A DNA stretch of 64,000 nt from Lingula anatina. Its lineage: Eukaryota > Animalia > Brachiopoda. How positions within the stretch are numbered: position 1 is the first letter of the stretch; each line of letters opens with the position of its first letter. Below the pieces are notes generated by a model. That model was not told where the DNA came from, did not search any database, and saw nothing but the letters and a program-made list of their open reading frames with translations. The position numbers and the translations under genes are program-made. This document shows positions 1 through 64,000 of this stretch, piece after piece. Where the stretch lies: contig CM120642.1 of assembly GCA_051362555.1 (NCBI GenBank), positions 24,800,001 through 24,864,000 on the forward strand, in the 5' to 3' direction.

Positions 1-649
1 TTTCTAAGAAAGTTTCACATTTTAACTTTCCTTCTGCACTAAGAATCCGAAGAGCAACATTATGAACTACAAATCTATGCAATATAAAAAGAAAGGCAAG
101 TCATATCCTTTTCTTTGAAAACCAAAATCAATATATCATCATGTACTGCATGTATTTTAGATAAGATGACTGTCTTATACAACACTTTATAAAGGAACAG
201 TCACCGCACAGTGTGCATACAGAGTGCGGGTGAATTACATATGTGTTATTGATACTGACGGGGTGTTCTATTTTTAATTTAATGAAAAAGATTGACAAGT
301 AAGCGCATATCTTAATTAGTGACAGTATCGCAATCTCTTAATTACATCTTAATTAGTGACAACATGTTCGTTAGTGTCTCGATCACCACGCATCTGCTGC
401 ACTGTAAATTGATTTTTGTCGCATTTTTGAAATTTAACATTCAAATTCAATACATTTTATATTCTACCCACCAATTTGTACCCTTGTTTCTCCGCCACAT
501 GCAACGTAAAATATCTCTCGGCTTGGCCATTATGAGACAAGTTTTGATCCAGCTTCGTCGACAACATAAAAACGCACATATTGGTCTTGAAAATTAAGAT
601 AAAGATCTGTATTGTGCTCTGATAAACAATTTTTATGTGAGTCCCTTAC

Positions 650-786
650 CTACTGATGTCCTCTGTTTCCCTCTGTTTACTGTTGTTTTCCAAGAAGTTA
701 ACTGTGTCATGCACAACGCTCATTAAATAATCACGAATCCTTCTTCTGAACGTTCCTTCAGCGCAATGGTTGTTGCTGGAAATGAT
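650..786 (-). CDS. Putative exon of a divergently oriented gene running off the left edge (product unknown)
   Basis: On the minus strand, a pyrimidine-rich tract ending in ...gtacacgtag precedes 786 and a strong donor AG|GTAAGG follows 650. Only one of three frames is open: IISSNNHCAEGTFRRRIRDYLMSVVHDTVNFLENNSKQRETEDIS, with an ATG at 723. No family recognised. Confidence 0.35.
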
Positions 787-1388
787 CTACGTGTACAGGG
801 AATCAACAACAAAATGGCAAAGCGCAACCTTATCCATATCGTGTTCTCACGTGGCCTTCTGTCGTGCAGAATCAAATACAACACAGCCACAACGAACAGG
901 GATTTTGCAGTGTCACAAGAGAACTGTCAATAGTTCCAGATTAGTGGTAGCAGCAAATACGGGGGCTGACATTTTCTATCTCCTAGTATTCCCCAAGCCT
1001 CTTCTGACTATGCTTTGTCGTCACCGTTTATAGACCGACCATGTAAAGTTTGTCCTGGTCATTTTCTGAAAAACAGTTTAAAAAAATGTTATGGAAAAAT
1101 TCTCCTCATATGCAATTGCACAATTTGCACTATAAAACGCATCCATTTTTTGTTATATTTCACATCTTACATGTACCTCAGCAATGACAGATCCAGAGGG
1201 GGGCATAGCGGGCCCGTACCCCTTCATGCCTTTTTTTATCCAAAAACTAGTGTAACTAATGGAACTAGACAAAACCAGGTTCGCTTTTTCATCCCTGTGT
1301 CGTAGATGTAATAGAGAAATTACCCTTATCTACGTACTGCACAGTCGTGGATCCTCCAGTGCACACTTTACTTGTGAACTAATTCCTC

Positions 1389-1509
1389 ATTTTAGTAAAA
1401 CAGGCAATATCCGCACTGGAATCTTTCGCGACTTGGACTGGCGTGTATTTTAGTAAAACGGGCAATATCTGCACTTGAATCCTAAGCAATATGGACTGGC
1501 GTGTATTTT
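1389..1509. repeat. Two-copy tandem repeat, 58-bp period
   Basis: ATTTTAGTAAAAC(A/G)GGCAATATC..GCACT.GAATC...TGGACTGGCGTGT starts at 1389 and again at 1447. Confidence 0.85.
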
Positions 1510-2750
1510 CTAAGCCCAGTGTTTTTTGCGTATAGGCGAACTCTTTTAATGTATTGGAATAACTGATTAAAACAGCGTTTCTGTGGAAAACGAACACCAA
1601 CCTTGTGACCATTAGTATTGCTTCAATCGAAGCTTGTAATTGATGGAATCTCAAAATACACCGAAGCACTGTAGGCCTATTTAAATCTCACGTGATTAAG
1701 ATTTCACTGAAAAATAGATTTTTTTTTATAATTACAACTTATACTGGGCAGTCACTGTTAATATAATCAAATATCTTCGGTTTTAGCGGTGTTTGATTGA
1801 ATCTAGGCAGCGAAAAAAATCCGGATAATATTTCAATAGTCCTTGGAGATACCATGATCTCTTCTGATTTATATTAGTGTCGGCTGAAACTCCGAGGAGA
1901 ATCTTGGCGATGGAAAGGGGGCGATGGCCGAGGAGGAATCCAGGTCAACTTTACTATGCAACTGGGAGACTTTTGTCTACATTTCTAGCTGGACAGATGT
2001 ACAGAAATGTGCACAGAATAAGCAGGAGAAAATTTGAATATAAAGTGAAAAAATATGTGGCTTAAGTAGTAGAGGGTACATGTAGGTCAATTCGATGTAC
2101 TTTTTAAACAGGGGAAGGTTCAGTTTTTGCTCTACTGTGGTTAACATATTGGTATATAGGCCTACATTTTAAAATTTTGTTTTAATGGTGCAAAACCAAA
2201 ATGGTACACGTTACTTGTTTTTAATGTTGATCTTCTATGTGCTTTTTAAATTCAGTTTTCCATGACTGTGAATTAACATAACTGATATCTCAAATGGCAC
2301 GAGAGTTCGAATGTGGCATACTTCTCTTTTTTACTCTTGGGGTAAATGGCATGTATCTGCATGTGTACCAGTAAAGGTACATTATTGACTGTGTTATTCA
2401 CTATAGTAACATATTAAAAAAAAAAGAGTTAAGCCGACAAACCATCTAATATAATAACAGATGAAATAAAAATCAATCCCCTTCAAGACTTACTGCGACT
2501 ACCGGGCATATATAGTGCACATGTATATTGAGCAATTTTTGGCACAGGAAAAGAGATCCATAATCGTTTCTAAAGCATATTTTGCAAATTGGGTTATCCG
2601 GTATATAATGCAACCATGTACCTCAAAGAAAAGTCCCTGTGTGATTATCAATGCTCAACTAATAGATTAAGTGCAGTGCATGCTTCCAGCAATTGGTTGT
2701 TTATAAATCATTGTTTAACCGACAAACATAACCAGGAGTACGTTTCCCCT

Positions 2751-2782
<32 letters not shown>

Positions 2783-3702
2783 GCTCCGTCTTGCCACTTT
2801 TTCGATGACTGTCGAAGGTTTCACATAAAACGTTATATAATCGTCATACTGCATGCGAACCACATATATCTACATGTGGATATATTATATGATCAATGCT
2901 ATTTTACACCATTCGCACCTTTTTGCACGATTAAGTGCCAAACTGCCCGTCCTTATTGGAAGGAAATTGTTAATTTGAACCTAGAATTCCGAAACGGAAA
3001 ACAGTTAAATGGCCATTCAGAACTTAATGTGCCCTATAGTGCTGAGATGTCCAAAGATTCTCAGTGACAAGCTGAAAGAACTTGACGTCTTTTTCTTATT
3101 AATTTGAAACTCAATGTGAAATGTGCGCGTCATAACGAAATGTTGTTTCCCTTCCAATAACATAAACTACCGCCAATATCTTCGCTGGTATGTATCTGAC
3201 ATACGCTTTATGTCCCCATCGATTTTTCCCTCCGCACCAAAGCACCTACAAGTGGTAAAATATTATTCAATATTACTTGCTCAACACCCCAATGACTGCC
3301 ATTTCCTGTAATCTCTAGGAAAATTCAATAAGCAGAGACTAGTCAATAATTATTTCCTTTATAGGCAGGTTGTATCTATGTTCTGTTGTCTAATAACAAT
3401 GGGATCGATGGTGTAACTGATTACAAAATTACCATCAAAAGTATGCTGCTTTTACTTATTATAAATTGATTTGAGACTTCAGTCACTTCAGAGCACGAAT
3501 ATCTATGCGTTTTTTTCCCTCAGTTTTGTGTGCATTTGTGAATAATTTTTTTACCCTCCCCCCAACTTCCACAGACCACAAACTATCCTTTTTTAAAACT
3601 GATTTCATTCATTTTTTAAAACTGATTTCATTCACAGTATACATTCAAACTGAATTTCACATTGAGTTGGGAGAAACGTTTCTCGCGCACAACCAAGCTT
3701 AA

Positions 3703-4317
3703 AGCAATAATAACTCTTCCTTTGAGATTCAAAAATCCGCATGAAATACATTGTAAAAAACGCATGGAAATATATTCTATTGTATTTTACCACTAAAACG
3801 GCCGTTATTGTAGGAAAACTAAAATCTGTGCTTGTCAATAGGGCTTACGATGCCTTTTTTCCGGTCGACAAGTGCATTCGTTGCTAATGACGTAATGGTG
3901 TCACGCGGATTCTCGCGTTCATTCGAGACCAAAATAACATTAGTGCAGACGCAGACGTAAGTTGCGAGTTTTTGTACAGTGCGTCGGATAACGAAAAGCC
4001 CAGAATGGCACACATTGCGGATATAAATGCATTTTTAACAAAAAGACGAATATATCTCATGAATCTTATATAGTGTTGTTGTTGTCTGCTTTTCCCGCGG
4101 TTTTAAGTAGGTCACCAGTGACTTTGCAATGTCAGAGAGAGCTCCGTCAGTTAAAATCTCTTAAGAGATTTTAACAAAAAACCGTACGTTTAGGAAAAAA
4201 ACCCTGGATTAACTTTGAATGCAGGAATGGGGTCGTTGGCCATTGGTAAGTACGGGAAAATTGCCGTTTTTTCCAGGAAAATCCAATTTTTGGCCAAAAC
4301 GAAGAGTTATTATGACT
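3703..4317. mobile_element. Non-autonomous TIR DNA transposon (MITE) with TTAA target duplication, Kolobok-like; copy 1 (615 bp)
   Basis: TTAA|AGCAATAATAACTCTTC ... GAAGAGTTATTATGACT|TTAA gives 17-bp TIRs with 2 mismatches, and TTAA at 3699-3702 and 4318-4321. AG...CT termini with a TTAA TSD fit Kolobok better than piggyBac (CC...GG). A near-identical copy lies at 5572-6098. Confidence 0.85.
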
Positions 4318-4667
4318 TTAAATGTTATACACGGTTATTTTCACTCTTACGATACTGATTTCTTTCATTTTTTTTGCACACAAAATGACAATTATCTTTA
4401 CATATCCCTATGAAGGAACTTTCTTCTCCCAACAAACCAGTGCCTTGGCACGTGTTTAGCCCCGTGCTTGCCTCCCAGGAGAACCGGATCGATCAGATGT
4501 TCTCTGTGAAATGATCTGCATTCTACCATATTAGAAGGGCACACGGCCATGTACGTACGTATGTTAATGCTGTTATATACAGTCGTTGACTATGTACTCA
4601 GTGCCATCGACCTACAAGGGCATATGCATGTAGTTAGAGTGCGCTTATCGTTTCCGTGTGCCCAATT

Positions 4668-4677
4668 TGTGTGTGTA

Positions 4678-4716
<39 letters not shown>

Positions 4717-4738
4717 AAAGGAGAGAAAGAGAGAGAGA
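4668..4738. repeat. Compound (GT)n(GA)n microsatellite
   Basis: Directly visible dinucleotide runs. Confidence 0.95.
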
Positions 4739-5571
4739 CTTATGTCGTTTCTAGAGTTGAATACTTTTGAATTACCATAATAATTAACTGAGATCTTCAA
4801 AACCATGGCAATGTTACGAAAATTAATCACGATAGAATCTCAAATTCATCGATCAAGCATAAAGTCTGGACCTAAAAGAACCTCCAGTGCGAATTGCTCG
4901 TTGGCAAAAAGTCGGAAGAAAAAGCTGCGCCACAGGTGAAATATATATCCGTCGACGTCTCCGAACAATATCATACTGCAACAAACAATCCAAATCTATA
5001 CTACAGAACCTCAAGTTAATGATCCAATTTTATACCTTGTATAACGTAGCTGATTGTGTGGTTTTGCGGCCAAAATCCTATGCTTTAGATAAGATTAGGA
5101 ACGTCACGGCGTTGGGATGTTTTGAAAACAAGTCCATTTGTGGTTTAATTTTGGTATAACTTAATTACGTCTTGATGTTACGTAAATTTTAAAACTAACA
5201 ACAGTCACCAGGGCTATATTTTTCAATGATTTATATATTACAACAACGTACATCCCTACAGCTACTCCTCTTCTCTATGATATTCAAAATTGCTGGATTC
5301 ATGTGAGTTTTAAGGTTAGATCTCGACAGATTCACAGTCAAAACCCTTCACCAACCGTCCAAGTCGGATAATATAAGACCAAAAACTTTGCAACCCTAGT
5401 CGAAGGCGGTTCTCTCAGAGAAAACGACATGTAGATAAACAGACCCTACTGGCCTGCAGACATGTCAATTTTTCAGTGATTATGAAGAGTTATCTGGTCA
5501 CGAGTTTTAGTCGTGAATTCGTCTTCCTTAGAAATGATCCGAGTGCATTTCACAATGATTGAAGTACTTAA

Positions 5572-6098
5572 AGCAATAATAACTCTTCCTTTGAGATTCA
5601 AAAATCCGCATGAAATACATTGTAAAAAACGCATGGAAATATATTCTATTGTATTTTACCACTAAAACGGCCGTTATTGTAGGAAAACTAAAATCTGTGC
5701 TTGTCAATAGGGCTTACGATGCCTTTTTTCCGGTCGACAAGTGCATTCGTTTTTGTACAGTGCGTCGGATAACGAAAAGCCCAGAATGGCACACATTGCG
5801 GATATAAATGCATTTTTAACAAAAAGACGAATATATCTCATGAATCTTATATAGTGTTGTTGTTGTCTGCTTTTCCCGCGGTTTTAAGTAGGTCACCAGT
5901 GACTTTGCAATGTCAGAGAGAGCTCCGTCAGTTAAAATCTCTTAAGAGATTTTAACAAAAAACCGTACGTTTAGGAAAAAAAACCTGGATTAACTTTGAA
6001 TGCAGGAATGGGGTCGTTGGCCATTGGTAAGTACGGGAAAATTGCCGTTTTTTCCAGGAAAATCCAATTTTTGGCCAAAACGAAGAGTTATTATGACT
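5572..6098. mobile_element. Kolobok-like TTAA MITE, copy 2 (527 bp, 88-bp internal deletion)
   Basis: Same TIRs, with TTAA at 5568-5571 and 6099-6102. By eye it matches copy 1 except for loss of copy-1 bases 3883-3970 and one substitution. The flanks are unrelated, so these are two independent insertions. Confidence 0.85.
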
Positions 6099-7027
6099 TT
6101 AAGATGAAAATCCATTTATTAAGCCCAAAGACAACAGAATACGTTCTCGTCTGGCCGCCATTAGCGTTATGCTATATAATGATTTGCAAAGTGTGTCGCT
6201 TTTTCAACAAACCGATCTTTAGGCCAAGCGCACGTTCTTTTTTTTTTTTTCACTGAAGACTTTTTCGTGTAGCAGTTTAGCAGACTAAATGGGCCCTAAT
6301 AGGCAAAAGCACGTTTGAGACGTCAACTCTCTAGACTTGACTTTAACTTTTACCTACCTCTAAGTTTAGCGCTGGGCAATGTCTACAGTTCAGTCTTCGC
6401 CCACAATGCCGTTCTAAGTGACCCGTTACGTCTGAGCTCATAGATGTAGATAACCTAGGCGAAGACAGTGGTAACAGGAGCGTGGGCACACTTGGACTGG
6501 CATTAAGTGCGCTCTTGACATGTGTCACTCGCTATCAAATGCAATTTATTCCTGAATTTTGAGAAAAATTAAAAGTTTTGCATTTATCTTTATCGCACCA
6601 GGTTTCAGTCTATGTATAATCTCTAAAATGTTCTGTATATTCTTTATCTGGATTTTTTATTTGTTCCTTCATAGAAAGATTTCGCAAAACAGCATACACA
6701 ACGGTACCAAATTTACATAAAATGATATTTAAAAATTTATAAATAAATAAAAATCACTCACCAATTTCTTTTCCTCGACAGGTCCAAACAATTCATTAAC
6801 GTGGCCAGTCTCGTGGAAGTTTTCCCTCCAAGCATCGGTGCGCTTTCTGTGTCTTATCTAAACACTGTGATGTCTAAGTACTAGTTGACTCTTATCATGT
6901 CAGGAGGACAACTCATTAGATAAGACACATCCTCTTGATCATGTGTATAATACATGATGTATTTTCATAACTTGAGCAGGCTGTACTGTTCTTACTAGTT
7001 TTAATAAACGTGGTGTTAGATCTTATT

Positions 7028-7119
7028 CAGGCCCGTAGCCGGGGGGGGGGGGGGGGGGGGTTTCGAAAGAACCCCCCTTTTTGCTGGAAAAAGGTCCACT
7101 CTGGGTAAAATTTGGCCTG
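7028..7119. mobile_element. Internally deleted copy of a CAGGC-ended MITE with 5-bp TSD
   Basis: TTATT|CAGGCCCGTAGCCGGG...GAAAGAACCCCCC...AAAAGGTCCACTCTGGGTAAAATTTGGCCTG|TTATT. Shares internal sequence with 50696-50864. Confidence 0.75.
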
Positions 7120-7819
7120 TTATTTCAGGCGGCAGGCACGTATATTAATATTCTAGCCCCCTCCCGTGTTTTATTTTCCATACAACTGATTCCATCACCC
7201 TGTGTTTCAGTGGTTATTGAACTATCGTCTCTATTATTATCATGTCTCTGTCGCTTCAAGTATATCCTGTGACCCATAAAACTCAGGGTGAATTCCCATC
7301 TACCCGCTTACTGTACGGAGAACCAAAATCTAGTGTGCGGAAATCGTTCCCTGTGATAGCATCTCTGCCCCACCTCCTTTAGCTCCCTCGTGAAAATCTC
7401 CTCCCCCTCCTCGTTTATACCCCTTTTCTTCTCTAAATATCGAAAATAAAAATACCCCCGCCTAAGCGTGCCAAATAACTGTGAAGTGGAACCCCAGTCA
7501 TCCCATAAGCTCATAAACGTTGATTTAGTAGTAGAAAATAAATTTCTGGTGGATTGTTTGAGAAAAACAATTTACTTGTGAAAAAAAAACATCAAACTGC
7601 AGAGGATACTATAAGTCACCACAAATACCCGCTGTATATACTATAAACCTGGACAGAAATAATGTAAAACTTTTGGAAAAAAATATCACCAATAACAAAG
7701 ACATCAGCCCCATGTTTATCTTTCCATTTTGCTCCCGGTTGTGATTATCGTTGCCCATTGTAGTAGATGAGACAAAAAGCGCATTACATTGAAGCGGCTC
7801 CCAGTCTAAGCACGTGATG

Positions 7820-7924
7820 CAGTCGAGTTGAAAAAGGCAACAGGAGAAAAACCTCTCTGAAAATGACATTAGAAGAACTAAACGACAATGTGCTGTTGAC
7901 GATTTTTATTTCCTTTAATCCTGG
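7820..7924 (+). other. Putative first (non-coding) exon and promoter-proximal region of the plus-strand transcription unit; start approximate
   Basis: Donor-like TGG|GTCAGT after 7924. It sits where CpG-containing sequence gives way to CpG-poor sequence, and two more exon-like segments follow. Confidence 0.35.
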
Positions 7925-8083
7925 GTCAGTATATTGTTGTCAATAAAGTGAAGTTGAAACATTAACCTAACTTTCATTCTACATTTTGTACACTTGCCGC
8001 TTCAAAAATGAAATTTACAAAACTTTGTCAGTAGTGAAAAATGAATACTCAGTTGATTACTGATGTTTTCCCCCTTTTCTTAG

Positions 8084-8184
8084 GCGTGGCCTCAAACATC
8101 ATGTACATATTGATTTATTTTAGAAAAGGGTTTTCCGACGATTCAGTGTAAAATGTCATTTTAATTTATTTTAAATTAATAAAG
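8084..8184 (+). other. Putative 5' UTR exon
   Basis: Acceptor ttttcccccttttcttag| before 8084 and consensus donor AAG|GTGAGT after 8184. Confidence 0.5.
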
Positions 8185-8598
8185 GTGAGTATAATTGTGT
8201 TATAATTAAATGTAGTCAGAGATGTTGTGAATTAGTTTAGACAAGCAGCACTCTTTAGCATATTTTCTTTTATTAAGGTCTGAATTCTTATCAGTCACAG
8301 ACTTTTCCCAAGATGGTTATGAAATTGCCTGTTTTCTTTTTAATCTTGAAGAGTAACTGTTACAGAAATGAAGGGAAATCAAATGGGATAATGTGCACTA
8401 TTAAACACAAGTAAAATATATATTCTGTATTATTATAATATGGATTTTTTCAATGAACATGTAGTAAATAAGAATAAAAATTGAAAGTTTACAATTTTAT
8501 CAAACTTGTTTATTTATTTTAGAAAAACATTTTGTTTGATATAATTATTTTGAGATACAGTGACAAAAATGACACAATAGTCATTGTTTGTTTTGCAG

Positions 8599-8716
8599 AT
8601 TGGTAGTTGGTGATGAGAGAGATAGAAATCGGTTGATTACTGGGCCAGACCTTACAGCTGTTATTAAGATAGCTTTGCTTTTCCTTTGCCTTTCAGCACT
8701 GTAAAGACTTAGACAG
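8599..8716 (+). other. Putative 5' UTR exon
   Basis: Acceptor ttgtttgttttgcag| before 8599 and donor CAG|GTAAGG after 8716. Confidence 0.55.
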
Positions 8717-11079
8717 GTAAGGACAATTTTTTCCAAGTAGTATCTGATAAATGTCACACCACTTATGTCTGTTTCTATTATTTGTAGGATAATATAAATT
8801 AATAGCAGCTGTGCTTATTTTTGTCATATCTTATCAATTTCTTCTTTTTTTCACTTTTTCAACCGTTTGTCAAACTTGTAACAAAAATATAAGAATTAAT
8901 AACAAATAAAATGCAATTTTCTAATTAAAGTATGAAACAGCATGATAAACCAAAGTTTTTGTTCAACTGAGAAACTAATAACTTCACTGTCTTTGTAATT
9001 GTATACAGAGGCAAAAAGAAAAAAATGGTCAAAACTAGCTGATTGGGATGACATTTTGTCTATAAATTGCACTAATTGCATATATGAATCAATTAGTTAT
9101 CAAACCATTCTATTTCCATACTTGTACTAATCCATGTACATGATGGGGAGCTTTTTTTTCTTTTTTGTAAAACTGTCCTGTATTTACAGCCAAATTAATC
9201 CACCCTGAGTGCCACAGACCACTGGAAACTCTTGGAATACAATGTATCAGCTCACCTGTAGTATTTCCAGTAGCTGACAGAAGTACTGAGTATAGAGGGT
9301 GCATGTTAAGAGTAAAGGTAAGGCACTGTAAGCTCAGAGTGAAATTGGCTGACATTTCTGTGGAATGAAATTCAACCTCAACCAAAGCAGTAAATTGCCA
9401 TGAAATACCAACTGGAAATTCTATCTCTAGATTGTTTGTAGAGAAACTTTGGCAACGGAATATTTGGGTAAATAACATCAGCAGACAGGTGCAGCTTGGC
9501 CTAGCCTATAGAGAGAAGAGTATTTGCTGCTGTAGGTGGCTGTTTCTATCAGAGTTATGTTTATAAATAGTACTGTAGATTGTCTTGATAGTTAGGCCTG
9601 AGAGCATGTCACATGTATCGGACCATCTGTACGTCTGGGTATTTATCTGTATATATACACGTACATGTAGCCAAATGATGCAGTGTCAGCATAAATGAAA
9701 TTCAATAGTGCAGAATCATATGTGACACCTTGAAACAAGCTGTGCACATTATGCTGTTGGACATGGATGATAATAACAGCAGAAGAAGGGAGTGTTACAG
9801 TAACAAGCTGTTGAGAGACATTATCAGGAATATACAGTGAAAGACAAAGAAATTAATGTCATGAGAAAGTGAGCTGAGTTGTTAAAGATTGGGAAAGATA
9901 TTCCGTCGAAGGAAAATGGGACGAAAAGTTTTTTGTTTCCTGTAGAAAATCACTGTTTTCATTACGATTACATCTTACTTACCTGAGCTGCTGACGTAAT
10001 ACAGGTAAAAAATAGATGCAAGGAATACCATATCTATTTTTTCCTGGGAGAGGCAGGATTTGAGTTAGGAAAACTGTTTTGTATTGAAAACGTATGCCTC
10101 AGTGACGAGTAATGGCATAGTAAACATTAATATCCCAGAAGAGGAAGGTTGCAGGTTATTTCAGCAACAGATGTAGAAAATACCAAGGACTATAAATTTT
10201 GTAGAAATTGCCAGAAAACAGAATTCCTCAAGATATACATGGTGGGTGCAACAGCAGATAATGGAGGAATGTGTAGGATTTTCATTCTTGGAGAAAAACT
10301 AACGTACATGACATACCATATACTATATGGAACTCTGCTGTGAAAAAATTTCCTCCACATAGAGAAGATAGAAGTACAGGAATAGTGGGAGAAAATGTTC
10401 ATTTGGAGTGACATTGTAGAAGTCACTGTGCCTGAAGAAATTTGTCTCTGATTCAAGCTGCCATTAATTACTTCACTGATATCCTGTCTTGTTTAATTGG
10501 AACTCGTTCACCTGGGACCTTGCTCCCATATGGACATCATCTCCATGGGCCATCTGCTGGTCACTGCTTAATGGCCTCTTGATGACGAAGCCAATTAATT
10601 AAGACAATTTAGAAGAAGTTGTGACAAAAAAGGAGGCAGTTTAGTGCTAGTAAGCTCTGGGGTGTACCTCTGTTCATTGATGCAGTCAGGTAGAAAGATG
10701 ACAGTTAATTGTTGAAAAGTGAAAGATTAAAGGATACAAATTTGACTGTTGTAACCCATAGTGAACCAGGAGAGAAGAACTGACATATTCTACTCAAATT
10801 GTCTGCAATACAATAAGAGTTTACCAACAGAATATTTTGAAGTAATGTGACAAAATTTGTCTCCTTGTTGGATATAAGAAAACACATTGCATTGCTGGTG
10901 TGCACATGAGCATTTACCTACCTGCACATGTACTAGTAGGTATGTATACCAAGTACAATATATGTACCACAGGATTCTTTTGACATACAAAACTCATTTG
11001 GGAATTCAGGCATTGTGAGGTGCTCTGAGATATTTTAAATTGTAGGAAGAGGATTTGACATTCAGTTACAATTGACAAC

Positions 11080-13668
11080 ATGGCAATGTGGGGTGTTGGT
11101 CAACTTGGCTGGGTTTGGCGGAGAATCACATCCTGTTTCCGTGGCAACTTGACAAATTCTCCAGATGATGATGATGATGATGATGACGATCAGAGGAAAT
11201 GTTGTAAAAGTGACAAGGAAAGCCTTAGTGACACGGACTCTCATGATGGGTTCTTTGATACAGATTGGAAAGATGTCAGCGAATCATCAAAATTAGAAAC
11301 AGTTGAAAACAGGTATGTTGTAACACCAAAAGCAAACATGGACACGCTAGATGAAAGTGATGATAATGAAAAGGAAGACTTGTATGAACCTGTTGCCAGA
11401 GGGACAAGTACAGGAGAAATTAAAGAAGTTAAAATTGCGGCAAATAAGCTTGATGCTGAATCAAGAACAGAGAATTTCACCGTCACACCAGCAGAATGTA
11501 ACGGTAGAGAAAGGAAAAGTAGGATTTATGTAGAAAGTGATGGAAGCGATGATGACTATGAGCCGGTTACTGTCCAGGGTACTCTTATGATGCCAAAAAA
11601 AATCTGCACCAGTGAAAGTGACAATCACAGTAGTGCTAACCCAATGACACATGCTTCTCCAGATTTTGAAAATTACGACAAACCAGGTGATAACCAATTG
11701 AAATGTGAACAACATGACTCAGACGATAATTTGACATCTGCTCAGAGTAACAAAACTGAGGAACCAACATCTTCCCAAGATTCAACTGGTAAAGATGACC
11801 ATGCTCCTCATTATGTGAAGATAATGAGTATGTCACAGTCAGATCTCAACAAACACAATTACCTTGATGGAATTGACAAGAAAACTGACAACGAAATTAA
11901 CAAGGAAATTGACATTGAAAACAAAAGTGAAATAGACGATGAAAATAACCAGGATAACATTTTTGAAGATATTCTTTTCAAAACTAACCCCACAAGTGAA
12001 ATGAAAACAGCTGATTTTTATCAGTTGGAATTTGAACAAAATCCAAATGAAGAAAGTACATCTGTGGATTATGATTATGATGATACTATGCTTTTGAGGG
12101 ACTCTGATGCTGAAAATGACAATACTGTCAGTAATGATAATGAAGCTCACTGTGCAAATGTTTCTAATAGTAACAATAACGATAGTAATAACTACATCGA
12201 TGTTATTGCTATTAATGCCTGCATTCAGGAAAAAAGTTGTGACACAGGTTTGGAAGACGATGATGTTGATTTTGACACTAGTTATGAATACGATGATGTT
12301 GTCAATGCCACTGCAGATGCTGATACTGTACTTTCACAGGACTTTAGTGTCAATGATAGTTCTGTAGCTGATAACACTGCTAAGAATAACCAACAGCATG
12401 CTGGTTGTGATGATGCTACTGCTGATATCAAATGCGATGACAATAAAGACAATAGTCTGGACAACATTCTGGACAAAACTGCATGTAATGCTGATGTTAA
12501 CATTGACAGTAATGACGAATATGATGATGTTGTCAATGTAAGTGACCAAACAAGCCTTGCTACTGATGAAAATCAAACAGACACTGAAAAGAAAGTTCTC
12601 CCAAATCAAACATCATCAACAGCTAATGCAGGAGATAAAATTGATAATGATCCGGAGGCATGTAACAAAAATGATACAGCATCCGCATCCAAGGAATTAT
12701 CCCATGAATATGATGAAACTGATGATTCTTGTAGTAATGTGGTTGCTAGAATTCAAGGAGGGAGCAGGAGAATATCAAACCACCTCTATGAGGATGTCAC
12801 CGAGACTGACAATGATGAACACCATGCAAAATTAAGTTCAGATGGTCAAGATTTATTAAGACATGATTACACTGATAAATCAGAAGTGGACTGTGGTGGT
12901 TCAAAAAATCACGCTACCATTGGCAATGAAAGCAACATAGAGCTTGTGCTCTATGAATATGAGGATACAGTTGATGGTGACAATGACATTGTTGATGGGA
13001 GCAGAGAAAATTTGGAGCGTGTTACAGGAGATCAAAGACCCATTTCATTCCATTCGTATGAAGACGCAGAGAGTTACTATTCTGAGCAGAGTTATAGAGA
13101 AAAATGGCAGTCCAATCATGATTATGAGGACACTTCTGATGATAATGGTGGTGATGTTGAGCATATTGATGCCAGTCAGAACAATGAAAATGTTGAAACT
13201 GTTGGCATGACAACTAATCACCAGTATGAAGAAGCTGAGGATGATAAGAGCGAAGGTGTTCAGTCTCGTGAACGCATCTTGTCAAGACATCATAGTTACG
13301 AGGACATTGATCTTGATTATGATTATAGTAACAGTTGTAGTCACAGTTCTGATTATGCCAGTAACACTAGTGTTTTAAATGCTGCAGTGGTAGTTGAAAA
13401 TGGCACATATTTCGATTCTCACGTCACAGATGACAAACCAGCTGTTCCAGATTTCCCATATGATTACGAAGGGTATCTTGAACCCAAATCTTTTACTGAA
13501 CATATCTATGAAAATTTACCTACAGTAGCCTTTGTTGAGCAAGAAAGTGAAAGTGAAAGTAATGTTGATAATGGTCAGGAGGGTGTATTAGATGGGAAGG
13601 GTGTGGCATGGGAAGATGGTGGAGAGAAGATTACTGACACATTTTGGAGTAATACCTCTTTTGTTTGA
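11080..13668 (+). CDS. 862-aa highly acidic, probably disordered protein with about 20 tyrosine motifs (YEPV, YDDV, HxYED/E, IYENL); either a single-coding-exon gene or a giant alternative N-terminal exon of the BCAR3 homolog
   Basis: A 2.6-kb uninterrupted ORF in AT-rich DNA, with strong Kozak context (gacaacATGG), an upstream in-frame stop and an acceptor-like ttgtag| at 11045. D/E/N/S-rich, with recurring Tyr motifs. No folded domain recognised. Confidence 0.85.
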   Translation: MAMWGVGQLGWVWRRITSCFRGNLTNSPDDDDDDDDDQRKCCKSDKESLSDTDSHDGFFDTDWKDVSESSKLETVENRYVVTPKANMDTLDESDDNEKEDLYEPVARGTSTGEIKEVKIAANKLDAESRTENFTVTPAECNGRERKSRIYVESDGSDDDYEPVTVQGTLMMPKKICTSESDNHSSANPMTHASPDFENYDKPGDNQLKCEQHDSDDNLTSAQSNKTEEPTSSQDSTGKDDHAPHYVKIMSMSQSDLNKHNYLDGIDKKTDNEINKEIDIENKSEIDDENNQDNIFEDILFKTNPTSEMKTADFYQLEFEQNPNEESTSVDYDYDDTMLLRDSDAENDNTVSNDNEAHCANVSNSNNNDSNNYIDVIAINACIQEKSCDTGLEDDDVDFDTSYEYDDVVNATADADTVLSQDFSVNDSSVADNTAKNNQQHAGCDDATADIKCDDNKDNSLDNILDKTACNADVNIDSNDEYDDVVNVSDQTSLATDENQTDTEKKVLPNQTSSTANAGDKIDNDPEACNKNDTASASKELSHEYDETDDSCSNVVARIQGGSRRISNHLYEDVTETDNDEHHAKLSSDGQDLLRHDYTDKSEVDCGGSKNHATIGNESNIELVLYEYEDTVDGDNDIVDGSRENLERVTGDQRPISFHSYEDAESYYSEQSYREKWQSNHDYEDTSDDNGGDVEHIDASQNNENVETVGMTTNHQYEEAEDDKSEGVQSRERILSRHHSYEDIDLDYDYSNSCSHSSDYASNTSVLNAAVVVENGTYFDSHVTDDKPAVPDFPYDYEGYLEPKSFTEHIYENLPTVAFVEQESESESNVDNGQEGVLDGKGVAWEDGGEKITDTFWSNTSFV

Positions 13669-13869
13669 TTTATATTTCTCTGTTTCCAACTTGTTTATTC
13701 ATTTACTTTTTGTGAAATCTACTCTTTTTTTCAATCACCTTGATTAAACCTCATTTCCTTTTTGATTGACCACTGTTGCTTTTACATTAAGTGCTATTAC
13801 TGAGCTAGGACCCAAAATATCTTCTATCCTAGTGCTGAGCTCCTCATTATATATTTTAAAACTTATAAT

Positions 13870-13967
13870 TAGATAAATATGTATATCTTCAACTTTATTG
13901 AACTAATCTAGTTGATGATGGACACCTGGAATGATACATATAAAGAGCACTATTAGATATCTAGCTA
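13870..13967 (-). repeat. 3' LTR (98 bp)
   Basis: Identical to 19223-19320. Reads TAGCTA...TATCTA on the element strand, with AATAAA at 13899-13894. Confidence 0.95.
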
Positions 13968-13979
13968 TCTCCTTCCCCC
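13968..13979 (-). promoter_or_regulatory. Polypurine tract (plus-strand primer)
   Basis: GGGGGAAGGAGA on the element strand immediately before the 3' LTR. Confidence 0.9.
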
Positions 13980-14239
13980 GGGGGAAGTTTTATACGGGCA
14001 TGTATAAAACGTCACTTATATGTCAGTCCTCATTCCTCTTTTTTAAAGTCCTCTGTCTCCTCCCCTGGGGAGCTTTTAAAGTTTGTGAACATGGGTCCTC
14101 CATAGTTCTTTTCAAAAGTCAATTGAATAAGGAAATTGAAGCAACAACAACAACTTTTAAAAGCTATATGCTAAAAGAAAATCAAATTAAATATCTAGCT
14201 AAAGTCATTTAAAAAAGAAAAGTCAAGTATTATGAGACT

Positions 14240-17200
14240 TCAAGAAGAGTCCCTGGTTGAAGCCGGTTTCCGAGTTTCCTGTATGTCAGTCTCTTTAGAA
14301 TGACGGCTTGGTCTGGATGGAGTAAGCATTTCTGTAGTTCCTGGCTTGTTATGAGGTAGCAAACGGGCTAATGCACGTGGCAAACCACCACTGGTGCGCT
14401 GTTTGGTGACAGTAGGGGCATCCTGGCCACTGGGATCTGGGGCACTCAAATCTGGCTCTTCAGATAATTGCGATGGAGTAGAAGCATCCTGGTATGGCAC
14501 AGTAGGTTCATCTGGATTTTTTGGCTGTGTGACCTGTACAGGGTTGTCATGGGTTTGCTTCTTTCCCAGATAAAGGTCACCAGGTTCGTGATGGACCAAC
14601 TTAGTGGGTTGCTCAGGCACTGTGTTCTCCTTGAGGGCCATCTCAATCATGGGGAAGTAGTCACTGCTAACAAATGGAGTGAACTTCCTAAGATGCTGCC
14701 GGTTGCGGATAGTCACCCTGCCTGAACCATCCACTTTGATGACATACTGGTGGTGCTGTCTTACTTCAATTACTATTCCAGTTCGCTCCCACTTCCGGGG
14801 ATAATTTCCTACAAGGTTCTGTAAGTACACATGATCTCCAACCCTCAATGGTGGTAAGATCCTAGTATGCTCACTCCAGCGTTCATGCTCTCTGGAATGA
14901 CGTTTTGCAAGTGCTCTTTCTCGATGTGACATCAGCTCTGCCCATGTTTCGTGTGGGGAATATCTTCCCATGGGTATTGGAATGGCATCGCGAATAGGCC
15001 GTCCAAATATAATTAATGCTGGGGAGGCCTTTGTTTGTGGGTCAATAGAATTTCTGTACATAAGCATGGCTTTCTGAAACTTGTCAACATCAAGGGATCC
15101 TGTTGGGGCTATATTGTCTGCAAGCATTCGCTTCACAGTTTTGACAGCTATCTCAGCTCTACAGTTAGCATGAGGGTTGGCAACTGACGAAATTCTGTGT
15201 TTAACACCCCAGGTTTTAAGAAATTCTTGTGTTTTCCCCGCAGTAAATTGTGGTCCACCATCTGAGGTTAACTCCTCTGGTATTCCAAATGTGACGAAAG
15301 TTTCACGCAATCTTCTGATTAGACCCTCTGCGCCTCCTTCTGCTTTAAAAGCCATTGGCCAATTGGAATATCGGTCGACAATGACAACATAATCTTTACT
15401 GTTGTATGTGAAGTAGTCACAGCAGATCATTTGGAAAGGGTAGTCTGGTTGTTTAATATCAGATGGTGGCTGCATCGGGTTTGATTTAGCCATGCGATGA
15501 CAATGTGCACATTGGTCCCTAACTCTAGCAATGTCAACTGAGATATTGGGCCAAAAAACAGAGTCTGCTGCTCGGGACTGCATAGCACTTATACCCTGGT
15601 GAGCTGCATGGAGGGCATTGAGGATTGGTGTGCGTAAGGCCCTTGGGATAACAATTCGTTGACCCATGAGTATCACTCCATCAACAACACACAGGCTTGC
15701 TGTGTGACGGTGGTATGGACGTATCTCTATGGGGAGTTCTCTGCAATCTTCTGGAAAGCCTTTCTCAAGGTATTGCATTAGTGTAAGTAATGTTGTATCT
15801 GAAGAGGTGGCATCTCGGACCACATCCCAGGTGACAATAATGTTAGCAGCATCCAGTGAGGCAGACGCAGCAGCAATGGTGCAAGCATCATCAGCAAAGT
15901 CTGTGTCTGCTGTGTCTTGGTATAAACTAGCCAATGTGACCTGTGGAGGCACAGTCATGTAGGATATGGTGTCACTGTCAGATGGTTCATTTGGTAGATG
16001 CATTCTACTTGGCCGACCAGCAGGGTGTCTGGATGCTGCATCTGGGCCGGGATTCTTCTTCCCTGGGACATGCACTATGGTGAATCTGTATGCTAGTGTC
16101 TTTTCTTTGAGATTGAGTAGTCGCCTGTTGTGAATTTCGGTGAGTGACCTATCATTTAGCACCTGAACCAGTGGTTTGTGGTCTGTGGCAACAATCAAAT
16201 CTTTACAGCCCAATACATAGTAGCGAGTCTGATGCAATGCATAGGCCACGGCCAGGGCTTCACCCTCTATGGGTGCATATCTGCTTTCTGCTGGGTGGGT
16301 AAACCTGCTTCCTACCAAGCATAACTTCCAGCCATTGTGACAACATGCTGGAGTTTTGGAGGTGCATTGGCAATACTTTTGCATCAGGAAGAATCCAACT
16401 CCATCAACAGACCAATCAGTGGACAGACATGTTTGGCGGTTTGGATCAAACAAACGCACTCCTTCTTTCATCTCTTCTATAATGACTTCTTTGGATTGGT
16501 GGAACAGGTTGTCCAACTCATCTGTCCATTCAAATTTTGTGGACGGCTTTAGGAGCTTCCTGAATGGCTTCATCTGACGTGCCATTGAGAATGCATAAGC
16601 GCCTTGATTAATGAGCCCAAACCAGGCTCGGGCACCACTGATATCTGTAGGTGTTGGGAATTTCCTTATGGCATCTATAAATTTGTCACTTGGTTGTATG
16701 TTCGTAGGTGTGATTGCAAGACCAGCAAATTCGACTGCATCTTGGGCGAACTGAAATTTCTTGGGATTCAAGGTGATACCGTTACGTGCACACAGGTCTA
16801 ACCACTTACATGCCTGAAAGAATGCCTCTTCAACTGAGTTTGCCCACATGCATGTATCATCTACACACTTGACTTTATTAGGGAAGTCTGTGATTATGGC
16901 ATCAAATCTCTGGTTGTAGGCATCTCCACTGGCTAAAAACCCCTGAGGTGCTACCTTGTATCTGTAACGGCCCCATGGTGTGATGAATGTTGTGATATGC
17001 CGGTCCTCCTCCCTAATAGGCACAGAGTGGTACCCATTCCAGGCATCCGTCACGGTTTTTTTTACACCCTGTGGGATGCGGTTTGCTAAGTGAAAGGGGG
17101 TAGGCACATGGTGTGTTTGGCGGACAGAGTGGCGGTTCAGTTGCTGTAAGTCTACTGTTCGCCTAGGAGTGCCATCGGCTTTTCCCGTTACTACCATGCG

Positions 17201-19135
17201 GGAACACCATGTTGTTGGGGTATTTGGGCTGACTCGTTCAAGGACCCCTATTCGGACATCCCTTTCAAGATCAGCAAAGACCCTCTCTTGCCAGTGAATT
17301 GGAACAAGTGCTGGCTTATGGACTGCGACCGGTTTGGCATCTGGATCCACATGAAGTTGGAGCGGCTCACACTTCATCAGGGGTAATGGCTGGTGTTCAC
17401 ACGTATTAAATGTTGTTGCTCCATAATAGTCGAGGAGCCAATCTTTAAGCACTTCAACATTTTCTTCCAAAGCCTTTAAGCCAGGGGGAAGAGATGTGGG
17501 TAATGGTGGTGGCTCCTCTCTGCGCCTTGGACATGTGCATGGAACTTCGTCAGTGGGGCCAATTGAAGCCGTATGTGTTATATGTGTGGCACTCGGAAAA
17601 TCTGGCTTAATTATCCCCAAGTCTGTCAGTGCCTCTCTGCAGAGGAAGGCTTTCTCAATGGATTCAGACACGTAACACATCAAGCGAGACGTTCTGATGT
17701 GATTGTTTTCATCTTTGACTGAGACACTGACAGCAATGCCACCCATAACACCCAGATTCTCTCTGATGGCACCTCGCATCACAAGTTTAACAGGCAAGAG
17801 GTCTTCTTTCCTTATGCCTAGAGCCATAGCCGACTTCAGTGGTATTATGCTGCTCTGACACCCTGTATCCGCAATCATGGACATGTTGACTGGTTTAAGT
17901 GTTGACGTGTCTTGCATCGGATACCCAAAAGCAGCATGATCTGCAGGTAGAGGGGTCATTCTCACTAAAACCATTGGGTGCGGTTTTGATGGGCGAGCTA
18001 TCCACTGGCCGTCAAATATGTGGTGATCAAGAAATGCAGTCTTGTTGGGTTTATGTCGCCTGGGCGGATTGTTTTCGGAAGCCGTACACAGCTGATCAAA
18101 TACATAATTGGTGTCAGCGTGGTCCGTACCCTTAGTTTGACCTGTCTGAGTGCGTGGTTTGGGCGGGTTTCTATATCCTCTCCCTTGCTGGCATAACCTT
18201 GAAGACTTATCCCGGTGGCCCCATTCACCGCAGGTGTTACATTTGCTGCAAAGGTCTGTATAATGTCCTTTGACACCACATTTGGCACACATGAAACCCC
18301 ATGCCTCACACTTCCTGGCTCTTGCTCTTCTATCGTTTCTTGGTCCATGGGCAAGTCCACCACATGCCCAGCATTTCGGTTTCCCATCAGTTTGAACAAG
18401 TGGTGATTTTTGAACATTGCTGGCAGCATTAGCATTGTCTCCGACTGCACTCTTGGTCACTTTTCCCTGTTCCTTCTGAGCGATAAAGGATACAGTTTCC
18501 TCTAGCGTCCTGTCTGTTTTAGGGTCACCCAATAAATCTGACATAATTTCTGGGTCAGCGATGCCTCTGATGAGGTTGTCTTTTATGATTTCATCACTGT
18601 AGTCAAACATATGGGTGCAGCCTTCTTCTTTACATGTGGCTGTATACCGACACAATGCTGCTTGGCCTCTCAGGCTTGCCAAAAATGTTCTAATACTGGT
18701 TCCTGGAGTTTGAGTCATTTTACTCAGTCGTATGCGATGAACCAGGGTACTCTCATCTTTGACAGCTAGTCTTCTTATGGCAGCTAGGAGGTCTGCCTCC
18801 GCCATATTTGCAACATTGTCTCTAAGATCTCGCATAATGTCTGTGCGTAAGTCTTGATCACAACAGTAAAAGAGGGCGGTTGCTACCATGTTTTCAGCGA
18901 TGTTCATACCAGCCTTGTACATGTTCCACTGCCTGGTGAATGCCGACCACTGATCTGGATCAGACCCTGTTGAAATTTGTGGTGGATCCAGCTTGAGTTT
19001 CTGGGGCGCCGGCTGAGTCGGATGGGCAGTCTGGCCATGCATTTGGAGAGCTGCAGTTAAGGCTCCTGCGAAGGCAGCGTCAAGGTCCTGTGACTGCCAG
19101 TCACAACCCACCACAGGACATTGCAGTTGGGGCAT
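14240..19135 (-). CDS. Gag-Pol polyprotein, 1631 aa (gag with Zn knuckles, aspartic protease, reverse transcriptase, RNase H, integrase)
   Basis: CCHC knuckle CAKCGVKGHYTDLC. Protease MIADTGCQSSII. RT motifs TDAWNGYHSV, TPWGRYRYKVAPQG and CVDD. RNase H motifs TDWS, RYAPIEGE, TDHKPL and DAASR. Integrase HAAHQG...CAHC plus D,D-35-E (CDYF, SDGGPQF, RAEIAVK). No stops or frameshifts. Confidence 0.97.
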   Translation of the reverse strand: MPQLQCPVVGCDWQSQDLDAAFAGALTAALQMHGQTAHPTQPAPQKLKLDPPQISTGSDPDQWSAFTRQWNMYKAGMNIAENMVATALFYCCDQDLRTDIMRDLRDNVANMAEADLLAAIRRLAVKDESTLVHRIRLSKMTQTPGTSIRTFLASLRGQAALCRYTATCKEEGCTHMFDYSDEIIKDNLIRGIADPEIMSDLLGDPKTDRTLEETVSFIAQKEQGKVTKSAVGDNANAASNVQKSPLVQTDGKPKCWACGGLAHGPRNDRRARARKCEAWGFMCAKCGVKGHYTDLCSKCNTCGEWGHRDKSSRLCQQGRGYRNPPKPRTQTGQTKGTDHADTNYVFDQLCTASENNPPRRHKPNKTAFLDHHIFDGQWIARPSKPHPMVLVRMTPLPADHAAFGYPMQDTSTLKPVNMSMIADTGCQSSIIPLKSAMALGIRKEDLLPVKLVMRGAIRENLGVMGGIAVSVSVKDENNHIRTSRLMCYVSESIEKAFLCREALTDLGIIKPDFPSATHITHTASIGPTDEVPCTCPRRREEPPPLPTSLPPGLKALEENVEVLKDWLLDYYGATTFNTCEHQPLPLMKCEPLQLHVDPDAKPVAVHKPALVPIHWQERVFADLERDVRIGVLERVSPNTPTTWCSRMVVTGKADGTPRRTVDLQQLNRHSVRQTHHVPTPFHLANRIPQGVKKTVTDAWNGYHSVPIREEDRHITTFITPWGRYRYKVAPQGFLASGDAYNQRFDAIITDFPNKVKCVDDTCMWANSVEEAFFQACKWLDLCARNGITLNPKKFQFAQDAVEFAGLAITPTNIQPSDKFIDAIRKFPTPTDISGARAWFGLINQGAYAFSMARQMKPFRKLLKPSTKFEWTDELDNLFHQSKEVIIEEMKEGVRLFDPNRQTCLSTDWSVDGVGFFLMQKYCQCTSKTPACCHNGWKLCLVGSRFTHPAESRYAPIEGEALAVAYALHQTRYYVLGCKDLIVATDHKPLVQVLNDRSLTEIHNRRLLNLKEKTLAYRFTIVHVPGKKNPGPDAASRHPAGRPSRMHLPNEPSDSDTISYMTVPPQVTLASLYQDTADTDFADDACTIAAASASLDAANIIVTWDVVRDATSSDTTLLTLMQYLEKGFPEDCRELPIEIRPYHRHTASLCVVDGVILMGQRIVIPRALRTPILNALHAAHQGISAMQSRAADSVFWPNISVDIARVRDQCAHCHRMAKSNPMQPPSDIKQPDYPFQMICCDYFTYNSKDYVVIVDRYSNWPMAFKAEGGAEGLIRRLRETFVTFGIPEELTSDGGPQFTAGKTQEFLKTWGVKHRISSVANPHANCRAEIAVKTVKRMLADNIAPTGSLDVDKFQKAMLMYRNSIDPQTKASPALIIFGRPIRDAIPIPMGRYSPHETWAELMSHRERALAKRHSREHERWSEHTRILPPLRVGDHVYLQNLVGNYPRKWERTGIVIEVRQHHQYVIKVDGSGRVTIRNRQHLRKFTPFVSSDYFPMIEMALKENTVPEQPTKLVHHEPGDLYLGKKQTHDNPVQVTQPKNPDEPTVPYQDASTPSQLSEEPDLSAPDPSGQDAPTVTKQRTSGGLPRALARLLPHNKPGTTEMLTPSRPSRHSKETDIQETRKPASTRDSS

Positions 19136-19211
19136 CCTGTTTGTTTTGAAGACTCTACAAATAATGGCTGAAAATCTAACTCGGTTATCTACACAGTGGC
19201 AAGGGAAATCT

Positions 19212-19222
19212 GGTGTCCGTCA
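19212..19222 (-). promoter_or_regulatory. Primer binding site position; non-tRNA type (TGACGGACACC)
   Basis: Directly abuts the 5' LTR, lacks the TGG start expected for a tRNA CCA end, and is 10/11 complementary to LTR bases 19269-19279. Confidence 0.7.
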
Positions 19223-19320
19223 TAGATAAATATGTATATCTTCAACTTTATTGAACTAATCTAGTTGATGATGGACACCTGGAATGATACATATAAAGAG
19301 CACTATTAGATATCTAGCTA
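19223..19320 (-). repeat. 5' LTR (98 bp)
   Basis: Identical to 13870-13967. Contains an Inr-like TCATTC at LTR nt 34-39 and AATAAA at nt 69-74 on the element strand. Confidence 0.95.
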
Positions 19321-20802
19321 ATAATTAATTAATTCAATTTTTTATATGTTGTTTTTATTAATTGATCAATTTGGCATTATTTGATCGATTTATAGCATAA
19401 ATAATATATGTAAATCAAATATATAAACAAACTATATAATTGTACAATGGTACCCAAATATTTACATTAATTCTTTTCATTAATAATGCGGTAACAAGTA
19501 AGTTAACTTTGCCGTTTGCCGTTATATATTATATCACAGGCTTAGATATATTAAGTGCTAAGATCATTTTATAAGCCTGAATAAAACCTGATCTGCTTTT
19601 ATAGTTGTTACGTTATCTGTTTTATATTTATTTTGGATGAATATTCACGTCTTTGTTATATATTGAAGAAAGGTTTTATTTTCCCCAAGTATTTAATAAA
19701 TAAAACACGAAGAGTCATCATATCACTAATGAGCCATGCATGGCAATAAATCAACTAAATGATTATTCCAGCTTGCTTTCCTCTAACCGTGCCTGATTCA
19801 TAGTCAGTTGATACATGCATTAATTATATCCCTTGATGCACAAGCAACCTTCCGGGTTAGTCAAGTTTTTGAGTAATTGAATCATCCAATTTTAGGCACT
19901 AAATTATTTGGATGTCTTCTGTTCTCCAAAAAGCAGAGTTAATCCAGTTACAAAATTGTGTTAGTTGAGATTTCTTCGACAAATGGTTTTCTGTGTTAGC
20001 ATTTTCGTGTGTTAAGTTTTAACCTATATGATTGCTGAAAGCTGAATTTGAGTACAATTCTTTAAATATTTTTGCTACAACAAAAAAGAAAAATGAAATT
20101 GATGATCTGATTACAGCAGTGATAATGGAATTAACTGAGGAAGTGGCAGAATGTGTTTAAAATACAATGGAAATTATACATATACATATACATGTATCTC
20201 CAGCTGCCTCAGTAATTATCATATATGATAACTTTGTGAACAACTTGTGAAATCTGGTTGAAATCTAATTGCCTGTATCATATTTGATTTGACAGCAGTG
20301 ATAAAACATGAAGTTTATGGCCAGGTGCCCCTCCCTTGTGTCTACAACAGCTGAGCTCAATCAGAGTTTTGATGTTAAACTAGTCAAATAGTTGTCTGTC
20401 TTTTACAATGTATTTAGTCAATATTTTGTGGTTTGATATTTCAGTTTTTTAAATCTTAACATTCCTTTGAGTTGGTGATATTAAATGCACTGACAAAATT
20501 TTCAAATATTCACCAAACTCCTTCCCTTTAAATTGATTAATTGAATACACAAAAAATTGATTAATTTAGTGCAATGTGTGTGTATTGAGGGGAAAAATAT
20601 GAATGATTTCAGTTGCTGTAGGAGCAGCAGTTCAAATCTGTGGAACTTTGTGCACTGTTGGAAATACTACCTCTGATCTTTGAGACCAGTTTTGAATCTT
20701 TTAAAACAATATTGAAACACAAAAAGTGAACAAAACAATATGAAATAAGGCTTGATGATGAATTAATTTTGAATGTATATTAAAAAAGTAACTTTAAAAG
20801 TT

Positions 20803-20884
20803 GTGTGTGTATGTGTGTGTGTGTGTGTATGAAATGATATTTATTATATGAAGCAGAGAGAGAAAGAGAGAGAGAGAGAGAGAG
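20803..20884. repeat. (GT)n and (GA)n microsatellites
   Basis: Visible dinucleotide runs separated by a short spacer. Confidence 0.9.
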
Positions 20885-23180
20885 TCATTCCACCATGTAA
20901 TAATATGATGCCATTGATGAACTGGTAATATTATATATCTACCATCTTGTTATTGATCTTTCTTATGGGAACTGTTACAATTAGTACTTTCCAAGTAAAC
21001 TGACTATAACTTAAATTTATAGCTTGGATAATATGACATTATGTTGATTGGTCAGGAAAAGATAACCAGCAACTGCACTTTTGGGTGAGACCAACCTTGA
21101 TTAAAATCAATATTCCAAAATTATAGTTCTGCCTTCGATTTGTTTCATATTCATAACTTTCTGAAGGGCATTTGATATTGTAGTGGTTCTTTAGATGCCA
21201 AGACCATCTACCAAAGTATACACTTAATGTCGTTATTAAGTTTTTGGATCTGGTGATGGGTAATTGAAATAAATGATCAATATACAAGGAGATATGTATA
21301 TATTTTTTCATTTGCGTCATGAATACCAGATTTCATAATGGCATTGTAGGACAGGACTGGTTTGGAAATTGAACTTTCTGAAAGTCCATAATTACTGTAG
21401 GACATATTCCAAGTGAAATTTCAGAAAGTCCATACTTTTACTGTAGATTACACAGGTTTGGTTGTGTTATGCATCAGTAGGTAGAGCTTGTCTGGATTGA
21501 TCCCTTTTCAGGTTGGGACTTTAATATCAGACTATTTTATAATGTTTCATCTAAAATAATGTAGGTTTATGAAAAGAGAAGTCAGAAAAGAGAAATACTC
21601 CACGTACCTTCTGTTTGTAAGCCGATTTCTGTCACTGTCTGTGGCATTGTACTTGTACACAACAGAAATAAAAAAGTACTAGCTGAGAGTAGTTTAGTTG
21701 CTCATTTAATAAAGTGGATTTGGTCAATCACGTGGAAAATGTATGTGTAGGTGAATGTCAGTGTGTTATTTTTGTGTGGTATTCTAAAGAAAATGACTTA
21801 CTAGTAGGCTGATAATAGTGGTGGTGAGTTCAAAAGAGGTATTTTATAATTGACAGGTGGAAAGTGCCAGTTGTAGCTTTACAGCGTGCATGAGATCGAT
21901 ATGAAAAATGTACATGTTGAATGATGTGATAGTATTATTGTTTTTTATCTGATTTTTTAAGCAAATCATTATTTCAAGGGTTCAAAGTACCACTGGCTGT
22001 ATTACTTTGTAGAGCGAAGTAGATGGTAAAGACATGTACATCAATAACAATTAGTCCCTTTGTTTTGTGCTATTTTTTAAAGTAAATCTTTCAGTGTATA
22101 GCTGAATGATTAGAAAAGTGCCTGGAAGCAGTTGCTATTAAGGGGAAATTAACGTCAGCGTGTTGCATTATATGACGCGCAAGCATGTCATTTACTTTGA
22201 TTGCCATGTAAGAAACTGTTTATTAGCAAATTACACGTAAATAGGAACAGTAGTTAGACATACTGGTTGTAGTGTGTAGCAATATGTGGTGCTGCAGATG
22301 TTTTTGGGGCGAACGCCTAGATTTTCAGGATGCCAGAGGTAAATAAATTGCTTTTATGATGTATGGAAAGATCGCTCATTGATTGTGACTTTCTGTTGTC
22401 TGTTTAAGGTGCAAATACTGAGTGAAGAAGTCTAAGTTTTGCCAATGAAAGTGAAACAATAATTAGTGTAAATGTGATAAAGAAATTTAATTTTTTGACA
22501 TTATTATAATTAGGAAAACTGATCAGCAATTTAACTGAGAAACCACCTTATTTTCCCCCTTAATTTTCATAAATATTAAAAGAAAATTAATTTCAGCAGA
22601 ATAGTACTTTAACATCTTTAATTTTGAATCAAACAAATAAAACTGAATTGAACTTTTTTTATTTCATTGAATCAGAGACTAAATGTAAATCTCTTGCTGT
22701 GACGAAGGGCAGTGACAGCATGATGGGCAAAGGACACACCATGGGAAGGGAAATTAAGAAGGAAGGTAAGATAATTGTCTTTATTTCCCTGTTTGACATA
22801 CATGTAGAGGTGATGACTGCCATGCATGAAGAACCTGCTTGTTTTGATATACGTTGTCCCTGATTTAAAATAAAAAAGCAGTACATTTGAAATAAATGGT
22901 TTCCAATTCATTCAAATATTTCAGATACTACTGGAACTTACGGGTAGATGGCTACTAGCTAGTATGACTTTGTCTTTTTATTTTATTATTTTATTTATGG
23001 GTTTTGAATAAAACCACTAGTAGGTAGACATATTACTGGCAAAACAATAAGTGGTGTATTATGATCAAAATGGTTTCCAGGTCTACTCTTGAATGATGTT
23101 TTTGTGGCACAAACTGTATCTAAAAAGTTGCGGTAAACAAAGTTTTAGCTTAACAATATGCTTTTCGCTTACTTTCCTCA

Positions 23181-23333
23181 TTTTTAGCTATATAAAAATG
23201 AATTATTTATATAATTTGGGAAAAAATTCATAATGCACTGTTTGATGTATCAATTATCAATGATTGGTTTTCTTTCATACTTTTTAGCTGAATAAAAATG
23301 AATTATTTACAAGATTCAGGAAATACTTCATAA
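23181..23333. repeat. Diverged direct repeat of about 53 bp at 100-bp spacing
   Basis: TTTTTAGCT..ATAAAAATGAATTATTTA....ATT..GGAAA.A.TTCATAA at 23181 and 23281. Confidence 0.7.
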
Positions 23334-26300
23334 GCTGCAGGAGAATATTAGGCCTAAATGTCCAATTGCATATTTGTTGTACAATCTTATATAATGCAAT
23401 AGCCAAATGTGATTGCATTTAAGGTAATTAAGAGACTGGGCTGTAAACCTAATAAAATACATGTATAATATCAATGTAATCAAAATTAGTTTTTCTTCCA
23501 TGATGCACTAGCTTTAGACAATTTTAGACTGAAAACAGAGTCATTTAATATCATAGTCATTTTTGACAGAGTCTTGCTGGAACAGATTATATTGGCTACA
23601 TAACATGTTTCAATTACTTCAAACCTGATGAAGCCTTTTGATTTATTTCTGGCCTTGAAAAGTCTTGTGTTAATTACGACCGTGTCTTGAATTCTAGAAG
23701 TCCAGAAATTATGATTGATGAAAACAACTGATTATGACTTCCATCTTCAATAGAACATGTGATTAGGAATACATAATTGATTTGTAGAAGCTGTAGAAGT
23801 CTTTTTCATCTTTTTAAAGAGAAATAAATTGTCTGGAAGTCTGTGATTTGCATGGTTCTAATACAAATTCTGTCATACAAGCAGAGTTCATTTCCAAAAA
23901 GTGCAGGAAATTAAAAAGTGATTACACTGATTTCAAATAATTTCAGGCTGTGTGAGCTGCATAAAAATGATTTTACTGTAGTTACGAAGGAATGATGTAG
24001 AACTATTTTGTTCTTTTTTATGCAAATCCAAAGGAAATTAAAAAAACGGGCATTTCTCAATATGCTGTGTAGATATTGTAGAACGTACTTCTGCAAGAGT
24101 AGTTTTGAATAGAGGAATACCAGCCAAACCAGTATGCAGTACTTTGATCATATCAAAGTTGACAAGAATTTTTAGTTCTTTGTATGTTGTATTGTTTGTT
24201 TATTCATTGTTTTTTCTTTCTAAAAATGACCCATTTTCTATTGAGACACATGCGTGGGGATTGCATGACTAAAAATGTATTGTTTGGGTATATTTCCACA
24301 TGTTAAGTTCCCACTTGTTTGAAAAATTTCTTTTTTCAAAGACCTATAAAGACGTTTATGAAATATGATCCCTGAAAAATAAGATGGAATTCAAACTGTA
24401 TTAAGAAGAAAGACCCCCCTCAAAAAAAAAAGTCTGTGACTTGGACATAAAAAATGTATAAACTGGTAGCAGTATCTGAAGTAACGAGTGGAAAAGATTT
24501 TTTTTATTTCATCTCTGATAGTAATTCATGGATATTTTCTAGCCAGTGGAATGAGAAATTTTCTAGAGAGATTAACTGAGGTCTTTCAATAGAGTTATGT
24601 GAGCATGAATGTATATGTTACAATAGCTCAGTGAAAGATTTGATTTAATATCTCCGTTTTGTCCTTAATCAACATCATTTCATCCCTTGTTTGAACATGT
24701 TCAATCAGTTGATAAATGGGAGCTGCCAGTCATTCTTTTTCATTCGTGGTATATTATATTTGATTAATGGGAATAGAGCAATGAATAGAGAGACATGCAG
24801 AGAAAAAGGGGTAGTGGGAGGGGGAGAGATATGCATATGTATACAGAGGAAGGGGGTTAAGAGGCACTGAAGGAGAGAGAACTCAGATGTGATTTTTAAT
24901 TGCATTGCTGAGGGTGTAGGACAGGTTTAGGGACATCACTTAATATGCCCTACATATGTATATAGATATGGAAAGACCACATGGAGTGGCTAGGAAGTAT
25001 AAAATCTAATTTGTGATCCAAATGACTTTGAATTTTACCTTGATGAAAACTGAAGAGTGTTTTTTTTTTATCTCAAGATTGGTAATATATTGCTGAAAAT
25101 TGACCTTAAGCATGGCACCAGTAGGTACATTTCGGGATCTATATTATTATACTATTTTGACAAAAATAAAAAACATTTAAAAATTGAAAAAAAAAATCAT
25201 TGAAGGCAGGGGGTATTACTAACAAATTGGTATTACGGATGTGGTTAACCCTGAGCACTGTGAGGCAGAAAAAATAATGAACTGAAAAGCAAAGTGAACA
25301 TTTCTGCTAGAAAGTTAATGAACGTCTGCTGGTCTTAATAGCATAAGCAAAGAAGAAATGACTTACCATGTGGAAAGATCATTACGGTAATTACGCACAA
25401 TATTCGAACACTTCACTGATTCCAAACAATGAATTATCAAAAGATGGGTCATTTCTGGTTACTAAAGAAAAACAAACTTTCTTGCTGTTATTCAGAATTA
25501 TGATTATTCCAAATGTGTATTAAGAAACAATGCCTCATCATGGAAAGTAAGTTTAACTAATTTTGTTAAAAAATTAGTGAGTAATCATGGTGATCAGTTT
25601 TGTAAGTTGAGTCATGTAGCAGTTTTAACTCTATTGGTCTTGATGGGGGGTTCAAGTACCAAGTTTATGTGATGATTTTTCTGAGAATAAAGGGCTTGTG
25701 ATATTTTCATTTTTGGGGGGGGGGGGGAGTGGGGCAGCTGATGGCTTTTCTTTTGCAAGGGGAAGGGGCCTGTGATATTTGGGGAAGGGGCCTGTGATAT
25801 TTTTTTCTTTTCTTTTTTTTTGGGGGGTGGGGGGTGGGAGGGGGAGCTTATGACAATTTTTCATTTTGGTGGGAGAAGAGACTGGTGATATATGAATGGA
25901 TTTTTGGTTTCATTATTCTACTGCAACATTTCAAAAAAATGAAATGGAGAAGTCTGAATAGATATTACAGCCCAGTTTCATATGACATAAATTTAATATA
26001 ATCTAGTGTCTATATTTAGGTTAAGTAGTGTATTCACTTTTACCAGAGTTTGTCACCAGGTGGTTTCAAAGTCCACGTATGATCATGATAAGATGAAACA
26101 AACATGTTTATTTTGCATCATAGGTTATACAAGGACGTATAATAAACGTCCTTGGTTTATCGTACTATAACCTTTCTCACAATTATTGAAGAAGTCTCTC
26201 CCCCCCCATAAAGTTTCATAATTTTTTATGAGATTTGTGTTATAAAATCAAAAAGTTCAAAGTAAGATTGACAAGAGAAACCATTGCAATTGATTAACCG

Positions 26301-27519
26301 AGTCTTATAAAATTTCACCAGCTGTTGCTTACGAAATTGCACAACATTGTTCTAGAAATCATGAACACATTTGCTATTGATAAAGGCACATTTCATCCCA
26401 TAATACAAACACATCTTAAAATAAACTGATTAAAGATTATTACCGCACACATAACCTCTTTCCACATCCCTATACGTTCCATTAATAGCTACTTTCATGT
26501 CAGTGAATGTGCATATTTTATGGTCTGGGCCACATATTAAAAAAATACTGTTTCCATAACATGTATACACAGGTGTTACTGACATTTATGCTTTTTCTTT
26601 AGCCGCATGCCGTATTGTATTGTGTTATGTGCATTAATTGTGAAAATATTGTGGATAATACAGCAGCCTTGCTCAAGGTAAATTGCATAGTAGTGGGAAA
26701 AGGACCCCCGTTACTTCTTTCATACATTTAGTTAACCTAAATTCACTGGTTCTTTGGGAGATCAATACTGATCAATACATGGTCAGATCAGTACCAATCA
26801 GTTTTGGAAAAGATCAATACTTATTGGCATTGAAAAGAAATAACTGTGTTCCTCTGGATCTTGCAATGGGTAAGTTTTATTCAACATTTATTATTAATAG
26901 CATTTTTCAAAATATAACAGTTTGCTTGCCTTTATAGCTAGTAGGGTATATTATATGTGTCATAGATACTGTAAAAGTACTAGTAGAAGTACAGTAGCAG
27001 TGCACATGTTTGGAAATGGTCTTAAATTTCATTTATCAGTTAATTGCAGGTGAAATGTTTGCTGTGGCTCTTACTGAATGAAATAAACTACCATTGTCCA
27101 AATCACCTAGGTGCACATTTTATGTATAATTAAGCACTTAACAAGATTATGTTTTGTTGTTCTGTTTTTATTGGTCCCAGACTAGGTCCCTGTTAAGTTA
27201 TTACAGGAATCACAAAGGCACCATTTATGTGTAATTTGTGCAGACATCGTGTTTTTTGTAGATAAGTTTATCCATATCAAGAGAAACATTTATAACTTAT
27301 TACATGCCTATATTTCAATTGATTGATTCTGTAGACTAACAGGTACAGGAACACTGTAAGTCAGATCATGTTTGAAGTTCCTATCAGCTAGAATCCACCA
27401 TGTATTTTTAGAGGAGAATTGATAAAATATATGAACATGATGACAAAGCATTTGGGCAATTTACAACATCTGCTTAAGTTGTTCTTTATGTTGCCTTGGT
27501 AGTGGAGTATAAAAGCTAA

Positions 27520-27778
27520 GATCCCATTCTTATATGTAGATCGATCTAGCAGGATCGACCCATCTCCGAGGCATTTCTCGCTAAAGTGGTTTCAGCTTAA
27601 GTGGCTCTGATGTCTGCCACGCCTACTGAAACTGTTAGGGTAATTAACTGTCGTTTAGCAGCTTTAGTAGGCATGCCACACATCTAAGCCACTTTAGCTG
27701 AAAGCAGTTTAAATTAGCGAGAAACCTCTCGGAGATGGGTTGATCCTGTTAGATCGATCTAGGTATGGGAATGGGGTC
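27520..27778. mobile_element. Fold-back MITE with TAA target duplication (PIF/Harbinger, Tourist-like)
   Basis: TAA|GATCCCATTC...TAGATCGATCTAGCAGGATCGACCCATCTCCGAG ... CTCGGAGATGGGTTGATCCTGTTAGATCGATCTA...GAATGGGGTC|TAA. The imperfect inverted repeat spans nearly the whole length. Confidence 0.8.
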
Positions 27779-30700
27779 TAAGGTAATGTTTGATTACTTA
27801 GCACTAGACAACCAGAGGCAGGAAAAATGTAGTGTGAAAAAGGATATGCTGTTGTGGACTTAGTCTGGGTAAATGTAAAACCTGATACGTACTGTCTTCT
27901 TTGCAGGTATAAACTTTGGTGTTGATTTCCTCCCAACTCCTTACACAAAGCTTAAATTAAACTAAACATGTTGGGTCCTAAGCTTAAGTGATCAGAATGT
28001 TAATTACAGTTTTAACATGTAATACATTGTCTTTTGGTATTGATTAAGCTTATGCATGAGAGAGAGAGAGAGAGGGGGGGGGATTGAGAATACGTCAAAC
28101 CAGTAGTAAGAGTAAAATAATCCAAGATTTGTACTAGTTGTGATCAGGTTTTTTCAAATTTGTCAAAAAAAAAAAAAAAAAAAATAGATGGCTAAGCATA
28201 TATTAACTTGATTCTCAAAGTTGCAGCTGGTATCTTATTTATATTCGAGACAGGTCCTGAACTTTGAGTGGGCCTTCTAGGGCTAGAAAGACACTCTTTG
28301 TCTGGCAGACAATACCCTATATCCGGTCCAGAACCAGATCCTTTTAAAGGCTCATCTGCAGGAATGTAACTGACATATTAAGCACAATGAATTATTTAAA
28401 TTATTTGGAGAATGCTCTTATTCACTTGAACCTGTGACAAAAGTTTTTTTTTAGAAAATCTGTTTAGGACTTAATGAATTTCATGAGGTTTGGTTACTGG
28501 AAAAAGACGAGGCGTTACTACATATACAATTGGTTTTAGATAGTTGTATGATTGCATTGAAAAGCAATCATCCAGAGGATGCTTGGGAATACAGAGGAAA
28601 CGGGCTAAATTCCTATACAGCAATTTTGCATTATAGTTCATGCAGTTTTTAAGGTGCTTATAATGTCTTTGATAAAAAATAGCAGTTTTGATGCTGACCA
28701 TCTTAATTTTTGAGAAAAGAAATAAGTGTATATATTCTCACAAATTTGCTAGTCTTCGAAATGAGACTTAAATGAAATTATGATACATATATTGCTGTTC
28801 AATTGCTGACAGTATTCAAGTGAATAACCAAATCTTATCTCAGTTACACATTTTGATGTACACACTTCATTACAAGAGAACATATAGTTACCTGTACCCA
28901 GTACATGTATCAATTAAGCTTCTTCATTTTGAAATTAAAATCATTTATGAGGAGAGTCGTATTAAGTCATTTAGCAACACCCTAATGCTAATAACAATGA
29001 AGTTAGTTTCCAGTAAACTCCAAAATTTAGGGTGACAAGCAATTATTTGCACCCCTTCCCCCAAAATGTCTCGATTGTGCTTCTTGAAATATTACTCCAT
29101 AGTCATGCCTTTTTATTTAGTCTAGTAAAGCCTCAGGCCTACAACTTCTTAAATTATGTTTTGACTCCCGAATGTGACATTTCTTATTCTATAACTGCAT
29201 TTTGATTGATGAGCACTCAGTTGCCTTAGTTGACCTTTGGTTGACCTCATTCCCCGTGAGGTCAAAGAGAGAACCTTAGGATGTCGTCTGCTTTCTAAGC
29301 TACATGATTTATATTGCCTGTTTGGTACTTCATGACCCATTGTCATCTGATTCTTTAATTTCTGGGTGCATCAATTTTGATTATTTTAGAATAAAAGTTG
29401 ATTTCTTTCAGCACTCGTCAAAAGGCTATCATAGGGTTTCAGATATCACCTGTTTCTTTTGATAAAAATCTTTTGTGAGGTTGGAAGTGTGCTAATGGAC
29501 GGGTGTTTTGAAGACAACATGACAGCGAAGTCTGTCTGGGGATAACTGGATAGTTGATGATGGATTAGTCTGTTGTAGAAATTCAGGTTAGGCAGTGAAA
29601 ACCTGCATGAAACTTCCTTAAGAATTAGCAATTACACTGCAAATGATGTGCTGGCATTTCTCACTCAGGCAGAGAAATAAAGGTTTCCCTATAAATAAAT
29701 AAACCATTTTTTTGCATTTTAGTTTTAAATTTAAAGTTGTATAACATAAACATCTAAACACTAAATTCTATCAAGTGTATGGCTCGGTTTTGTAATATAT
29801 ATATATATAACTGAAATGTAAAAATAGATAGAGACTAGAGTTATTTAGTTTTTTTTAAATCCTGTCTAAAATGTATGCTGCATGTAGTTCATTAAAAATA
29901 GATTTTTATCAATTAAAATATGTCAACATCAATAAAACAATAAAACATTGTGTCTTGTACAATGATGGTTATTCAAGAATGAAACGTCATGTCTCATGAG
30001 TAAAAAAAAAACATATAGTCTCTGATTCTTTGCAACACAAAATACACACTTTCAAGGATTACTCTGTTTCACCCTGGCCTTCAGAGTGATTTCTGTAGAG
30101 ATTGTACATGCACTAGAACTCAGATGTGTCATAATCAACACTCAGGGACTCGGGGCTACTATTTTGCCTCCAAGAAGACTCCTCAAGAGCTTTAATTAAA
30201 AAACAGCATGAAATTTCAAAGACTGCTCCTATAACAAAATATGAATGGATGCATGGTATTTGCTCTCCTGTGGGGATCTGCATGCCTTTATAAAATGTAA
30301 ACCTTTTCTGGGTGACTCATGATAAGAATTTTGCTTTACATCAGTATGGGAAATGTGTTGATGGGAAAAGATTTAAATCTCACATTTTTAAGTGGAGCTT
30401 TTCTTTTTTTCTGTATGCAGGTTTTCTTTTTCACATAACTCAGTGAGGAAGGGGTGAAAAGGGTTAAACATTAGCATCTACATTTTATTTTGTTTGGTTG
30501 GCAACAGTTTAGACTTCACATTTTAAAGGCAGAGTGCTGTGTTTTAGAGGCAGGTGGACTCGTGGAGGGAAGGTAGTATTGCAGAAAAAAACATGTTTTT
30601 AGCCTGTGTATTAGCTAGTGTATTCAACCTGTTGTAAAGATTACAAAACTGTGTTATGTATTTCTTATCTGGCAATAAATCATGGGCTGTGGGTTCGACT

Positions 30701-33700
30701 GACAAGTCTCTCAGCTTTCCACTTGTACAACTTGTCTGATTTTTTTCTTTCTTTTTATTTTACATCCTTTAACCCTCTGATATGGTCATCAGCTCGTGCA
30801 CTTTAGTCATTAAGATAATATTAAGTCAATGAGCCCCTTTTTTAAGTAGCAGTGATTTGTAGCCATTTCGAAATAGATTTACATCTCCACCCCTTTTCAC
30901 TTTGAAGTTGAGAAGTTACAGAGAGATATGAGCAGCTGACATGAGATTTGATCACCACTTTATTTGTTAGATCAGAGTGCATCTTTACAAGAAGAACTCT
31001 TTGGGAGAGATTAAAAATATTTGTGTACAGTGAAAGATGGAGTGTATAATTTTGTTCAATATACTGATTTGTTATAAAGTTGTGCATATATATAGAAGTG
31101 CTTATCATATATATTTTGAAGATTTTATTTTGGAGTTTTCAACTCTAAGCAGAAAAAATTGCCAGACATGCTTTTGCTTGGGGTTGTACAGTTTTTTTCT
31201 TTTCCATTTTTTTATGATTTCACTCTGCATGATTACATGCAGTTTTTTTAAACATTTTATTTCGGAAAGCTTAACCGGGAAGGGGAGCACATGTGATTGT
31301 GACCATTACATGCTGATGTATTGTAGTCATTTTGGCTCTAAAGTTACTTTCCTCACAAGTGTCACTCTATTGTTACTTGTAATAACATGACAAATTATTT
31401 TTGTTTGTTAAAAAAAACTGATTTGTTTGCAGCCTGTGGAAACCATCTTCAAGCTAGGGTGGATTCACTGTAGCAGTAGGAAATGTTGTATTGAGAATTA
31501 TACAATAGTATGCACACTCAATTATAATATGATTTATGTATCATTTTACAAATATGACAGTGTTAGTTAACATTGAGTGTTGACACATTAGAGGAATAGT
31601 TAAAGGGTTACATGGTTCAAGATCTCACTAATAGCAGGTGACAGCAGATGACATGGTGACACATGACAAGCTGAGTTGGAATGACAGATGGCAATTAAGC
31701 CAAGTCTCATGGAAAAGATGACATAACTGAACAAGTGATCCAAAGTGAAAAAAGTTTAAGCAGTTGTTATTTTCTTGGCATTTGACAGTTTGATGAATGT
31801 GAAAAGTAGCAACATATTTTAGATACAAGTAAATAACAGTATGTACCAAGGAAGTAAGTAAAAATTCCACGCTTGTATTTGTAATTGCTCTTGTGACTTT
31901 GTCATAAATTGTATGTCTTTAAAGTCAGATATGATTAGCAACATGTTGTATCCTTGAGGCTAATTGTCGCATGTACAAAAGCATGCTAGTTTAATGTTTT
32001 TCTCTGATGTCGCTGTGAAGGGAGCTTTTATGAGGGTGATAATGGGGAATTCTAATAGCTGATGCGTGAATTTAAATAACATTAACGAGTTCCACCTCTG
32101 GCAGGAAATGGGGGATGTTTTGGAGTCAACTACAGGTGTAATTCATCACACCTTAACCTGTGTAATTTAATACAAGTGTTCATCTACGTAAAACTGCTCC
32201 TTTTTACCAACTTTATTTTTTTATTGTAGAGAATTTTCGAGGTAATCAAGGTATTAGTTGTATTAGCAGACATAACAACACTTACCCAAAAAATACTGTC
32301 AATTTATATTCCCTTTCTGTTTTATTTTATTTATTCTCTTTCTCTGTTTCTTATTTTTTTCAAATGTTCAACAGAAGTATATTTTGTTTATATTTTTACT
32401 GTTATAGAAATAATGCATATGCAAGAATCAATTTATATTAAAATGAACTATTAAAAGATACATATAAACACTTAAGTCTTCAACAAACTGTACAGTACTT
32501 CTGCCAATGTTAGCCTCTCCAAAATAGGATGCTGCAAATAAAATGATGAAGTATGGGCTTACAGTATGTCGCCCTTTTACATGCCTTGCTTCCTATTTGC
32601 TCAGTCAAGCATGTAGAGAGAGGGTGAGAAAGATTTCGAGAGTCACCCAGGTACTGGCTGGTCTCGGAGTGAGACGGGGTGAAGAGATGAACAGATAAGG
32701 AAGCATAGTTGAGCTTTAATGCTTAGTATTTTGGCTGGTTACTGATACGCCCACCTCGAAGGATCCAGCTGAACTTGAAGTAAGAAGAAGCCAAAGTTAA
32801 TTTTTAGAACAGGAAAACGGTCTTGAATTTAGTTCCTATGGTTTTATCTTTTGCTGTGCTGTCAGGGACACCTTCAAGGCATCTTGTCGTTAATTTTTTG
32901 GATAAGTTACCCTGCCTGTGCTACTCTTATGTGACACATGGGGAGAAGTTACAAAATTTGACTGATTATTAGGATAGAAGCAACTTCTACAGCCCAGGAA
33001 TAAGACCTATGGATTTTGTCCAAAGTTAGATGCTGCTCAGGCTGTTGACACTTCATACCCTTGTGATTTCAAACATAGATTTATTGAAGATTTGGTTTCA
33101 TTATCTTGTCTACACTCACGTTTGATAGCCCAATGACCTCTGTACCATGGGTCAGTGCACTGACCAGTCAGTCTGTCCACTCAGATGACAGGATGACCAA
33201 CTATTGGAGAAAAATACTGTGATTGCAGTGATTTAATGTCTACTTCATACAATACAGAGTGGTGTGGGGAATCCATGTAAAAGTGTCAGGATTAATCTAG
33301 AGGCCAGTGGGTTTATTGCAGTACTTAACAGATTCAGGCAGGGGGACTGTTTAAGTTTTTTAAAATGGTAAGGATACCCTAATATTTTCTCAGCTGTGGT
33401 ACATCGGGACAGTTTCTAAGAATGAAACCAAGAATCAGTTTGTTAATTTGTTGATGAATTGCCTTAAGAAGTCCTGAAATCCAGGGTGTAGCTCAGTGTC
33501 AACTTAACTAGGCAGATAGAAGATAGATAACATATACTGACAGACCTCCTGGCTAGTTTGATTTTTTTGCACATCCTGACATTGATATGGTTTATCAAGA
33601 TGTGAGAGTTCATTTGAGGACAACTTTGAAACCACTGGCAACATAAAGTAACATAAGATAAATAAAAAAAATACTTGGCATTTGAAGTGAATTTACCTGC

Positions 33701-36700
33701 TAAAACAACTAGTTAGTAAATGCATTTTTAACTTCATTAAAAGTAAACTGTGATGCATAGTTGTTACACTATTTTTTCTAAAAAAAAATAATTTTCAGGG
33801 CTTGACTTCATTTTGATACATTGGAACAGGGCCTGTATGAACTGTCAAATCAATATAATGGCAACAAGGGGAGGGGTGGTGGAGGGGGGGGGGCAGGTAC
33901 TTGTAGCTTAATGTAGTTAGAAAAGTATTTTATGACATTCTGAGACTAGACCTTTTTTTGTGTGGTGTAAAACATTTCTTTTGCATGACCTACCATCACT
34001 GAATAAATACCCCATAAAGGTTATAGATTAATTGATGTTTTGAGAGATAATTCAGTCTCAGAGTTACTGCCACTCATTTTCAGTTTTAAATTATTTTGTG
34101 GGTACTTTGTTTTGATAGATAGGAACATGTTGCCACTCTTCCTCAAATTCTAAATTGCTTTGTGAATGCCATGTTTTGATAGATTTGAAGATGTTGCCGG
34201 TCTTTCTCGGGTTAAATTTTTTTGTTTGCAAAAAACTTGCTTTGATAGATAGAAAGTTGATTCCTTCTCTGCTTGAAGCAAATTTCCTGACATGACCCTA
34301 GTTCTATAGCAGACAACAACATGTTTTTTAAAAAAATTGATGATACAACTGGAAGGTATATTTTGATTGAGGTTTTGTAATTAAGTGAACAGGACGCTGC
34401 GTTTATAAAAATATTGATATTATTTGGAGAAATAAGGGTTAGAATTCCTGACATTTAGGATATTGCAATCTGTTATTAGTGTTCACCTGAAAATAGAAGT
34501 GACATTTTCTAAAGGATATATGTGACAGTGTTGCTTTGAGGCATTTTTGGGGATTAAAAACATCAGAAATGTTTTCATTTTGAAGTCTTTCTGTTAAACT
34601 TATACATTATTATTAAGATGAAAATCTAATATTTCAGTGTTTTACACAAGAAAGGATAATATAAGAAATTGGTCTTGGATTTATTATGCAAGCGCTACAG
34701 ACACCAGTGTTATTGCTTCACTAGGCTCCTTACTGGAAATGGGATCAAGAACGGTTCAATATGAGGAGGATCATTAATGAAAAAAAACTAGCACATATCC
34801 ATTAAAAAAAACAATTTCCACCAGCGACACTTATGAAAAAGTGACAAATCTTATCAATTACTGCAGAAATACTTGATGTCACAGACTTTGACACAGATCA
34901 AGATTTATTTGACGAGTGCATGCTTCTTATAGCTATTTACATAAAGGCCTGCAGAACAGTGCTGTACAAATAAGCCTGGCTTAAATGTGTCAACCCAGAC
35001 TTAGACTGAATTAGTAGGACCTTCTATTGTTGATAGAAAGTGGGGAAAAGTACTGGAATTCAAGATGACACATTTTCACCGTTCTTTGAGTTTTCCAAGC
35101 ACAACAACAGGTGGGTATTGTAGTATTTTTTTGCATTGATTCATCTTACTACATGTAGTAGAAGGACTTTTTTTATTTTTCACTCGTGGATATCTTCATA
35201 AATTGGCTTGCAGCAATGTTCATTCATCAGTTAATTCATCCATCCATCCATCCATCCATTATTACTTTCCATAAATTCAACAGAAATGACACAGCTGTAG
35301 AAAGAGAGGTCTCTCTGAACACAAGTCTGGTGTCACTGCAGTGTAATGGCCAATCAAGGCATATGATAGCATTGATATTAATATTATTCATAGCCACCTG
35401 ATGGGTTAACAAGCCTGGGAATATTGACACCATGCATGTCACATTTTCATACCTGTAAATATGCTTCTACTGTCCCCTCCTTGATTACAGTGTGGGTGTA
35501 ATATAATTAGAAGGTGTCCATTACAGTGTAATTATCTGTCCTAGCCATTGCACCGATTCAACTTCACTGCACAGTATTGAGTTTGTCAACATGGTATGTC
35601 AATCAGCAGGCACATTGTACTAAATAAGTGTATATTAACCTGCCAATTTTTTCCTGTTGCATCTGTCTATTTAGTAATACTAATAGATGGTGATAGATCC
35701 TGTGTGTTAATTTAATGTCTTGCATGTTTTTCAGTCTTTATTTCAAATACAAAATAAAAACTGAAATTAAATTTTGAAATTCTACATGCAGTAGAGTGTA
35801 AAGGTATCGATGGTAGGCTTAGTAGCAGAAATGGTACCCAAATTTTCTAGCTCCCTTAAATTTGTGTATACTACTAGTAATTGTATCAAAAATTTTACGT
35901 CGCTGACACACTACACCTGTTACATTATGCATAATACAGTCTTTATTGCAAAAACAAATTGAGAGACGGTGCTTTAGAAAACTCCATGAAATTAAAATTG
36001 TTGCACAGGCTATGGGCTACATGTAAAAAACAATATACTTGTTAAAGCACTATATATTAAACGCTCTATTGAAGTCTTGTGTACAATATACCAGTATGCA
36101 ACAAAACCTCTACATCACACCATGCACCTGATGAAGTTAATAATATGGAAAACAACACAAAAAACGTACGCACACACACGCACGCACACTCAAACACCTA
36201 ATATGCACTGCTGCAGGTGTTATAATCTAACACACCTAATACCTGAATGACTGCATCCCACTTACTTAATATGCTGTACAGAGAAAATAGTTGGAGTGTG
36301 CGATCCTTTGTAGTCTGTTATTTGTATGACAAGCATGTCTGTGCCCCCGGTCTCCCCCCATTCATGGCTAGGGTAGCTTAAGGGAAGTATGGCCAGTGCA
36401 CTAAAAATATTGTTGTATGTGAGTATGAACACGACTTGAAAGGTAATTCAGTGGAGTAATTACCTGACGGGTAGTTCAGGAGAGTAATTATGCTTGAAAG
36501 GTAGGATTGAATGGGTGGATAGAGGGAGATGTGTGTGTATTTGGGGGGGGGGGGGGGGGGGGAGGGGATTTTTAAAGAAATTTTATAGATATGTACAGGG
36601 TAAAATGTTAGGTTAATGAACTATAGCTAAGTTTGAGAGAAAAAAAAAGACTTGTCATTGAAGTTCATTCCCTATAATAAAAATGTTAAGTCCAATCAAA

Positions 36701-39700
36701 CAATTATCGTTGAAACATGCAGTACGTCATTGTATAAGAAATGCTCAGTTTCATTTGTAATCTTGTGCCTGCTCCCATTTAAAAATTTTAGAAATCTGTG
36801 AAATGTTCCTCATTTCATTTTTGTTTGGTCATTGGGAAACGTAAGTACTTTCGATTGACATATTTATTGTAGAATAAGACTTAGACCAACAGTTTGGGGC
36901 CATTGCCAAAGTAGTTCTAATCAATAAAATGTTGATGGGTCTGCTTTACTTTCTTTCTCCCGCCAAACGCCCACTAAATCCGGATTACCAAAGGGCACCG
37001 TGCTCAGAGTTGCATGTCAAAGGTGATTTGCAGCGGGGTATAAAGTGGACATTGTTACACTAAGTGGTCAGATGGCCATCTTAGATATTAAAGATGACAA
37101 GAAGAAATGCTACTGTTAAATCCAAAATATACTCCGTGCTTTAAATTTCTGTATAAGAGATAAAATAGGTTGTAAATGTCTGTGTGTGCATCATGCATGC
37201 GTGCACGTACATCTGTGCATGTGCATGCATGAGCATTTGTCTGAATTTTTGTAAAGACAAAATTCTTGCATTCATGTCTTTGTTGAGTGTACAATAAAAA
37301 CGGTTTAAAGAGATGGATCCTGTCACAATTTCCATGTGGCATAAAAAGGGTGAGGCTAGAAAATATTTTTTTACCACCACCACATTAAAGAAAAGGGCAG
37401 AAAAAGGAGAAGTCTGAATGTTGAATATCTTTTCATCGTGTCAAAAAATATCTCAAAACATTTAGTTACAACAGGTTTTTCTTGTTTAGATGCTAAAAAG
37501 TAATGGTACGTGACATTGTTTGCTATTTCATGTAAGTGTTAGACCTATAATTAATGAGTGTCTCAACGGGGGTTCTTTTCCCCACCTTTTACTAAATGCT
37601 TCTGCTGCTTTCTTAAATCTGGTGAAATACTTGTAGCTTTTTTGATTCTTTTTTAACTGTGATGATATAATATTAATTGTGTCCAAAGAGGCTATACATT
37701 TTTTACCTAACATAGGAGGCTTGACTTTAGACCTGTCATCAAATGGACTTTGATCACATGACTGATTCATTGATATGAGTTCTAAAGTGTTTGGAAATTT
37801 TTACTTTTTTATTACTTAATGAGTAATTGTAATTGATTGGTATATTTTTAAATAAAAATGCAGTTTGAAATATTAGATTCATTCTCTAATGCTTTACTAT
37901 GGGCAGATTTACAGGATGTACTAGTTAGTATCTCTTTTTGCTGAAATGAGTTTAATCCTATGGCAGCATAATAAAAAAGAAAAAAATACATATAGGTTAT
38001 TATTTTATGTCTGTATTGGTCTTTAGATTTCGATAGTTTTTAATTAAATAGCAACTGTCACGTTTGCTCTTTTGTTGTATAATTGTGAACACCTTTTGAA
38101 TTAAACATGCTGTCTCACCTATAAGTAAACACCTATCCCTAGAACCCCACCTTCAAAAGTACATGTTCCTGTCCAGACATATCTTGTGTACCTTAATTGT
38201 TTGAGTCAATAAGACACAGATTGTGGTTTAACAACTTGTTAGTTGTCACCACTTTAACCACACACACTTTCAGTTTTAGAGTACTCATGTTTTTCTAGGA
38301 TTGGGTGAGGGTGGAGGCTTGAGGGAATTTTTTTAGGTGTTCTGTATATCATAAAGTTATCTAGGTTGCGGCATGGAGGGTATTTTTTTACAGAATATAA
38401 GAATGAGTTGTGATTAAGCCCTCAATACTGTTCTTGGAGGGGGGGGGAGAAAATACATTGGTATGTATGTTAATTTTCATGTGGTCAGTAATGATTAAGA
38501 AATGCACAGGTACTGGTATATGTGTTTTATTAAAATAAGTATCAAACATAGTGTCCACTCCCCCCCCCCCCCCCCCCCCCCCCCCATCATGTACTCTTTG
38601 ATGCTGTCAAGCACCATGGATTTTACTTTCTTTGATAAACAGGTAAAACCCAGTGACATATGCATCTGTTTGTAGAAACTGATGCCACTTTCAGCATTGT
38701 GAAATACAGGGTACAGTCCTGGCCTACTTCACAGTGGGTTTGGGCATAGCTGTGGTATTGGTGACCAACTTTAGGAATTCCTGTAATATTTCCCCAATTA
38801 CCTGCCCTGCCAGTTCCATTAATTTGAGGGCACAAGAGGTAAAAAAGCCATTTGTTGAAAATTGAATGCTAATTTTGTAAATAAGCAAGTCTTGCTGGCT
38901 GTCAATGTTTTTAATGTTAGACCTTTCAGACTTGTAGATTATTAAATCCCAAATTATATATCCCAAAGTATTAGTCTCCTCCCCTCTCTCTCTCTTTCTC
39001 TAACTCTCTCTCTAGTTGAAATATTGCAAACTATCCCCCTCCTTTGACCCTCCTGTTGACTCTGTCTGACTCTATACCGGTATACTACATCTCCCAAAAG
39101 CTGACTTAACATACATATATACTAGTACAGAGATAGCTAGACAGAATACTGGCACCATTAAAACATGTGACAGTTTGTCCTGCTGGTAAGGTCTTGGCTT
39201 TTTTTTCACACATGTTTGAGCAAGGAAAATGTTTGTTCTAGTTGGTATATTTGTAGACTGCTGGTGTGCGACTGTGGGTGTTATGTCTGATATGCTTGGT
39301 ATGTCAACTGTGGATGGCACATATTACAGTTCGTACTTACAGAATTAAGGCAAGTGGTTGGGCTGTAGTCTCACATCTTCCTGATTTGCTGGTCATGCTG
39401 AAAGGTATTAATCTTATGTTTATAATATATTTATAAATGTCTGTTCTGATGTTTTACATTTTAAATGAAGCTTTTTTATTTTTCATGGTGAATTTAAAAT
39501 GTGTTCAGACAAAAACTAGTTTCGACTGGAAATATGACTTAATGTCAAACATTTAACCAGATAGATTAGCCAAAACCAATGTCTGTGGACGGTATATGGA
39601 GCTCTAAGGTAGAAGGCTGGGTTCCAAAGAGACCCCACTGGGACTCAGAATAATCATTTCCTGGTTGATAATTCATAAAGATTTTCAGATGATGGTCAGC

Positions 39701-40161
39701 AAGACCAGTGGGCATTCCCAGTTTTTCAGTAGTTACCAGAGCAGTCTGAACAGACTGTCAGACTTTCAACAAGCTGTCATGTTGTTTCTCTGACAATATT
39801 TGTTGTTGTAATGCATAGGATCTTTGTTTGATCAGAACTTGATTGAAGAAAGACTAGGTTTTAGATTTGGTTTACTCATAGTTAAACTAGCTAAATGGCA
39901 AATAACAAAACAGTTTTTATGATTAATTTTTTTTATGTAACATCATCTTTAAGTAATATGTTCCATTGTTTATTTACTTATTTATTAAAGCCCATATGTA
40001 ATTGACTTAAGCTATTCTGTTACTCTCCAACTTTTATGTCATATATCCTTCAGTTCATGCTGCTAGGCAATTTTTTCAAAGCTCCTCATTTTGCAAGCTA
40101 AGACATACTGATAAATAATCCATAACATGCTGATGTGTAGATCACATATCATTGTTTTATT

Positions 40162-40322
40162 GGGGTCATATCAATAGTTTGAAGATTCATTGGTCCAAAG
40201 GCTCGATAGTCTAAATAAATGTCTGAATAATTTATATTTTACTGGCAATAAAGTAAAGTTCATCAGGGGTATGAAAAAAATTTTTTTGGACCAATGAACC
40301 TTGGGATTATCAGGACTCCCCC
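40162..40322. mobile_element. Degenerate inverted-repeat element (old MITE)
   Basis: TTCATTGGTCCAAA pairs with TTTGGACCAATGAA, with weaker pairing out to GGGGTC.../...GACTCCCC. TSD not clear. Confidence 0.5.
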
Positions 40323-41634
40323 ATTATAATAGCTTTTTTGATGTTGTGTCTGTGGTATTGCAGTCTTTTGCTATCAATTCAGTGAAGCAAAGTTTTTTCT
40401 GTGTGAGGTCCCTTATTTTATTTGGATTAGATTTGAAAAAGTTAATATCTAAGCAATGGAAACTGAAGGTTTAACTAATTCAGAATCATTACAATATATA
40501 ATATTGTATAAGGGTTTCAATTTCAACAAGTTTAATTGTGACTGTGGTGTTTACAGGTTATAAAACATTATTATGGCATTTGTGATGAATTTTCACCTGT
40601 ACTATTCAAACCAATTTGGTAACAATAGCCCTACCTTGTTACCAGTATTTTGAAATCAAATTTGAAAACTTCGTGTTATGTTAGCTGTTTAACTTGACTT
40701 TTGACTTTAGTCCAAATTGTGTTATTATTGTTAAGTTGTGATTGTAACCTAACAGTTCAGGGTAGGTTAATTATTCAAAAACAAGCATTTGTATATTGAT
40801 ACGCTGGTGGTTTAAAGAAAGGAGAAAACTGCTTGCAACTAAGCTGCCATTTGATATAACTTTTCGGTAATAATTCATGAAAACACACAGGAATTTATCC
40901 ACTTCATCAGATGCAAAGACAGTGGACTAAAGATACACACCTTGCACTTCTCAATTTCCTTTGAGGAAAAAGGTAACATCAGTTCCACTAAATTTTTTTG
41001 TCAGGTAGGACAACTAAATATATGTATGTCTAGAGTTATTCAACTCTTTATTTGTCTTATACTTTATATCTGAACATTATCAATATGATGACTGTATTAG
41101 AAACCTAAAGCAAGGTACATATGTTGAAAGGTGTTTGAAGAGTGAAAATATAGCACATGGATTGAATGAACAAAGTAAATTTGCAGTAGCCATTTAGACT
41201 CCATTGGTATTTCCGCTACCTTATTACAGCAAATAATTCAAGGTAATACAGTCAGTGTTGGGAAACTTACTTAATCTATGTTACCTGTGCAGAAAATGAT
41301 TTTTATTTTTGGAGAATTGGTAAAATTCCTCTTGATGTGAACCCATGCTTCTTAAAAGGCAAGGAAAAAGAAGGGAGAAGGGAAAGTATATTTGTGTGGT
41401 ATATACCTGCCTATGTATGTGGAGAGTGAATTTTTCAGAATTTGTGAGAGATAGAGGCTGGTTTAGAGGTTGAAAAATGTACCCCTCTTTGTTAGTAAGT
41501 TTTCATTTGATCTGCAGATGGAAGATTATGGGGCGCCATACCCCTCATTACCACTTTATCTCAAATTCATTCTAAGAGGGCAAATCTCACTGTTTTTATT
41601 TAGACGTTTATGAAGATTTTATCTGTTATTTCAG

Positions 41635-41741
41635 AGCCTGTGAGGATGCCCTCCAACAAACACATCCCCATAGATCGCTGGCTGAAAACAATAGGACTGC
41701 CGGAATACATCAACATGTTCGAGAGATATACGGGAGTGGAG
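41635..41741 (+). CDS. BCAR3: BCAR3/NSP-family adaptor, exon encoding the N-terminal half of a SAM domain (ATG at 41646)
   Basis: Acceptor ctgttatttcag| and donor GAG|GTAAAG. MPSNKHIPIDRWLKTIGLPEYINMFERYTGVE matches the SAM pattern WL..IGL..Y...F. The phase-0 end fits the next exon. Confidence 0.88.
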
Positions 41742-44252
41742 GTAAAGTTGTCATTGAGAACTCGGCCATTTTGGAAAGATTATATTAGCAGTAATTTAAA
41801 AAAAAAAAAAGAAAGAAAAAAATAAACGACCATTCTTTGAAAGAACAAGAATTGGAATAGTTTCTAAGCCTTACATTTAAGAGAATCAGTCTCTACCAGA
41901 GACATTTTAGCACTACTGTCGATTTTTAATTTGAAACTTCACTATTCACAGCCATCTTAATAGTACTTCTGCCAGCTTTTATAGAAAACAAATTGTCTAT
42001 AAAGCTAATAGCACATTTGGCCAATTCTGTGAAACTTTCCAATAAACTGAAGGCAAACAGGTATAAACTGATGGGTGCAGTTTGACAGGTGGAGTCATTA
42101 TTTCAAGTAATTAGGTAATTTTTCTTGTGTAGGTACGAGGAAGTGGTATTTGTGTGGGCCATTGCTTTTACTGCATCACTAAAACACCGAGTAGTACCTT
42201 TCTACAATTATACTTAGTTTTTTCTCTATGAGTGAACTTCATTTATTGCATGAAAAGGCACAAGATAAGCTTAATTTATGGTAATAGCACTTCTTTGTAC
42301 CAGTACAGACCTGTATACAAAAGTACAGTAAGGTAAACTGGGTAGACCGTGTAGCATGTGTAGCATGACCAAATCACTAATGAAGTGCTTGCAAGCAGAA
42401 CATGCGATAATTGATCACATAATCATTAAACACTAGCATATACCCACATGCATCAGGAAGCCAATGTGTGAAGTTCACCCTGAGATATATGCTGAGTGTG
42501 TTAGAGAAGACCTAACATTACAGTCAAATGTGTCTAGATGTGATGGTAATGTGCATTGACTAGTGTGCAAATGAACCTTACAAGATTGTGCAGTGAATTC
42601 TTAAAATGTAATGTGTTCTTTAAGTAGATAAATTTATAGACTATATCAAGTCACACATTGAAAAATATTCATCATTGAATTTCAGTCTGGTTGGAGATTG
42701 CACAACTATTTGAATAAAGTAGTCCTCTCTATGAAAGTATCCCCCTTCCCAAAGGAAAAAGAGAATGAAAATGAAAAATGTTAACATGCACTATTCAAAT
42801 CTGTCATTAAACTTATCGGATGATTAATTGCATTGATACAATAACAATCTTTTTTTTTTCTTATTTTTTACTTGACTGGATGAACCTAGAAAACGATCAA
42901 TTATCTTTTGAACAGAAATCTGTATCAAATTCTGAAATCTCAAAGCTAAAATTTGATGTATGATTTAACTCTACCTAAGACCCATATTTCCCAAATAATC
43001 CATACTTGGACCATGTAACATGAGATAATCAAGCTGTACATGATTTCCTGCTAATTGAGCTCTTGTGGAGATAGCATCTGAACCCATTGATTTAATGTCA
43101 TTCTTATGTTTCTGGTCTGGCTCTCAGATCAGCGTGAGTAATCTCATTCTTTGTTTTCTATCAGACCAGTGTCTGTTTCAGAAGGCTAATCACCAATGAA
43201 ATTTCCTGGATTTTTAACCTTAATTATATAAAAGAACAAAAATGATCATCATTATTGTGGCATTAACTTGACTTTTGCTTCAATTTGTTTGAAATGATGT
43301 TCTGGCTTGTCTGCTTATACATTGAAACATCTATACAAGCAGACGATGCCCAAGTCAATTGCAATCAGTGTATCCCCTCTACATATGGATTCTCAGTGGA
43401 AGATCTTCCTGGTAGTGCTGTGGCCTTTCTTTTTTTCATGATTTTTTTTAAATTATTTGTTGCAAACAAAATAAATAAATGCTGAGTTCATGAAAAGACA
43501 TTTTATATTCTTCCATTTGAATAACATCTTTGCTTTTGAAAAGGATATTACACACACAGTATTTCCCCTTCAGACATGGATTTTTGATGGCAGAGTTTTC
43601 TGTTACTTGCGTTTTTCTCCTGGCTGTCACAATTATTTGATGCTAACAAAATAAATTGAAACTAAATACAAAATATGTTTTTTGAAAAGGAAATTAAACA
43701 TATAATATTTCCCCTCTAAACAGAATTTATTAAGTGGAAGAGTTATTGGATTTTTTTTTTTTGTCTTTCATTATTATTTGATGCTGAATACAAGAAATGG
43801 CATATGTTTTTCTTATATGTGAGTCCCATCCTTGTTTTTATTATTCTTATATTTGAGTCACATCCTTGTTTTTTGGAAAGGACATGTCAGGTATCAAATG
43901 TTTCCTTAATTTAAAAATGTTTGGGTTTTAAGTGAAAATGTTTTTTCTTAAAGCTCTTTGAAAGAAAGGAAACAAATTAGTAAAAAAGTTGATAAATTTG
44001 GACATCAATATGGACTTTTGAAAGTATTACCTTAATAATAGAAAAAAAATCTCAAAAGTGTTGCAAATTATTATGCTTTGAGGAGAATTTGCCATAAAAT
44101 TGTGCTGAATCTGATCTGAAAAACAATAACAACTACATACAGTTTCAGTATTTATTAGGTTTACATACATTTATATTTTATTTGTCTATAGTTTAATGCA
44201 GTAAAAGTCACTTGTGCATAGTTTCCCATAATAAAAATTGATTGTTTTCTAG

Positions 44253-44364
44253 GCTCTTCTAAATGCCACTGAGTCCGACGTCAGAAACATGGGGGTGTTA
44301 AATGCAGCACACAGAGCCAGGATCATAAGTAGCCTAAGAATATTAAAGGATAAATACGAGAGAG
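44253..44364 (+). CDS. BCAR3: BCAR3/NSP-family adaptor, exon encoding the C-terminal half of the SAM domain
   Basis: Acceptor ttgttttctag| and donor GAG|GTAAGT. ALLNATESDVRNMGVLNAAHRARIISSLRILKDKYER matches the SAM pattern LL..T..D...MG.....HR.RI. Phase 0 to 1. Confidence 0.9.
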
Positions 44365-44992
44365 GTAAGTGGAGACAAAGTAGATCAGTTTTTTTAAATC
44401 TATTTATTACATTGGTTTAAGGTTTAGAAAGTAGCTTAACATGATCAGTTGAATTTGTGCTAGGAGATGGCTGGCGAAATTCTTTACAAAAACAGCTTTT
44501 TGAAAGATGCGCCTCGCTGTTATTTAAAACTTTATTTAATACTTGGTTCACAAATCCCATAATGTTTTGTGATCTGAATTTGTTATGGCAGTGATTCCCC
44601 ATGCCTAGACTATGCTAAATTTTCTCCTTTTACATGTACCCTGTATCAACTCAAAAGTTAATGTACACCCTGCCAGGCTATAATCCTTAGGAAAGGAGAG
44701 AGAGGTGAGGTAATACAGCTTATTTTGAAAGGCAGGAGAGCACCAAAGCAAGCGTGATAATCACAGCTTATATAGGTATATTATAGGTGTTATATGTATT
44801 ATCCCACTTAGCAGTTAGTTTACTGGACAAAAGACACCTGTCCAAATGATCAGGTTATGTCTGTTCTGTAGGACTTCATCTGCAATTTACCTGTGATGCT
44901 TTAAGAGTACCCATGTAAGTGGTTATTTCAAAGATCATTAAGAAAGGATTTTTCACTTTATGCAGTTGTAACTTTAAAGTATAATTTTGAGC

Positions 44993-44996
<4 letters not shown>

Positions 44997-45039
<43 letters not shown>
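44997..45039. repeat. Poly-T run
   Basis: Long T homopolymer. Other long homopolymers: about 2756-2782 (A), 36543-36562 (G), 38560-38585 (C). Confidence 0.9.
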
Positions 45040-45040
<1 letters not shown>

Positions 45041-48000
45041 TGGGATTTAAAAGTTTGCTTTTTTCTCAATTGTTAAAGCTTGGGAAAGGTATAATGGCCA
45101 CACATGGGCATACAGATCATTTAATTTGTGTTTTAGAATATTTGTTGATTGTTAAGAGAATACAAATTAACTCTCAAATATTCAGCAGGGATATGCACAC
45201 ACCAAGACATGTGCTTCACAAAAGATCTCTTTTTTTTTTTCAAATTAACAGGTAAAATGTTATGGCTCACCTTGCAAAGGTAAATGTTATAGTGATTTAC
45301 CTCGATATGCTCAGTAAATAAGAGAAATTTAACAGTCATCTGTCACACGTGAGAGAACACACACAGTCATGCCACAACTAGGTCATGCCTTCTGAAAGGG
45401 TCTTGTATTTATTTGTTGATCTAACCTATTTATATAGGTAGTAGTTCCTATATATTTCACTGTGCTAGTATAAGGTTTTACATATGAACAGATAGGAGAT
45501 CATATAAGGTGACTGTTCACAGTGGAAGGTATTTGCACCACACAGCTAGTCCAGGTATTATTAGTATTTTCTGGTGAGTCGTACAATTTGAGAGTACAGT
45601 AGGGTGAGTTGTACAATTTGGGTAATGGCATTTTGAGGTAAATTTGCATGAGACTTGACAATTTCTATGGCTTATTTCTATGGGGTTTTGAAATTTGAAC
45701 CACCCGTCTGTTTAATAGGGACCAGCACCCATTGCACTTCTTAGGCACAGTTTTTGACCAGTAAATACCTGTGTAGTGTATGTATATAGGGGCAAATAAT
45801 CCAAGTTGGGGCATTTTGTAGGTATATATAAGGTTATTTGCAATCACACATTTTCTACTTTTATTTAGCAGTTTGGTCATTTTCATTGAATGATGTCTTT
45901 TGAGACATATGGTTTTTCCCATATAAAGATCTAAAATACTCATTAATGGAGTGGCATACAGGCTTTATCTTTACACTGTGTGCCCAAGTGCAATTTTAGG
46001 AGTTCAAATTATTCAGTTGTTTGATCACAGCATAATGAAATAGCCATTGCTTTAAACAATGAAATGCAGCCTGGATGTAACTTGGCGCAGAACATGTTCT
46101 TTAAAAGGTAGCTCTAGAGAAAGATCCATAATTCCAATATGATTGACTTGCCCTGTGAAGTGCTTAAGTGATTAAACAACTGTTAGATTCTCACCAACGC
46201 CTATTAGAGCTAATTTTTTCTGCCAGATATCCTAGTTAAAATAGTCTAGATAGCAGAGACCTGAGTGAACAGTAGGTTCATTGCGTCCTCTTTACAGCAC
46301 AATAGACTTTTGCCAGGTATGTTGTCTACTGTATAACAGGTAGCTCATTAAAAATGTTTCTAATTTCTAAATTTAATTACTTGAACAGTTCACAAGCTTT
46401 TGCTTTGAAATTTTGCGCAGAATTTTGATATATTAACGTTGGTCGACTCTGAAAATTTCAAGTCTTAAAGTGAAACAGTTGACACATGACAAGTGTCAAA
46501 ACTGCCAGACACTGACACCTGTCAGAAGTCACTTAGGCTGGCATGGCATTTTTTGACTTAACATGTTAATTTTTTCAGTTTTCCAAAACTAAAAAAGGTA
46601 GAGTCATGCAATCTTCAGCATTTATTTAAACATAATTTTCCTAATATGTCTTAAATTTAAATGCTTTAAAACTGCTGAAGTTATTAAACTTTGAAATTAG
46701 TAACATTTTTTGAGCCACCTGATATATTAGATACTGTATATTTAAGACCAGTGATTGCACTTATCTGAATGAAAATGTTTTTTTTTTTTTTTTTTTTTAA
46801 TTAGTGCTTCAGTCAAGTTAGAATTAATTTAACTGAAGTTTGTCACCAGGTGCAGTTGCATATAAACACTTCTTCAATTTACCATCGAACAAAAACTTCT
46901 TCAGCTGCTTTAAGTCCTTTGCTCACCTTTAACAGGTATGATTTTATAACACCAGGATTAGTATACCAAACTAATGGTATTTCACAAAAATTGTAGTCAT
47001 CTATTATTTGACACTTCGAAGCTTCATTTAACTGCCAATGAACCATACCACTTATCTTAATGGTCAACTTTGAGTGTCATATGATAAACATAATTCAGTA
47101 GTACTGACTTCAAATGTAAAGTTAATTATATTTATCACCACTGTCCTTCATCGTAAAGAGGGGGTGACTGTGCCATTTCTGTTAATTGGCACCCGCAATC
47201 TCGCTATCAGTCAACTCCTAACAGGTAGTGTAATTTGTTTCTAATTATCACCTGTATATGTCAGTGTCATTGTGCTGTTGTGCACCTGACATTTTCATAC
47301 TTGACATTGTATATTTATAAGACTTGGTTTTAGTTCTCATTAGACATTTAAGTAGTCCATGCAGGTATGCAAGCTTCGTAGACCTAACAGGTAAGTTTTT
47401 ACTGCAGATTCTGTGTGGTTATGTCTGCATATGCTGCTTAATTTGTCATGTGAAAATATTCAAATAACTTGCTGATGAACATTTTTGCTCCTTTATTTGT
47501 CATGTTTGAGCCCGTTTTTGCCATTACACTTCTAGATTCAAATTTATAAATAATATATGAATAAGATTTTGCATCCTAACCATATGATTTTGTCCTGACT
47601 TGAATTGCTTGGTGTGTGTATATAGAGGCCGCCTTCAGCTAGTATATATAGTAAGGGATTAATATGAAAACCATACAGTTTTGAAAGAGGGACAATAATA
47701 TCAAGGATATTTTGAGAAAAATAATTTAAATCCCTGCACAGTTTAATTAAGCAACTGGTAAACTACTGTAATCCCAGAGCAAAACTACATAGATTTTGCC
47801 AAAGTATGACGTAAAAGAGAATTGCTCATAAAAACCATCATAACCTGGGAATATATTTGCCCAAATAATTTATGGAAGTCGACCACAGTATCTCTACTAG
47901 GATATTAATCATTTTATGACAGTTGAGGTTTTGTCTTTATCAGTTTATAAAACACCAACTGTCTACCTGATGTAACACAGGATGGAAGTGTTCCGTTTTG

Positions 48001-48515
48001 CATTTGAATCAGACTCGTGTAAATACACTTTTTTGAATAGACAGAGGTTTAACAAGAACAAGGTAGGACTGTTGTTGTTGTCTTTTTTCCTATAACTAGT
48101 ACAATGTAATGTGGAGTGTCTTTAGAAATGACATGGATGTTTGTAAGTTTTAAAACTCATCATTAATAGTGATGTAAGACTGAGTAGGTTTTGTACTTAT
48201 TGCCATTTTTTCATGGTTGCAAGATACATTTTATATTGATCCTATATAGAAATAATTTACAATAAAAATGTAAAACCATTTTGTATGTGGCAAGATTGGA
48301 TAAAAGTGGATAGGACAACAGACAGCAATCTTGCTGAACGAGACACTAATTTTTATGTCCTCCCAATGTAAATCCATGCTGTAGACAGTCGGACATAATA
48401 TTATGTAAGCGAAATGAGTAATGACAGTTTTGCCCAACCCTTATGGTGCAGTCGGATTTATTGCTGCTTTTAAGTGACAGGTGCTCTATCATTTCTTGTC
48501 TCCATTGTCTTCTTT

Positions 48516-48693
48516 ACCTACAAAATAGTACTAGGGTACTGGAAAGGGATTTTAAAAGGGGCTGTAAAAGGTGAAAAGTTTCAAAGGAGTGGTTTTTGTG
48601 TCCCATACACTTACAAAATAATGCAAGGGCACTGTAAATGGACTTTGAAGGGGGCTTTTTTTAAAGGTGAAATATTTCAAAGGAGCGGCTTTT
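48516..48693. repeat. Diverged two-copy tandem repeat, about 93-bp period
   Basis: TACAAAATA...AGGG.ACTG.AAA.GGA.TTT.AA.GGGGCT...AAAGGTGAAA..TTTCAAAGGAG.GG.TTTT occurs at 48519 and 48612. Confidence 0.75.
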
Positions 48694-50695
48694 GACTTGG
48701 AAATATACTGAATGTTTTATTGATTTTTCTTATTATTACGGTGAAGTTTTATTATACTTCTTCATAAAAGAGGAGAGTGAGTGTATGGAAAAATAATGTT
48801 AAGAATTTCATGTGATCGATATCAGGTAAGAATAACACACTTCCAAGTTGAAAAGTGTTAGTAACATACAGATATTTATTGCATATATTTTAATCAAAAG
48901 TATTTTTGGGATGTAACAATACTGTAAAGACAAAACTCATTTTGATCAGAATTAGTAGAAATCTGTTTCTTTTTAAGAAGTGTGACTAAATGCTTCCTTA
49001 GGCTATGTTGTAAATCATGTCTGCTCTGTAGGCCTCAGTGTATCCATTTATCTCTCAGCATTTTCTACCTGTCATAAGTTGTTATAGAAAGCCATGTGAG
49101 ACACCAGAAAGGAGTATGTTTACCTGTATGCCCCCTTGATAGCCCTAGAGGATTTAGTGATTTAGTTGGCACCATTGTGATAAAATAGGGTAGCAAACAG
49201 TGGCTTTGTAGCACTTCTACACCAGACAGTAGGACCATATTTACTAGAGCATGGCAATAACACTGTTAATTTTCATAAAAACAGTTGATACGGGGACATC
49301 ATCTTAAATATAGTGTACAGTTATCAAAAATATGTGTCATAACCAATTGTAGTGTATTACAAAGGGAATTTCGGTCATCTAAGGACAGAAAACACCAACA
49401 CATTTTTTGCACCTATTGCGGATCAGGTAACAGGTGAGTGAATCAGCAACAAGCACACAATGAAAGGGTTGGGGTTATGATTACATAACCTTAAAATGTA
49501 TTCTGCCCTATTGATTATATTCTAATAAGTGGGATGGGAATATTTGGTTATGACCGTAAACAGTGGAAGGTGAGTCAATAGTTTGTAGGTGGAAATATAT
49601 TGTTTTTAATACCTTATGAGGGTAAACTAGTACGTGGTAGTGGTATTATAGGTGTAACGTTAAAGAAAGAAGTTGTTCACTAGACCTAAGATCTAATAAA
49701 CGGTATATTAGATCTTAGACTAGACACACTGAGATCTTACAGGGAAAATTATAGTTTTGGTTATACTAGTGATCATAGAACATTGTTGGTCTTTATTTCA
49801 ACTAAAATGACCAGATCCTTCAATTATCTAGGTAAGTTTTATTAAAATTTAACTTTTGCTGTTCTTCTGCTTGAAGTTGAAATCTTGTCTAAAAACACTA
49901 TTTTGCTAAAGACCTTCAAAAACTCCCACCTGTTGTTTAAATATACAATACTAATTTGTCAAGTTGATTTTAGAGGTTTGGCTTATAATGAGGGCTATTT
50001 AGGAAGATGATCTGTACAATATCTGTAAAATTACGTGTCAGATCCTATATTTGGGGGCCATGCATGTGCGTGTGTGTGTGGGGGGGGGGGGGGATCTTGC
50101 CATACCTGTTCAAAAAAAAAAAAAAAAATTCCCGTAAGTTTGATTACTCGGATTAGGTCCTGGAGTCGCCTAAGCTCCAGGTATTCACACCACGCGCCTG
50201 TTGCTCACACATTACACCAATGTGTAATCTCCTTTAATACCTTGAGCTCTTAACGAGATAAGGTCACTTGGTTCGGCTCTGTCTAATGGTCAAGTGGTCA
50301 TTCTGTGGAGACCAGTATACAAGTAGATGGGCTGGTATTTGGTTGAGTTATCTGAATGTACAACAGTCTGTAGTATTTCAAGTGACTTAGAGCATGAGGT
50401 TTGAATGAAGAACCATTTTCAAGATAATTGCCAGTACATTATGGAGAAAATGGACTTTGGCAGTGCAGTGAGACAGTAAGTGATCAAGTTGGGATACAGT
50501 AAGACTAACTTTAGCCTCGATTATTATGGGTCAGATAGTAAGTCTCTTGATGATTTCATCAGAAGACATGTTCTCTGAAGCTGATTGCAATATAGACTGG
50601 CCTGGAGCAACAAGCGGTTTATGATATAGAAGTTCAATTATTATTTATAGAAGGTCAAATTATATCAGACTTTTTTGCCCATAGAATAGGTCATT

Positions 50696-50864
50696 CAGGC
50701 TCGTAGCCAGGGGGGGTTCGGGGGGTTTGAAAGAACCACCCCTTTTGGTGGGGAAAAGGTCCACTCTGGGTAAAATTTGATGTAGGTTCATGAAGTTTTT
50801 ATGGAAAAAGGTCTACTTTTTCAGAAAAAGAACCCCCCTTTTGAAATTGCTGGCTACGGGCCTG
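50696..50864. mobile_element. 169-bp MITE with 15-bp TIRs and 5-bp TSD
   Basis: TCATT|CAGGCTCGTAGCCAG ... CTGGCTACGGGCCTG|TCATT (TIR match 14/15). Related to 7028-7119. Confidence 0.85.
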
Positions 50865-52781
50865 TCATTAAACTTAAAACAGTAAACTTAGTGTTTGAGA
50901 CAGCATGTTATTTGCGTTCTCTTGCTCTCTACTTGTGAGCACACACAGACACACACACACACATATCATGCATTTACATTGTATAGATAGGGCAGCAGCG
51001 TAGAGATAGTATAAAATTATCTTACTGAGGGTAAACACCACAGCAAGAAATTTATCTAGTTCTGTGTACAGCAACCAGTTTTTATTGCGTCTTATATATA
51101 TCCTGACTGCAGTTTTGTGAAAAATATGACAAAAAATGGCATAATAGATACAATAATTTAAAAGTTATTACAAACAGTTAATTATAATTTTGCTAATACA
51201 AAGTTTAACTGGAGTGTTTTCTATAATTTTTTAACTAATTTAAATATGTGTTAAATTTTAACAGTGGTTTACTTTGTCTTTTAACATCAAAGAATACTGT
51301 GCAACAAGTGATAAAGTGGAAGGTAAGCAATGGAAGGCTGGGAAGCTTCAGTTTCAAACATAAACACTGCAAAAAAACAACAGTATGACCTTGGTAAACT
51401 TCCACATTCCAAGGATGTACGAGAATATACTTTGTACATTCCATCAGAATAACATGGTTGAGATGTTTTTGCTGTGAACCTTATAAAAAGAAAAGAGGCA
51501 AAGCCAAATAATATTCTGATCTACCCTTTCAGTTAAGATGCTGAGAAGAAGGTGATATGTGTCCAGTATAAACAACTTTTGTGCACATATTTTGTTAGTG
51601 TACAGTTACAGTAGGTGTGTAGTGAAGGGCATATTTGAGGTAGAAATAGTATCCTACGTGTGCCATTATTAGCCCCATGCCCCGCAGCATGAAATGGCCG
51701 AGGAAAATTCTACAAGTAACCTAAACTGATTGTTTTTCTCTTTGGAATTTACACTATACTAACATTACTGGTATTCTATACCAAGCAGGTGAATTAGGTA
51801 GGTAGCAATATTGCTGAAGGAGGATATGGTTTAATACTACATTCAGTACATGTAAGTTGTCTTTGTGCCCAGTCCTGATACATGGTCTTTTAAGAATTGT
51901 GCCAAAATTGCTGTATTTCACTCTAAAGCCCACAAAGTCAATCACTTGTAAAAGTTTTAATGCTTATTTTCAAGCTGCTGCATATAATCGATATCTGCAA
52001 GAATAGTCCCTGTTTGTACATTTTCTGATATTTGTTTGTCTATGAAAATGTCTTGCCAGTCTATATTGCTGTTTTCATTTATATAATATTACATATAATT
52101 TAAAGTATGAAATAACCAAATTAAATTTGCATGTATATATTACTTGCTTTGCTTGTGTGCAGGCTTTCAACAAGTTTCAGGGCACAGAAGTTCATGACTT
52201 TTCTACAGTTACCACTTGTGTGCCAAAATTTAGGTTCGTTAGATCAAAAGTTTGAGGAGGTACAGTGTACATGTAGCTCTTAATTAATACACTAGGCCTA
52301 ATTTACTCAGGAATGTTGCTTCTCTAGAGACGTACCTGGAAATAGTTATGTGGATTAAGCAGATTAAGCCAGAAATTTGCCACAGGGTTACAGGAGGGCC
52401 ACCCTGAATATGGTAGCTCAGCATTGGAAAACTATAGCACTCTAGTCCATTTAGTTCTGTTAAAATACAGGGTGCAGAAGAGTTGATTCACCTAAGTTCA
52501 TTAACTTGGGAGTCAAAGGCGCCCAGGTTAGCTCTATTGTTTTCCTATAGCTAGCAGTATTGATAAGGGTTAAAACATGATTGATAAGAATGTATGGGAA
52601 AAGTGGTTTGCGTGGGCCCCTTAGGCAAGATTCTTCAAGTGTTTTAGGAAAAAAGTTTGGCATACATCTCAGTTCTTGGAAGTGCTGCAGGAGAAGAAGT
52701 CTGAGTTTCTAAATAAAAGTTTAAATTCAAATAATCCCATCATAAATCTTATCGATTTATTTCTTATTTGTTTCTTTCCAG

Positions 52782-52923
52782 GAGAGCGCACCAGGATGTC
52801 ATCGTCATCACTGACTAGAGTGTCATCAAACTCGTCTCTGCCAGGAAACGTCACTGGATCTAATATACCCAGGGTCTCTTCTAGTTCTTCGCTTCCTAGA
52901 AATCCATCGAGCTCTTCCTTAAA
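52782..52923 (+). CDS. BCAR3: BCAR3/NSP-family adaptor, serine-rich linker exon
   Basis: Acceptor tttgtttctttccag| and donor AAA|GTAAGT. Encodes (G)ERTRMSSSSLTRVSSNSSLPGNVTGSNIPRVSSSSSLPRNPSSSSL. Phase 1 to 2 exactly bridges the SAM and SH2 exons. Confidence 0.85.
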
Positions 52924-54986
52924 GTAAGTACTTAAGCTTTTATTCAAGTATATGTGGGATCCAGCTCTAAAAATTGAGTTAATTTATAAATTTTGTATCT
53001 AGTTATCATTTACCATAACGAAATTGCCCAATCTCTATTTTACAACAACATACTTTTTCTCTTTGTTGAATGATTGAAATAATTATGGTGTAGCGTATTA
53101 TTGACTCTCTCTCTCTAAAACTTATTTGCCAAATATCTGTGATGGTCACTTAAGCTTTTAGAGGATTAGAAGATTTTTTAATTTATTTCAGCTTCTTCAT
53201 TGAAAAAATATTAAAACAAAACAGCATGAAAAAAAGCATATTTCAGTTGAAAATGTTTGATTGAGAAACCTATGAAGTCTTCATAAGTCTCACATCTAAG
53301 GGAGTTAATATGTCATAGTAGACATCAAAGTAATACACAGGTTGAATAAGAATACATAGTATTGCATGGTAGAATGTGTTTTAAAAGATAACAAATGTTA
53401 CAGCACAGTGCTTCTTTATATTACATGTAAGTGAATTGGATACCTTGGGTGAGCCCATGACAAGAAAATTGGAACTTTTCTAGGCTTCAAGTAAGATGAA
53501 ATTTAACATGAAAGCCCAGTTGTGAAGAGATGGGACATCAGGTTTTTATCAAAATATGTAATGTAGGAAAGTAAGAAAATCTAATAACGGAATATAGGGT
53601 TTTTCTTAACAGAAAGCAGTACTTAGTTTTAAGCTTTTTTTTAAAGAATGGAAATATGCATGGCTGTCACAAGAGAAGTAAGCCAGACGTTTTTTATGTG
53701 CTCTTTGGGTAGCTCTATCAATACATTTTCAATGTGGTATTGGATTCTCTCCCAACATCAGTTAAATGTGGTACATCTAACACAATTTCATAACTTGGCA
53801 CATCTAGCACAATTTCATCAAGACGTCTCCACCATCACATAGCTCAAGTAACTGCTCTTTGCTGATGTATTGATCTTATGAATACTATTGAGCTCATACT
53901 GTTCTCTAAATGGGATATGACTCCTGTAATAATATTTTTAGATGTTTTTATGGCAGTTCTTGCTTAATCTGAAAGTCTGGAGAATGTAAACTTAATTTTG
54001 AAGAGGAGCCTTAATGTCAGTTTTGATAGTTATCTAATTCAGCTGACAAATGGGGTCATTTTTCATTTTTGTCATGTCAAATTTCATTTGAAAATATGTG
54101 CTGCTCTGTGTTAAGAAAAGAAATGTTAAGAAATGAAATACTTTTTTTTCTATTCATAAAAATACACACAGCAAACACTGTATAGGAATGCCATAAAGGA
54201 ACCATTATAGTGTCTGTTACAAAAAAAGTATATGTATGTTGACAGTTGATATTCTTAAAGATTATTGCATCAAAGATATCTCAATTTGGAATCAGTTAAT
54301 TTAAATGTTTTAAAGTAAGTCTGCATGAAATAACTTGCAATTTGATAATGGAATAACCTAGCAATTGACCTCGTCAGGCAGAGTCTTTGCTAGTACTTGC
54401 TATTCACATCAGTATCATTATGCATTATATACACTTGGAGTTATGGCCAAATGGGAGCCATTTTTCATGAAAAATGGATTTTATTTTACCATTCTGGAAC
54501 CAACCTGGGGTCCAGATTTAGAGTATAAATGGCAAAAATTAGGGTAAACAAAACATGCCTGTGAGTGTAATGGTTAAAACTAAAATGGCAGGGTGAACCA
54601 CGTTGGCCACATTGAATTCCTACATGATCTCTCTCACACAAAGGATTACTTGTACAACTTAATGTAACACAGCACAAGAGGGTGGAACATGTTCATAACT
54701 CCCAAGAGAAACTCAAAACAATTTTTCTGTCCTAGGTGTAAGATTTCTTGTAGATTTAGTAATTGGAGGAAGGGAGACTATCAGGGAAATAGTGGCATCA
54801 CTTTTTAAGTGGGTTTGGCCATATTTAGTTGGCAGATAAGTTAGTCCACGGTTCATTTGTTCTAAATGCTCTCTAAGTCAGTACCTCTGTGTGTGAACCC
54901 AAATCAGCTTACTAGTACATTTTATTCCCAGGATGTCTGTATCAGACTTTCAGGTCCCAGGTATTGAATTTAATAAAGCTGTTATT

Positions 54987-55171
54987 GAGCGTATTCAAAG
55001 CGGCAGATGAACAGATCCATGGATCAGATATGGCCGACCCACTTGAATGCTTGTTACATAATCTCCGCAGGGAATCTATTTAGTGTCTAATCCAGAATTA
55101 AGCAGCAAGCTTTTGAGTGGGTCGCCATATTTGATCCACGGATCTGTTAGTCTACTGTTCTGAATGTGCTC
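54987..55171. mobile_element. Fold-back MITE with apparent 3-bp TSD (ATT)
   Basis: ATT|GAGCGTATTCA...AACAGATCCATGGATCAGATATGGC.GACCCACT ... AGTGGGTCGCCATATTTGATCCACGGATCTGTT...TGAATGTGCTC|ATT. Confidence 0.75.
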
Positions 55172-58100
55172 ATTGTGAAATGGTTTCACCCAGAAATCTG
55201 GTGGCCTGACCAGGAGCTCATATTTAACAAAGACAATGTCAGTAACCATTGCAGTTACAGTGCCATCATGCAAATTTACCTGTGTATTTGATGGTGGTAT
55301 TTAGGAAAATGTTTCCCAGTTAAGAGGCTATTATCCCAAAATAAAGAAAGAAAAGACTCCATGAAACTCGGTCTAATTTATTACTTGTCTGAACTGAGAT
55401 TTAGATGACATAAATGAAAGGATGAATGTGTTATGACAAGTGGAGACGTTTCGGCATATACTTGATTGCTTGATGACATGGCATCATACATAGCTGAGTA
55501 GTAATGTGTATAGATTTTATTAGATGATACGGAGTTTAAAAACTATTTGGCTTACAGTCTTATGTGTTATACTTAGCAAAAATAAGAAATATTGAAGGAA
55601 AATAAGAGTATTATTTTTCATTTAAAGTTAATCTTGAATTGATGTGCACCTGAATCTTCCAGTCCTTAATTTTTCTTTTTTCTTCATAATTGAGTTATCT
55701 GTGTTCTATCGGTAGTTTTTCAACAGAAAGTACCAATGATACACATGATTTTGGAAGACCCTGTAATTGCTCAGTTATGTTCCAAATGTGAAGACTTAAC
55801 TTTCTCATTATGTACATTCCCAGAATTTTGTGAGCTTTGGGAATTCTATCTACTCAGCCGCTCTAACAAGTTCAGCCTTTTCATCTCATATGGGGGTAGA
55901 AAAGCTCATCCATCAGGACTTAAGATGAAAAAATAGATATAGTTGAGAGACAGCTTGTTAAATGACATGGCATTGGGGTATGTGCTGAGTGGTTGTTTTC
56001 AGATGATGAAATAGAGATTTTTGGTGCCAGCTTGTGAAATGAAGTATTGAGGAAAATGGTGAGTATCCTATGGAAAAAACATAGAAAAAGTCTGGTACAG
56101 TTGTACATGAATGTTGGATACTTGATCCTTTCTGAGCTCTTTCATGTGGAAGAAATAGATAATTTTTGGAGACAGTAGCACAAAAAAGAAGGAGTTTCTT
56201 TCCCAGTGGGGAAAAAAAGACAGACAGCTGGTAAATATTACATTAACAGAAATGTTGCTTAATGGAGAAAAAGTTGGCTTCAAGAGACAGCATACAGAAG
56301 ATAACATTGAATAGACTGGTAAGTGTTCTGTGCATCACCACAAAAACCTTTCTCCAAGGTGCCTATATCCATGAAATTTCTCAAAATAACAATTGACTGA
56401 CATTAAATAATTGCACACAAAGGTAGTATATGGTCATTATCACTTGGAAGAAGGGTTTTTGAGTAAAAAATATTGATGATGTGAAGATTTGAAACATGCT
56501 CTATATCAAGAAATTTTAAGTGTTTTAGAGTGATCTGCACTCTTACTCTGCTTTTTGGTCTCCTGTGGTGAGGAACATTGTCCCTAAAGGAATATGGATA
56601 AATCCCACATAGGTGATTTTACTTTTTTTTTTTGAAATTGAGAAATTGAACATCTCAAAGAGAAATGCTTCTGTTTAGTGTTCAGGTCCATGAATACCCG
56701 AGAAACATTGACCTCTAGCTTTTTGGGTGGGACTTTTTTTTCTTTGCAATCATGATAACCACTTATTTTTAAGAGGTGTACTCCAGACATTCGCTATGGT
56801 TTTGCATCAGTGATTATCATGGGAGCTGTTTCTGCTGAATTTGTAGACTTGTCTCTTCAGATTTAAGATTAAAACTTATGTTCTAACAGTGTTGTGCATT
56901 CCCATTGCAACTGAAGTGCAGATTGCTTTTCTGCCTGGCACTACTGGATTTAAGCCTATAGATCAGTCTGTGGAGAAAATTTCATCTGATTCAGATTTCA
57001 TCCTTTTGGCAGATGGTTAAAATTTCAGATAATTTTAATTGTCTTTACTTGAAACCAAGACTTGGGCATCCCTCCTTATAATTCCAGTAATGATATGTTC
57101 AGACAAAGTCAACTTAAGAACAAAAATCATGGCAATTTGTGTTACACATGTATTAGACAACCAAAATGATTATTGCACCTTTTTAGCAGGAATTTTAAGT
57201 GGTACTTTTGATGGCATGAATTTGTCTGAAAGTCTTTTCAAAAGTGGCCTCCCTCTGACCACACCCCAATGTAAGAGGTGCAGATGGGTTTCAGACTGAA
57301 AGTCTTTCCTGAGAACGAGAGATTGGATGGAAAGATTTATTTGCTGTTTCTGCCTGCGGAGGTACAGCTGCAATATGTTATTCAAACAACATGGCCGAGG
57401 TATGGGATATTCTAGGTTGAGTTTGTTTTGTTTAATTACATCTGTGTGCCAGTCTACCAGAGTAGGTGTTATACACTGCATGGATCACATCAGTCAGACA
57501 TTTATGTGGATTATGTCAACACTTCTGGAAAACAAATGTTAGCCATCTTAACATTTTGCCTTTCATTTGCACTGGTTGAATTCGAGGAAATTGTACCCAC
57601 ACTGGTGGCAGATATTGAACTTGCTGAAGCGGAAATTATGGCTGTTTAGGCCTACTCAGTAACTTCATAATTGATTGATATTACATGTTATACTGTATGG
57701 CAGATGAGCACATCAGGAATCCAGTAGTTAATGGTAAGTTTACATGAAAAGGATGTAACATACTGTAGATTAAACTTGGCGCAGGGTTGTTTAGTCTGGG
57801 TCTAGTAACAGGTGGTTAGTCTTCAGAAATATTCTATTTTAGAAAAATGCTCCTTACCTTATTACAGTTACCTACTCATTTGCAGTTTTTGATTTTTTAA
57901 TAATAGTGTAAAAAGACTATAAAATGATAGTAAAAAGACTAAAATTTACAAATTTGTAGTCCTTATTTGAGAAGGAATCATATATCTTTTCCTTATTTTT
58001 TTCCTGTGAACTTCCCTTTTGAGATCATCTATTTTATGTCTGGATAAATTTGCATTGGTTGATTATTTAAAGAGATAGTTCAACCCTTTTACAGTAGGTG

Positions 58101-58471
58101 ACATTTGAGTATGGATATGAGTGGAATATGTGGTAGGTTGAGGTTTGGAGAATATTATAAACTTGACACAAAACAGACAGAAGACAGTACCAACTAATTT
58201 AAAGAAAAAATACCCCGTAGGGCATGTAGTTTTCTTTTCTTAGAGATAAAAATCAGCATTTACTGTAAAGGGATTTAAATGAAATTGCACATCTTGTTTC
58301 GATCTTGTGGCTGCTTATTTTTTGATAACGAAGAAGATAAAATTAGATGAAGATTTGTATGGCCTTTGATGGTCTGCAGAAGTCCCTTGAGTGCTTCAAT
58401 AAAATAACAAATGTGATATTTCCTCCCTTAAGCATCTGTTAAGCAGCACGTGCTGTAGTTAATGACCCTTA

Positions 58472-58686
58472 CACCCCATTCTCATAGATTAGATCGACCT
58501 ACATTGGATCGACCTAACTCCCTGGGGGTTCACGCTAAATAGCTGTCAGCCGGGCGGACACGAAAGTTAATTACCCCTTAAAGCTTGTAGTAGGCGGGGA
58601 CGGACACTTAAGGGGGATTATCTGACAGTAATCTAGTGAGACTCCCCGCGGTGATAGATCGATCTAAAAGTTGTGAGAACAGAGCC
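58472..58686. mobile_element. Diverged relative of the 27520-27778 Harbinger-like MITE
   Basis: TTA|CACCCCATTCTCATAGATTAGATCGACCTAC...GGATCGACC...CGCTAAA...GTTAATTACCC...AGTAGGCG...TAGATCGATCTA...TGAGAACAGAGCC|TTA shares motif blocks with the 27.5-kb element. Confidence 0.65.
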
Positions 58687-61600
58687 TTAAAAAAAGAAAC
58701 ATGTTGGAATTTTGTAAGCTACTGTGTGAAAAACATCCTGTAACCAAAGTAATGTGTCATTTTTTTTTCTCAGTAAGCCTTTCAGCGCCTTCTTAAATGT
58801 AATTGAATCTTTTTAGGGTAAGTTCCATATCATTCTATTGGCTTTACAGGAAAACTTAAGACAGAAAATGTGTATACTCATAAGTTATATATCACTGGAA
58901 TAACCTCTGCTAGCTTCCTTCATTATCCTAGGTGCAAAGCATAAGTCTTACAAGATTCTTTCCAGAGAAGAAAAGTTTATGTTTAATTTTGAATATTAAA
59001 ATTATTTGAAAAAATGATATAAAAATGTCAGTGCAGGGCCTGTAGATCTATACCATACTGTAGATGGTTAGATATTATGTGTACTTAATGAACCTGTAAT
59101 GGAATGTTATTTGGGGTGGCAGTTCTTTCCACAAAGCTTGTGTGATAAAAGAAGAGAAGATGAAAAACAGATCACCAACCTGTTGATACAAATGGAGGAA
59201 AATTACTGTAAATCGCAATGTTAACTGATTCAAACTGAGTGGGAAATTTGCATTTAGTTTTCAGTTTTCATACTTAAACATGAATTAAAGACTATGTATA
59301 TGTTGCCAAAAAGCCTGAGCAAAGATATCCAACTCTGCATTTATCTTTGAATAATTAGTGGCTTGTTTATATAAATTAGATGCAAGCAGTATTTTGTATT
59401 AATTGGTATTTGAACAATTTTACTGCAATGATTTATCTAAATCTGTAAACTATAAATCATTTATTTTACTTTAAAGAGTTTAAAATAAATTTTATCATTT
59501 CTGTTGATATTAAACATTTTACAGCTGCCAGAATTATTGACTGAGTTTCCAGAAGGTAGAGCCCAGTGACTTGAAGTCATTTCAAATATTTTGTTTGAAG
59601 TAAATAAATAGGAAACAGAAGCTTTTGGCATATGGACCTGCCAAAAACACTAAAACACACATATTCAAAGGCAAAAGCTATGTAGAAATCTCTCAGGTCG
59701 TCTAGATGCCATACAGTTTCATATACATAGTCACAGCAGTAAAAATTGTGCCAGCTTGTCTATGTTGTGTAAGCTTTAAGTCTGTGGAGTCATCACTCTT
59801 AGGGCATTGCCCATCGTCCATACAATTTAGTGTTAGAGGACTGGTCAAGTTCTGTGGTCAACTGCCACCATCGGTCCATCCATATGTTACCAAGTGCCTA
59901 AAGCATTCTACATTGATGTTACTAAGGGACATATGGACAGATAGACAGATATGTCCACTGAGAGGTAGGAAGACATGTTGAATGTATATGTACAATCTAG
60001 GGGATAGTTTAAAAAATAGTTTTTGACACCATAAAGATACCACTTAGCTGAAGGTGATGCTGATAAAAGCAACATTTGTCAATTTAACAGGAAAGAATAT
60101 ATGTACTTTGACTATCTAGGTACATAATGCACCCAACCATCCCATGATTAGTGCTACACAGGATGGGTAACTGTAAATTAACTTCTGCAAAAAAAAAAAA
60201 AAAAAAAAATACTAGAATTTGCATGAAAAATCATTTTCTGTATAGCTTTTGTGTTAAAACAAATTTTCTGTATTTGATTCCAGCTATAAGAACATAGAAA
60301 GATTTTTTTAAATTTTGTACAAGCTCCTTGCATGGTATACGTAGTATACACAGTTTTAGATCAATTTGGCCAAATATCTCCCACTGGATTGTGATAATGT
60401 TTTGGAAATGTGTGCCATTATTTATTCAACTAGTGTTATTTCCTGTATCCGTGATGATGATCACATGCTTGCTCTAGCGTCATCATCTGGGCCATATTAC
60501 TGCATTTAAAATAATCATCAAAAATCCTCTGCTAAGCAAGTGTCACCTGCTTTTGAGCTGCATCTATGAAGGTTGAAGTATATATTTTATAAATTTTGAA
60601 GAGAGGCACAATTCCAATAAGTAAAATTTTTCTTTTGAACATGAAATATGGGAATTTTGATTATTAAAGAGCAATGCTTTGAATTTCTGTGAAGCGAAAG
60701 TGGAAAGAAATTATGTTATAGGACTCGTTTCTAGATGTCAGAAATTTCGAATAATTTGTGAGGTTTATTACAGCAACAATAGGGCAACTGTGATAGGTGA
60801 GACGGGGTCACATTTAATGATTGTGTTCCAGGCTTCGACATAAATGCACCACTTTGAAGAATTAACCACAGCTATACCAGGGCAGTTCTGCTCTTTTCAA
60901 AACATGTCTTCAAACTGGGGCCCTTCAAACTTGCAGTTTAGGAATATGTGCCTGTTTACAGTCTGTCAGACTTGTATTTTAAAACAGCTGTTGATTGTGC
61001 TGGTAGAATTCATGTGGTTTCATATCTGACATTTACAGGGAAAGGGAACTGCCTTCAAGTTTCTTTTAATTAAAATAGTGCAGACACTGTAACACTGTAA
61101 CCATTGATGTAGGAGGCTGTAATGTGTTTTAAGAAGGCCAATATGGGAGGGAGTTTTATCATTAACTGAACTAGGACAGAAAATCCCTTCATTACTGTTT
61201 GAAGAGTTTGTTTTGGTCATGATCGCTTGGGGTTTATGTTCGGCTCAAAACAATGACCAGGGGAGTTAGTACATTATTAAAAATGTAACATTTTGACATG
61301 TGGTTAAATGAAATCCTGGGTGTGTTGACATAATTGAACTTTGCGGTCACCAATGCATTGCTTCTGCGAATGCTCACGCTATTATTTTTGTTTGTATTTG
61401 AATAAATAGATGTTTATTCATTGTCTTGATGTTGTATTAAGAGGGAGATTCCTCCATAAATATGGAATAAAATAGGTAATGTTAAAAGTCTAATTTTTTC
61501 AATTTCAGTTTCAGACTTGCAATTTCAGGATAAGTCTTGCTGGCTGAAATGATACATAATTTGTCTGGCGGAGAATGAAAAATGTTTCCCTTATTATCCT

Positions 61601-63550
61601 AGTTATAAGAATAATTTCTTTATTTCATAATTGGGGAACACAAAAATGATGCCGTAGGGACTCCAGGGATGTGGTTGAGGGGCAGTAAAGGTGTGGGGGA
61701 TATAGTGTCATGTGGTGGCAATGGTCACACTGTGGTCAGCCACAGTTTCCTGGGCATGGGCATACACACACTGACCACACACTGACCTCTGGGTATTTAA
61801 TCTATAACTGTAGTCCATTGTTTTGGTTTGATAATAGTCTAAGTTATTTTATTTGAATATTTCTACTGTATAGTTGGCTTTTGGTTTAGAGAAGTGTTTA
61901 TGTTAAAAAAAAAACAGAACAAACAGAAAAATGAAAATGTGAACTAGCACACCTGATAAGATTTTCTTTCATTATGAAAGGAATCTCTGCATGAGATTAC
62001 GTTTTTCAATTGCACCTATACTGTTTTGGAAGTCATCAGAGGGATAGTTTCATGCTGTGTGGAAATGAGTACATAAACCTGATTAACAAAAAAAAAAATG
62101 ATAACCCACGGTGACATCAAACTAGTTTAGAGAATCATTATCTCACTGCATGCTCCGGAAAAAAAAATGCTGCTCCAAATCTGATAAAATGTTCATCAAA
62201 CTGTAATCCTGTACGCAAGAGCCCTTTGTTGTCTAGCTGTATCAAGAAAAGATGTAATATCTTTGTGGTTGGATTTCAAAGACCACAAACCTCATTTCTT
62301 GACGTATTGGTGTAAAGATAAGAGTTTTTCATGTTTTACTATGCTGTCCTCTAGAGATAAAGTCGATTGTTTTACTTTTTCAGGTCAGTATGGAATTACT
62401 CATTTAGGTGTGTGTATATTTTATAGTTCAAGTGCATTAGATCCCTTGGATGATTTCCTTTTGTTATGTTGTTATTTTGATATAGACTGGCCTACTCTAG
62501 TTTTTGAGACAATGGCCTTAATTGTTTATCAAATTTCCTACATGCAGTGTTATCAGAATATATAAAAACTAAATAAATAAGAAAGATGAATAAATAGCTA
62601 TGTCTCCTTCCTTCTCCAAATCTACATGTAATTGGGCAGTCCTCATTTTAAATTGCTAATTGAAAAGTCTTAATTAAATACAAGGATGACCTCAAGCATA
62701 CAATATCAGTTACATTTGTTGATGACTTTTTAAATTTTTTTTTACAAGAAGAGGTAGTGAAAGTGGTGGTGAAAGGAAATAGAAATGTTTAAGACAGTCA
62801 CTATCCTGTATGTTATCTGTGTATGTCACATTAATAGGTCTATGATACATGATACTTGATAACACACAAGGTGTAACATTCTCATTCCATATTTGTGATT
62901 AGTGCTTAATGACTTCCACATCAGCTTTAATGTGTGCCATGTGCCTGCTTTAAAAAATTAGAAATATTTTTGTTATATGAATGTGTTTCCCTTGTTTCTT
63001 GAAACAAAATGTTTGGAAATATCCTAAATTTAATCCTGTATTTCATTTGCTGCTATAACATAAATTTAGGGGAAAAATGCCCATTACAGCTCAAGTGTTA
63101 GTAATTCTTTGCATTTGCTTTGAAAATGTGTATTTTTATACTTTCAAGGAAGATATTTGTAAATTTTTAAGCTATATTTTACTTATGTCACAATTAAATA
63201 CCATTGCTGCAATTTAAAAAGAACTCGGACAGCTTTGTTCCTTTGACATATTGACCCCAGATGCAAGTTATATACTTTTCTCATTAACTCCTACTGTACC
63301 AAATGTTTGTTTTCTATGTTATTTGCTCTTAATTAAGTTTTAAGTCAATTTTGTGAGACCCCCTACAAGTATCGTATTCTGCAGCTGAGTTAACAGCATC
63401 TCTGTCTCATATTCTGATTATTTGATAGAGAGCCTAAAGACATAAATTATGAAGCACTCCATTGTTATCTGATGATCGACCTGCAATGAAAGCATATATT
63501 TAATTAAGCACCCTGTTTAGCTAATGCTCCTCTTTTATTTTCTCTTTTAG

Positions 63551-64000
63551 TGACTCCATATCAAACTCAATAAACAACCAAGATTACTTGCCACAAACTC
63601 CCATTAACATTTCCCCAGAGAAATTGAAACAAGACTTGGAAAAAGAACTTAAAATGGAAGATAGCCAATTATGCAGTCACGCTTGGTTTCATGGCAGCAT
63701 ACCACGTCAGAAGGCGGAGAAGCTTGTCTTGCATGATGGGGATTTCCTTGTACGTGAATCTGTCTCTCAGCCAGGAGATTTTGTCCTGACTGTTCACTGG
63801 TGCGGTCTACCTCTGCACTTTGTGATAAACAAGCACGTGACTCAGCGGGATTCCCTCTATTCAAAAGTACAGTTTGGCTTTGAGTCAGATTTATTGGACT
63901 CAGTCCCTGACTTGGTGAGGTTCTATGTAGGCAGCAAGAAGCCAGTCACAGGGAACTCAGGAGCAGTGATATCAACTCCAGTAAATAGAACCATGCCACT
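63551..64000 (+). CDS. BCAR3: BCAR3/NSP-family (BCAR3/SH2D3C/SH2D3A) adaptor, SH2-domain exon; continues past the window end
   Basis: Acceptor cttttattttctcttttag|. The translation SPEKLKQDLEKELKMEDSQLCSHAWFHGSIPRQKAEKLVLHDGDFLVRESVSQPGDFVLTVHWCGLPLHFVINK...FDS-like LDSVPDLVRFYVGSKKPVTGNSGAVISTPVNRTMP closely follows the BCAR3 SH2 and its preceding helix as I recall them. It is missing from the ORF track because the frame runs off the edge. Confidence 0.95.

Follow-up and report, generated by a model that had tools for sequence, protein, structure and literature searches.

In the fission yeast retrotransposon Tf1, the initial 11 bases of its RNA are described as pairing with its primer-binding site (PBS); cleavage by RNase H falls between bases 11 and 12 (PMC7175516). 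In the literature accessible to us, this is the only element for which self-primed reverse transcription has been proven experimentally, and the mechanism is treated as a mark of the group to which Tf1 belongs. The accessible reports of self-priming extend to Tf1/sushi, Tcn1, plant TAR copia elements and, tentatively, Skipper. The Tf1/sushi elements Tf1, Tf2, Tj1 and moss Tcn1 are presented as Ty3/Gypsy elements which lack a tRNA PBS and in which approximately 11 LTR bases are complementary to the PBS just after the 5' LTR (PMC7175516, PMC4600332, PMC10085805, PMC6317226). Self-priming outside Tf1/sushi is predicted by LTR-PBS complementarity for the plant Ty1/copia elements TAR/Houba/Osr-1 (PMC6317226), and repeated origins of self-priming are therefore already accepted. 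TAR/Houba/Osr-1 belong to another superfamily and another kingdom than the animal element described here, to which they are likened by LTR-PBS complementarity alone. Elements of the Mag lineage (A, B and C clades; SURL, Mag, Gulliver, Jule) offer a further comparison; for these the literature describes TG..CA ends (PMC3601003) together with sites for tRNA-Leu, -Ser or -Arg (PMC3286476).

The window, a stretch of 64,000 nucleotides of Lingula anatina DNA, contains on its minus strand a Ty3/Gypsy element of 5451 bp with the following parts.

19321..19325, minus strand: upstream copy of the target-site duplication ATTAT, directly outside the 5' LTR
19223..19320, minus strand: 5' LTR, 98 nt, TAG..CTA, whose boundaries follow from the target duplication and purine tract
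14240..19135, minus strand: Gag-Pol, a single intact frame counted from its first Met and open from 19219
13968..13979, minus strand: polypurine tract of 12 bases, abutting the 3' LTR
13870..13967, minus strand: 3' LTR, 98 nt, 100% identical to the 5' LTR
13865..13869, minus strand: downstream copy of ATTAT, directly outside the 3' LTR

Gag-Pol comprises a Gag with zinc-finger-like motifs, a protease, a reverse transcriptase (RT), an RNase H and an integrase, and Pfam recognized the RT, the RNase H and the zinc finger and core of the integrase in Gypsy order. The succession of protease, RT, RNase H and integrase between two LTRs, together with the target duplication and the purine tract, places the element in Ty3/Gypsy, and Ty3 Gag-Pol is the best match of its protein among solved structures. 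The acidic catalytic motifs of RNase H can be read in the translated frame. A look-up of Gag in the ESM Atlas led to one unnamed cluster. The Gag N-terminus (19040-19135, minus strand) carries a C-x4-C...H...H zinc-finger-like motif before the capsid region, which is common to most relatives. We conclude that this is a young, intact Ty3/Gypsy retrotransposon. It is genuine DNA: its sequence recurs in the DNA reads of nine runs from three studies, one of them possibly the source, with 88-97% of the sampled words. A circular contig of 5354 nt in run X1 was discounted as evidence of a DNA circle, as identical LTRs give such circles in assembly graphs.

Two features that the first-pass annotation did not contain set the element apart. 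The RT active-site motif is CVDD (residue 785 of the window protein P0001), and across the clade either CVDD or CIDD replaces the usual aromatic residue; C[VI]DD was present in 22 of the 22 tree rows in which the motif could be read. The motif was not found in the accessible papers or in the searched supplements, some files of which were unreadable, and the reference RTs in the accessible part of the PMC2871265 supplement contain neither CVDD nor CIDD. The LTR ends are TA..TA. Among the elements surveyed for this (window, L002, L003, L009-L011, L014, L015, L017, L018 and L020), LTRs start with TA and mostly end with TA, the exceptions being CA in L018 and GA in L015, and both the PBS and the purine tract are flush with the LTR. 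Target duplications of 5 bp were seen in the window and in L014. Recognition of the DNA ends by the integrase may differ in this clade from the usual CA rule.

Several other features lie in the window. An acidic open frame of 869 codons (11059-13668, plus strand), which has numerous Tyr-Glu/Asp motifs but matches nothing in Pfam, stops approximately 200 bp short of the 3' LTR. Its orientation is opposite to that of the element, and RNA reads downstream of this frame reach up to the LTR. A duplication of 185 + 300 bp, 100% identical, occupies 3698-4267 and 5567-6048 around a 1.3-kb spacer; the copy at 5567-6048 is without the 85 bp found between the two blocks in 3698-4267. A dispersed 70-bp repeat with a G run at its start is present at 7045-7114 and 50710-50779, with 81% identity.

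The internal region opens with TGACGGACACC (19222-19212), without any spacer after the 5' LTR. The elements of the putative priming junction are the following.

19279..19282, minus strand: YCA(G) motif after a T-rich tract, here LTR nt 39-42
19269..19279, minus strand: candidate self-primer, LTR nt 42-52, forming 10 of 11 possible pairs with the PBS
19242..19268, minus strand: hairpin P2, starting directly after the last base of the primer and containing AATAAA (19252-19247)
19224..19241, minus strand: hairpin P3, closing one base short of the LTR end
19212..19222, minus strand: PBS, abutting the LTR and starting with TGA, not TGG

The sole primer:PBS mismatch is an A-C, four bases from the 3' end of the primer, and the terminal A of the candidate primer pairs with PBS base 1. 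RNA folding predicts a three-way junction with hairpins at LTR nt 53-58/74-79 and 80-84/93-97 and with A98 unpaired. The first-pass annotation had proposed this junction of two hairpins with one unpaired base, as well as the pairing at 10 of 11 positions and a PBS that is not of the TGG type; for the window each of these claims held, and all of its coordinates agree with the sequence. The folding energy has a z of -4.85 for a trimmed 68-nt piece, a value inflated because the piece was chosen around the pairing, and of only -0.87 when the complete LTR is folded with 33 nt added. In a fairer control, the final 90 bases of the LTR were shuffled 2000 times with dinucleotides preserved, and no shuffle equalled the PBS pairing. 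Near-matches to the complement of the PBS within the 64-kb window were limited to the two LTR copies, and no tRNA genes were found in the window. No Rfam family, including the hammerhead, was detected at the junction; two matches in the element were at chance level (E 1.3 and 2.7), with bits far below the gathering score.

A protein search yielded 2204 relatives at E<=1e-20. For the best 120 of these, the names indicate Mya arenaria (82% identity) and Mytilus edulis; further Mytilus species and Lamellibrachia satsuma are represented among cluster members. The DNA of relatives was drawn from 29 loci, namely 11 metagenome loci and 18 contigs from bacterial genome bins. The latter (L012-L029) were assigned to GTDB bacterial bins and carry animal Gypsy elements, several of them beside satellite arrays; evidently they are animal host DNA contaminating these bins. 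The in-group with an LTR-PBS junction comprises 16 loci, 12 loci without one were excluded (L004, L005, L007, L008, L013, L021-L025, L027 and L028; L007 has a PBS-like sequence with no LTR ahead), and L029 represents a distant element. RT-RNase H identity to the window element is 53-86% among the positive loci that hold this region. L009-L011 contain Gag only and form one family group; these three, L015 with L026, and L002 with L003 are sister loci and not independent. L029 holds two SURL-like Gypsy elements on opposite strands (2569-3721, minus; 4320-9049, plus), of which the plus-strand element, with TG..CA LTRs and a TGG site, served as a tRNA-type control. Segment 7500-8000 of L015, from the PBS to the middle of Gag, looks inverted when compared with its sister in L026. 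No relatives emerged from three protein scans directed at viral contigs or from a search of genome contigs with Gag. A DNA-pattern scan of viral contigs gave approximately 2800 matches, which were taken as chance, and loci from L030 onward were not used. The RT tree was a quick version without named references, in which the L029 row is the other of its two elements, and all that it can show is therefore a scattering of the positive loci over the clade.

The comparative data provide the main support for self-priming. The first-pass annotation had named a loss of the LTR-PBS complementarity in relatives as a refutation of its proposal, and compensatory changes in this pairing and in both hairpins as a check. 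The pairing was kept in 15 of the 16 in-group loci, with 10-16 contiguous or near-contiguous pairs. The sole failure is L006, which looks decayed and whose Gag carries stops; the tRNA-type control from L029 lacks LTR-PBS pairing. In a sequence-only alignment of 13 rows (A4; L003 omitted as its junction crosses a contig end, L006 retained, L016 displaced from register by two columns), 88% of the cells were paired, compared with 35-47% when the partners were slid by 1-3 columns, a control that preserves relatedness. Both sides changed in 18 of 21 pairs, more than in any of 500 shuffles. Each window had been cut to surround the pairing and the rows share descent; the shuffle counts are therefore not probabilities, and the pair counts lean in favour. 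The changes were distributed over primer:PBS (10/11), P2 (4/5 counted pairs) and P3 (4/5). In all 13 rows the primer terminates in A, with U as the following base, and the terminal A-U pair with the PBS is likewise invariant (13/13). The 15 positive junction pieces that were folded had z values of -2.3 to -6.6, compared with +0.3 in the degraded L006 and likewise in the L029 element of tRNA type. When folded with 120 nt of downstream context, all 12 loci gave a primer helix with a mean pair probability of 0.87-0.99 and a predicted hairpin opening right after it. P3 closes exactly one base before the LTR end in eight of these 12. The exact junction claimed for the window is found in a majority of the folded loci and not in L014, L016, L019 and L020, in which the primer helix and first hairpin are kept and the second hairpin is shifted or lost. 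From the compensatory changes across distant relatives, we conclude that tRNA-independent self-priming is the best reading, and that the element very probably primes itself in some form.

The element has in common with Tf1/sushi its Ty3/Gypsy organization and the LTR bases complementary to an adjoining PBS that is not of the tRNA type. It differs in other respects. A chromodomain is present in Tf1, Tf2 and Tj1, whereas Pfam detected none in the protein of the window element, in agreement with the first-pass annotation, or in any of 20 proteins of the present set (E<=0.05). The 5' LTR of Tf1/sushi always ends in CA; here the end is CTA, and in the relatives TA, CA (L018) or GA (L015). The RT motif C[VI]DD also distinguishes the window clade. 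The Tf1 RNA forms a pretzel with two further duplexes, each joining a PBS-adjacent strand to LTR sequence downstream of the primer (PMC10085805), whereas the fold predicted for the window clade has two local hairpins within a loop of 37-74 nt, and only P3 touches the PBS side. In Tf1 self-priming is proven; in the window clade we infer it. The chromodomain and the CA end are absent from the window element, and its predicted fold is unlike the pretzel; together with the C[VI]DD motif, these differences argue against membership of Tf1/sushi. An origin of self-priming here would probably be independent of Tf1/sushi.

Affinity to the Mag lineage is suggested by compactness and short LTRs, the 5-bp target duplication, the lack of a chromodomain, and SURL-like words in the RT, seen in a comparison by eye with the accessible alignment in the PMC2871265 supplement. 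The TG..CA ends and tRNA-type PBS typical of Mag do not occur in the window element. Identity to the SURL-like L029 elements, the sole outside relatives drawn in by the scan, is 27-29%, too close to the Ty3 distance to decide a Mag placement. A Mag affinity would accordingly be drawn from likeness by eye and from weak identities.

The start of the RNA was considered from the conserved motif upstream of the primer. Our motif script sought CA, preferring CAG within eight positions, and placed YCA 12-17 nt upstream of the primer end in 13 loci, with CAG in 12 of them and CAC in one (L012); of the additional loci, the L015/L026 family has CAC and L017 has CAG, at 22 nt from the primer end. The first-pass annotation had pointed to an initiator-like TCATTC, which is indeed located at LTR nt 34-39, but the relatives keep YCA(G), at nt 39-42, instead. 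Pairing starts exactly at the A of YCA in L009, L011, L014, L016 and L020, as expected if that A is the first RNA base; in L026 the predicted helix extends two bases upstream of it. The RNA 5' end is therefore likely to be the A at LTR nt 41 (window 19280), as far as sequence can indicate, which would leave a U3 of approximately 40 nt. No TATA box was found in the U3 of the 13 loci, and with so short a U3 the promoter is unexplained. RNA reads over the element region numbered 27, 48 and 61 (six runs bearing the same species label, each sampled to 6-30%); 7, 2 and 12 reads covered the 5' end, with no site at which at least five molecules start. In X12, X15 and X13 most reads are in the direction of opposite-strand transcripts, if the libraries were stranded as usual, and X13 reads span the entire LTR into foreign flanks.

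The same motif would have another meaning if CAG were a splice acceptor and the self-primer lay on a transcript spliced from a host exon or spliced leader. In 12 of 13 loci, pyrimidine-rich sequence precedes a TTYCAG-like motif, the very short U3 without TATA box fits this reading, and the Gypsy element Cer1 is reported to have a trans-splice acceptor, although its full-length RNA skips it (PMC3315495). The substitution of CAC in two separate families (L012; L015/L026) retains the A and loses the G, and therefore fits an initiator, not an acceptor. In L014, L016 and L020 the motif reads TCAGTT, an initiator consensus. Branch-point-like YTRAY occurred in 7 of 13 loci against 4.0 expected, which is not significant, and base composition accounts for the absence of AG upstream, AG exclusion also being not significant. 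We consider the splicing variant rather unlikely.

With an RNA start within the LTR, self-priming could proceed as follows. By analogy with Tf1, the RNA would start near LTR nt 41, and its first dozen or so bases would anneal to the PBS as primer. In the predicted three-way junction, the primer:PBS helix continues into P2 with no gap, and P3 lies beside the PBS. The element's RT-RNase H would then cut between A52 and U53, again as in Tf1, leaving a 3'-OH on the PBS. Copying of the remaining 46 LTR bases would produce a strong-stop DNA of 46 nt, which would jump to the 3' repeat, and synthesis would go on by normal strand transfer. As neither the PBS nor the purine tract is separated from the LTR by a spacer, the ends of the cDNA would be flush with the TA..TA termini. 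Approximately 29 nt past the start, the poly(A) signal in P2 might speculatively be silenced by the fold at the 5' LTR. This full version, with an RNA start in the LTR and a primer freed by the element's own RNase H, is in our judgement somewhat favoured, and draws on the Tf1 analogy.

The Tf1 RNase H is described as needing an RNA of different build (PMC10085805), and the nuclease is therefore assigned by analogy only. Instead of being freed by RNase H acting in cis, the primer might be released by a host nuclease recognizing the junction, or originate from the particle's second RNA. The difference between the present fold and the Tf1 pretzel (PMC10085805) would suit this, as would the compensatory changes in P2 and P3, which show selection on shape and leave the enzyme unnamed; a ribozyme family was not matched, and the junction is nearly without unpaired bases. 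In the one studied case, RNase H is the enzyme used (PMC7175516), its motifs are intact in the window element, and the short loop favours folding in cis. A primer supplied in this way is, on balance, unlikely, and cleavage by the element's own RNase H is preferred.

A very unlikely reading is that the pairing serves to hide the 5' poly(A) signal, or serves dimerisation or packaging, while the true primer is a tRNA fragment or some other host RNA. Consistent with it, A[AU]UAAA is located in the loop region of 7 of the 12 folded loci. The PBS 11-mers are of 14 distinct sequences including that of the window, none starting with TGG, and each tracks its own LTR. In a cross test (excluding L015, L017 and L026, which were found later), PBS and LTR of the same element reached at least 10/11 pairs in 13 of 14 in-group rows, compared with 9 of 182 cells for a foreign LTR, eight of the nine being sister loci with near-identical PBS. 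Such variation of the PBS with its own LTR argues against a fixed host primer, which would hold the PBS constant. Moreover, the helix ends with the invariant A-U pair exactly at the LTR boundary, where synthesis must begin. The probability of chance complementarity in AT-rich sequence is close to nil: the weak fold of the whole LTR and the one foreign PBS-LTR pair that reaches 10/11 would permit it, but the pairing in 15 of 16 relatives, the 18 of 21 compensatory pairs and the failure of the tRNA-type control refute it unless the loci are mis-assembled.

Taken together, the comparative evidence for tRNA-independent priming is strong, and what it points to is a known mechanism in a new lineage with a new RNA architecture. 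Certain animal Gypsy families are reportedly called self-primed in Repbase notes. No full-text report of self-priming in a non-chromovirus animal Gypsy clade was found within reach of our search, beyond which lie most subscription journals and Repbase Reports; the literature covered also includes PMC10886601, PMC6238403, PMC13524379, PMC8220671, PMC5006619, PMC5341516 and the PMC8556966 supplements, and unread supplements could name the clade. We tentatively propose, as a possibility slightly less likely than not, that a widespread and undescribed animal Gypsy clade with C[VI]DD and TA-ended LTRs invented self-priming independently, and that its compact junction presents the cut site and hides the poly(A) signal. 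Annotation tools that need TG..CA ends or a tRNA site would probably tend to miss such a clade. If the proposal is true, the fold of approximately 70 nt, different from and much smaller than that of Tf1 and with natural compensatory variants, would be a minimal substrate on which to study how an RT cuts RNA into a primer for itself. Elements of this kind would not be subject to control through the supply of tRNA or through its fragments, and an abundant second lineage, in animals, would mean that self-priming has more than one origin among Gypsy elements.
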